The notes under the pieces are model-generated. The model was not told the DNA's origin and did no database searches. It was given only the letters and a program-made list of their open reading frames with translations. This document shows positions 1-42,325 of a DNA stretch of 42,325 nt, in pieces. The stretch is from the IMG/VR virus record IMGVR_UViG_3300037043_000053, positions 1 to 42,325 of that record. The stretch is one strand, 5' to 3'. How positions within the stretch are numbered: the stretch's first letter is position 1; the number at the start of each line of letters is the position of its first letter. The DNA is from a virus (Duplodnaviria; Caudoviricetes). A program made the translations under genes and the position numbers.

Positions 1-108
1 GTCTTTATTTTTCGGGCGGGGGTATTGGGGGGAGGGGGTACCCCGAGGTGCGGGGGCTGCACCGATACGCAGGGCGCCGGAGTACGTAACCGGCCAGCAT
101 TTATTCAT

Positions 109-128
109 CCGCCTTCGGGCGGTTTTTT
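109..128 (+). terminator. Intrinsic terminator-like hairpin upstream of terS
   Basis: CCGCC-TTCG-GGCGG followed by TTTTTT. Confidence 0.7.
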
Positions 129-146
129 CGTTTACGGAGGTATCCC

Positions 147-695
147 ATGGGCGCGAGAGGACCGAAGCCGCTGCCGGGGAACGTGCATCTGCTGCGCGGG
201 AACGCCTCCAAGAAGCCGTTGGCTCAGCTGCTCGACGAGTTCAAGCCGGAGGTCGAGATCCCGGGGTTCCCGTCCTGGATCTGGCCGGAGGCGAAGAAGG
301 AGTGGAAGCGAGTATCCGTCGAGCTGGAACGCTACGGTCTGATCAGCAAGCTGGATCGCGCCGCCCTGGTGCTGTACTGCCAGGCCTGGGCGAAGATGGT
401 CTGGGCAGAACAGATGCTGTCGCGCGCCATGGCTGATGCCGAGCGCAAGCGGATCGAGGCGGAGGCGCGCGGCGAGGAATACACCGGCGGCGACGGCATG
501 ATGGTGCGCACCGCCAACGGCAATTTCACGTACAGCCATCACTGGGTGGTCGGCAAGCACGCTGCTGCCCAGGTCAAGAGCTACCTCGATTTGTTCGGCC
601 TGTCGCCGTCGGCGCGGGCCAAGGTCAGCACCAGCGACAACCGCCAGGGCCAGCTGTTCGAGGAAGGCACGCCGGACCAGTGGAGCGCCCTGTGA
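147..695 (+). CDS. terS: Terminase small subunit, P27-like family
   Basis: N-term RGPKPLP..HLLRGN, AKKEWKRV, D.AAL..YCQAW and C-term FGLSPSARAKV motifs; GGAGG RBS; directly upstream of terL. Confidence 0.92.
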   Translation: MGARGPKPLPGNVHLLRGNASKKPLAQLLDEFKPEVEIPGFPSWIWPEAKKEWKRVSVELERYGLISKLDRAALVLYCQAWAKMVWAEQMLSRAMADAERKRIEAEARGEEYTGGDGMMVRTANGNFTYSHHWVVGKHAAAQVKSYLDLFGLSPSARAKVSTSDNRQGQLFEEGTPDQWSAL

Positions 696-2407
696 CATCG
701 GCTGCCACCGACTTCGCTGGTATCGCCACCGCCTATGCGCGCGATGTGGTCGAAGGCCGCGTCATCGCTAACAAGTGGCACCGCCTGGCTTGCGCCCGGC
801 ACCTGAAAGACCTGGAGCGCGCTGAGGCCGGCGAGTTCGCCTATGTCTGGAATCCGGAACTGACGGACACCAAGGGCAAGCAGTACTTTCCGGTCGAGCG
901 CATCTGCAAGTTCGCCGAGCTCATGCCGCACATCAAGGGCGACTGGGCGGCCCGTGGCCAGCTGATCAAGCTGGAGCGCTGGCAGGTCTTCATCCTGGCC
1001 AGCATCTTCGGCTGGGGGCACAAGGTCACCGGCAAGCGGCGCTTCCGTGTCGCCGACATCATCGTGCCGCGCAAGAACGCCAAGTCCACGCTGGCCGCCG
1101 TCATCGGCCTGTACATGCTCGCGGTCGATGGCGAGTTCGGCGCTGAGGTCTATTCCGGTGCAACCTCGCAAGACCAGGCGATGGAAGTATTCCGCCCAGC
1201 GCTGCTGATGGCCCGCGCCACGCCGCGCTTCTGTCAGGCCTACGGCATCACGGTCAACGCCTCGAACCTCTCCATCTCGGAGAACAATAGCAAGTTCGAG
1301 CCCGTCATCGGCAAGCCCGGCGACGGCGCCTCGCCCAGCTGTGCCATTGTCGATGAGTACCACGAGCACAAGACGCCGGAGCTGTTCGACACCATGCAGA
1401 CCGGCATGGGCGCCCGCAGCCAGCCGTTGATCCTGGTCATCACCACCGCCGGCGCCGACATCTCCGGCCCGTGCTACCTGCACCAGGTCGAGCTGCAGAA
1501 GATCCTCGAAGGCGCCATGGAAAACGACCAGCGCTTCGGCATCATCTTCACGGTCGACGAAGACGACGACTGGACCAGCGAGGAAGTGCTGCGGAAAGCC
1601 AACCCGAACTTCGGCATTTCGGTTGATGGCGAGTACCTGCAGCTGCAGCAGCGCGACGCCGTTGCTGACCCGCGCAAGCAGAACGTTTTCAAGACCAAGC
1701 ACCTCGACGTCTGGGTCGCCGCCGCCTCGCCCTGGCTGAACCTGCACAACCTGCAGCAGGCCGGAGACCGCGAACTCACCCTGCAGAGCCACGCCTGGGA
1801 CGGCTGCGTCGTCGGTCTCGACCTCGCCAGCAAGCAGGACATCGCCAGCAAGCTCTACCTGCTCTGGCGCGATCTGGACGACGGCCGGCACTACTACGCC
1901 ATCTCCCGCAACTACGTGCCGCAGGCCACCGTCGACAAGCCGGAAAACGCCCACTACCAGGCCTGGGTGCACAGCGGCCACCTGATCGCCACGCCCGGCA
2001 ACATGATCGACCTTGAGCAGATCCAGGAAGAGCTGATTGAAAGCGCCAGCGTCGTCGTCATCCGCGAGGTCGCCAAAGACCCGTGGGGCGGCCACCAGCT
2101 CGGCGCCAACCTGGCCGCCGAAGGCTTCACCGTCGTCGACATCCCGCAACAGGTCCGCTACCTCAGCGACCCGATGAAAGAGATCGACGCCCAGGTCAAC
2201 GCCGGCCGCTTCCACCACGACGGCAACCCCGCCTATGTCTGGATGCTCAGCAACGTCGAGGTGCAGGAAGACCGCAACGAAAACATCTTCCCGCGCAAGT
2301 CGCGGGCCAGCAACAAGATCGACGCGGCCGTGGCCACCATCGTCGCCATGAATCGCGCCCTCGCTGCCGAGGAAGCATCCGTGACACCGGAGATCGTCAT
2401 CCTATGA
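692..2407 (+). CDS. terL: Terminase large subunit
   Basis: Walker A-like VPRKNAKST, Walker B AIVDEYHE, ITTAG, nuclease GLDLAS and KIDAAVA motifs; GTG start overlaps terS stop (ORF open from 680). Confidence 0.96.
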   Translation: MTSAATDFAGIATAYARDVVEGRVIANKWHRLACARHLKDLERAEAGEFAYVWNPELTDTKGKQYFPVERICKFAELMPHIKGDWAARGQLIKLERWQVFILASIFGWGHKVTGKRRFRVADIIVPRKNAKSTLAAVIGLYMLAVDGEFGAEVYSGATSQDQAMEVFRPALLMARATPRFCQAYGITVNASNLSISENNSKFEPVIGKPGDGASPSCAIVDEYHEHKTPELFDTMQTGMGARSQPLILVITTAGADISGPCYLHQVELQKILEGAMENDQRFGIIFTVDEDDDWTSEEVLRKANPNFGISVDGEYLQLQQRDAVADPRKQNVFKTKHLDVWVAAASPWLNLHNLQQAGDRELTLQSHAWDGCVVGLDLASKQDIASKLYLLWRDLDDGRHYYAISRNYVPQATVDKPENAHYQAWVHSGHLIATPGNMIDLEQIQEELIESASVVVIREVAKDPWGGHQLGANLAAEGFTVVDIPQQVRYLSDPMKEIDAQVNAGRFHHDGNPAYVWMLSNVEVQEDRNENIFPRKSRASNKIDAAVATIVAMNRALAAEEASVTPEIVIL

Positions 2408-3744
2408 ACGCACCCGCCACTTGGTACAACGCCGAGCGCGTCGCCCAGCACGGCAGCACGATCCTGACCGCCTGGCGTGCCGAGCGGGAAGCCTCGCGCG
2501 CCGGTATCCAGGCCTCGACGCCGATCAGCGAGATCGTGCCCGGAACGGCCATGTACGACATCATGACCGGCAACTACGGCGACACCGGCGCCGGCATGCC
2601 GGTCACCGAGCAGACCGTGATGGCTATCGGTGCCGTCTATGCCTGCGTCAGCATCATCGGCGGCGCCCTGGCTGCGCTGCCGTTCCACCTGTTCAAGCGG
2701 GTGGAAGGCGGGCGCGAGCGCTTCGATTCGGATCTGTGGTGGTTGTTCAACGAGTCGCCGCACCCGAACTGGACGGCGGCCAGCGCCTGGTCGTTCGCCG
2801 CGCAGTCCATTGCGCTCAAGGGGGATGGGTTCTGGCGCATCCATCGCCGCGCCGGCAACTCGCAAAAAATCGAAGATATTCGCAGCTTCGAGCCATACCA
2901 CCCGGATCGCGTCTCTATCGTCGAGGGCAATGGCCTGCGCGCCTACCGCGTTATCAACACCGATGGCACGGTCGAGAATGTCAACACGGAAGACATGCTG
3001 CACTTCCCCGGCATCGGCTACGACGGCAAGCGCAGCATCACCCCAATCCGCGCCGCCCTGCGTCCGGCCGGCGGTATCGCCCTGGCTGCCGATGAATACG
3101 CCGGAAGCTTCTTCCGCAATGGCGCCCGCCCCGATTTCGCCCTCAAAACCCCCGGCAAGCTCAGCGATGATGCCGCCAAGCTCCTGCGCAGCACCTGGGC
3201 GCAGCGCCACGGCGGCGCCAGCAATGCCCACCTTCCGGCCATCCTTACCGGTGGCCTGGACGTGCAGCAGCTCACCATGTCTGCCGAGGATGCCCAGTTG
3301 CTGGCCACCCGGCAATTCCAGGTGCAGGACATCGCCCGAATCTTCGGTGTGCCGGCGCACATGATCGGCTACACCGAAAAGTCGACCAGCTGGGGCAGCG
3401 GCATTGAGCAGATGTCCATCGGCTTCGTCCGCTACACCCTGCGCCGCTACATCGATGCCATGGCCCAGGAGATCAACCGCAAAATCTGGCCGCGCTCGCG
3501 CATCTACTTCGGCGAGTTCAACGCCGACGCGCTGCTCGACGGCGACAGCAAGGCCCAGGCCGACTACTTCGGCAAGGCCCTTGGCGGCCCCGGCACGCAA
3601 GGCTGGATGACCATCAACGAAGTCCGCCGCCTCAAGAACCTCAAGCCCGTCGTCGGCGGCGACAAGCTCATTTTTGCCGGCGCAGCGCCGGCACCCCAAC
3701 CGGAGGAAGACGATGCACCCGATGCAGAAACTGCTGATCAGTAA
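2404..3744 (+). CDS. Portal protein, HK97 family
   Basis: AVYACVSII, FFRNGARP, DAQLLATRQFQVQDIARIFGVP, MTINEVR motifs; ATG overlaps terL stop. Confidence 0.95.
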   Translation: MNAPATWYNAERVAQHGSTILTAWRAEREASRAGIQASTPISEIVPGTAMYDIMTGNYGDTGAGMPVTEQTVMAIGAVYACVSIIGGALAALPFHLFKRVEGGRERFDSDLWWLFNESPHPNWTAASAWSFAAQSIALKGDGFWRIHRRAGNSQKIEDIRSFEPYHPDRVSIVEGNGLRAYRVINTDGTVENVNTEDMLHFPGIGYDGKRSITPIRAALRPAGGIALAADEYAGSFFRNGARPDFALKTPGKLSDDAAKLLRSTWAQRHGGASNAHLPAILTGGLDVQQLTMSAEDAQLLATRQFQVQDIARIFGVPAHMIGYTEKSTSWGSGIEQMSIGFVRYTLRRYIDAMAQEINRKIWPRSRIYFGEFNADALLDGDSKAQADYFGKALGGPGTQGWMTINEVRRLKNLKPVVGGDKLIFAGAAPAPQPEEDDAPDAETADQ

Positions 3745-4465
3745 CCGCCAGCGGGGTCGGTTCGACGTCGTTGCCAAAGCCGGCGACGAAGAAGCCACCA
3801 TCTACCTCTACGACATGATCGTCAGCACCGACGAAGAAGCCGAATGGTGGGGCGGCGTCAGCCCGCAATCCTTCATCAAGGCGCTCAACGAGATCACCGC
3901 CGCCACCATCCACCTGCGCGTCAATTCGCCCGGCGGCTCCGTCTTCGCCGCCCGCGCCATCGAGCAAGCCATCCGCGAGCACAAGAGCACCATCATCGTG
4001 CACGTCGACGGCCTCGCCGCCAGCGCTGCCAGCTTCCTCATCATGGCCGCCGACGAAATCCACATGGCGCCCGGCAGCTTTTTGATGATCCACAAGGCCT
4101 GGACGTGGATGTACGGCAACGCCGACGACCTGCGCAAGGAAGCCGGCCTGCTCGACCAGATCGACGTCAGCCTGGCCAAGACCTACGCCACCCGCAGCGG
4201 TCAGGACGAAGCAGCCATCGTCGGCTGGCTCGCCGATGAAACCTGGATCGAAGCAAGCCGCGCCGTCGAGCTCGGCCTGGCCGACAAGGTCGCCGAAGAG
4301 AAAGCCAAGGCCAAGGCCAGCGACTGGGATCTATCCGCCTACCAGCACGCCCCGGCCCAGGCCAGCGCACCCGCAACCCCCGCACCAGAAACCGAAACCC
4401 CGGCTCAAGAAGTCGACCGCGATGCCCTGCACCGCGCCGTCCTCAAGGCCCTGATCCCCGCCTGA
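3713..4465 (+). CDS. ClpP-type prohead maturation protease
   Basis: RVNSPGGSVF, DGLAASAAS, LMIHKAW, ETW motifs; between portal and capsid. Confidence 0.93.
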   Translation: MHPMQKLLISNRQRGRFDVVAKAGDEEATIYLYDMIVSTDEEAEWWGGVSPQSFIKALNEITAATIHLRVNSPGGSVFAARAIEQAIREHKSTIIVHVDGLAASAASFLIMAADEIHMAPGSFLMIHKAWTWMYGNADDLRKEAGLLDQIDVSLAKTYATRSGQDEAAIVGWLADETWIEASRAVELGLADKVAEEKAKAKASDWDLSAYQHAPAQASAPATPAPETETPAQEVDRDALHRAVLKALIPA

Positions 4466-4488
4466 CGCTCACGCGACTGGCACACCCG

Positions 4489-4511
4489 GCCGCCCTTGGG
4501 CGGCTTTTTTT
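4489..4511 (+). terminator. Hairpin plus T-run upstream of the major capsid gene
   Basis: GCCGCC-CTTG-GGCGGC-TTTTTTT. Confidence 0.6.
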
Positions 4512-4524
4512 ATGGAGCAGCAAA

Positions 4525-5793
4525 ATGAAGAACCTTCAAGCCCTGCGTGAGCGCCGCGACCAACTGGCGCAAACCCTGACCAACCTGGTCGACAAGGACA
4601 AGACCCCCAAGTGGGAAGCCTCCCACCAAGCCCAGTACGACCAGGCCATGGCCGAAATCGGCGACATTGACGGCCAGATCAAGCGCCACAACGACGCCGT
4701 CGCCGCCATCGGCGCCGGCATCGGCGGCGACGAATCCCTGCGCGAGCAATTCACCCGCACGCCGGGTGCCCACGGTGCCGAGTCCGGCGCCCTGCGCAAC
4801 TACCTGCAAGGCGGCCTGATGGCCCTGCAGCCGGAGCAACTGCACGCCATGCGCGCCCGCCAGTCCGGCGACATCGCCAACGCCATGCGCCTGCCGCAAG
4901 CTGCCATGTCGACGACCACCCCGGCAGAAGGCGGATTCACCGTCGCCACCGAGTACTACCGCCAGCTGGCTGAGGCACAGAAGGCCTTCGGCGGCATCCG
5001 TGCGGTCGCCACCATCCTCCCGACCGGTACCGGCGCCCAGATGAACTTCCCGACCGCCGACGCCACGTCGGAGGAAGGTGAAATCGTCGGCCAGAACGCC
5101 GCCTCCAACCTGGGCGAAACCACCTTTAACAATCTGGCCCTGGACGTCTACAAGTACTCGTCCAAGAAAATCGCCGTGCCTTTCGAGCTGATCCAGGATT
5201 CGATGTTCGACATCGAGGGCTACATCAACAGCCTGCTCGCCGTCCGTCTCGGTCGCATCACCAGCAAGCACTTCACTACCGGCACCGGCTCCAGCCAGCC
5301 GCGCGGCATCGTCACTGGCTCCAGTGTTGGCAAGACCGGCGCCACCACGCAGACCCTGACCGTGACCTATGACGATCTGGTCGATCTTGAGCACTCCGTT
5401 GATCCGATTTACCGCGCCTCGCCGAAGTGCGGTTTCATGATGCACGACAGCTCGCTCAAGGTCATCCGCAAACTCAAGGACACCCAGGGCCGCCCGATCT
5501 TCGTTCCGGGCTACGAGCAAGGCAACCCCGGCGGTGCGCCTGATCGCCTGCTCGGCCGGCCGATCTACATCAGCCAGGAAATGCCGGTAATGGGCGCCAA
5601 CGCCAAGTCCATCCTGTTCGGTGATTTCAGCCGCTACATGATCCGCGAAGTCATGGACCTGACCCTGTTCCGCATGGCTGACAGCGCCTTCATCCTCAAC
5701 GGCCAGATCGGCTTCGTCGCCTTCAACCGCCAGGGCGGCAACCTGATCGACGTCGGCGGTGCCGTCAAGCACTACGCCAACTCCGCCACCTAA
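4525..5793 (+). CDS. Major capsid protein, HK97 fold, with N-terminal coiled-coil delta domain
   Basis: EGGFTV, ELIQDS, GTGSSQPRGI, KLKDTQGRP, LLGRP, FGDFS motifs. Confidence 0.96.
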   Translation: MKNLQALRERRDQLAQTLTNLVDKDKTPKWEASHQAQYDQAMAEIGDIDGQIKRHNDAVAAIGAGIGGDESLREQFTRTPGAHGAESGALRNYLQGGLMALQPEQLHAMRARQSGDIANAMRLPQAAMSTTTPAEGGFTVATEYYRQLAEAQKAFGGIRAVATILPTGTGAQMNFPTADATSEEGEIVGQNAASNLGETTFNNLALDVYKYSSKKIAVPFELIQDSMFDIEGYINSLLAVRLGRITSKHFTTGTGSSQPRGIVTGSSVGKTGATTQTLTVTYDDLVDLEHSVDPIYRASPKCGFMMHDSSLKVIRKLKDTQGRPIFVPGYEQGNPGGAPDRLLGRPIYISQEMPVMGANAKSILFGDFSRYMIREVMDLTLFRMADSAFILNGQIGFVAFNRQGGNLIDVGGAVKHYANSAT

Positions 5794-5849
5794 CCGGCAT
5801 CTTTCCCGAAACGCCGGCCCCGCCCGTCGGGGTCGGCCTGGAGAACGCA

Positions 5850-6119
5850 ATGGGAACCAAAGTCCGCATCCTCACCGCCGTCGTCCTCGACGGCATCCGC
5901 TACCAGCCCGACCAGGTCGTCGATCTGCCGTCCGCCACTGCCAAAGCCCAGCAAGCCGCCGGCGCCGTCGATCCGCACAAGGACGCCGTCGCCTTCTGCG
6001 AAAAGGTGCTCGGCGCCGAAGTCGTGGTGCACAAGGCCCCGGCAAAGGAAGCCGCCGCGCCGTCCGAATCCACCGATGAAACCGCTGGCCAGGCCGGCGG
6101 CGAATCGCCCCAGGAGTAA
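5850..6119 (+). CDS. Small head-associated hypothetical protein
   Basis: GGAG RBS; typical small gene after the capsid gene. Confidence 0.75.
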   Translation: MGTKVRILTAVVLDGIRYQPDQVVDLPSATAKAQQAAGAVDPHKDAVAFCEKVLGAEVVVHKAPAKEAAAPSESTDETAGQAGGESPQE

Positions 6120-6122
6120 GCC

Positions 6123-6629
6123 ATGAAACTCACCCGCCTCATCCTCGCCACCCTGGCGCTGGCCATCTCGGCCATCCTGCCGGCCCAAGCCGGCGCCCTC
6201 ACCGACTACGCCGAAAACAAGCTGGTCGATTCCCTGCTGCGCGGCCAGGCCATCGGCGCCCCGGCCACGTTCTACATGGGCCTCTCCACGGCCACCTGCA
6301 CCGACTCCAGTGCCGGCACCGAGCCGAGCGGCAACGCCTACGCCCGCGTCGCGGTAACGTCCTCGCTCGCCAACTGGGCCGGCACCCAAGCCGCCGCCAG
6401 CACCACGGCGTCAAGCGGCACCGGCGGCACGACGAGCAACAACAACGCCATCACCTGGACGGCCAGTAGCGGCAGCTGGGGCACCCTACAGAGCGTGCGG
6501 CTGTTCGATGCGAGCAGCGGCGGCAACAGCTGGATCTGCATCAACCTGACGGCGCCGCTCAACGTCTCAGGCGCGGGGTTCACGGTGTCGTTCCCGGCCA
6601 CGTCGCTGACCTTCCAGGTCGATAACTGA
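6123..6629 (+). CDS. Phage structural-like protein (LTDYAENKL...YARVAV type) with N-terminal signal-peptide-like leader
   Basis: MKLTR + hydrophobic stretch + AQA motif; mature part resembles small beta-rich virion proteins. Confidence 0.7.
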   Translation: MKLTRLILATLALAISAILPAQAGALTDYAENKLVDSLLRGQAIGAPATFYMGLSTATCTDSSAGTEPSGNAYARVAVTSSLANWAGTQAAASTTASSGTGGTTSNNNAITWTASSGSWGTLQSVRLFDASSGGNSWICINLTAPLNVSGAGFTVSFPATSLTFQVDN

Positions 6630-6631
6630 CC

Positions 6632-7018
6632 ATGAAAAAATCCCTCATCGCCCTGGCTGTTGCCGCTCTCCTGAGCGCCTGCAGCACCGCTCCGGCCGTG
6701 CCCTTGCAGGCCACCGCCAGCAGCAGCGTCACCGGCTTCGCCACCCTGGCCCTGTGGGGCACCTGGGAGAGCGAGCTGGCGCCGGCTTATACCCGCCTCG
6801 CCGTGCTGCGCCACCGCGCCGCCCGCGCCCTGCAGGACGGCCGGATAGCCGTGGCCACGGCTATCGAGATCCAGGCCAGCGCCGACCAGGCACGGGCCAA
6901 GCTCGACGCCTCGCGCCGCGGCCACGCCACCGAACCGACCGCCGACCAGCGCATGCTGCTGGTCGAGGCCCGCCATCTGATCTACCGCGCCGAGCAGCGC
7001 CTGGAGAACAACCAATGA
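6632..7018 (+). CDS. Putative lipoprotein
   Basis: MKKSLIALAVAALLSAC: basic N-term, hydrophobic core, lipobox LSAC. Confidence 0.75.
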   Translation: MKKSLIALAVAALLSACSTAPAVPLQATASSSVTGFATLALWGTWESELAPAYTRLAVLRHRAARALQDGRIAVATAIEIQASADQARAKLDASRRGHATEPTADQRMLLVEARHLIYRAEQRLENNQ

Positions 7019-7185
7019 CCCCCGAACAAGCCCGCGCCCTGGCGCAACAGCTCAACGACGCCGCCGACCAGGCGGAAGCCGAAGGCCGCGACCTGGTCGA
7101 GGCGGATCTGGATCGCTTTGCCACGCTGGACGACGTTGCCCGGGAGACGCTGGCCGCCGCCATCGAATCCGCCCAGGGCCGGTAA
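7015..7185 (+). CDS. Small acidic hypothetical protein (MTPEQARALAQQL...)
   Basis: ATGA overlap with upstream gene, GGAG RBS. Confidence 0.65.
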   Translation: MTPEQARALAQQLNDAADQAEAEGRDLVEADLDRFATLDDVARETLAAAIESAQGR

Positions 7186-7193
7186 GCACGCCC

Positions 7194-8504
7194 ATGGCCA
7201 CCCCGACCGACGACAGCTACAGCTGCCCGTTGAATGGGGTGGTGTCGGCTGGGCGCTATCGTGTCTGGTCTTCCGCTAATTCGCCAGGAAGCTACGACTC
7301 AGGGTCGGATACATGGGTTCCGGGGCGCGGCGCTGATGGCCGTGTATCGTGGGCAAGCTGGTCGCTCGTTCCTGCTGGTCGATGGGTCAATGTCGCCGGC
7401 ACGCGAATGGATGCGCTTGATTCAGTGGTCAAGGCCGCGCTGCCAGGGTGGTCCGATAGGGGGAATTCTGGATGGGACGGTGTGACCGGCGGCTGGTCTG
7501 GCATGGCGCTGGACAAGTACACGGACCGACCAAGAGCGTGGTTACTCGGCGGCGGTCATCACGACTCCAGCAACAACGGATTGTATCGGTTTGATGTTCC
7601 CCGGATGGGATGGTCTGTCGAGATCATGCCGACGGACCTGACCGGGTGCGACGCTCGATATACAACAGCAGGTACGGCGACTTTTACAAACTACCCTGCG
7701 GCAAATGATTATAAGATCGCCAATCCTAACCAGTCGCTGATCTACCACGACGAGCTTTACTCGTTTGCCGAAAACGCTCCGACAGCCCGGCACACTTACG
7801 CATCGCTTGTTTTTGACCCTGTAAACAACCGCGTGATAACCGGCGCTGGTCGCCTGTGGATGGCTGACCTGATTTCCGGTTCCTGGTCAAAGCGCACGCC
7901 GTTTGACACCAACGTCGGCAGTTATGCACCACTGACTGGGTACGCGCTCGAAAATACCGCTGGGTTCCTGCATGGCCGAAAATACATAATCCTCGGTTCC
8001 CAAGCCGGGAACATGGCGCAGGCGTGGGAATACGACATCGACGCCGCGACATTCGCGTGGCGCACCGGCATGGCTGGCGGCTACCTGCTAGCTAAGTCGC
8101 AGTCGTGCCAGTGGGGCGACACGGTGTGGCTCTTCCACCCGTCGTTCGAAGGAACGAATCGCTTTGTCACGATGAATCTTGAGACTAAAACCAAGGTTGA
8201 ATCGACGCTATCGGCCAGCGATGCGCTAACAGATGTTATGCGCGTTGATTACGACGGTGGCGGAATGACGTATCTGCCGACCATCGGCAAGCTGCTGTTG
8301 GCGACGAAATCGGTCAGCTTGCAAAAGCTGCGGCTGTATCTGATTGATCCTGTTTCTCTGACCATTGATTTTTACACGCCGCAAGGGAATTGGCCGTCGT
8401 CTCCGCACGACATTGTGGAATCAAAAATTCAGTGGGTGCCGCAGATCAGCGCGGTGATGTACATCAATAAAGCGTCCGACGACGTTCGCATTCTGAGGCT
8501 CTAA
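7194..8504 (+). CDS. Putative beta-propeller/Kelch-like virion or receptor-binding protein
   Basis: 436 aa; GGGH.DS, ARHTY, W.YD motifs and Trp/Gly-rich repeats; visibly more AT-rich than flanks. Confidence 0.6.
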   Translation: MATPTDDSYSCPLNGVVSAGRYRVWSSANSPGSYDSGSDTWVPGRGADGRVSWASWSLVPAGRWVNVAGTRMDALDSVVKAALPGWSDRGNSGWDGVTGGWSGMALDKYTDRPRAWLLGGGHHDSSNNGLYRFDVPRMGWSVEIMPTDLTGCDARYTTAGTATFTNYPAANDYKIANPNQSLIYHDELYSFAENAPTARHTYASLVFDPVNNRVITGAGRLWMADLISGSWSKRTPFDTNVGSYAPLTGYALENTAGFLHGRKYIILGSQAGNMAQAWEYDIDAATFAWRTGMAGGYLLAKSQSCQWGDTVWLFHPSFEGTNRFVTMNLETKTKVESTLSASDALTDVMRVDYDGGGMTYLPTIGKLLLATKSVSLQKLRLYLIDPVSLTIDFYTPQGNWPSSPHDIVESKIQWVPQISAVMYINKASDDVRILRL

Positions 8505-9848
8505 ATGGCAAATATTTACGTTAAATCCGGTGCTGGTAATGCTAGCCCGTTCGCTAGCTGGGCAAACGGGGCAATCACTCTGGCCGGCGCTGCTGGAGTG
8601 GATGCTGCAGGAGACACGATTTACGTTAGCCAGGCCCATGCGGAATCAAGCGCGTCGGCACAGACTATTGCGCTGGCAGGGACGACGGCCAGCCCGTCGC
8701 GCGTAATCTGCGCCAGCGACGCCGCCGAACCACCGGCAGAAGTGGCAACAGGTGCGATTATCCAGACAACTGGAGCATCGGCAATTATCATTAACGGGTC
8801 AGGGTATTTATACGGCCTTGAACTGATCTGCGGAAGTGGTGGCACGTCAGCCAATATCGTTTGCGGAAATACAGTAGCAGGCTATGAAAATCAGCAATGG
8901 GAAAACTGCACTTTTGAGCTAGGCACGACAGCTACTACGTCGCTCATTATTTCAGGCGCCGGCAACGCTTCCACGTCGAATAAAAACGTATTCAAAAACT
9001 GTACATTTAAGTTCGGGCGCGCGGACTATCAATCGTTAGCCCTCCAAGCATGGACAGAGATTTATGGCGGCGCAGTATATCGGGCAGACTACGGCGGCGT
9101 GGCCGGTCGCGTTTTCACGCCGTTTGGAGGCAGTGGTGAAGGCTGTGGCGGTTTTGTCGATGGCATTGACCTGAGCGGGCTTCTTGGCACGGTAAATATT
9201 TGTCGCTTTCTCGCCGGCACCAGCAACAACGGGCTGTTCACGATCCGCAATTCAAAGCTTCCTGCCGGATGGTCTGGAAAGCTTGTTGATACAGCTATAA
9301 CGCAGGCCGGCATCAAGGCGCAGATGCAGAACTGCACGGCGGGGTCGACTCTGTATCGCCTATGGAATGAGGATGTAGCAGGGTCTGTTCGTGACGAAAA
9401 CACGGTGGTCAGAACCGGCGGCGCGAATGATGGCGCTGCGTACAGTTTCAAGCTGGTCTCGTCTGCGAACTGCTCATATCCGCTGACGCCGCTGGAAACG
9501 CCGGAGTTCTCGCAGTACAACACCATCACCGGCGAAATCACGGAAATTGTCGAAATCGTCACCGACTCTGCCACGCCGTTGAAGGATGACGAAATATGGC
9601 TAGAAGTGTCATATCCCGGCGCGTCCGGCCGAGTGATCGTAACCGATGCGAAAGCTTCCGTCCTCGCCACTGCTGCCGATCAGGCATCTAGCTCTGCTGA
9701 CTGGACGACGACCGGGCTATCGACGCCGCTCAAGCAAAAACTGAGCGTGACATTTACGCCGGGTGCTGCCGGCTGGCTTCATGCCAAGGTCAAGCTTGCA
9801 AAACCATCGACTAATTGTTTCGTTGACCCAAAGATGACGAGATCCTAA
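8505..9848 (+). CDS. Putative beta-helix-like virion accessory protein
   Basis: 447 aa; AGDTIYV motif, repeated NCTF; abuts neighbours. Confidence 0.6.
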   Translation: MANIYVKSGAGNASPFASWANGAITLAGAAGVDAAGDTIYVSQAHAESSASAQTIALAGTTASPSRVICASDAAEPPAEVATGAIIQTTGASAIIINGSGYLYGLELICGSGGTSANIVCGNTVAGYENQQWENCTFELGTTATTSLIISGAGNASTSNKNVFKNCTFKFGRADYQSLALQAWTEIYGGAVYRADYGGVAGRVFTPFGGSGEGCGGFVDGIDLSGLLGTVNICRFLAGTSNNGLFTIRNSKLPAGWSGKLVDTAITQAGIKAQMQNCTAGSTLYRLWNEDVAGSVRDENTVVRTGGANDGAAYSFKLVSSANCSYPLTPLETPEFSQYNTITGEITEIVEIVTDSATPLKDDEIWLEVSYPGASGRVIVTDAKASVLATAADQASSSADWTTTGLSTPLKQKLSVTFTPGAAGWLHAKVKLAKPSTNCFVDPKMTRS

Positions 9849-10349
9849 ATGGCACAGCGTCTAATCCCCGGCGCTGGTTTTGTCGATGACGAAGGTGTTA
9901 CCGGCCAGCGGCTCGTTCCTGGAGTTGGGTTTGTGGATTTCGGCGAAGCGGGTACCGGTGGCGGCACCCTCGACGCCGCCGCATCCGGCACGGCCACCGC
10001 CTCCGGCACGGCCAACGCCTCCTACGATGGCCCCACCATCGCAGATGCCGCCGCCTCGGGCGCGGCCGTCGCCTCGGGCACGGCCAATGCCGAGCTGCAG
10101 ATGCCGACGGTCACGTCCGAGCAGCTGTACGACAACGTCCCCAACCTCCTGGCCAATGAGCCGCTGACCTATGTGGCCGTCTATCACCCGGACACCGGCG
10201 CCCTGGTCGTGCGCAAAACCGGCCTCAGCACCGACGCCACTGGCCGCTATACATTCACCGACCCGGCCCTCTCCCTGGGCGTGAATTATCTGCACGACTG
10301 GCTGACGGTATCCGGCCACCGCCGCATGCCGGTCAAGGCGGCTGCATGA
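9849..10349 (+). CDS. Hypothetical virion protein with internal repeats
   Basis: QRL.PG.GFVD twice; DAAASG.A.ASGTANA twice. Confidence 0.7.
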   Translation: MAQRLIPGAGFVDDEGVTGQRLVPGVGFVDFGEAGTGGGTLDAAASGTATASGTANASYDGPTIADAAASGAAVASGTANAELQMPTVTSEQLYDNVPNLLANEPLTYVAVYHPDTGALVVRKTGLSTDATGRYTFTDPALSLGVNYLHDWLTVSGHRRMPVKAAA

Positions 10350-11665
10350 CCTGGTTGAGCAACCCGGACAGCATCCTGTCCAGCGGCTGGCTGTCGTCCG
10401 CTTACCCCGGCCACGGCATCCTCGGTGCCGACATCCCCACGGATGGCGATGACGGCGGCAGCCCGGTGCTCAACGACAACCCGGCGGCGGACCGCGAGTA
10501 TCGCTGGCAGATCATCACCCTGCCGTCGGCTGGGGTACTCACGCTGCACGAGGATTTGACCTTTGACTACGACGCGGCGGGGGTTACGGCCGGCGTCTAC
10601 AGCTTTACCTATCGGTTGTGGGAAACTGGCCTCGATGCCGGCACGGGCACGGTCACGATCACGGTCGGCGAGGCTGGCACGGTGTTGGATGCCGTCGCCG
10701 CTGGCGCGGCTCTGGCCAGTGGCACTGCCACCGCATCCGCCCAGGTAAGCGCCACCGCCTCGGGTGCTGCGGTCGCCTCGGGATCGGCAACCCCGGCCGC
10801 CATGCTTTCGGCTTCCGCCAGCGGTTCGGCCGTGGTCTCCGGCACCGCTGCGCTATCGGGCGGTGCGGAAGGCGCGCTTTCGGCGTCCGGCCAGGCTCAG
10901 GCATCCGGCACGGCTGGCGCCAGCGCCTCGGTCGCGCTGGCAGGCGTTGGCGTGGCGCTGGCGGGCGGATCGGCTGCGCCCGGCGTCTCCATCCCGCTCT
11001 CGGCGGCTGGCGTGTCCGTGGCCAGCGGCAGCGCAGGCGCCATGGCCACCGTCTCCATCAGCGCCGCCGGGCTTGCCCAGGCGGCGGGCGCTGCCGGCCT
11101 TTCGGCCTCGGTGCTGCTGGCCGGGGCGGGTGCGGCGCAGGCGGCGGGTAATGCCGCGTTGGCGGCTACGCTCAACGCGCTGGCCAGCGGTTCGGCCGTC
11201 GCCTCGGGCACGGCGCAGCTTTCGGGCGGCGCCGAAGGTGATTTATCGGCCAGCGGCCAGTCGGTCGCCAGCGGCGAGGCGGTGCTGTCCGTCATCATCC
11301 AGCTACAGGCGACCGGGTCGGCGCAGGCTGCCGGCGCGGCATCTGGTAGCGCCAGCGCTGCCGGAACCGTCAGTGCCAGTGGCACGGCAGAGTCCGCCGG
11401 TACCGCGCTGCCCGCCGTCACCGTCTCGCTCACCGCTGCCGGCTTCGTGCAGGCCATGGGCGCCGGCCGGCTGGATGTCTCGGTCAGCCTAACGGCACTT
11501 GGCCAGGCCACGGCCGGCGGCTCGGCCAACCTGGGCGAGCTCGTGCTTGTCACTTACACCCGCGCCCCGTCCGGTGCCGGCCCGTCCATCATCCGCGCCG
11601 GCACCAATCGCCCCGCGCAACTGCAAACCAATCGCCCCGCCAACCTCGGCGGCGGGCGTTACTGA
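10346..11665 (+). CDS. Ala/Ser/Gly-rich repeat protein (putative fibre/decoration)
   Basis: N-terminal Ig-like segment (YSFTYRLW) then many ASG.A.ASG.A repeats. Confidence 0.7.
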   Translation: MTWLSNPDSILSSGWLSSAYPGHGILGADIPTDGDDGGSPVLNDNPAADREYRWQIITLPSAGVLTLHEDLTFDYDAAGVTAGVYSFTYRLWETGLDAGTGTVTITVGEAGTVLDAVAAGAALASGTATASAQVSATASGAAVASGSATPAAMLSASASGSAVVSGTAALSGGAEGALSASGQAQASGTAGASASVALAGVGVALAGGSAAPGVSIPLSAAGVSVASGSAGAMATVSISAAGLAQAAGAAGLSASVLLAGAGAAQAAGNAALAATLNALASGSAVASGTAQLSGGAEGDLSASGQSVASGEAVLSVIIQLQATGSAQAAGAASGSASAAGTVSASGTAESAGTALPAVTVSLTAAGFVQAMGAGRLDVSVSLTALGQATAGGSANLGELVLVTYTRAPSGAGPSIIRAGTNRPAQLQTNRPANLGGGRY

Positions 11666-11674
11666 GGACCACGC

Positions 11675-12244
11675 ATGGCCAACAATATCGTCGTCCCGCC
11701 GACAGGCGAGCCGGTGTCGCTTGACGAAGCCAAGGCGCAGTGCTGCATTGACGGCACAGAGTTCGACGCGATCCTGCCCGGCTACATCGCCGCCGCCCGC
11801 CAACTGGCGGAAGCGGAAACCGGGCGGGCGCTGATCACTCAGACCCGCGAGCTGGTGCTCGACGCCTTCCCGCGCGCCTGCGTCCTGCGCCATCCGCCCG
11901 TGCAGTCGCTCGTCTCCGTCACCTACCTGGATGCAGATGGCGTCGAGCGCGTGCTCGATCCGCAAGATGTCATCCTCGACAAATCCAGCGCGCCCGGCTA
12001 CCTGGTGCCCGCTTACGGCAAGGCCTGGCCGGAAACCTACCCGGTGCCCAACGCCGTGCGCGTGCGCTACACCTGCGGCTACGGCAGCGCCGCCGATGTG
12101 CCGCCGGCCATCAAGACCTGGATGCTGCTGGCCATCAATACCCTGTTTGAGCAGCGCGGCACCATGGCCGCCGGCCTTGCCGCGCTGCCGAATCGTTTCT
12201 GGGAAAGCTTCCTGGATGACTACCGCCTGAAAGAGATCGTCTGA
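11675..12244 (+). CDS. Head-tail connector (gp6/phiE125 gp8-like)
   Basis: EPVSLDEAKA, TGRALITQT, AVRVRYTCGYG, VPPAIK motifs. Confidence 0.9.
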   Translation: MANNIVVPPTGEPVSLDEAKAQCCIDGTEFDAILPGYIAAARQLAEAETGRALITQTRELVLDAFPRACVLRHPPVQSLVSVTYLDADGVERVLDPQDVILDKSSAPGYLVPAYGKAWPETYPVPNAVRVRYTCGYGSAADVPPAIKTWMLLAINTLFEQRGTMAAGLAALPNRFWESFLDDYRLKEIV

Positions 12245-12582
12245 TGATCCCCGCCGGCGAGCTGAACCAGCGCCTCACCTTCCAGCAAAAGGTGATCACG
12301 CGCAACGCCATGGGCGAAGAAATCGCCTCGTCCTATGCAGACGTCTGCACCGTCTTCGCCAAGGTCATGCCCCTGCGCGGCAACGCCTTCTTCGCCGCCA
12401 ACCAGCAGCAGCACACCGTCGACGCCCGCTTCCTGATCCGCGACCGCGCCGGCCTGACCACCGACATGCGCCTGCTCTGGCGCGGCCAGCCTTACGACAT
12501 CACCAACCTGATTCCCGGTACAGACAAGTACCGGGGCTTTACCGAGGTGATGGCGATCAACGGGGTGCACGATGGCCGATAA
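12244..12582 (+). CDS. Head closure protein (SPP1 gp16-like)
   Basis: GELNQRLTFQ, IR.R.GLTTDMR, YDI motifs; synteny. Confidence 0.88.
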   Translation: MIPAGELNQRLTFQQKVITRNAMGEEIASSYADVCTVFAKVMPLRGNAFFAANQQQHTVDARFLIRDRAGLTTDMRLLWRGQPYDITNLIPGTDKYRGFTEVMAINGVHDGR

Positions 12583-13108
12583 GGTGACCATCACTGGCCT
12601 TGATGACATGCGTAAGGCGCTGTCTGAGTTGCCCAAGCAGCTTCGCAACAAGGTATTGCTCGGTGCGCTGAGAAAAGCGGCCCGCGTGCCGTTGCAGATC
12701 GCCCGCCAAAGCGTGCCGGTGATGTCTGCTGCTGACGCCGCAAAGAACCCCTACCGCACTGCCGGCCTGTTGAAAAAGAGGCTCACGGTACGGACTTCCC
12801 GCGAATCTCGGCGGGCTGGAAATATCGGCGTGTTCGTCAATATCAAGCCGGCTGACAAGGCCAAGTTCAAGACGACAACCAATAGCTTTCTCGGCGTCAA
12901 GATCAGGCAAAGGTCAATGACCAAGGCCAGCCAGCGAGGGGCTAAGAGTCCATTCGATCCGTTCTATTGGCGCTTTGTTGAGTTCGGTACAAAGAAGATG
13001 AAGGCCAGGCCGTTCATGCAGCCAGCCGCTGATTCTTTGCCCAAGGCGCTGGAAGTCTTCAACGCGGAAGTCATTCCGCAAATCGAAAAGTACAACCGCA
13101 GAAAATGA
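12572..13108 (+). CDS. HK97 gp10-like neck protein
   Basis: ITGLDD, FYWRFVEFGTKKMKARPFMQPA motif. Confidence 0.9.
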   Translation: MADKVTITGLDDMRKALSELPKQLRNKVLLGALRKAARVPLQIARQSVPVMSAADAAKNPYRTAGLLKKRLTVRTSRESRRAGNIGVFVNIKPADKAKFKTTTNSFLGVKIRQRSMTKASQRGAKSPFDPFYWRFVEFGTKKMKARPFMQPAADSLPKALEVFNAEVIPQIEKYNRRK

Positions 13109-13464
13109 GCGCCGAAACCGAACTCTTCTCAGTCCTTGACGCAAGCGCAGGGCTTGCCGCCCTGGTCGGTGATGCCATATTTCCAGATGCGATACCGGAA
13201 AACAAAGACCTTCCAGCCGTCGTTTTCATGCGGGCTTCCACGAATCACACGCACACCATCGGCGGCGTGCTGGTCTGTGAGGACGTTCGTTTCGCAATCA
13301 CGGCCTGGGCGGTGTCTCGCATCCAGGCCGAAGCCATCGCCGATGCAGTATCCGCAGCGCTCAGAGCAGCCGGCAATCCGCCGGTTGATCGCTCGTCAGG
13401 ATTCGACAACGAAACCGGCCTGTTTGCCGTGACTGTAGATGTCGATTGGTTCGTCTCTTACTAG
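13105..13464 (+). CDS. Tail completion/terminator protein (DUF3168-like)
   Basis: Position before tail tube; LAALVGDAIFP, PAVVF motifs. Confidence 0.8.
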   Translation: MSAETELFSVLDASAGLAALVGDAIFPDAIPENKDLPAVVFMRASTNHTHTIGGVLVCEDVRFAITAWAVSRIQAEAIADAVSAALRAAGNPPVDRSSGFDNETGLFAVTVDVDWFVSY

Positions 13465-13483
13465 CTCAACGCCTTTTCACAAC

Positions 13484-13508
13484 AGCCACCTTCGGGTGGC
13501 TTTTTTTT
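13484..13508 (+). terminator. Hairpin plus T-run upstream of tail tube gene
   Basis: AGCCACC-TTCG-GGTGGCT followed by a long T run. Confidence 0.65.
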
Positions 13509-13522
13509 TGGAGTAACAAAAA

Positions 13523-14170
13523 ATGGCCACTGCCCGTAAATGGTCGAATGTCGCTGTCGCAATGCAGTCGGCTCTCGCCTCCGCTATCACGATCACCGCT
13601 ATTTCCAAAGCGGCTGAAGGTGTCTGTACCGCAACCAATACCCTCGTCAATGGCGATTACGTCGTCCTGTCTGTGCAGGGCATGCGTCAAGTTGATGATC
13701 GCGTGTTCCGCGTCAAGGCTGTTTCTGGTTCTTCCTTCACTCTTGAAGGCGAAGACACGACCCTGTTCGACACCTTCACTTCTGGCACCGCTCAGAAGGT
13801 TACGTTTGGCACTTCGATTACCACGGCGACCAGTATCAATGCTGCTGGCGGCGAGTTCGACTTTATCAACACGACCACGATTCACGTTGCCGCCCGTTCG
13901 CAGATTCCCGGCATGCCTTCGTCTTCTACGTTCTCGTTCGATAACATCTGGGACGTTTCAGACGCCGGCCTGAAGGCAATGAAGGTCGCGTCCGATGCTC
14001 AGGCAAAACGCGCCTTTATGTTCACCTTCGGCTCTGGTGGTCAGGTCATGGTGTTCAACGGCTACGTTGGAGCCACCCTGCTGCCGGGTGGCCAGGCGCA
14101 AGGTCTGGTCACTACGCAGACGACCATCACGATGAACGGCACCCCTTCGTACTACGCTAGCCAACCATGA
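13523..14170 (+). CDS. Major tail tube protein
   Basis: ITAISKA, GGE.DFI..T motifs; synteny. Confidence 0.85.
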   Translation: MATARKWSNVAVAMQSALASAITITAISKAAEGVCTATNTLVNGDYVVLSVQGMRQVDDRVFRVKAVSGSSFTLEGEDTTLFDTFTSGTAQKVTFGTSITTATSINAAGGEFDFINTTTIHVAARSQIPGMPSSSTFSFDNIWDVSDAGLKAMKVASDAQAKRAFMFTFGSGGQVMVFNGYVGATLLPGGQAQGLVTTQTTITMNGTPSYYASQP

Positions 14171-14502
14171 GCGCCCTTGCTGACAAGCTCCGCAAGGCTC
14201 GGGAAGTGAAGGTCGAGGCCTACGGCTTCACCTTCACCTGCCGCAGGCCTACCGATCTGGAAATGATCGAACTTCGTGGTGCACGAATTGGCCGCGCCAT
14301 CATGCCCTACGTTATCGGGTGGGATGGCGTTACCGAGCTGTCCATGACCGGCTCAGGCGCACCGCATCCGCTCGACTTCGATCATGAGGCTTGCACGGAA
14401 TGGCTGGCGGATCGGCTCGACCTGTTAGGCGCGATCACAGAGGGCGTGTTCAACGCCTACCAGGCTCATGCCGAAAAGGTACAGGCCGCCGTAAAAAACT
14501 GA
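14167..14502 (+). CDS. Tail assembly chaperone (gpG-like)
   Basis: Between tube and tape measure; ends at slippery GTA AAA AAC TGA. Confidence 0.85.
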   Translation: MSALADKLRKAREVKVEAYGFTFTCRRPTDLEMIELRGARIGRAIMPYVIGWDGVTELSMTGSGAPHPLDFDHEACTEWLADRLDLLGAITEGVFNAYQAHAEKVQAAVKN

Positions 14503-14723
14503 TCGGCTGGCTTGGACAAACAAACCTCCCCGGAGGGTTCGAGCCAGCGCCACCGACCGCAGAGCAAAGCCTTGTCATCCGCGCATGGAATCTCATGGGC
14601 GGCCTTGACTGGACTGCTCTGCCAATGGTCGCCGATCTATTCGGCATCACCGACCTTGAATCATTCATTGCCCAACTAGCGGCGATCCGCGATCACTTGA
14701 GAGAAGAAAATGGCAACCGCTAA
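14493..14723 (+). CDS. -1 frameshift extension of tail chaperone (gpGT-like)
   Basis: Heptamer A AAA AAC at 14493-14499; the -1 frame is open to 14723 (LIGWLGQ...AWNLMGGLDW). Confidence 0.75.
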   Translation, partial: KKLIGWLGQTNLPGGFEPAPPTAEQSLVIRAWNLMGGLDWTALPMVADLFGITDLESFIAQLAAIRDHLREENGNR

Positions 14724-16686
14724 GCTATCAATCGACATTGAGGCGCGGCTGGCGAACTTTGAGCGCGATCTGAACAAGATCAGCAAGAGCGCCGAAGGCA
14801 TGGCCGGTAAGCTGAAATCGTCATTCAGTGGCATCACGACGATTCTCGGGGCAACTGTCGGCGCACTCGCTGCTGCTGGTGCTGCTGGCCAGTTCAAAGA
14901 CCTCATCAACGAACTTGACGACCTGTCGAAGAAGGCGCAGCAGGTAGGAATGTCCGTTGAGGATTTGTCGGCGCTTAAGTTCGCAGGTGGCATGTCAGGT
15001 GTTGAGTTTGACGAAATCACAACGTCACTCGGCAAGTTGTCGGCAAAGATGCAGGACGCCGCAGCAGGATCGAAAGAGGCGCAGGCCGTCTTTGCTGACC
15101 TCGGCATATCGGTTGTCAATTCGTCAGGTCAGTTGAAAAACGCCGACGAAGTATTTGCAGAAATTGCAGACAAGTTCTCCGGCATCCGAGACGGCGCAGG
15201 AAAGACAGCGCTAGCAATGGACTTGTTCGGCAAGTCTGGCGCAAAGCTTATACCGTTGCTGAATGGTGGCACGGCTGGCCTTGCAGACATGCGGGCAGAA
15301 GCCGAGCAATTAGGCGGCGTCATCAGCGAGAAGCTGGCGAAACAGTCCGAGCAGTTCAATGACAACCTTGACCGTCTGGCGACTCTTGCTGGCGCTGCCG
15401 GCAAGTCAATGGCGTCTGGTCTGTTGCCGTGGCTGAATGAAGTCGCTGAGTCGTTTCTGATCTCACGTAAGAATGCCGACTCGCTATGGGAAGCGTTAAA
15501 CCGACCTATTGCAGGCCTCGGCATCTTCTCGGCTTACGAAAAGCTTAAGGATTCACAGCGCGCACTAACCGACCTTGAAACCAAGCGTGCTGGCCTGATG
15601 AACGAAGGGCTGGCGACCAAGGCGGTAGATTCTGAAATCGCTTCTGTCAAGCGGTCGATTGAGTATTACAAAGAGCTGCAACGCACGCAGGCTCTGGCTA
15701 ATTCCGGCGACAACTACGGCAACGAAGGGCGTGGGCTATCGGAAAGCACCAACCTGACGGATATTGTGCGCAGCAAGTCAGGCGGCGCATCGTCTGGCAA
15801 GAAGTCTGGCGAAATCTCGTATTGGGATGAAGTCGTCAGGCTGACGAAGGAAGCCAACGAAGAGCTAGAGAAGCGCGAAAAGCTTGACGAGGCACTGACG
15901 AAAGAAGCCCGCTACTGGAAAGACCTAATCGACCCGACCGCGCAATACGTTCGCCAGCTTGAGGAAATACAAAAGCTAGTTGATGCCGGGAAGCTGACCA
16001 GCGCCGAAGGCCTGGAGGCGCAATTCCGTGTGCAGGAAAAGATGGGCGAAGCCGTATCGAAAACCACGACGGAAATTGAGAAGCAGAAAAGCATTGTCGA
16101 GGAGCTTGGGCTTACCTTTTCCTCGGCGTTTGAAGATGCGGTGGTCGGAGGGGGTAAATTCTCCGACGTACTCAAAGGACTGGAGCAGGACATCCTCCGC
16201 CTGCTGGCCAGAAAAGCCGTTACGGAGCCATTGGCCAAAGCGGTCAGCAGCGTTAATTGGGGGTCAATGCTTTCCGGTTTGTTTGGCACGACGGCAAACG
16301 CCAAGGGCAATGTTTATGACATGCCTTCCCTGGCTGCCTATTCCGGTACTGTCGTCACGCAGCCAACCTTTTTTGCCAACGGCGGAAACGTCATGGGCGA
16401 GGCTGGTCCGGAAGGCATTTTCCCGCTCAAGCGCGGCGCTGATGGAAAGCTTGGGGTATCGGCAGAAGGTGTCGGCGGCGCCAACGTCACCGTCAACGTC
16501 ATCAACAACGGCGACAACCAGGCCCGCACCGAGCGCCGCTCGGACGGGCAGGGCGGCTCGATTATCGACGTGATCGTCGAGCGCACCAAGGCCAGCCTGG
16601 CCGGCGACATCGGTCGCGGCAGCGGCCCCCTGCCGGCGGTGTTGGAAGGCACCTACGGCCTGTCACGATCTGCAGGAGCTTACTGA
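14710..16686 (+). CDS. Tape measure protein
   Basis: 658 aa helical Ala/Lys-rich; lambda-like C-term ANAKGNVY, MGEAGPEGIFPLKRG. Confidence 0.93.
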   Translation: MATAKLSIDIEARLANFERDLNKISKSAEGMAGKLKSSFSGITTILGATVGALAAAGAAGQFKDLINELDDLSKKAQQVGMSVEDLSALKFAGGMSGVEFDEITTSLGKLSAKMQDAAAGSKEAQAVFADLGISVVNSSGQLKNADEVFAEIADKFSGIRDGAGKTALAMDLFGKSGAKLIPLLNGGTAGLADMRAEAEQLGGVISEKLAKQSEQFNDNLDRLATLAGAAGKSMASGLLPWLNEVAESFLISRKNADSLWEALNRPIAGLGIFSAYEKLKDSQRALTDLETKRAGLMNEGLATKAVDSEIASVKRSIEYYKELQRTQALANSGDNYGNEGRGLSESTNLTDIVRSKSGGASSGKKSGEISYWDEVVRLTKEANEELEKREKLDEALTKEARYWKDLIDPTAQYVRQLEEIQKLVDAGKLTSAEGLEAQFRVQEKMGEAVSKTTTEIEKQKSIVEELGLTFSSAFEDAVVGGGKFSDVLKGLEQDILRLLARKAVTEPLAKAVSSVNWGSMLSGLFGTTANAKGNVYDMPSLAAYSGTVVTQPTFFANGGNVMGEAGPEGIFPLKRGADGKLGVSAEGVGGANVTVNVINNGDNQARTERRSDGQGGSIIDVIVERTKASLAGDIGRGSGPLPAVLEGTYGLSRSAGAY

Positions 16687-17036
16687 TGGCTGCTTACCCA
16701 ACCGCCCTCCCGGCGCCGCTGGTCGAGGGCTACATGCTCTCGCCGGTCGATCAGACCATCCGCACGGACATGGAAGCCGGGCCTGCCCGCGTGCGCCGTC
16801 GCACCCATGCGCGCAATGACTTTCTCAATGTGTCCATCCTCTTCACCGCCGCGGAAATGGCCGCCTTCCGCACCTGGTTCGAGTCGGACGCCGACGGCGG
16901 CGCCGCCTGGTTCGACATCGAGCTGGATGTCGGCGACGGCGCACCCAGCCTGCAGGAAGCTCGCTTCAAAGGCGCCTGGAAGGCCAACCGCCAAGACCTG
17001 CACTGGCAAATCACCGCCGAGCTTGAGGTGCGCTGA
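16686..17036 (+). CDS. Distal tail protein
   Basis: IRTDMEAGPARVRRR and GAAWF motifs; follows tape measure. Confidence 0.8.
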   Translation: MAAYPTALPAPLVEGYMLSPVDQTIRTDMEAGPARVRRRTHARNDFLNVSILFTAAEMAAFRTWFESDADGGAAWFDIELDVGDGAPSLQEARFKGAWKANRQDLHWQITAELEVR

Positions 17037-17539
17037 TGCCGGACAGCACGCTCTCCCAGGCGCTGAAAGAGGCCTACGCATCGGCCGTCACGGTGCCGGT
17101 GTACCGCACGCTGGAGCTGGATCACCCCGGCTTCCCGTCGCCGATCTACGTGGTCAACGACTTCACGGATCTGACCGCCAATCTGGAAGACGGCTCGCCG
17201 GTCACCTTCGTCCGCTTCGCCTTCCGCCTGGTCAAGCCGGAAGTCTCGCCCAACGGCGTGCCGCAGCTGACGCTGGAAATCGACAACGTCAGCCGCGACA
17301 TCCTCGCCCACGTGCAGCTCGCCATGCAGTCCACCGAGATGATCACGCTGGTCTATCGGGAGTACCTGGCCAGCGACCTGACCGGCCCGCAGAACGATCC
17401 GCCGCTGGCCATGGTGCTGTCCTCCATCAAGGCGGATGTGTTCAAGGTCACGGCGACCGCGAGCTTTGGCGATCTTTCCAACAAGCGCTTTCCCAACCGT
17501 GAGTACACGGCGGATCGCTTCCCGGGGCTGGTCGTATGA
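17036..17539 (+). CDS. Tail tip protein (DUF1833-like)
   Basis: TLEL.HP, L.IDNVS, YREYL, RFPGL motifs. Confidence 0.82.
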   Translation: MPDSTLSQALKEAYASAVTVPVYRTLELDHPGFPSPIYVVNDFTDLTANLEDGSPVTFVRFAFRLVKPEVSPNGVPQLTLEIDNVSRDILAHVQLAMQSTEMITLVYREYLASDLTGPQNDPPLAMVLSSIKADVFKVTATASFGDLSNKRFPNREYTADRFPGLVV

Positions 17540-17919
17540 CGCACTGGGCATTTGATTACATCGGCCAGCCGTGGATACGGCATGAGCACGACTGCTGGCA
17601 GTTCTTCCGCAAGGTGCAACGCGAGCGGTTTGGCCGCGACATTCCGGCGATCCCGATGGAGACCTACCGCCGGGGAGCGTGTGAAGCCCTGCTCAATCTG
17701 CACGAAGAGCGGGCCAACTGGGCGCCGACCGACAGCCCGCAGGAGGGCGACGCCGTGCTGCTGGCCCATGCCCGGCACCCGACCCATGTCGGGCTGTGGG
17801 TGGATGCCGACGGCGGTGGCGTGCTGCACTGCGTCGGCGGCTCCGGCGTAGTCTTTCAATCCGTCAAAAGCCTGAAGATCGGCGGCTGGGGGCATCTGGA
17901 GTACTACCGCCATGTTTAA
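17536..17919 (+). CDS. NlpC/P60 tail tip assembly protein
   Basis: YIG.PW, DCW, HVG, VLH catalytic-type motifs. Confidence 0.85.
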   Translation: MTHWAFDYIGQPWIRHEHDCWQFFRKVQRERFGRDIPAIPMETYRRGACEALLNLHEERANWAPTDSPQEGDAVLLAHARHPTHVGLWVDADGGGVLHCVGGSGVVFQSVKSLKIGGWGHLEYYRHV

Positions 17920-20506
17920 CGCCCACTGCATTACCGTCCGCGATCCGTTCCACCCGATGCGTCATCGGGAGTTGCGCGAGCTGAGCGGCCCGGCGCCGAT
18001 CCGGGCGCTGGCCCCGGTCACCTCGCAGCCCTTCATCATCATCCGCAACGGCGAGGCTGTGCTGCGGGCCGACTGGGACCAGCCCGTAGCCCACGGCGAC
18101 CAGCTGGCCGTGGTGATGCTGCCGCAGGGCGGGGATGATTCGGACATTGGCCAGATCCTGGCCATGATCGTGGTGATGGTGGTGGCCTTCTACACCGGGG
18201 TGTACGTAGGGGGGGCCGAGTGGGGCGGCGCTGTTGCCGGACAGGTGGCGTCGGCTGCTGTCGGCATCGTCGGCAGCGCCCTGGTCAACGCCATGTTCGG
18301 CCCGCCAAAAGCCTCGGGCAACACGGCAGACGGAAAGGCGCAATCACCCACCTACAACATCGCCGCCCAGGGCAACCAGGCCCGGCTCGGCGCTGCCATC
18401 CCGGTTCAATACGGCCGCCACATCTGCTTCCCGGATTTCGCCGCCGCGCCCTATGTCGAGTACGCCGGCAACGAGCAGTACCTTTACCAGTTGTTCTGCA
18501 TTGGCCAGGGTGAATACGAGATCGAGGCGATCCGCATCGAGGACACGCCGATCGGCAACTTCGAAGAGGTGCAGACGGAGATCGTCAGGCCGGGGGAGTC
18601 ACTTGACCTGTTCCCGGCAGCCGTTGTCTCGTCGGATGAGGTGTCCGGTCAGGAAATGCTCTACGCCACGCCCATCGGCGGCTTCACGGCCAACGCCGCC
18701 GGCACAACGGCGACGCGCCTGGCGGTGGATGTGGTCTGCCCGCGTGGCCTTTACTTTGCCACCGACGAAGGGGCTCTGCTCTCCAAGACCATCACCTTCA
18801 CCGTGCGGGCGCGGTCCATCGATGACGAAGGTGCAGCGCTTGGCGGCTGGGTGGTGCTGGGTAACGAAAGCATGTCAGCGGCCACCATCACGCCCATCCG
18901 ACGCTCCTACAGCTACACCGTGTCCGCCGGCCGCTACGAGGTACAGGTCGAGCGGACCAACGCCAAAGACACCTCCAACCGCGCCGGCCATGAAATCGTA
19001 TGGGCAGGCCTGCGGGCCTACCTTGTCGATTCGGCTGACTTCGGCGAAGTGACCTTGCTCGCGGTCAGGATTCGGGCGACCAACAACCTTTCATCGCAGG
19101 CCAGCCGAAAGATCAACGTCATCGCCACGCGCAAGCTGTACTACTGGACCGGTGCCGCCTGGGCCGGGCCGGTGGCCACGCGCTCCATTGCCTGGGCGCT
19201 GGCCGATGCCTGCCAGATGGTCGGCCTGCCGGATTCGCGCATCGACCTTGACGGCCTGGTGGCGCTGGATGCCGAGTGGTCGGCGCGGGGTGACTACATC
19301 GATGGCCGCTTCGATTCGACTGGCACATTCTGGGATGGCTTGAGCCAGATCGCCCGCGCCGGCCGCTGCAAGCCTTACATGCAGGGTGGCATTGTGAATT
19401 TCCGCCGCGACGCGCCTGTGGCGCTGCCCGCTGCGCTGTTCTCCATGCGCAACATCGTCCGCGGCTCGTTCTCGCTTGAGTTCATCACGCCGACCGCCGA
19501 GACGGCCGACGCGGTGGAAGTGACCTACTTCGATTCCTCAACCTGGAAGCCGCGCACGCTGCTGTGCAAGCTGCCCGGATCGCTCGCCGAGAAGCCGGCG
19601 AAGGTGGAGTTGTTCGGCGTCACCAGCCGGGAACAGGCCTACCGCGAAGGCACCTACATGGCCGCCGCCAACCGCTACCGGCGCACGCTGATCAAGCTGA
19701 CGACGGAGATGGAAGGCTTCATCCCGAGCTACGGCGACCTGGTGGCGATCAACCACGATCTGCCCCAGTGGGGCCAGCACGCCGAGACTGTGACCTGGGA
19801 CGAGGCCACGCTGGCGGCCACGCTCTCCGAGCCGCTGACCTGGGAGGCTGGCGACCACTATCTAGGCCTGCGCCGTCGTGACGGCTCACTTTCCGGCCCG
19901 TGGCGGGTGACGCCCGGTGTCGATGCCTACTCGGTGGTCTTTGATCTGCTGCCGGATTTAACGCCCTACACCGGCCAGGACGAAGAGCGCACGCATGTGG
20001 TTTTCGGCTGGGGCGAGACCTGGCGCCAGTTGGCGCGGGTGATCTCGGTCCGGCCCAAGGACGAGACCAAGGTCGAGTTGATCTGCGTCAATGAAGACCC
20101 CTCTGTTCACACAGCCGATGAAGGCATTCTCTCGCCGCCGGTCAATGCCTCGCAACTGCCGGCCACGCCCGCCGCGCCCGTGATCCTTGGTCTGGATGCC
20201 CGCTCATCGCCAAACGACCCGGCACAGATGCTGCTCTCCTGGCAGCCCGCGCCCGGCGCCGAGTACTACCTGATTGAGCAAAGCGCCGACGGCCTGTCAT
20301 GGACCCGCACCGGCGAAACCCGCGCCGCCAACTACACCGGTCAGGCGCTGTATGGCTCGCAAACCATCATCCGCGTCGCGGCCGTCGGCTCGATCCGTGG
20401 CGCGTGGGTGCAGTTTAACTATGCGCTTGGCGCAGATTACATGTGGGCAGCAGATGACACGACGCTGATGTGGACCGACGATTCGAACCTGATGTGGAGA
20501 TATTGA
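17912..20506 (+). CDS. Central tail tip / host specificity protein (gpI+gpJ-like)
   Basis: 864 aa; NQARLG..IPVQYGR, SIAWALAD motifs; C-terminal FN3-like segment. Confidence 0.88.
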   Translation: MFNAHCITVRDPFHPMRHRELRELSGPAPIRALAPVTSQPFIIIRNGEAVLRADWDQPVAHGDQLAVVMLPQGGDDSDIGQILAMIVVMVVAFYTGVYVGGAEWGGAVAGQVASAAVGIVGSALVNAMFGPPKASGNTADGKAQSPTYNIAAQGNQARLGAAIPVQYGRHICFPDFAAAPYVEYAGNEQYLYQLFCIGQGEYEIEAIRIEDTPIGNFEEVQTEIVRPGESLDLFPAAVVSSDEVSGQEMLYATPIGGFTANAAGTTATRLAVDVVCPRGLYFATDEGALLSKTITFTVRARSIDDEGAALGGWVVLGNESMSAATITPIRRSYSYTVSAGRYEVQVERTNAKDTSNRAGHEIVWAGLRAYLVDSADFGEVTLLAVRIRATNNLSSQASRKINVIATRKLYYWTGAAWAGPVATRSIAWALADACQMVGLPDSRIDLDGLVALDAEWSARGDYIDGRFDSTGTFWDGLSQIARAGRCKPYMQGGIVNFRRDAPVALPAALFSMRNIVRGSFSLEFITPTAETADAVEVTYFDSSTWKPRTLLCKLPGSLAEKPAKVELFGVTSREQAYREGTYMAAANRYRRTLIKLTTEMEGFIPSYGDLVAINHDLPQWGQHAETVTWDEATLAATLSEPLTWEAGDHYLGLRRRDGSLSGPWRVTPGVDAYSVVFDLLPDLTPYTGQDEERTHVVFGWGETWRQLARVISVRPKDETKVELICVNEDPSVHTADEGILSPPVNASQLPATPAAPVILGLDARSSPNDPAQMLLSWQPAPGAEYYLIEQSADGLSWTRTGETRAANYTGQALYGSQTIIRVAAVGSIRGAWVQFNYALGADYMWAADDTTLMWTDDSNLMWRY

Positions 20507-20507
20507 T

Positions 20508-21485
20508 ATGACAACGCTTTTAACCACGACCGCAGCCGTAGCCTCAACCGCCACTGAGGGGGATGTCAAAAATCTGCTGACCAACCTGCGGGCCTACATC
20601 GCCGATCTGCTCGGCACGGACTCGGCCAACAAGGGTGCGGCGCTGGCTCTGTTGGGCGCGGCTCTTAATGGCTCAGTCGCAAAGACCGGCGCTTATACCG
20701 TGGTCGCTGCTGATCGGGGCAAGGTGATCTCGTGCAATGGCACTTTTACACTGACCGTGCAGGCGGCGGCGACACTGGGGGATGGGTTTGTGTTTGGCGT
20801 GCTCAACGCCGGCAGCGGGACGATCACGATTGACCCCAACATTTCCGAGCAGATCGACGGGCAACTGACCAAGGTTATCGGGGTCGGTGGCGGCCTGACC
20901 CTTATCTACTGCAACGGAACCTCGTTTTCTACGGTCAGCGGTAGCGGCGGTGGCGGAATGCAAGTGTTCAAAACGGCCGGTTCGCATACCTTTACCGTCC
21001 CGCCCGGAGTTACCTGCGTAAAGGTTACAGCCATAGGTGGCGGCGGGAGCGGTGGTAATGCAACGACATTAGCTTTAGGATCTTCTGCCGCTGGCGGCGG
21101 TGGCTCAGGCGGGAAGATCGTTGCATCAGTCACCGGACTGACGCCAGGCGCATCAATTGCTGTAACGGTTGGGGCGGCTGGTGCTGCGTCGTCTTTTGGT
21201 GCGCACGCAACGGCTAATGCTGGCGGTAACGGCGGGTCTTCTGGTAATAACGCATCGGGGGCAGGTGGGGCTGGCGGAACAGGGTCAGGCTCTGGCGGGT
21301 TTTTCGTATTAAATGGCCGCGCCGGCACAGCCGGAGATGTATCAATACCGATTGCTGGTGTTGGTGCCATATCAACTGATCACCCATATGGATCAGGTGG
21401 TAATGGCGCGGTCAGAAGTGGCGCAACTGCTGGCACAACTGCTGGTTCGGCTGGCTCGTCTGGCCTTGTCCTTGTGGAGTGGTAA
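20508..21485 (+). CDS. Tail fibre with glycine-rich C-terminal domain
   Basis: YTVVAAD.GK motif; FTVPPGVT..KVT.IGGGGSGG ... GLVLVEW gly-rich domain. Confidence 0.8.
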   Translation: MTTLLTTTAAVASTATEGDVKNLLTNLRAYIADLLGTDSANKGAALALLGAALNGSVAKTGAYTVVAADRGKVISCNGTFTLTVQAAATLGDGFVFGVLNAGSGTITIDPNISEQIDGQLTKVIGVGGGLTLIYCNGTSFSTVSGSGGGGMQVFKTAGSHTFTVPPGVTCVKVTAIGGGGSGGNATTLALGSSAAGGGGSGGKIVASVTGLTPGASIAVTVGAAGAASSFGAHATANAGGNGGSSGNNASGAGGAGGTGSGSGGFFVLNGRAGTAGDVSIPIAGVGAISTDHPYGSGGNGAVRSGATAGTTAGSAGSSGLVLVEW

Positions 21486-21754
21486 TGCTCTCCCGCCATA
21501 TAGTCAAATACGAGTCGGCCCTCGACGCGCACCTCGACGCGGTTGCGAAACAGTACCGCTACGACACCCGCTTCACCTTCGCCCTACGTGCCGCTTACCC
21601 CGGCCCGTGGCAGGCCGAGGGCATTGCCTTCGCTCAGTGGATGGATGCCTGCAACATCCAGGCATTCACGTTGCTGCAGCAAGTGCTGGCCGGCCAGGCG
21701 GCGCTGCCGTCGCTGGCCGATTTCATTGCGTCACTCCCGGAGTTCAAACCATGA
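21485..21754 (+). CDS. Putative tail fibre assembly-associated protein
   Basis: HLDAVAK..RYD, EG.AFA.WMD.C motifs; follows fibre gene. Confidence 0.65.
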   Translation: MLSRHIVKYESALDAHLDAVAKQYRYDTRFTFALRAAYPGPWQAEGIAFAQWMDACNIQAFTLLQQVLAGQAALPSLADFIASLPEFKP

Positions 21755-21990
21755 GACAGCAGATCATTGCGCTGAACCAGTTCCTGCACGTCTGGTTACT
21801 TTTCTGGATTCCCGGCGGCACTTGGGCAGACGAGTCGTTTTCCGCCAAGTGCTGGCGCACGCGGGCGATCAATCCGCGGCTGTGGCGCTGGGTGGATCGG
21901 CTGTTTTTCTGGGAGCCGCACCACTGCCAGCAGGCCTATATCAACGAGGAAATCCGCCGCGACATGCCGCCGGAGGTGCGCCATGCCTGA
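21751..21990 (+). CDS. Small conserved phage protein (IALNQ...DES.SA...W.DRLFF..HC)
   Basis: ATGA overlap; motif pattern seen before lysis genes. Confidence 0.65.
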   Translation: MRQQIIALNQFLHVWLLFWIPGGTWADESFSAKCWRTRAINPRLWRWVDRLFFWEPHHCQQAYINEEIRRDMPPEVRHA

Positions 21991-22282
21991 ACGCGTTGTC
22001 CAGTGGTACGAGCAGATTGCCCACGCGCTGCTGTTCGGCGTCATCGGCCTGACCATCGGCATCGGCCAGTTGCTGGCCAGCGGCGAGGTGCTGACCTGGC
22101 GCATCGTCATCGGCCGGGCGCTCTCTACCGGCGGCATCGCAATGGGCGCCGGTGCGGTGCTCGTCTGGGTGCCGGAGCTGTCGCTCATCGGCCAGATGGG
22201 GGTCGCCGCCGCGCTGGCCAGTCTCGGCACCAGCGGCCTGGAGCGAATGTTTCAGCGCATCATTCAGGGGAGGGCCGGCTGA
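21983..22282 (+). CDS. Holin
   Basis: 99 aa, 2-3 TM segments; upstream of endolysin. Confidence 0.8.
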   Translation: MPERVVQWYEQIAHALLFGVIGLTIGIGQLLASGEVLTWRIVIGRALSTGGIAMGAGAVLVWVPELSLIGQMGVAAALASLGTSGLERMFQRIIQGRAG

Positions 22283-22395
22283 TGGATACCGTGCTGTTTG
22301 TGCTGCTTTGCATCGCCATCGCCGCCTTCGGCGCTTGGGACTCCACCCGCTGCCGGCATCACCGCCGGGACAAGCTGCCGGAGGACATCCAGTGA
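22282..22395 (+). CDS. Small membrane protein (MDTVLFVLLCIAIAAF...)
   Basis: 37 aa, one TM; start and stop overlap holin and endolysin. Confidence 0.5.
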   Translation: MDTVLFVLLCIAIAAFGAWDSTRCRHHRRDKLPEDIQ

Positions 22396-22883
22396 CCACC
22401 CGCCCGACCTGGCTGCTGGAAGCCTATCACCACATCGGCATGGCAGAAGTGCCGGGGCCGCCCACGCACCCGACGATCACCACCTGGCTGCGGCGCCTGA
22501 AGGCCTGGTGGGCGGACGATGAGACGCCCTGGTGCGGTGTGTTTGTCGCCGCCTGCATTGACCAGGCGGGGCTGCCCTTGCCGCGTCTGTGGATGCGCGC
22601 CAAGGCATGGGCCGACTGGGGTGTGCGCCTGGCGCAGCCGGTGCCGGGCTGCATTGTGGTCTTCGCCCGCCAGGGCGGGGGGCATGTCGGGTTTGTGGTC
22701 GGCCGTACCAAGGCCGGCCTGCTGATGGTGTTGGGCGGTAACCAGGGAGACAAGGTCAGCATCGCGCCGTTTGAATTGTCGCGGGTGCTGGCCTATGTCT
22801 GGCCGGCCGGTGTGCCGGTGCCGGATGAGCGCGACCTGGCCATGATGTCCGCGCTTGGCCCGGTCTCTCGGAACGAGGTCTGA
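22392..22883 (+). CDS. Endolysin, TIGR02594-like NlpC/P60-CHAP peptidase
   Basis: DETPWCG.FV, GGGHVGFV, VLGGNQ.DKV motifs; GTG start with GGAGG RBS. Confidence 0.88.
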   Translation: MTTRPTWLLEAYHHIGMAEVPGPPTHPTITTWLRRLKAWWADDETPWCGVFVAACIDQAGLPLPRLWMRAKAWADWGVRLAQPVPGCIVVFARQGGGHVGFVVGRTKAGLLMVLGGNQGDKVSIAPFELSRVLAYVWPAGVPVPDERDLAMMSALGPVSRNEV

Positions 22884-22884
22884 G

Positions 22885-23358
22885 ATGCTGAGCCGGCTCG
22901 ATCCGTATCTTGGCCTGATCAAGGCTGCCGGCGTTGTCGTCGCCGTGCTGCTGGTTCTGTGGTGGTGGAGCGCCCACAACGCCGCGCAGCAGGCCATTGG
23001 CTATCAGCGCGCCGTCGCTGAATACGACCGCCGGCTGGCCAAGGCCACGGAAGCCGCCCGCGTGCGAGAACAAGGATGGTTTTTACAATGGGAAAGGGCT
23101 GCCAATGAACGCGCCGAAACCGACCAGCGGCTGGCTGCCGCCCGTGCTGATGCTATTGCTGCTGACCAGCGGCTGCGCCACACCGCCGCCGATTACCGCC
23201 GCCGCCTGTCCGCAGCTACCGCCGAAACCGCCCGCGCTGCAGCCGCCACCGCCGCAGACCTACTCGCAGAGTGCAGCGGCGAATATCGAGCGCTGGCAGC
23301 AGCGGCTGATGGCCACGCTGCCGACGCCGAACAATGCCGCGATGCCTGGCCGGGGTGA
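22885..23358 (+). CDS. i-spanin (Rz-like)
   Basis: N-terminal TM followed by Ala-rich coiled coil; after endolysin. Confidence 0.82.
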   Translation: MLSRLDPYLGLIKAAGVVVAVLLVLWWWSAHNAAQQAIGYQRAVAEYDRRLAKATEAARVREQGWFLQWERAANERAETDQRLAAARADAIAADQRLRHTAADYRRRLSAATAETARAAAATAADLLAECSGEYRALAAAADGHAADAEQCRDAWPG

Positions 23359-23362
23359 GTAG
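23105..23362 (+). CDS. o-spanin (Rz1-like) lipoprotein overlapping the i-spanin
   Basis: Alternative frame; LLLLTSGC lipobox followed by Pro-rich mature region. Confidence 0.75.
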   Translation: MNAPKPTSGWLPPVLMLLLLTSGCATPPPITAAACPQLPPKPPALQPPPPQTYSQSAAANIERWQQRLMATLPTPNNAAMPGRGE

Positions 23363-23694
23363 TGCGGCTCATGTCCAACTGCTGGCTGGCTGCGATGTGG
23401 ATCTGGGCCGCCGGTCACTTCCGACAATACGCCTGGGTGCGCCGCTCGCACAGCTTTGGCGGCATGATCCCGCACTTCGGCGCCGCCGAGCGCGACGGCT
23501 GGCGCCATATGCGCGCCATTGAGTACATTCCGCCAAAGCGCGAACTATGGACCCGCCGCAACAAGGTGCTGCTGTTCGCCGGCAGCTACCGCGTCTGGCA
23601 TTTTCGCGTCATCAGCGTCCGCCGCTGGGCGACGAAAGAGCAGGCGCTGGCCGACATTTACTGGGGGAGCAAACCATGCCCGATGCCAAAGTGA
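23362..23694 (+). CDS. Hypothetical protein (Trp/Arg-rich)
   Basis: Continuous with lysis cassette; alternative ATG at 23371. Confidence 0.6.
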   Translation: MRLMSNCWLAAMWIWAAGHFRQYAWVRRSHSFGGMIPHFGAAERDGWRHMRAIEYIPPKRELWTRRNKVLLFAGSYRVWHFRVISVRRWATKEQALADIYWGSKPCPMPK

Positions 23695-23816
23695 TCAACC
23701 TGGCCCAATGGAAAGCCGCCCACCCGCCGGCATTGTTGCTGTGGCAGCATGGGCTTGCTTGTGCTGTGGCCTGGCAGCGGCTCTGGCTCAAGCTGGTGTT
23801 TGGTCCGCGATCCTGA
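23676..23816 (+). CDS. Small hypothetical protein (MPDAKVINLAQWK...)
   Basis: GGAG RBS, overlaps upstream gene. Confidence 0.45.
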   Translation: MPDAKVINLAQWKAAHPPALLLWQHGLACAVAWQRLWLKLVFGPRS

Positions 23817-24162
23817 GTGCCTTGCGGATGCCTTCGCTGACGTTTCCGTTGCCTAGGCGCGTGGCGATAGCGATGCTTTCGGCGTCGAGGTAGGTGTTGA
23901 CTTTCTTTCCACCAGACATCTCGGACGGGCGGCCAGCGGTGCCCAGTGCTGCCGCAACCTTTCGGCCGTCCAGAGGCCGAATCACGGACGCATTGACCTG
24001 GACATAAGTGCCTGTTGCCTCAATGCGCACCAATGCGCCGGTATCGGTTTCGTCCCTGGTTACCGTGCCGAGCGCGGTTGAGTTGGCAGGGAGTGTGTTT
24101 GTGTAGAGCCGCCAATTACCGCCTGTATTGACGGTAAGGCGGCCACGATTTTCGTGTGTCAT
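23788..24162 (-). CDS. Hypothetical protein with C-terminal ribbon-helix-helix-like DNA-binding motif
   Basis: GRP...KKVNTYLD...GNGNVSEGIRKAL. Confidence 0.7.
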   Translation of the reverse strand: MTHENRGRLTVNTGGNWRLYTNTLPANSTALGTVTRDETDTGALVRIEATGTYVQVNASVIRPLDGRKVAAALGTAGRPSEMSGGKKVNTYLDAESIAIATRLGNGNVSEGIRKALRIADQTPA

Positions 24163-24175
24163 GGCCGCTGTCCTT

Positions 24176-24400
24176 TTACTTGTTGAGTTCGTAGGCGGCG
24201 ATATAATCGGCCAGTTCGCGTTTTGCATCTTCAGCGGTGCGGGCGCCAAACACATCAGCAAAAGCGCCTTCGGCTTGTTCGATGTTTCCGCTTTCGATTT
24301 CAGCGGTCAGTGTTTCGATGCGCGCCTTGATGTCGGCCAGATATGCGGCACGACCGCCAAAGTGCAGATCAAGTTCGTTATCGTTGCGGCGGATGGTCAT
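24176..24400 (-). CDS. Small acidic hypothetical protein
   Basis: AGGAG RBS upstream of MTIRRNDNEL. Confidence 0.65.
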   Translation of the reverse strand: MTIRRNDNELDLHFGGRAAYLADIKARIETLTAEIESGNIEQAEGAFADVFGARTAEDAKRELADYIAAYELNK

Positions 24401-24466
24401 TTTGTTTCTCCTACCCCTGATTCCCCGAGGTGCGGCTGGTTGGCGTTGTTGCCTTCCATGAGTTCT

Positions 24467-24513
24467 ATTATATGCGTACAAAACTTAATTGCAAGTGGTT
24501 TATGCGTATAAAA
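24467..24513 (-). promoter_or_regulatory. Sigma70-like promoter with two 13-bp direct repeats
   Basis: TTGCAA-16-TATAAT on minus strand; TATGCGTAYAAAA at 24471-24483 and 24501-24513. Confidence 0.6.
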
Positions 24514-24545
24514 GTAAATATTCCGAGGGGGTTTTGAACTGCCTC

Positions 24546-26159
24546 CTAGCCGCCGAAGTCATCGGCGGCCCGCCGGTCGCCGGTTTTGCGGTCAATCGTC
24601 AGGATACGGCTGCCGCCGCCCTTGCCGACCAGGATCAGGCCGATAGTCTGGCCATCCTCGTCGGGCAAAAACCCCTTGCCGTAAATGGCGATGCGCTCGA
24701 ACGTGTCGCGCACCAGCTTCCGCGCCATCATCCGCGCCTCTTCGTCAAGGCTGGCTACGCCATTGACCAGCGCCCGCCAGGCCTCCGCCTTGGCCGGCGT
24801 GCCCGCCTGGCTGGCTGCCGACAGATCCCGCTCGGCGGCCTTGGCTTCGCTCCTGGCCCTCCCCAGTTCCCCCTCCAGTTCCCGCGCCTTGCGCACAAAA
24901 ACCAGTGGCGTGGCGCCGTCATCGGCCGCCAGTAGTGCCTCAGTAACCCGCTCCAGCTTTTGTTCAAGCTCGGCGACAACGCCACGGGCCACCGCCAGCC
25001 GGGCGCGCATGGGCGCCAGCCGGTCACCGCCCTCAAGCAGGGCGGATAGGTTCATCTGGTCGGCGCAGTAAGTCATGATCGCCCGCTCGATCAGCCCAGC
25101 CTGGCAGCTGGCCGGGTGCGGGCAGGGGCGCTTCGTTGCCTTGCAGGCGCAGTTGATCCGCCGGTTTCCATCCGACAAGGTGCCATCACCCCGCGCCCGG
25201 CTGCTGAGGTTCATCGCCACCATCGGCCCGACACAATAGCCGCAAAAGGCCACGCCAATGCCGGTGATGATGCCCGGTATCCGGCGGATGGAAGCGCCAC
25301 CGGTCGGCGCCCGCTGCGCCATCATCGCCTGCAGCCGGTCAAACTCATCCGTCGTGACGATGGCCGGGTAGTAACCCGGCAGGGCGAACCGTTCGCCATC
25401 GATAACCACCACCCGCGTGCCTGCCAGCGCCGGGTTACGGATCAGACGGTAAATCTGGTTCGAGTTCGGATTGCCATCGGTCATCTGCATCCGCCGCTCA
25501 GCCAGCGTGTCGGCAATGCGCACATGGCCATGGCCGCGCCGGAACATATCGAGTGCCAGGCGAATCGCTGCCGCCCGATCCTCGCGCAACACCCATTCCC
25601 CATCCACAAACGCCAGCCACTGCGGCAGCTTGCCATGTCGCCCACCGCGCCGCTGGCCGGTCGCCAGCCATGTCTCGCAATGCTTGCGCAGCGCCGCCTT
25701 CGCCCGCTGGCTCTTGGTCTCTGATTCCTCGTGGGCGCGGATCATCACCAGCAGCGAATACACCAGATCCATCGGATTGGCCTTGAGGCTCTCCCGGTGG
25801 TACTGCTTGCCGTCAGCCGCCGTCACCACCGTGATGTCGGCGTTGATGATCTGCGCCAGTTGCGCCTGGGCAAGGATCGGCTCGGCGCGCGAAAGGCGAT
25901 CAAGCCCCTCAACAATCAGCACCGACCCCGGCGGAATGCGCCCGGCCTGCACCGCGTCAAGAAACACCCCGAGCGCCCCCTGCTTGACATGCCGGCCATG
26001 AAAAGCGCTCAGCCCTTCATCGCGCATGGTCAGTGATTCATCAAGCGCCATGCCGTGCTCGACGGCCCAGCGCTTGGCATAATCGAGCTGGCGCTCTATG
26101 CTCGTGCCGGCGCGCTGCTTGATGCTGGAAAACCGAATGTAGCTGTAGACCTGTGACAT
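24546..26159 (-). CDS. Large serine recombinase (integrase)
   Basis: YSYIRFSS..Q catalytic Ser, LIVEGLDRLSR, recombinase domain, Cys zinc ribbon and coiled coil. Confidence 0.93.
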   Translation of the reverse strand: MSQVYSYIRFSSIKQRAGTSIERQLDYAKRWAVEHGMALDESLTMRDEGLSAFHGRHVKQGALGVFLDAVQAGRIPPGSVLIVEGLDRLSRAEPILAQAQLAQIINADITVVTAADGKQYHRESLKANPMDLVYSLLVMIRAHEESETKSQRAKAALRKHCETWLATGQRRGGRHGKLPQWLAFVDGEWVLREDRAAAIRLALDMFRRGHGHVRIADTLAERRMQMTDGNPNSNQIYRLIRNPALAGTRVVVIDGERFALPGYYPAIVTTDEFDRLQAMMAQRAPTGGASIRRIPGIITGIGVAFCGYCVGPMVAMNLSSRARGDGTLSDGNRRINCACKATKRPCPHPASCQAGLIERAIMTYCADQMNLSALLEGGDRLAPMRARLAVARGVVAELEQKLERVTEALLAADDGATPLVFVRKARELEGELGRARSEAKAAERDLSAASQAGTPAKAEAWRALVNGVASLDEEARMMARKLVRDTFERIAIYGKGFLPDEDGQTIGLILVGKGGGSRILTIDRKTGDRRAADDFGG

Positions 26160-26189
26160 GGCGCGCAGTCTAGAGCCTTTTGCTGGCGC

Positions 26190-26239
26190 TGTATATTTAG
26201 CTGTGCGATTAGCCAGATATACGCAGTGCTAAATAAACA
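26190..26239. other. Candidate attP site
   Basis: 50-bp imperfect inverted repeat (TGTATATTTAGCTGTGCG ... CGCAGTGCTAAATAAACA) 30 bp upstream of the integrase start. Confidence 0.7.
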
Positions 26240-26240
26240 T

Positions 26241-26435
26241 CTATTCAGCCTGATCGCGCTGATGCCTTTCGGCCATCATTTCCTTGTATTTCCGCCGTTC
26301 ACGACGAATTTTCGAGCCTGAGAAGTAGATGATCAGGCCGCATGGCAGGGCGCCGTAGAAGAGGAAAGAGAAGATGCCGGCGACCAGGATGGTGACGTAC
26401 AGCCATCCGATGACGATGATCATGGTAAAGGGCAT
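26241..26435 (-). CDS. Small membrane protein
   Basis: Two hydrophobic segments and basic C-terminal tail. Confidence 0.6.
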   Translation of the reverse strand: MPFTMIIVIGWLYVTILVAGIFSFLFYGALPCGLIIYFSGSKIRRERRKYKEMMAERHQRDQAE

Positions 26436-26453
26436 GGTGGCATTGTAAAAGCG

Positions 26454-26477
26454 AAAAGCCCGCGCTAGGCGGGCTTT
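26454..26477 (-). terminator. Intrinsic terminator ending the leftward early operon
   Basis: AAAGCCCGC-loop-GCGGGCTTT; T-run on minus strand. Confidence 0.75.
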
Positions 26478-26606
26478 GTGTCCGGTTTGTCCGGTGTAAA
26501 TATCTATCGGTCTTGCGCGCCGGCCTGCGGCGCTGTGGTTTCGGCTGCCGTCTTTCCCGGATTAGCGGACACTTCCAGGATTAGGCGACAGTTTTGTCGT
26601 CTACTA

Positions 26607-26915
26607 CTAGTTAGGCGGCTCAATCCTGAACTCGCACTCAAATGCAATGATTGCCGGTGGCTCAATCCAAGACGCAAATCCTTTCGGCAACTCTGCTGTT
26701 CGCCGCAAGCAGTCGTCGCAGCCTTCGCGCCATCCTTCGTCTTCGTCGCCAACACCTGCGCATCGCGCAACGTCAGGCGGCAATGTTGGCTGCTTCTTCT
26801 CAACCTGCTCGCCGTTGTCCGCCCAGCGTTTCACACCGTCGCGCCCGATCACCCATTTCCGAGATGTTCCGCGCTCTAGGTCAATCGTGGTTCCAAATCC
26901 GCCAGTAATTCCCAT
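26607..26915 (-). CDS. Hypothetical protein carried antisense in the cassette (Cys-containing C-terminus)
   Basis: GGAGG RBS; DVARC.G...CDDCLRR motif; ends PN* across the GTTAGGC core. Confidence 0.7.
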   Translation of the reverse strand: MGITGGFGTTIDLERGTSRKWVIGRDGVKRWADNGEQVEKKQPTLPPDVARCAGVGDEDEGWREGCDDCLRRTAELPKGFASWIEPPAIIAFECEFRIEPPN

Positions 26916-26984
26916 GTTCAACCTCCCGCGCCTAACACGGCGCTCAAAGCGGACGGTGCTGACGCACCGCCCTTTAGCTCAGCG
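26611..26984 (+). mobile_element. Integron-type gene cassette (374 bp)
   Basis: Begins G|TTAGGC (26610-26616); its attC begins with the exact complement GCCTAAC (26930-26936) and ends G|TTGGGC. Confidence 0.72.
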
Positions 26985-27085
26985 TTGGGCGTCACTGAGT
27001 AGCCACCGCCTGCATTGCCGATGCTATCGTCTGACGCCATGCGGCCAGTTCTGATCCTGAATTTGTTCGGTACGCTGAATGTCAT
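26918..27085 (-). CDS. 55-aa ORF reading through attC, possibly a truncated gene
   Basis: MTFSVPNKFRIRTGRMASDDSIGNAG...; ATGA-coupled to upstream gene. Confidence 0.45.
   Translation of the reverse strand: MTFSVPNKFRIRTGRMASDDSIGNAGGGYSVTPNAELKGGASAPSALSAVLGAGG
26930..26990 (+). other. attC (59-base element) recombination site
   Basis: R'' GCCTAAC, 5-nt spacer, L'' GCTCAAAG, central stem-loop, L' CTTTAGC, 5-nt spacer, R' GTTGGGC; extra C in L'' gives the extrahelical G on the bottom strand. Confidence 0.85.
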
Positions 27086-27465
27086 GCCGCCTCTTTCAGT
27101 CGATAAAGTTCGTAATAGCCCATGTAGGGCTTTTCAAGCGCCGTCTGCTTGCCCTTGCCTTTGGCTTTTTTTGGGGCTGAGCAAGGCGATTCGGCGCCGT
27201 TGTAGATCCGCTTCACTTCCAGCAGCTTCAGTTCGTCCCGGATGTGGCGCAGGGCGTCATTGATGTAGCTGCCGAGGTCGTATTCCTGCCAGATGTCGTA
27301 GCATTTTTGGTGGAACGAGATGAACTCGCCGCGATTGGCTTCAAAGACCTGCAGCATCTTGCCGATCACCTCTGGCGACCGTGCCAGGGCGTGCATCCGT
27401 TCGCGGTGCGTTTCGCCATAGGTCTTTCTGGGTGGCGCTTCGAATAGCGCGAGCTGGGTGGTCAT
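27082..27465 (-). CDS. Hypothetical protein
   Basis: 127 aa; ATGA-coupled in operon, ends KEAA. Confidence 0.75.
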   Translation of the reverse strand: MTTQLALFEAPPRKTYGETHRERMHALARSPEVIGKMLQVFEANRGEFISFHQKCYDIWQEYDLGSYINDALRHIRDELKLLEVKRIYNGAESPCSAPKKAKGKGKQTALEKPYMGYYELYRLKEAA

Positions 27466-28991
27466 GCGGCTCTCCGGTTAATAGTCATTTCGGGAAGGTT
27501 GGCGGCGACAAGGGCTGCGGCCAGCGGTGGGCAAACGCTGTTGCCGCACATGCGTACCTGGGCGGTCTTGGTCAGCGGGATGCGCTTGCCGGTGGCGTCG
27601 ATGCCGTGCTCGATGATGTAGTCGTCGGGGAATCCCTGCGCCTTGTAAAGCTCGCGGGGCGCCAGCATCCGCATGCCGATGTCGGCGATCTGGTACTCGG
27701 TGCCGGCCACGGTGACGAGGCCAAAGCGTTCGCGGGCGGTGACGGTGTGCATCGGCTCTGATACCTCGACGCCGTCCTGCTCGTTGCCGTAATACTTGAT
27801 CAAAAAGGCGCGGACATCCTCGGCATGGGGGCCGTCGGTGCTGACCGTCACCAGGCTGTGATGGTCGATGCTGGTAACGGTCGATATCGGCGTATCAAGA
27901 CCGGTGCCGACCACACCGCCGTAGTGCTTGGCAAGAAAAGCGGAGACCAGGGCATGATGTCCACCCTTGGTCTGTGCGCAGATGGTGCGCAGCGGTTCAT
28001 CGGCTGGCATGCTGCGGGGCGAAGAGGCGTTGGCGTGCTCGGTCAGGGCAGGAGCCACTAGCGCATAGTTTCCGCCGCCGGCATGAACGGTCCTGACCGG
28101 CTCGCTGATGCTGTGCGACCGGCTTCCGGCTCGTTCTTTGTGCTCGCCGTGGGCTAGGCCGACGATGAACGGCTCCGCCGCCTCCACTACATACCGCATC
28201 ACGCCCTTGGCGATGCGGCTCAGTGTCGCGTCAGCCAGTGGCCGGGTGCGCTCGAAAATGGACGGGCAGGGCAGGCTGAAATCAATGCACTCCGCCGCCG
28301 TCCGCCATGGCTTCAGCTTCTTCGCCCGGGTGGCGATGTTGCGCGGGCCGCCGTGGGTGGCTTCCGGCCAGACAATCGGCTGGCCATCGCGGCGCGCGAT
28401 CAGAAACAGGCGCTTGCGGATCGTCGGCGTGCCGTAGTCGCAGGCGCGCAGCTCGCGGTGCTCTACGTGGTAGCCATGGCGGCGCAGCGCATTGCAGAAG
28501 GCATTGAACTCGCGCCCCTTGTTCTTCGGGCATGGCCGGGCCTTGCCGTCGCCGTCAATGACCAGCGGCCCCCAGGTGCGGAACTCTTCCACGTTCTCGA
28601 GCATGATCACGCGCGGCCGGGCGACATCGGCCCAGCGCAGCGCAACCCATGCCAGCCCGCGAATCTTCTTCTCGACCGGCTTGCCACCCTTCGCCTTGCT
28701 GAAGTGCTTGCAGTCCGGCGACAGCCAGACCAGCCCAACCGGCCGGCCCTGGGTCACTTCGCGCGGGTCGATGTTCCACACGCTTTCGCAGTAGTGCCGG
28801 GTCTCCGGGTGGTTGGCCGTGTGCATGGCAACGGCCTCCGGGTCGTGGTTGATCGCAACGTCGACGCGCCGGCCAAGCGCCAGCTCGATGCCGGTCGAGG
28901 CCCCACCGCCGCCGGCAAAGTTGTCGATGATCAGCTCGCCGTGAATGTCCAGGTTCAACTGCATGTCAGCGCGCCTGCCGGCAAAGGTCAT
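27462..28991 (-). CDS. DNA (cytosine-5) methyltransferase
   Basis: FAGGGG (motif I), SPDCKHFS (IV), MLENV (VI), RKRLF (VIII), QGFP, GNSV (X). Confidence 0.93.
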   Translation of the reverse strand: MTFAGRRADMQLNLDIHGELIIDNFAGGGGASTGIELALGRRVDVAINHDPEAVAMHTANHPETRHYCESVWNIDPREVTQGRPVGLVWLSPDCKHFSKAKGGKPVEKKIRGLAWVALRWADVARPRVIMLENVEEFRTWGPLVIDGDGKARPCPKNKGREFNAFCNALRRHGYHVEHRELRACDYGTPTIRKRLFLIARRDGQPIVWPEATHGGPRNIATRAKKLKPWRTAAECIDFSLPCPSIFERTRPLADATLSRIAKGVMRYVVEAAEPFIVGLAHGEHKERAGSRSHSISEPVRTVHAGGGNYALVAPALTEHANASSPRSMPADEPLRTICAQTKGGHHALVSAFLAKHYGGVVGTGLDTPISTVTSIDHHSLVTVSTDGPHAEDVRAFLIKYYGNEQDGVEVSEPMHTVTARERFGLVTVAGTEYQIADIGMRMLAPRELYKAQGFPDDYIIEHGIDATGKRIPLTKTAQVRMCGNSVCPPLAAALVAANLPEMTINRRAA

Positions 28992-29251
28992 GCCGCCTCC
29001 TTCGCCGAGCCGCACGCGCCTGGCCCGGCCAGTACCCGCAAATGACCCTTGCCGATCAGGAAGTTTCGGTGGCATTCGATGGTGGCATTCCAGGCGGCGG
29101 CGGCGACGCCTGGGCTGTCGTCCAGGATGTGGCCGGCGTGGTCGACGATGGCCAGGCGGGCCGGGGTGCCGTCGGTGGCCGTGGCGCTGAGTCCGGCATG
29201 GCCGATGGCGGCGATGGTGCCGTTGATCGGCGGGTGGCTGATGGTGAGCAT
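28988..29251 (-). CDS. Hypothetical protein
   Basis: Operon-coupled, RBS. Confidence 0.7.
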   Translation of the reverse strand: MLTISHPPINGTIAAIGHAGLSATATDGTPARLAIVDHAGHILDDSPGVAAAAWNATIECHRNFLIGKGHLRVLAGPGACGSAKEAA

Positions 29252-29263
29252 GGGCGGCTCCTG

Positions 29264-29599
29264 TTATTTGATCTCGTGGCGGGTGACGTAGGCGCTGAGC
29301 ATCTTGCCTGCGCTCATCTGGTCAGGCGGGGCCGGTACCATGGCCGGCTCGCCTTTGGCTTCCGGCGTGTCGTGCCGGACGAGCTGGCGGTTGCTGGCGA
29401 TCGGCAAAAAGCCGCTGCCGGTGCGGTTGCTGCCGGTAACCCGCATGCAGTCGACTTCGGTCTTGGCGGTGTCGATGATGTTCTTGGCGGTGTCGTTGAT
29501 GAGTTTGACGCGGCTGGTGTCGATCTTCTTGGCGGGGTCGCGCAAGTCCTTGAGCGTGTCGAAAAGTACGCTGTAAAGCTGGTTGACGTCGTTGTTCAT
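29264..29599 (-). CDS. Hypothetical phage protein commonly paired with the upstream HNH gene
   Basis: LFDTL..L, IIDTAK.EV, GSGF motifs. Confidence 0.75.
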   Translation of the reverse strand: MNNDVNQLYSVLFDTLKDLRDPAKKIDTSRVKLINDTAKNIIDTAKTEVDCMRVTGSNRTGSGFLPIASNRQLVRHDTPEAKGEPAMVPAPPDQMSAGKMLSAYVTRHEIK

Positions 29600-30249
29600 G
29601 CGGCGCTCCTCTGGCGTTTGTTGATCTGGCGGGTGATGGCGCCGCGCAGCTGGATCACGCGGGCTATCTCTTTGGGGTAGTTGTGGCAGGTGTTGCGCCG
29701 CATCAGCTCGGCGCGGGTGATGAGTTCGAGGTTGTCCAGGGCGATGTGCTGCTTGTTGCCATCGCGGAAGGCGACGGCGTGCCCGGGTGGTACGGGGCCA
29801 TGCACGGATTCCCAGAGGATCAGGTGCACAAAGCGCCAGCGGCGCTTGAATGGCATGTCTTCGTTGATCTTGCGCTCCAGGTAGCCTTCCTTGCTCAGTC
29901 GCTCGAAGCCGAGCGGCTTGAAGTTCTCTGCAGCGCGCCCGCTGCGGTGGCCGGGCTTGAACCGGGTCTCGGCAGAGCGCCCGCCGGCCTGATAGTGCGT
30001 ACCCTTGTTCCAGGGCTGCTGACCGGGCTGGAATCGCGTGCTCTCGCCCTTCTTTCGGCTGCCGATGAGTCGGCCGGCAAATTCGCTGGCCAGGTAAATC
30101 GCGCTTTTGTGCAGGCCGAGCTGGCCGGCTTTGGTGTGGACCTGGTTGATGCTCAGGCCAAAGACCGCCGCCAGCCAGGCGGTAGGGATGTGCGGATAGG
30201 TTTCGATCAGCACCTCGGTTTGCGCGGTGCTCCAGGTGTGCCGGCTCAT
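29596..30249 (-). CDS. HNH endonuclease-family protein (HNH_3-like)
   Basis: TRF.PG..PWNKG, VH...WE..HGPVP.GH...F.DGN...NL motifs. Confidence 0.85.
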   Translation of the reverse strand: MSRHTWSTAQTEVLIETYPHIPTAWLAAVFGLSINQVHTKAGQLGLHKSAIYLASEFAGRLIGSRKKGESTRFQPGQQPWNKGTHYQAGGRSAETRFKPGHRSGRAAENFKPLGFERLSKEGYLERKINEDMPFKRRWRFVHLILWESVHGPVPPGHAVAFRDGNKQHIALDNLELITRAELMRRNTCHNYPKEIARVIQLRGAITRQINKRQRSAA

Positions 30250-30767
30250 GACTGCAACACCTCCAGAAATCGCTGCATGAACAGGCTTTCGGCGTGGTTG
30301 TAGTTGACGGCGCTAAGGCGCTTTTCCATGGGGCGCACGCCGTGCAGCACGGGCCAGTCGGTGGCGTCGTCGGGCATCAGGTCGCGGCGCTCGGTGGCGA
30401 GCATGATGCGATCGGCCTCGCCGACTGCGGCGCTCTGCAGCGCCGGCAGGCCGAAACGGTCGCAGATAGCGCCTTGCACCCGGGCTTCGATCATCCGGTA
30501 ATCCGGTAGCAGCTGCTTGAGCGGCCGGGGAATGTCCTTGATGTAGGCCTCGCTGGCGTCGTGCATCAGTGCTTCCATGGCGAATTCGGCATCGACGATC
30601 TGGCTGGCCAGTACGCTGTGCTGCGCCACGCTGTAGAAGTAGCGCGTCTGGCCGGCAAAGCGCGCCTCGCGGGAAAGCCCTTTGACGATGTCGACGACGT
30701 CGATCATGTCCGGCTGCGGGTCAATGAGGTCGAAGTGCTTGCCGGTGTAGGTCAGTAGCCAGCTCAT
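30246..30767 (-). CDS. HD-domain phosphohydrolase (YfdR-like 5'-deoxynucleotidase)
   Basis: RFAG, YSVAQHS, LMHDASEAY..DIP.PLK, AD..MLATE.RDL motifs. Confidence 0.88.
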   Translation of the reverse strand: MSWLLTYTGKHFDLIDPQPDMIDVVDIVKGLSREARFAGQTRYFYSVAQHSVLASQIVDAEFAMEALMHDASEAYIKDIPRPLKQLLPDYRMIEARVQGAICDRFGLPALQSAAVGEADRIMLATERRDLMPDDATDWPVLHGVRPMEKRLSAVNYNHAESLFMQRFLEVLQS

Positions 30768-31099
30768 GCGTCGCCCCGGGTAAAGCGCACCGGAAGGCCA
30801 TTGCGGGCCGGTGCGTGACGAACGATCTGTCCGGCGGCCATGAGGACAACCAGATGCATCTGCAAGGCGCGGCGGCACATGTTGATTTCGTCGTCGGCGA
30901 GCAAAAAATAGGTGTCGATCTCGCCCCATTCGTCGATCAGGTCAAGGATGCGCTTGCGCACGCGCTGGCCTTTGGTCAGGCCATCGCCATTCACCGTCCA
31001 GCGGTTTTCGGTCTTCTGCTTGCCATCGATGTAAATGCGCGTCTGGCCTTGCATGGCCGGCGGCTGGCACAGCCCGAGGGTGATGGCGACGGTGTTCAT
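30764..31099 (-). CDS. Hypothetical protein, possible winged-helix C-terminus
   Basis: ATGA-coupled on both sides. Confidence 0.6.
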   Translation of the reverse strand: MNTVAITLGLCQPPAMQGQTRIYIDGKQKTENRWTVNGDGLTKGQRVRKRILDLIDEWGEIDTYFLLADDEINMCRRALQMHLVVLMAAGQIVRHAPARNGLPVRFTRGDA

Positions 31100-31968
31100 G
31101 CGGCGCTCCCGGCCGGGATCGTCAGCCACTGAAAGCCGTCATGCTGATCAAACGCCGCTGCCTCTTCGCGCGTTACGCGGAACCCGGCGGCGTGTTTGTG
31201 TCCACCACCGCCGAAGGCCTCGGCGATGAGGGCGACGTCGGCGCCGTCGGGGGCCGAGCGCAGCGAGAAGCGCCGGCCGTCTTCGTCGTCGTAGTAGGTG
31301 CCGGCAAAGGGGTTGCCCTTGGCCAGCTCGCCGCCGACATCGCTGGCGTACATCCACGGCACATTGGCGACGGGTACCGGCACTGAGCCGAAGTGCACCC
31401 AGCGGGTGGCGTGGTCCATCAGTGCTGCTACATCGGCCGCATGCTTGCGCAGCAGGGTACGGCCTTCGCGCTCCAGATCGAGCAGCGGGCGCTGCATCAG
31501 TTGGTCCCAGGTGGCAAAGTCCATCGGGTAGGAAAAGACGGCGGCGATGATCTCGCGCGTCATCGGCAGTTTGAAGCGCCACAGGTCTCGGTCCTGGATG
31601 TGATCAAAGAGCAGGGGAGGCGATTCGCCGGTGAAGAAGGACTGCCAGGTGAGCATGGCGCCGGACTGCTCCATGTCGAAGACGGTGATGGCCTTGGCCG
31701 GCAAGTCCTTGAGATCGTCCGCTGCGGTCTTGTGGTGATCGATGACCAGCACGCGGCGGGCCTGCTCGATCAGCCGCAGCATGACCGGGCGCTTGTAGGA
31801 GAAGTCGACGATGATGACCTCACGGTCGGTGACGTCCGGCGGGTCTTCGCCGTAGATGCCGGGGTGCATGTCAACCTTGCCCAGGTAGAAGTAGCGCACG
31901 GCCCAGGCGGCAGCGAAGCCGTCGGTGCAGGCGTGGTGATAGATGCAGAGGGGTTGGGTGGTGCTCAT
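31096..31968 (-). CDS. DHH/DHHA1-family phosphoesterase
   Basis: YH..C.DG, VDFS, IDHH, D.DLW, FSLRS, GGGGH..AAGF motifs. Confidence 0.9.
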   Translation of the reverse strand: MSTTQPLCIYHHACTDGFAAAWAVRYFYLGKVDMHPGIYGEDPPDVTDREVIIVDFSYKRPVMLRLIEQARRVLVIDHHKTAADDLKDLPAKAITVFDMEQSGAMLTWQSFFTGESPPLLFDHIQDRDLWRFKLPMTREIIAAVFSYPMDFATWDQLMQRPLLDLEREGRTLLRKHAADVAALMDHATRWVHFGSVPVPVANVPWMYASDVGGELAKGNPFAGTYYDDEDGRRFSLRSAPDGADVALIAEAFGGGGHKHAAGFRVTREEAAAFDQHDGFQWLTIPAGSAA

Positions 31969-33317
31969 GTGGATCTCCGGTAGGTCTTGGTGAGGTCGGC
32001 TTTGATGCTGTGGCCGCGCTTGCGCAGGACATTGGCCAGGCGGGCGCGGTCGTGGTGGCCATGGGTGGTCTGGCGCAGCAGGCCGAAGTAGCTGTTGCCG
32101 GTTTCGAACAGGTCTTCAGCCGGCACGGTACGCAGGCGGCTGATGGCATCGTTGTAGGTGCGCCGGCGCAGGTTTCTGCGCCATGGCTTGATGACCTGGC
32201 CAACGAAATCGATGCCGCGCGCCACCGGTTGCAGAATGGTCTTGCTCGGGTTGAGCCGTGCGGCCAGCTTCTCAGCTAGCAGCTGCTCGATGCTCACCCG
32301 CGCTTCGTTGAGCCACTGAGCCGACTCGTGCAGCAGCACGAAGTCGTCGACGTAGCGGATGTAGTGACGGGCGCGCAGGACGTGCTTGGCGTACTGGTCG
32401 AGCACGTCGAGATAGACGTTGGCGAAGAACTGGCTGCTCAGGTTGCCGATGGGCAAGCCGAGGTGCGCCGGGTGGCTGGTCAGGCGCTTGTGCTGCGGCA
32501 CGCGCTGCATCGCTGCCGGGTCGCCGCGCAGGTCGAAGTCCTGGCGCGGATCGTGAAACAGGATGGTCTCGGCCAGCGCCAGCCAGAAGGGTTCATGGAT
32601 CTGGCGGGCGAGCAGCTCGCGGACGATGCGCTTGTCGATGCTGACGAAGAAGTTGGCCAGGTCGCACTTGAGGTAGTGCGCCGGCCGGCTCCAGTTCTGG
32701 GTGATGCTGCGGACCTTCGATTCCAGGCGCTCGGCAGCGTACAGCGTGCCGCGCCCCGGAATGCAGGCGCAACTGTCGGCGATGAAGCGGGCGTAGAAGC
32801 GCGGGGCAATGCGGTTGTGCAGGACGTGGTGCACGATGCGGTCGCGGAAGGTGGCTGCCCAGACCTCGCGTGGCTTCGGTCGGGTGATGGCAAAGCAGAT
32901 GCTGCGGCCGGGCGTGTAGGAGCGGTCCTGCAGCTCGTCGAAGAGTTCCCGGAGGTTGTGCTCGAGGCGCTCTTCGAAGGCCATCGCGCTGGCGCTGTTG
33001 CGCTTGGTGCGCCGGCAGTCGAAGTAGGCCTGGACAAGCTCCGGGAAGGTAAGGTCAGCGGGTGCATTCCAATCTGCGGACGGCCCGAGCGCGGAGCTCG
33101 TTGTTCTTGTGGTTGTTGTTCTGGTTGCCGTTGTTGAAGTTCTGATACCAAGCCCAGCCGGACTCGGACCAATCGTGCTTTCTACGTCGCCCGGCCGAGG
33201 TTTCAGCGGGGTAACTGCGCCAGACCGGACCAGGCTGCTGCCTGCGGTATCCGTGGTGCGCATGGCGGTGGCCTTGTGAGCCAGCGGCACGACCAGATTG
33301 AAAGATCGCTCAGTCAT
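31965..33317 (-). CDS. DGR reverse transcriptase (start uncertain; conserved core begins ~33050)
   Basis: KPRE.WAA.FRDRIVHH, LKCDLANFF.SI, GLPIGNLSSQFFAN.YL, YIRYVDDF, IDFVG motifs; adjacent to TR and avd. Confidence 0.95.
   Translation of the reverse strand: MTERSFNLVVPLAHKATAMRTTDTAGSSLVRSGAVTPLKPRPGDVESTIGPSPAGLGIRTSTTATRTTTTRTTSSALGPSADWNAPADLTFPELVQAYFDCRRTKRNSASAMAFEERLEHNLRELFDELQDRSYTPGRSICFAITRPKPREVWAATFRDRIVHHVLHNRIAPRFYARFIADSCACIPGRGTLYAAERLESKVRSITQNWSRPAHYLKCDLANFFVSIDKRIVRELLARQIHEPFWLALAETILFHDPRQDFDLRGDPAAMQRVPQHKRLTSHPAHLGLPIGNLSSQFFANVYLDVLDQYAKHVLRARHYIRYVDDFVLLHESAQWLNEARVSIEQLLAEKLAARLNPSKTILQPVARGIDFVGQVIKPWRRNLRRRTYNDAISRLRTVPAEDLFETGNSYFGLLRQTTHGHHDRARLANVLRKRGHSIKADLTKTYRRST
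33070..33169 (-). ncRNA. DGR template repeat (TR)
   Basis: AAC-rich (9 AAC codons) near-copy of the two VRs; substitutions only at TR adenines. Confidence 0.95.
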
Positions 33318-33684
33318 GGCGGCCTTGACCTCCATGATGCGGGCGATGTGCGGCGCGGCGCCACCCGTTGGCCTGTTTGCCGATGCTGGTGGTGAGTTCG
33401 ACGGCCTTGGCATAGGCGGCTTTCGAGATAAGCCGCTTGTCCATGGCGAGGCGAATCATCAGCTCTACCACCTGCAGGCGCTCGATTAGCGCAAGCAGGT
33501 GCGGTTCCTTGTCCTGGGCGACGTTGGCACGAAAGATCAGGATGGTGATCCGGATGCAATCGCTGGTGATCTCGCCACCTATCGGCCGCTGGAACGGCCG
33601 CGGCATGTTCTTGGCGAAATCGGTAACGACGTCGATCAGGTCGTAGGCGACCTTGTAGATGGGGAGGCTGGTATGGGTGGCCAT
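33310..33684 (-). CDS. avd: DGR accessory variability determinant (Avd, four-helix bundle)
   Basis: 124 aa basic helical protein, LPIYK.AYDL and IGKQ.NGW motifs; between target and TR. Confidence 0.88.
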   Translation of the reverse strand: MATHTSLPIYKVAYDLIDVVTDFAKNMPRPFQRPIGGEITSDCIRITILIFRANVAQDKEPHLLALIERLQVVELMIRLAMDKRLISKAAYAKAVELTTSIGKQANGWRRAAHRPHHGGQGRHD

Positions 33685-33706
33685 GCTGACTAAATGACTG
33701 AATTAC

Positions 33707-34177
33707 TCAATGACTAATCTGCGGACGGCCCGAGCGCGGAGCTCGTTGAAACTGGTGGCTGGTGCCCTGGAAGCCGCTGTAGAAGCACTGACACCAAGCC
33801 CAGCCGGACTCGGACTCATGCGCTTCGCATGACCAGTAAGCGCGTTCCTCGAATTCACCCTTGAGGTTGGCAAAGAGCAGCGCCTGTTCGCGGCGGGTCG
33901 GGAGGCTGGCGATGTATTCGCCGCCTTGCTTGCCGGCCCATTCCATGGCCTTGTCCCAGGTGATGTCGTCGGCCTGTCCGGGCAACAGGATCAGGTGGTG
34001 ACTCGGCTCGCCGTCCTGGCTGACGATCAGGCCGGCGTAGTGCTCGCCCGGTGCGAGGTCGATCGTTACCTCGGGAAAGTACAGCGCCGACGGCTCCTGT
34101 TGCTTCTCGAAGGCGGCGATCAGGTCGGCCAGCTTGGCGTGCTCGGCCTTGATCGATTCAAGCGTGATGGTGGTCAT
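33707..34177 (-). CDS. DGR target protein 1 (DUF1566/CLec-like), C-terminus frameshifted by a 1-nt insertion in VR
   Basis: W.KAMEWA, LPTR.EQALLFAN, YWS motifs; ends in VR1. Confidence 0.88.
   Translation of the reverse strand: MTTITLESIKAEHAKLADLIAAFEKQQEPSALYFPEVTIDLAPGEHYAGLIVSQDGEPSHHLILLPGQADDITWDKAMEWAGKQGGEYIASLPTRREQALLFANLKGEFEERAYWSCEAHESESGWAWCQCFYSGFQGTSHQFQRAPRSGRPQISH
33716..33815 (-). repeat. Variable repeat VR1
   Basis: 14 substitutions vs TR, all at TR adenines, plus one inserted base (33749-33751). Confidence 0.93.
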
Positions 34178-34201
34178 AGCGTTCTCGAAATTACTGAATG
34201 A

Positions 34202-34561
34202 TTAAATGGGCAATCTGCGGACGGCCCGAGCGCGGAGCTCGCTGCCCTTGCGGTAGTAGCTCTGGTGGCCGTAGCTGAAGTACTGATACCAAGCCCAGCC
34301 GGACTCGGAGTTGTGCGTCTCGTTGCTCCAGTACCAGTCAGCCTTGAACTGGTCGCGGTGGTTCGCCCAGAGCATGGCCTGCTCGATGCGGGTCGGCAGA
34401 TCGCCGCCGATGCTCTTGGCCCATTCCATCTGGGCTTCCCAGGTGGCGTCGTTGTTGTCGCCGGGTAGCAGGATGACGTGATGCACATTGCCCTGCGTGT
34501 CGCCGATGGCTCCGACGTAGATTTCGCCTTCGGCGAGCGGTGGGAGTGGGAGTTGTTGCAT
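34202..34561 (-). CDS. DGR target protein 2 (DUF1566/CLec-like)
   Basis: W..QMEWA..IGGDLPTR.EQ, WYWS; ends AWYQYFSYGHQSYYRKGSELRARAVRR. Confidence 0.92.
   Translation of the reverse strand: MQQLPLPPLAEGEIYVGAIGDTQGNVHHVILLPGDNNDATWEAQMEWAKSIGGDLPTRIEQAMLWANHRDQFKADWYWSNETHNSESGWAWYQYFSYGHQSYYRKGSELRARAVRRLPI
34211..34309 (-). repeat. Variable repeat VR2
   Basis: 11 substitutions vs TR, all at TR adenines. Confidence 0.95.
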
Positions 34562-34607
34562 GTTTACCTCCGTGGTTGAAAATCAGTTTTCTGAACGTGG
34601 CGAGAAG

Positions 34608-34748
34608 TCATTGCGCGTAGTTGAGCCATGCCAGAACGCCAAAGGAGGCGGAGGCCAGGCTGATGCAAATAGCGGTGAAGAGGCCGAGCATCCGGTCGTT
34701 TTGGTCGGCGATCTCGGCTTGTTGCTGGTCGATGGTTTCGCGGGTCAT
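34608..34748 (-). CDS. Small membrane protein (MTRETIDQQQ...)
   Basis: 46 aa, C-terminal TM; ATGA-coupled to upstream gene. Confidence 0.55.
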   Translation of the reverse strand: MTRETIDQQQAEIADQNDRMLGLFTAICISLASASFGVLAWLNYAQ

Positions 34749-34984
34749 GCAGCGCCCAGGTGGAGGTCAAGCCGGTCGATCAGCTGGCGGCCCTGGCGCT
34801 CCAGGTGGCGCACCTCGGCGCGGGCAATGTCCTGCAGTACCTGCATGCTGGCGCGGCGCAGCGGGTCTCGCACGCAGGCCAGGCACTCCTCGCGGCTGTT
34901 GATGGTGATGGTGAGCGCGTAGAGGCGTAGCTCGATGCTGGCCGCCTGGGCAAGCGTGGCGATGATGAGGGCGAGGGTTTTCAT
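34745..34984 (-). CDS. Hypothetical protein
   Basis: ATGA-coupled in early operon. Confidence 0.65.
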   Translation of the reverse strand: MKTLALIIATLAQAASIELRLYALTITINSREECLACVRDPLRRASMQVLQDIARAEVRHLERQGRQLIDRLDLHLGAA

Positions 34985-35322
34985 GCCTCGTCCTTTGCTT
35001 TCTGGATGGCTTCCTTGGCGGCGACCTTGGTCTCCAGCTCGTCTGCGTCCAGCATCGCTTTCAGCTTGCGGTAGTTTTCAGCGGCGTCGCGCAGGGCATC
35101 GGCCAGGTCTTCCATCTGGTCTGCGGTCAGGTTCAGCCGCAACGAAAACTCGGCTGGGCCTTGTTCGACCTCGAACTTCAGCTCGGAACAAAGATCGAGT
35201 CGGCTGTTGTTGCTGACCCCGGTGAAATGATGGATGGCGGTGAATACCTCGATACGGGCATCCTCAATCGGCACGTAGCGCTTGTTGTAGGTTTCGCCCA
35301 AGATGGTTTCGCGGTTGATCAT
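34981..35322 (-). CDS. Hypothetical protein
   Basis: GAGGAGG RBS; 113 aa. Confidence 0.75.
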   Translation of the reverse strand: MINRETILGETYNKRYVPIEDARIEVFTAIHHFTGVSNNSRLDLCSELKFEVEQGPAEFSLRLNLTADQMEDLADALRDAAENYRKLKAMLDADELETKVAAKEAIQKAKDEA

Positions 35323-35331
35323 GATGCCTCC

Positions 35332-35514
35332 TCAGTGACTGGCAACCCGGCGCAGCAGGCTGAGCGCCTGGCTGGCGTCGGCGCGGGTGCCGATGGTGAT
35401 GACACGGCCGGCGACGCGCCGACATATTTGGTAGCCGCGCCCGGCCGGCAGCAGGAAGCACGTCGTGCCCTGCGCAATGGCGCGGGCTTTGGCGAGTGTT
35501 TCGGTGCGGGTCAT
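35332..35514 (-). CDS. First gene of leftward early operon, hypothetical
   Basis: GGAG RBS before MTRTETLAKAR. Confidence 0.65.
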   Translation of the reverse strand: MTRTETLAKARAIAQGTTCFLLPAGRGYQICRRVAGRVITIGTRADASQALSLLRRVASH

Positions 35515-35541
35515 GGGTGGCTCCGGTTGGTTTGTGGAGCC

Positions 35542-35578
35542 ATTAAACACGTGTTGTTTTATTAAGTCAACACATGGG
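35542..35578 (-). promoter_or_regulatory. pL-like promoter with two operators
   Basis: TTGACT-17-TTTAAT on minus strand; AACACGTGTT (35546-35555) and AACACATGGG (35569-35578). Confidence 0.8.
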
Positions 35579-35590
35579 GAATTCATGGGC

Positions 35591-35614
35591 AAAAAAATAC
35601 CCGCCGAAGCGGGT
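35591..35614 (-). terminator. Terminator of the cI-associated transcript
   Basis: ACCCGC-loop-GCGGGT followed by ATTTTTTT on minus strand. Confidence 0.75.
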
Positions 35615-35619
35615 TGGGC

Positions 35620-36261
35620 TTAAAGGTATGCGGATGGTTTTGGTGGTTCTTGCTCGGATGCCGGCTTTGTTGGGTCGCTGTCGGTCATGTTGAAGCTATT
35701 GCAAAGGGGGTCGTCGATACCGGGGAGGCGTTGAGTTTTTTGGAGCGTCGCCCACTGTTGGCACGTTAGCCAGGTTGATCCTGGTCGTTCGAGCACGAAG
35801 TCAACTCGCCGCCAAAACAAGTCATAGAGCGCCGGGCTGATGATTCCCGCACTGATCGCCGGGCCTGTGCCGACGCCCATGCCGCTGCTACTTTGGGTAA
35901 CAACAGGCGAAGGGGAGAGACCCTGGCTGCTCTGGTTGACCGCTACCGTGGCACGGGTGCCGTCCGGCGTTGATGTTGCGCGGAATGACCAGTGGTCGAC
36001 GCCGGCAGCGGCACCGATGACGATGTAGACGAGCCAGCGCCGCCGCGCTTCAAATCCTGTTTCGCCGTGAGCGACCTGCATGTCGTCGCCATCTGCCAGC
36101 TTCAAAACTTTTTCTGCAGCAGCAATGACCTGTTCAGGCGTGGTGTCTGGATAAATCCGAGTCGTCATCGCCAGTTGATCATGCCGCGACATGGGGGGTA
36201 CGGCATAGTTGGCGCAGCCGCTTAAAGCGAGCGCGGCCAGGATAGTAAGGAGCGCTTTCAT
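35620..36261 (-). CDS. Putative lipoprotein (lysogenic conversion / exclusion candidate)
   Basis: MKALLTILAALALSGC lipobox; ATGA-coupled to upstream gene. Confidence 0.75.
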   Translation of the reverse strand: MKALLTILAALALSGCANYAVPPMSRHDQLAMTTRIYPDTTPEQVIAAAEKVLKLADGDDMQVAHGETGFEARRRWLVYIVIGAAAGVDHWSFRATSTPDGTRATVAVNQSSQGLSPSPVVTQSSSGMGVGTGPAISAGIISPALYDLFWRRVDFVLERPGSTWLTCQQWATLQKTQRLPGIDDPLCNSFNMTDSDPTKPASEQEPPKPSAYL

Positions 36262-36554
36262 CGGTGGGTCTCCGTTTGGGGGATGAGGCGGCAGTGACAG
36301 TGTTTGCAGACGCGGGCGTCTTTCAACACCAATTCCCGGCAGTCCGGGCATTTGACGTGGGTTTCCGGTGTTGGGGCGCCGGGTTCTGGGCTTCCGTCGC
36401 CTGGCGCTTTCCCAAGTACGGCGAGAAGCAAAAAACACAGTAGCGGCGAAATTATGCAGGCGAGGATGAAGTATCCAAATCCTGAGCGGCCGGCTCGGCT
36501 GGCCATGACGCCGCAGACGAAGGCGAAACCGAACCAGAAAAACGCAAGTTCCAT
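36258..36554 (-). CDS. Membrane protein with C-terminal zinc ribbon
   Basis: Two TM segments, GRSG.G motif, KCPDC.E...A.VCKHC. Confidence 0.8.
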   Translation of the reverse strand: MELAFFWFGFAFVCGVMASRAGRSGFGYFILACIISPLLCFLLLAVLGKAPGDGSPEPGAPTPETHVKCPDCRELVLKDARVCKHCHCRLIPQTETHR

Positions 36555-36653
36555 GATGGTCTCAACGGGGAAAATTGCTCAGTCTATTGGCGCACCATGC
36601 TGAAAGCAATATGACGTTCGTCGTATCCCCGCCTGCGCGCGCCTGGTGCGGGA

Positions 36654-37064
36654 TTACTGGCCGGCGCGCGGAATAGAGTTTTGACTGCTGGCGGCTTGTA
36701 GCAGTTGGCGTTCTTCGGCAAAAGCCAGTACCTCGTTTTGGCGCTCAGGGTTGAGGCTGGCCATGATCTTGACGACGGCCGAGGTTTGCGGCGAGTGAAA
36801 TTCGTGCACTGTGGCGGGTTCGTTGGCTTGCAGTTCCGACGCAGGCCCGGAGTTGCGGTAGGGAGTTTCGTCGCCATAGACCAGCCAAAGAACAGATACG
36901 TGCAACGCGTGGGCAATCTGGGTATCCCATTCTGACCGCTTGCTGTCTCTCTTGATCAGGTTGGACAGTGCCTGTGGCGTCAGCTCAGGGATGGCGTCAT
37001 AGAGCGCCTTGCGCTCCCATCCGAGTTCCTTGAGCCGGTGTTCGATGCGCTTTCCGAGGTTCAT
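36654..37064 (-). CDS. cI: CI-like repressor (XRE HTH, no S24 peptidase domain)
   Basis: LGKRI..RL, IAHALHVSVLWLVYG; divergent from cro; alternative start 37082. Confidence 0.8.
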   Translation of the reverse strand: MNLGKRIEHRLKELGWERKALYDAIPELTPQALSNLIKRDSKRSEWDTQIAHALHVSVLWLVYGDETPYRNSGPASELQANEPATVHEFHSPQTSAVVKIMASLNPERQNEVLAFAEERQLLQAASSQNSIPRAGQ

Positions 37065-37077
37065 GTTGTGATCTTGG

Positions 37078-37137
37078 AACATTTGTTTAGCAGAACCAAC
37101 AACGCGTGTTGACTAACAATCCCCACGTGTTTATTCT
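37078..37137 (+). promoter_or_regulatory. pR-like promoter with three operators
   Basis: TTGACT-17-TATTCT; AACATTTGTT (37078), AACGCGTGTT (37101), CCCACGTGTT (37122). Confidence 0.8.
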
Positions 37138-37144
37138 GTCGGGC

Positions 37145-37504
37145 ATGGAAGCTCTTAAATCCGCGATTGAACGTGTCGGCAGCCAAAGCCGGCTGGCGTC
37201 CATCCTTGGCGTGACGCCGCAGGGGGTGCACAACTGGGTGCTGCGCAACCGTGTGCCTGCCGATTACTGCCCTGCCATCGAAAAAGCCACCGACGGCGCC
37301 GTGCGCTGCGAGGATCTGCGCCCCGATGTGGACTGGGGCTATCTGCGCGGCACCGGCGACCGCTCGGATGTCAGTTCCGGCCGCCGCGAAGTGCCCACCG
37401 CGGCCCCGGTCGAATGCGCCTCCGGCGATCCGCGCCACGGCATTGATCGCCGCCAGCCCGACCAACGCCTGGTGGATCGCCGAAAGGAGTGCGGCGATGC
37501 GTGA
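37145..37504 (+). CDS. cro: Cro/YdaS-like regulator
   Basis: GSQ..LA..LGVTPQ.V.NW, CPAIEKAT.G.V.CEDLRPDVDW motif. Confidence 0.88.
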   Translation: MEALKSAIERVGSQSRLASILGVTPQGVHNWVLRNRVPADYCPAIEKATDGAVRCEDLRPDVDWGYLRGTGDRSDVSSGRREVPTAAPVECASGDPRHGIDRRQPDQRLVDRRKECGDA

Positions 37505-37508
37505 CGTC

Positions 37509-37946
37509 TCACCCGTAAAACGTATGCGTTTTGTCTGCAAGGCATTCGTAGGCGGTGCCGAGCATGCCGTCGTGGACCACATGAAGAACCGATTTGACGC
37601 CTTTGTCGTAGCAAACCTGACAAAGGTAATGCTCTGGCTCGGCGCTCTCGCCGTCTGGTGCAGAGCGGTAGGCGATTTGACCGGGAGCAAGTTCATGCAG
37701 AAGGTATCGCTTCCTGTCGGCAATCTTGCTGTGAAGGTCTCGATTCTCGCGCTCAAGTTCGCTTTTCGCCGCTTGGCACGCGCTGAGCGCCTCCGCGAGC
37801 TGGAGTCCAGCCATGGATAACGCGAGGTGCTTGGTGTTGATGTCGGCAAGGGCGGCATCGAGCTTGGCTTCATCGCGTGCCTCGATGGCTGTTTTCGCCA
37901 GGCCGAGCGCTGATGACAACGCGCTCATTGCTGCCATGAGTTCCAT
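37509..37946 (-). CDS. Coiled-coil plus zinc-ribbon protein, antisense in the early-right operon
   Basis: Helical N-term, HYLCQVCYD..KSVL; AAGGA RBS. Confidence 0.75.
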   Translation of the reverse strand: MELMAAMSALSSALGLAKTAIEARDEAKLDAALADINTKHLALSMAGLQLAEALSACQAAKSELERENRDLHSKIADRKRYLLHELAPGQIAYRSAPDGESAEPEHYLCQVCYDKGVKSVLHVVHDGMLGTAYECLADKTHTFYG

Positions 37947-38204
37947 GGGCCATTCCTTTCTTCGTGAGTTGATGGGAGTCGCATCCGCATCTTACGCGAC
38001 TGGAATGGCCCTCCTTTTGTCTCTCCTTGCGGTCCATCTTCCCTGTCTCCCTCCTGGGTGGATCGTTTTCCGGTGCCTTCGGGCGCCGGCTTTTTCTTCC
38101 GTGGGTCGCCGGCCGTGTGTTCTCCGGCCGTCGATTGCAGTCTATTTTTTTTGCCCGAATCAGACACCCCTAATCGCCCCTAATCATTAGGGGAAGGAGG
38201 AAAC

Positions 38205-38579
38205 ATGCAAGGGAAGTTGTTTTTCGAGGATGAGTACGAGGCGCTGAACTTGATGGTCAGCAATTCGGCCAGGTCAGCCAAGGAGCTGGCCTGCTTCCTG
38301 TTTCCGCATCTGAAACCTGAGTCGGCATATGCCAGGCTGAAGTCTTGCCTGAGCGCGGAGCGGGATGAGCGCCTGACCTTCGGCCAGATCATCGCCGCCA
38401 TGCGCTTTTGCGAGTGCTACGAGCCGCTGATGTTTGCCTGCGACGAAACGCATCACGCCCGCCCGGATCGCTGTGCGCCGGATGACGAGAAGGTGCGTCT
38501 GGTGGAGGCGATCAACGGCGCAGCCGAGGTCATGCAGCGGGCGATGCGCCAGCTTGAACATATTCGCCAGCAGGGCTGA
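38205..38579 (+). CDS. CII-like regulator
   Basis: Between cro and replication gene; strong GGAGG RBS; helical HTH-like. Confidence 0.6.
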   Translation: MQGKLFFEDEYEALNLMVSNSARSAKELACFLFPHLKPESAYARLKSCLSAERDERLTFGQIIAAMRFCECYEPLMFACDETHHARPDRCAPDDEKVRLVEAINGAAEVMQRAMRQLEHIRQQG

Positions 38580-38587
38580 TATAGACC

Positions 38588-40729
38588 ATGTCAGACAATA
38601 AAAAGATCGACACGGTGGCGCTGTTGGAGAGGGTGGATATTGTCGAGCTGATCGACGGCTATGTGCCGCTGGCGAAGAACGGCGCGGAGTATGAGGCGTG
38701 CTGCCCCTTCCACAGCGAGGCGACGCCGTCGTTCAAGGTGAACCGGGCCAAGCAGTTTTATCACTGCTTCGGCTGTGGGGCTCATGGGGATGCGATCAAG
38801 TTCCTGATGGAGCATCAGGGCCTGCCGTTCATGGATGCGGTGAAGCAGTTGGGTGGCGATGTTCCGGCGGCGCCGCCTGTCGAGCGTCCGGTGATGCCGG
38901 CGCCCGAGAAGGCGCGGCGCACGCCCTGGGTGCCGGTGCTGCCGGTGCCGGTGCATGCCGGCGAGCCGCCGAAGGCGCATGTTAAGCGCGGCCTACCGGA
39001 GCGTACCTGGCGCTATCTGAATGCTGCCGGTGAGATGCTGGGCATCGTGATGCGCTTCCGTACCAGCGACGGCGGCAAGGAAGTGCTGCCGGTGGTCTGG
39101 GCAAAAAATGAGGATACCGGTGCCGAGGAGTGGCGCTGGTTGTCTTTCCCTGAGCCTCGCCCGCTGTATGGGCTGGATCGCCTGGCGGCTCGCCCGGATG
39201 CCACTGTGTTGCTGGTGGAAGGCGAGAAATGCGCCGATGTGGGGCATGCTGAGCTTCCCGAGCTGGTGGTGGTGTCGTGGCCGGGTGGCGGCAAGGCGGA
39301 TGGCAAGGTGGATTGGTCGCCGCTGGCGGGTCGCAAGGTGCTGACCTGGGCGGATGCGGATGCGAAGCGCGTGCCGCTGACGCCGGATGAGCGGGCGCAG
39401 GGGATCGAGCAGCGTGCCAAGCCGCTGCTGCCGGAGGCTGAGCAGCCGGGTGTTGCCACCATGGCGCGTATCCGCGAAAGGCTGCTGTCCATGGCCTGTC
39501 GGGTCTGGGATGTGCAATTACCGCCGCCCGGTGCCAAGCCGGATGGCTGGGACGTCGCCGATGCGGTGGGAGAGGGTATTTCCGGTGCTGTTTTGGCTGA
39601 TTTTGTGCGGGATAGGGTCCGTTCCATCGTTCCACAGGCCGGCGCTCAATTGGCGGAACAGCCTGTGCCGGTGCGGGTTTCACGCGGAACGGTGCCGGTT
39701 GCCGGCAGCGAGAAAAAGCGCACGGATACGGCTTTGCTGGTTGATGCGAGTGATTGGCTGGCGGCCAGTACCCCACCGGTTTATGTGGTGGAGGGCATCG
39801 TGCAGCGGGGCCATCTGTGCGCACTGACGGCAGTGACAAACCACGGCAAGACAGCGGTCGGTCTGCTGCTGGCGATCTGCGTGGCGACTGGCCGCAAGTT
39901 CGCCGGCCGGGAGATCGTGCAGGGCAAGGTGCTGATCCTGTGCGGTGAGAACCCGGATGGTTTCCGGACCCGCTTGCTGGCGACGCTGATGGCCATGGGC
40001 CTAGAGCGTGGCGATGTGGCCGGGTTGATCACGGTGCTGCCGCTGGCGCTGCGCATCGGCGAGTACGCCGAACAGATCGTCCAGGAGGCCAGGGCGCAGG
40101 GCGGTGAATACGCGCTGGTGCTGGTGGATACCTCGGTGAGCTATTTCACCGGCGACAACGAGGATGACAACCTGCAGGCGCGTAACCATGCGTGGCATCT
40201 GCGCGCGCTTGTGGAACTGCCGGGTCATCCGGCGGTGATCGCCAACTGTCACCCGACAAAGAGTGCTGACCGGGACAGCCTGCTGCCACGCGGCGGCGGC
40301 GCGTTCCTGAACGAAATCGACGTGAATCTGACGGTCTGGGCAGAGGGCGAATCGGCCACGATGCACTGGCACCGGAAGAAGCGCGGACCGGACTTTGACC
40401 CGATCCCTTTCGAGTTCCACGGGAAGACGATCGAGGAGCATGGCGTCAAGGTTCCAACGGTGGTGGCTGTGCATATCACCGAGCAACGGGCTGAGCAGAT
40501 CCGCAATGATCGCAGCCAGGAAGAGGATCGGCTTCTCTACGCGATCCTGCATCACCCGGAGGAGTCTTACCCTGGCCTGGCCTCTCTGTGCGGCTGGAAT
40601 GGGGACAAGGCAAAGAGCAAGGTCAGCCGGGTCATGGGTCGTCTCAAGGACGACCAGCTAGTCAAGAAACACCGTGGTCGCTGGGTATTGACCCCGACAG
40701 GTAAAACCGAAGCCGAGCGCATTCGGTGA
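38588..40729 (+). CDS. Primase-helicase (CHC2 zinc finger, TOPRIM, RecA-like AAA helicase)
   Basis: CPFH.E.TPSF..FYHCFGCGAHGD; LVEGEK, DAD; Walker A NHGKT, Walker B LVLVDT. Confidence 0.9.
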   Translation: MSDNKKIDTVALLERVDIVELIDGYVPLAKNGAEYEACCPFHSEATPSFKVNRAKQFYHCFGCGAHGDAIKFLMEHQGLPFMDAVKQLGGDVPAAPPVERPVMPAPEKARRTPWVPVLPVPVHAGEPPKAHVKRGLPERTWRYLNAAGEMLGIVMRFRTSDGGKEVLPVVWAKNEDTGAEEWRWLSFPEPRPLYGLDRLAARPDATVLLVEGEKCADVGHAELPELVVVSWPGGGKADGKVDWSPLAGRKVLTWADADAKRVPLTPDERAQGIEQRAKPLLPEAEQPGVATMARIRERLLSMACRVWDVQLPPPGAKPDGWDVADAVGEGISGAVLADFVRDRVRSIVPQAGAQLAEQPVPVRVSRGTVPVAGSEKKRTDTALLVDASDWLAASTPPVYVVEGIVQRGHLCALTAVTNHGKTAVGLLLAICVATGRKFAGREIVQGKVLILCGENPDGFRTRLLATLMAMGLERGDVAGLITVLPLALRIGEYAEQIVQEARAQGGEYALVLVDTSVSYFTGDNEDDNLQARNHAWHLRALVELPGHPAVIANCHPTKSADRDSLLPRGGGAFLNEIDVNLTVWAEGESATMHWHRKKRGPDFDPIPFEFHGKTIEEHGVKVPTVVAVHITEQRAEQIRNDRSQEEDRLLYAILHHPEESYPGLASLCGWNGDKAKSKVSRVMGRLKDDQLVKKHRGRWVLTPTGKTEAERIR

Positions 40730-40857
40730 TGACGATGATGACATTCCGCTTCCTAACCGGCCAGGCCATGCCTGACAGATCCGGGGACTTCGTGCGGCGT
40801 GTGGGTGGTGTTTCTGCTGGTGGTTTTGCTGATGGTTTTTGGGTGCCGGTTGGGTCT

Positions 40858-41011
40858 GTTCCGCTGTGGGCGGAACGGAAACGGCGTGTCTGGAACGCAA
40901 TCTGCCGAAAGGCCTGTATTCATGCGGCTTTCAGTGTGTTTTTCAGAAGTGGAACGGATGGAACGGCAATTCCCTCTCTCTCCCCCCTTAGGGGGGAGGA
41001 GAGAGAGGGAA
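40858..41011. other. Candidate replication origin (GGAAC repeats plus strong hairpin)
   Basis: Five GGAAC(G)/GTTCC copies and a long pyrimidine/purine inverted repeat at 40970-41011. Confidence 0.45.
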
Positions 41012-41040
41012 TGCCGGCGGCCAGCATCGGCGGTCTGCCA

Positions 41041-41250
41041 ATGACCGACGACGAAAAATCGGCATGGCTTAGGGCAAACCTTCCGGTGGTGGCCAAGGTG
41101 GTCGACGAGTTCTCGGCGGTCTATGGCCGGGATGGAATCCGCGTGGTCTATGCCGCTGAGGCAGGCCATGAGCTCGGCAAGCGCAGCCCTGACGGGGTGA
41201 GCCTGGCCGACACCTTGGTCGGTCCGCTGGCCAGAAAGGCGGTGAAGTGA
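41041..41250 (+). CDS. Hypothetical protein (MTDDEKSAWLRANLP...)
   Basis: C-terminal part of the 40726-41250 ORF looks coding; YA.EAG..LG motif. Confidence 0.65.
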   Translation: MTDDEKSAWLRANLPVVAKVVDEFSAVYGRDGIRVVYAAEAGHELGKRSPDGVSLADTLVGPLARKAVK

Positions 41251-41441
41251 TGGCCAGCGTACCGTTTTCGTGGATGTGGAAAGACCCGGCCTTGACCATC
41301 GACCAGCTGCGCTCGATGAACGAACGCATGGCCGATGAAGAGAAGCGACTCAAAGAGCAGGAGCGCCGCCGCAAGGCCCGGCGTATCCGCAAATTGACCA
41401 AGCTGGCCAAGGCCGGCGCGCTGAAGGGGCAGCAACGATGA
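41247..41441 (+). CDS. Small basic hypothetical protein
   Basis: Coupled to both neighbours. Confidence 0.6.
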   Translation: MMASVPFSWMWKDPALTIDQLRSMNERMADEEKRLKEQERRRKARRIRKLTKLAKAGALKGQQR

Positions 41442-41806
41442 TCGAGTATGTGCACACACAGCTGTCCATCTGGGGCCGCTGGTCTGGCCGCAAAGAGCGC
41501 GCGGCAATCGGCTACCCGTCGATCAGCCCGATGTTCATGGATGCCCGCTTTGGCGGCGTCTACGGCAGCCGGCCGCCGGTTGGCGTTGAGGTCTGTGGGC
41601 ATGACCACATCCAGGACACAGACGCCGCCGTGCAACGGCTGGGCCAGGATCATCGGCGCCTGGTGGTGGAGTATTACGTCGTGGGCGGTACCGCCTCAGA
41701 CGTGGCGCGTCGGCTGGGTATTGCCCGCCAGCGCCTCTACGAGCGGCTGCATGCCCTGCATCAAACGATGCTCGGTCTTTTGAACGACGTGGTCGCGGGG
41801 TGTTGA
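41438..41806 (+). CDS. Q-like late antiterminator / late regulator
   Basis: L..WGRW N-term, C-terminal HTH (A.RLGI.RQ..YERL); followed by promoter and terminator. Confidence 0.75.
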   Translation: MIEYVHTQLSIWGRWSGRKERAAIGYPSISPMFMDARFGGVYGSRPPVGVEVCGHDHIQDTDAAVQRLGQDHRRLVVEYYVVGGTASDVARRLGIARQRLYERLHALHQTMLGLLNDVVAGC

Positions 41807-41832
41807 CAGTGCCCGGACACTTATTGTATAAA
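41803..41832 (+). promoter_or_regulatory. Late promoter (pR'-like)
   Basis: TTGACA-18-TATAAA immediately after the Q-like gene. Confidence 0.65.
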
Positions 41833-41858
41833 GCCGGCACGCTGATGTTGTTGCGTTC

Positions 41859-41891
41859 AAAGCCCGGTGCCCAAAAGGATGCCGGGCTTTT
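41859..41891 (+). terminator. tR'-like terminator
   Basis: AAAGCCCGGT...GCCGGGCTTTT shortly downstream of the late promoter. Confidence 0.7.
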
Positions 41892-41905
41892 ACTTTTGGT
41901 GCCTC

Positions 41906-42307
41906 ATGCCCGTATCCGCTCCTAAGCCCTGCCGGCATCACGGCTGCGGCAAGCTGGTCGGCGATGGCTCCGGCTACTGCCCAGACCACAAGCGAGCCGC
42001 CCCTGGCTCCTTTGCCGACCGCACCCGGGGCAGCCGCCACGAACGAGGCTACGGCACCGACTGGGACAAGCTGAGGGAAAGCATTTTCAGGCGCGACAAC
42101 GGTCTGTGCCAGGAGTGTCTGAGGCAAGGCAAGCTGACCGCTGTGGGCCACAAGCCCTACAGCGCCTACTGTGACCACATCGTGCCGAAGTTCGAAGGCG
42201 GCACCGACGACGACAGCAACCTGCAGACCCTGTGCCGGTCCTGCCACCAGGCCAAGACCGACCGCGAGAAGAACCGAGCGCAGGGGAGGGGCGGGTCAAA
42301 TCTCTAA
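41906..42307 (+). CDS. Terminase-associated HNH endonuclease (HK97 gp74-like)
   Basis: PC.H.GC, RGYG..W.KLR, LCQEC, DHIVP...GG.D..NLQ.LC..CH..KT; adjacent to cos. Confidence 0.92.
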   Translation: MPVSAPKPCRHHGCGKLVGDGSGYCPDHKRAAPGSFADRTRGSRHERGYGTDWDKLRESIFRRDNGLCQECLRQGKLTAVGHKPYSAYCDHIVPKFEGGTDDDSNLQTLCRSCHQAKTDREKNRAQGRGGSNL

Positions 42308-42325
42308 CCCCCCACCGCCCAGGAC

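Follow-up and report, generated by a model that had tools for sequence, protein, structure and literature searches.

The usual, almost automatic reading of a phage DGR is that of a host-range switch acting on tail proteins. In Bordetella phage BPP-1 (mtd-avd-TR-brt), A-specific mutagenesis from the template repeat (TR) to the VR, together with Avd and a reverse transcriptase (RT), diversifies a C-terminal VR in the CLec fold of the tail receptor-binding protein. A cassette with short targets has already been published in Burkholderia cenocepacia phage Magia (MT701587, genes 44-47 and 57; PMC7883833), hence the element described here is not new. Magia has the same cassette, order and early-left position; its RT is 70.5% identical to the present one and its target copies are 56-63% identical to our target A. 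However, in Magia a third target lies remote from the others, just past the immunity region, and its frames are intact, unlike that of target B in the phage studied. The available text of the Magia paper names the short targets as genes 47 and 57, suggests adaptation or host range, and leaves the early-operon position undiscussed (PMC7883833). We found by TR-VR search that gene 46, which is not among the targets listed in that text, also carries a VR. No paper was found on the early-operon reading or on the function of this cassette.

Three further groups can be compared with it. The multi-VR DGRs of Betaproteobacteria in DiGReF 2012 likewise have 2-4 paralogous VR targets; the accessible description includes Ralstonia pickettii 12J, Burkholderia thailandensis, B. 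glumae, Collimonas and R. solanacearum CMR15 and a class in which the TR overlaps the RT (PMC3521204) and has no phage-operon context; these DGRs probably belong to the same family. A DUF1566-like VR domain is also common to our targets and to category d/CLec2 of Wu et al. 2018 (DUF1566; exemplar Legionella LdtA), about half of whose targets are short, single-domain proteins (PMC5758913), but LdtA is a chromosomal surface lipoprotein, whereas the targets studied here are phage early genes and have no lipobox. In multicellular bacteria, the antigen-sensor DGRs of clade 5 are described, in the part of the paper available to us, as having CLec targets predicted to be cytoplasmic, some of them short and CLec-only; they lie on chromosomes in association with MoxR/vWA or STAND effectors (PMC10907252), none of which was seen next to the present cassette.

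Layout of the cassette and adenine-specific mutagenesis

In the present study, the whole stretch of 42,325 nt from Caudoviricetes record IMGVR_UViG_3300037043_000053 was analysed and is called the window. The cassette is on the minus strand. Target A (34202..34561, 119 aa) is an intact stand-alone C-type-lectin domain (Lcl_C/DUF1566-like) by predicted fold and a profile match below the cut-off. It is followed by target B (33707..34177, 156 aa), an ORF with an N-terminal helix and a CLec domain that the TR alignment shows to be frameshifted in its VR, and then by avd (33310..33684; Pfam bAvd, PHROG 3206), the TR (33070..33168, by repeat alignment) and the RT (31965..33263; PHROG 1423, RVT_1). 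These coordinates agree with the minus-strand order target2-target1-avd-TR-RT proposed in the first-pass annotation, the 119-aa target coming first. The avd product scored 40.6 bits against bAvd (cut-off 40) and 46.4 against NCBIfam DivGenRetAVD, which is under its cut-off of 80. The RT probably starts at ATG 33263, giving 432 aa with an intact catalytic YVDD at residue 304, and the Magia annotation begins its RT at the equivalent Met. The TR is contained in the RT frame, but in another register; across the family, the RT frame stays open through the TR in 66 of 67 distinct TRs. Directly 5' of the TR is the structured RNA RT-15 (33166..33348; Rfam RF03018, 171 bits), found in the equivalent place in all 14 relatives scanned. 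BPP-1 differs in having another structured RNA, RT-10, between TR and RT (PMC5737381). RT-15 can now be tied to the DGR family of this phage and Magia. With a TR-VR pair, Avd, a YVDD RT, RT-15 and a C-terminal VR in a CLec fold all present, the locus is a DGR.

The VR of target A (34211..34309) carries 11 A-to-N changes and no non-A change relative to the TR, and the VR of target B (33716..33815) carries 14 A-to-N changes and a one-base insertion. The earlier count of 11 mismatches in VR2 and 14 in VR1, every one at a TR adenine, was thus reproduced; with 28 A in the 99 nt of the TR, 25 of 25 substitutions on A have a chance of about 0.28^25 and are far beyond chance. Family-wide, with an aligner that tolerated A mismatches, changes were found at 2126 of 4935 A sites and 49 of 11585 non-A sites. 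The figure of 15^9 variants per target from the nine in-frame AAC codons is arithmetically right but theoretical only. In a search of the whole window allowing up to 3 mismatches (shuffle mean 0.13), the 3' end of the repeat, which does not vary, occurred at just three sites, all in the DGR, which bears out the view that the tail genes hold no VR; in this respect the early-arm targets differ from the BPP-1 tail protein.

Folding gave no stable hairpin behind the VR, unlike in BPP-1. Instead, an AT-rich triple repeat with an 8-bp period closely follows the target A VR on its 3' side (34189..34208), and a motif scan found a second copy behind that of target B (33693..33712); there are no other sites in the window. 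The motif stands behind 133 of 155 VRs and 0 of 66 TRs in the family (shuffle maximum 5). It probably marks recipient VRs and may act in homing, as a candidate IMH-like signal unlike that of BPP-1.

The target B frameshift and activity of the family

The insertion in target B, overlooked previously, is an extra base in a T run at 33749-33751. It shifts the frame, replaces the invariant last strand of the family and probably inactivates the protein, judging from the sequence. Sequencing error is an unlikely cause, because the allele is present in contigs of groundwater runs X1 and X2, each a possible source of this DNA, and because frameshifts are concentrated in VR tracts: 7 of 173 family VRs are shifted, which makes 7 in some 8.3 kb of VR sequence vs a single one in 104 kb of avd and RT sequence. 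The scaffolds of the 173 targets showed no frameshift. Slips evidently shift a VR frame now and then, as in target B, and a later round of retrohoming could overwrite the shifted tract, since the invariant 3' DNA is intact.

The family is widespread and comprises 173 distinct VRs in 75 phage loci, a spurious 27-aa match (L101) having been left out of the count. Phage RTs of the family have 61-71% identity, and the next ones reach 37.5% or less. Most loci keep 2-4 paralogous targets in a fixed order, and the neighbouring genes differ from phage to phage. Some loci (L028, L048, L092 and L095) have kept their targets with an RT/avd core that is missing or disrupted. Between near-identical phages the differences are almost confined to the VRs, and the family is therefore active; invariance of VRs among relatives, which had been named as refuting the first interpretation, is not what was found. 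For this copy, as far as contigs go, all four groundwater runs (X1-X4) have one and the same target A VR, and contigs span the VR of target B in X1 and X2, not in X3 or X4. There is also a divergent VR piece in X3, apparently from a related phage, as its flanking changes are common to another contig.

Scaffolds and residue composition of the targets

The two targets are paralogues, as proposed before, with 53% identity over 97 aa. The suggested HMM and structure check (DUF1566/CLec) gave a stand-alone CLec fold: target A scored 27.6 bits against Pfam Lcl_C, below the gathering cut-off of 34.9, and its AF2 model (pLDDT 95.8) best matched the Legionella Lcl CTD (Z 13.3, rmsd 3.5, 110 aligned). 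The Lcl CTD was also the sole match of a PDB sequence search, and ESM Atlas returned just unnamed or DUF1566 clusters. The nearest solved folds are surface adhesins (Lcl and Bdellovibrio Bd2740). For target B, the fold was predicted from the intact relative L025, in which a helix at residues 6-26 precedes the CLec domain. A heterodimer prediction for the two targets, both taken from L025 with alignments, scored 0.18 (mark 0.32) and was counted for neither side.

The 168 complete family targets are acidic proteins of 114-237 aa, and none has a lipobox. No fibre, Ig or collagen Pfam domain was found in the 66 longer relatives scanned, whose extra domains were Lar (2), DUF551, WDGH and single odd cases of rotamase and peroxidase. 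Tandem CLec-CLec relatives were not taken as a sign of a complex, as a frameshift or the loss of a stop, followed by read-through, seems to explain some of them. Scaffold dN/dS is 0.24-0.32 in the family, comparable to 0.24 for avd, and these sequence comparisons place the scaffolds under purifying selection. As a single domain of 119 aa that comes with its own diversifier, the target A scaffold is a candidate evolvable binder.

Two arguments of the first-pass annotation lost their force. A missing signal peptide does not point to an intracellular protein, because virion proteins are without one too. The Tyr/Ser richness, taken as the mark of a selected surface, is weak evidence and largely RT bias: AAC mutagenesis without selection already favours Tyr, Ser and Asp (PMC12875486), and the family VRs have a similar spectrum. 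Target A nonetheless has Tyr or Ser at 7 of 9 positions of its VR, a share that 2 of 161 VRs, itself included, reach or surpass. Stop-codon purging is uninformative as a test of selection, because AAG codons went only to GAG or GTG (8 of 74 cases). No VR peptide recurs between loci in the family.

Early-left position and proposed role

The targets lie downstream of a pL-like promoter in the early arm, as was first claimed, and are on the strand opposite to the virion genes. This promoter (35544..35573, minus strand) has an operator-like motif in common with a pR-like promoter/operator ahead of cro (37106..37133, plus strand; promoter scan and pattern). The pL-like site is missing from the list of the consensus promoter scan, and its -35/-10 were assigned by eye. 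The composite pattern, derived from these two sites, occurs only there (0 in 100 shuffles), and by itself the operator 8-mer shows no enrichment (7 sites vs 5.45 expected). A cI-like repressor (36654..37082, minus strand; Pfam Phage_CI_repr, PHROG 4) is found between them, and a serine integrase (24546..26159, minus strand; Pfam/PHROG profiles) ends the early-left arm of this lambdoid temperate phage. Four small unannotated early ORFs of 60, 113, 79 and 46 aa (34608..35514, minus strand) separate pL from the first target; the first three had no Pfam, PHROG, NCBIfam or PADLOC match. No terminator-like site is listed on the minus strand from pL to the RT start.

In the context survey (flanks of 8-10 kb), early-left markers were found in 66 of 75 loci, the upstream ones always in one orientation, and 9 gave no marker. 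Upstream of the cassette, cI is on the same strand (25), replication genes on the opposite strand (33) and recombination genes on the same strand (30); downstream, integrase/xis is on the same strand in 35 and on the opposite in 5. Virion genes were detected near 5 loci, all on the opposite strand and never on that of the cassette.

We give a probability of about 0.55 to the reading that the targets are early-left, intracellular, evolvable binders of variable host proteins (defence or regulatory), made after repression lifts. The intracellular proposal of the first annotation is thus partly supported, indirectly, by position, the pL/pR motif, the orientation in relatives, the CLec fold and VR variation between near-identical phages, and loses its arguments from signal peptide and Tyr/Ser content. 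When cI repression lifts, a pL transcript would run through the targets, avd, RT-15, TR and RT. Avd-RT would then make copies of the TR that are faulty at A, and a VR would be replaced by the cDNA, as is established for DGRs, so that VRs change and the rest of the genome stays constant, the pattern that the comparison shows. Effector function may come from the conserved scaffold or the N-terminal helix of target B, or binding alone may block the partner. If true, a big active family on tiny early proteins would mean targeted hypermutation for conflict within the cell.

Several observations lie on each side of the intracellular reading. The shared pL/pR motif, the early-left context, the opposite-strand virion genes and the short, acidic, lipobox-free targets are for it, and so are the lack of fibre domains, the scaffold dN/dS, the VR-confined differences and the different tail types. 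Against it are the adhesins as nearest folds, the lack of a recurring VR peptide, the unselected-like spectrum, the frameshifts, the loss of the core in some loci and the identical target A VR in 4 runs.

It is improbable, in our estimation, that the targets are instead lysogen-expressed sensors or exclusion factors binding proteins of superinfecting phages. Early-left arms can hold exclusion genes expressed in lysogens, as in lambda. For multicellular bacteria, the available part of the clade 5 study (PMC10907252) puts forward cytoplasmic DGR-diversified CLec domains, short CLec-only ones included, as antigen sensors. However, no MoxR/vWA or STAND effector was found among the window genes or 188 neighbour representatives scanned, and the targets and neighbours had no PADLOC match beyond generic RT models. 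Furthermore, no internal promoter is listed directly before the targets, only a weak site upstream (35345-35318), and the promoter upstream has its motif in common with pR.

Equally doubtful is the view that the accessory early region carries the cassette along as a passenger, mostly selfish or close to neutral, with VR variation that is rarely selected. The residue spectrum near unselected RT bias, the lack of VR convergence, the 7 of 173 shifted VRs, the cores gone from some loci and the changing neighbours would fit a passenger, but purifying selection on scaffolds, 173 targets with no detected scaffold frameshift and the retention of 2-4 paralogues in fixed order in most loci argue against it.

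The least probable alternative is that of small virion-attached or released adhesins altering host range as in BPP-1: the adhesin-like fold, the tail-protein annotation of most viral targets in DGR clades 1, 4 and 6 in the available text (PMC8144416) and the host-range possibility raised by the Magia authors (PMC7883833, in part) agree with it, but the cassette is on the strand opposite to every virion gene detected, is common to phages of different tail types, has no fibre or anchor domain and persists with frameshifted alleles, the last being a weak point because intact sibling genomes could complement within one burst.

The reading as early intracellular binders might be carried further. 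As a tentative extension, possible rather than probable, the DGR would be an adaptive counter-immunity device, with a small library of nanobody-like cytoplasmic binders, made as infection starts and re-randomised each cycle, that would neutralise fast-evolving host defence proteins, and reversible VR frameshifts would switch binders off and on. The phage studied has a lambda-like tail by PHROG annotation, and the cassette has the same position in the annotated phages Magia, PL1, QDWS, Haboob and Cruim01, a myophage among them. The early intracellular reading is directly testable, as cultured phage-host pairs carry the cassette (Magia, Haboob and Cruim01).

The DGR cassette and its family

The virus record of 42,325 bases is graded complete and has, by gene annotation, a lambdoid layout, in which head, tail and lysis genes occupy the plus strand and are followed by integrase, a minus-strand early-left arm, cI, cro and primase. 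The early-left arm carries, on the minus strand, target A (119 aa, 34202-34561), target B (156 aa, 33707-34177), avd (33310-33684), the template repeat (TR, 33070-33168) and the DGR reverse transcriptase (RT) gene, which ends at 31965. Ordinary local alignment of the TR gave 11 substitutions against the variable repeat (VR) of target A (34211-34309) and 14 against that of target B (33716-33815), and 11/11 and 14/14 were at TR adenines, as the first-pass annotation had counted. Its statement that the tail genes hold no VR copy was also borne out by a search across the window for the invariant 3' end of the repeat, which occurs three times and is absent from the tail genes. Directly after RT lie a DHH phosphoesterase (31096-31968) and a YfbR-like nucleotidase (30246-30776), both on the minus strand, and likewise in the related loci L002 and L030. 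Between the head and connector genes (7194-11665, plus strand) are three large ORFs (436, 447 and 439 aa) and one of 166 aa, with zero PHROG matches and zero VRs; one of them is highly enriched in Ala and Gly and contains 18-bp repeats, and they are possibly decoration or adhesion proteins.

The DGR is real and belongs to an active, Magia-type family, to which the window adds a new member; one of its targets is currently out of frame. The announcement of the Burkholderia cenocepacia phage Magia described the same DGR with short targets, and its authors guessed at adaptation or host range (PMC7883833). A third Magia target, unnamed there, is gene 46 (12163-12627 of the locus, annotated as hypothetical), whose VR bears 11 A-to-N changes. 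Carriers that have been cultured or induced include Magia, PL1, E192a, QDWS, Haboob and Cruim01; the published main texts on some carrier phages mention neither RT nor DGR. Relatives of target A number 1,904 at 90% clustering. Where hosts are named, most belong to Burkholderiales and Rhodocyclales, and the nearest genome match is an Azonexus MAG (78%), from which the host of this phage is provisionally placed.

Among 99 sequences (98 loci and the window), avd adjoined RT in 81 and the remaining 18 were left out; the 81 held 190 VRs (173 distinct) across 75 loci. With an aligner tolerant of A mismatches, VRs differed from TRs at 2,126/4,935 A sites vs 49/11,585 other sites. AAC adenines were strongly interdependent (TGC 14 vs 93 expected, TCC 3 vs 26, CTC 83 vs 24), and the CAG adenine was nearly always kept (384/389). 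The first-pass annotation had named invariance of VRs across relatives as evidence against its reading, and near-identical phages were found to differ almost only in VRs. QDWS and zrk29-1 (an unverified record) differ at 14 of 6,086 bases, all 14 in one VR, and at 13 of 2,354 bases, all 13 in the remote VR; the 29 differences between E192a and PL1 in 3,580 bases are all within two VRs, and L044 and L059 show 21 VR differences and 1 outside. The target A VR of the window was identical in contigs from four of four groundwater runs (X1-X4), but contigs lose rare variants, and this copy may or may not be active at present. A second, related DGR phage covers 33289-34240 in runs X1, X2 and X4, and is deeper in X1.

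The target B VR has one additional base at 33749-33751, overlooked in the first-pass annotation, and the resulting change of frame costs the protein its last strand, the residues of which do not vary among 46 intact relatives. The same allele was present in contigs of X1 and X2, both possible sources of the window DNA. In the family, 7/173 VRs are frameshifted, in contrast to a single such event across 104 kb of avd and RT, and 5 VRs have in-frame indels; an eighth apparent frameshift was discarded as an in-frame event clipped by the analysis window. Frameshifting VR indels are already known in DGRs from the available text of one report (PMC5758913). In L028, L048, L092 and L095, avd/RT is deleted or truncated with targets still intact, and in L095 an HNH gene lies behind what is left of RT; in L031 (8384-8753, same as L091) a frameshift breaks avd in two, yet the VRs look ordinary.

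Early-left position and proposed role of the targets

Our preferred reading, held at 0.55, is that the targets act early and inside the cell, binding host proteins that vary. Adenine mutagenesis and the resulting VR changes are the directly established part of this mechanism. Transcription of the cassette would be driven by pL, judging from position, architecture and the usual content of early-left arms, and the same grounds suggest cytoplasmic action and the ligand class. In lambda, this arm encodes gam, cIII, kil and ral. A pL-like site (35544-35573, minus strand) has a composite motif common to the pR-like site, a pattern derived from those same two sites, and a consensus promoter scan listed pR, not pL. 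Neighbours were annotated by PHROGs (188 representatives of ~950 clusters), with marker genes then used as queries. At least one early-left marker was found in 66/75 loci, upstream markers being invariably in one orientation, and none in 9/75; since flanks were 8-10 kb and loci were picked by similarity, these counts are no census. A sensor expressed in the lysogen is an unlikely alternative reading.

It is equally doubtful that the cassette is a near-neutral passenger. Median scaffold dN/dS, from non-independent pairs, was 0.32 for A-type and 0.24 for B-type targets, next to avd at 0.24 and RT at 0.17, and the scaffold values therefore indicate that the target proteins matter. This evidence of selection is limited to the scaffold and does not extend to the VR. 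Family AAY codons (n=1,390) became Tyr in 280, Asp in 210 and Ser in 176 cases; BPP-1 RT in the absence of selection is reported to yield 14% Tyr, 12% Ser and 10% Asp (PMC12875486). No VR peptide was common to two loci among the family VRs.

AlphaFold2 with an 80-sequence alignment predicted target A at pLDDT 95.8. Its best solved-structure match was the Legionella Lcl C-terminal domain (Z 13.3, rmsd 3.5, 110 aligned), followed by Bdellovibrio Bd2740 (Z 12.9) and many C-type lectins; an intact relative of target B is predicted to have the same domain and an N-terminal helix. The 168 complete targets (114-237 aa) lack a lipobox, and by a crude score one has a hydrophobic N-terminus. Scans of 66 of the 70 longer relatives turned up no fibre or Ig domain, and Lar or DUF551 in a few. 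A virion adhesin is the least probable alternative. Viral targets in clades 1, 4 and 6 are described mostly as tail proteins in Roux 2021 (PMC8144416). Virion genes, present in 5 of our loci, were on the opposite strand every time.

In the accessible portions of earlier reports, half of DUF1566-class targets are short (Wu 2018, PMC5758913), multi-VR DGRs are listed for Ralstonia and Burkholderia (Schillinger 2012, PMC3521204), and defence roles are proposed for cellular DGRs (Dore 2024, PMC10907252; Belalov 2023). Our literature search, with subscription journals mostly outside its reach, yielded no publication that treats the early-operon position or the function.

RT-15, the probable RT start and a candidate homing repeat

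The Rfam RNA RT-15 lies at 33166-33348, ending where the TR begins, with the same placement in 14/14 relatives scanned; RT motifs are speculated to serve DGRs in the available text of Weinberg 2017 (PMC5737381). The RT start is likely 33263, because the frame is open across RT-15 and TR for 66/67 distinct TRs and a start codon downstream of the TR exists for only 14. Translation of the RT N-terminus (33263-33062, minus strand) apparently runs across RT-15 and TR in a shifted register, which yields a Thr-rich stretch.

An AT-rich triple repeat with 8-bp period was found 3' of 133/155 anchorable VRs vs 0/66 TRs (shuffle maximum 5), and 3' of both window VRs at 34189-34208 and 33693-33712 (minus strand). 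This repeat is a candidate homing signal that would take the place of a hairpin.
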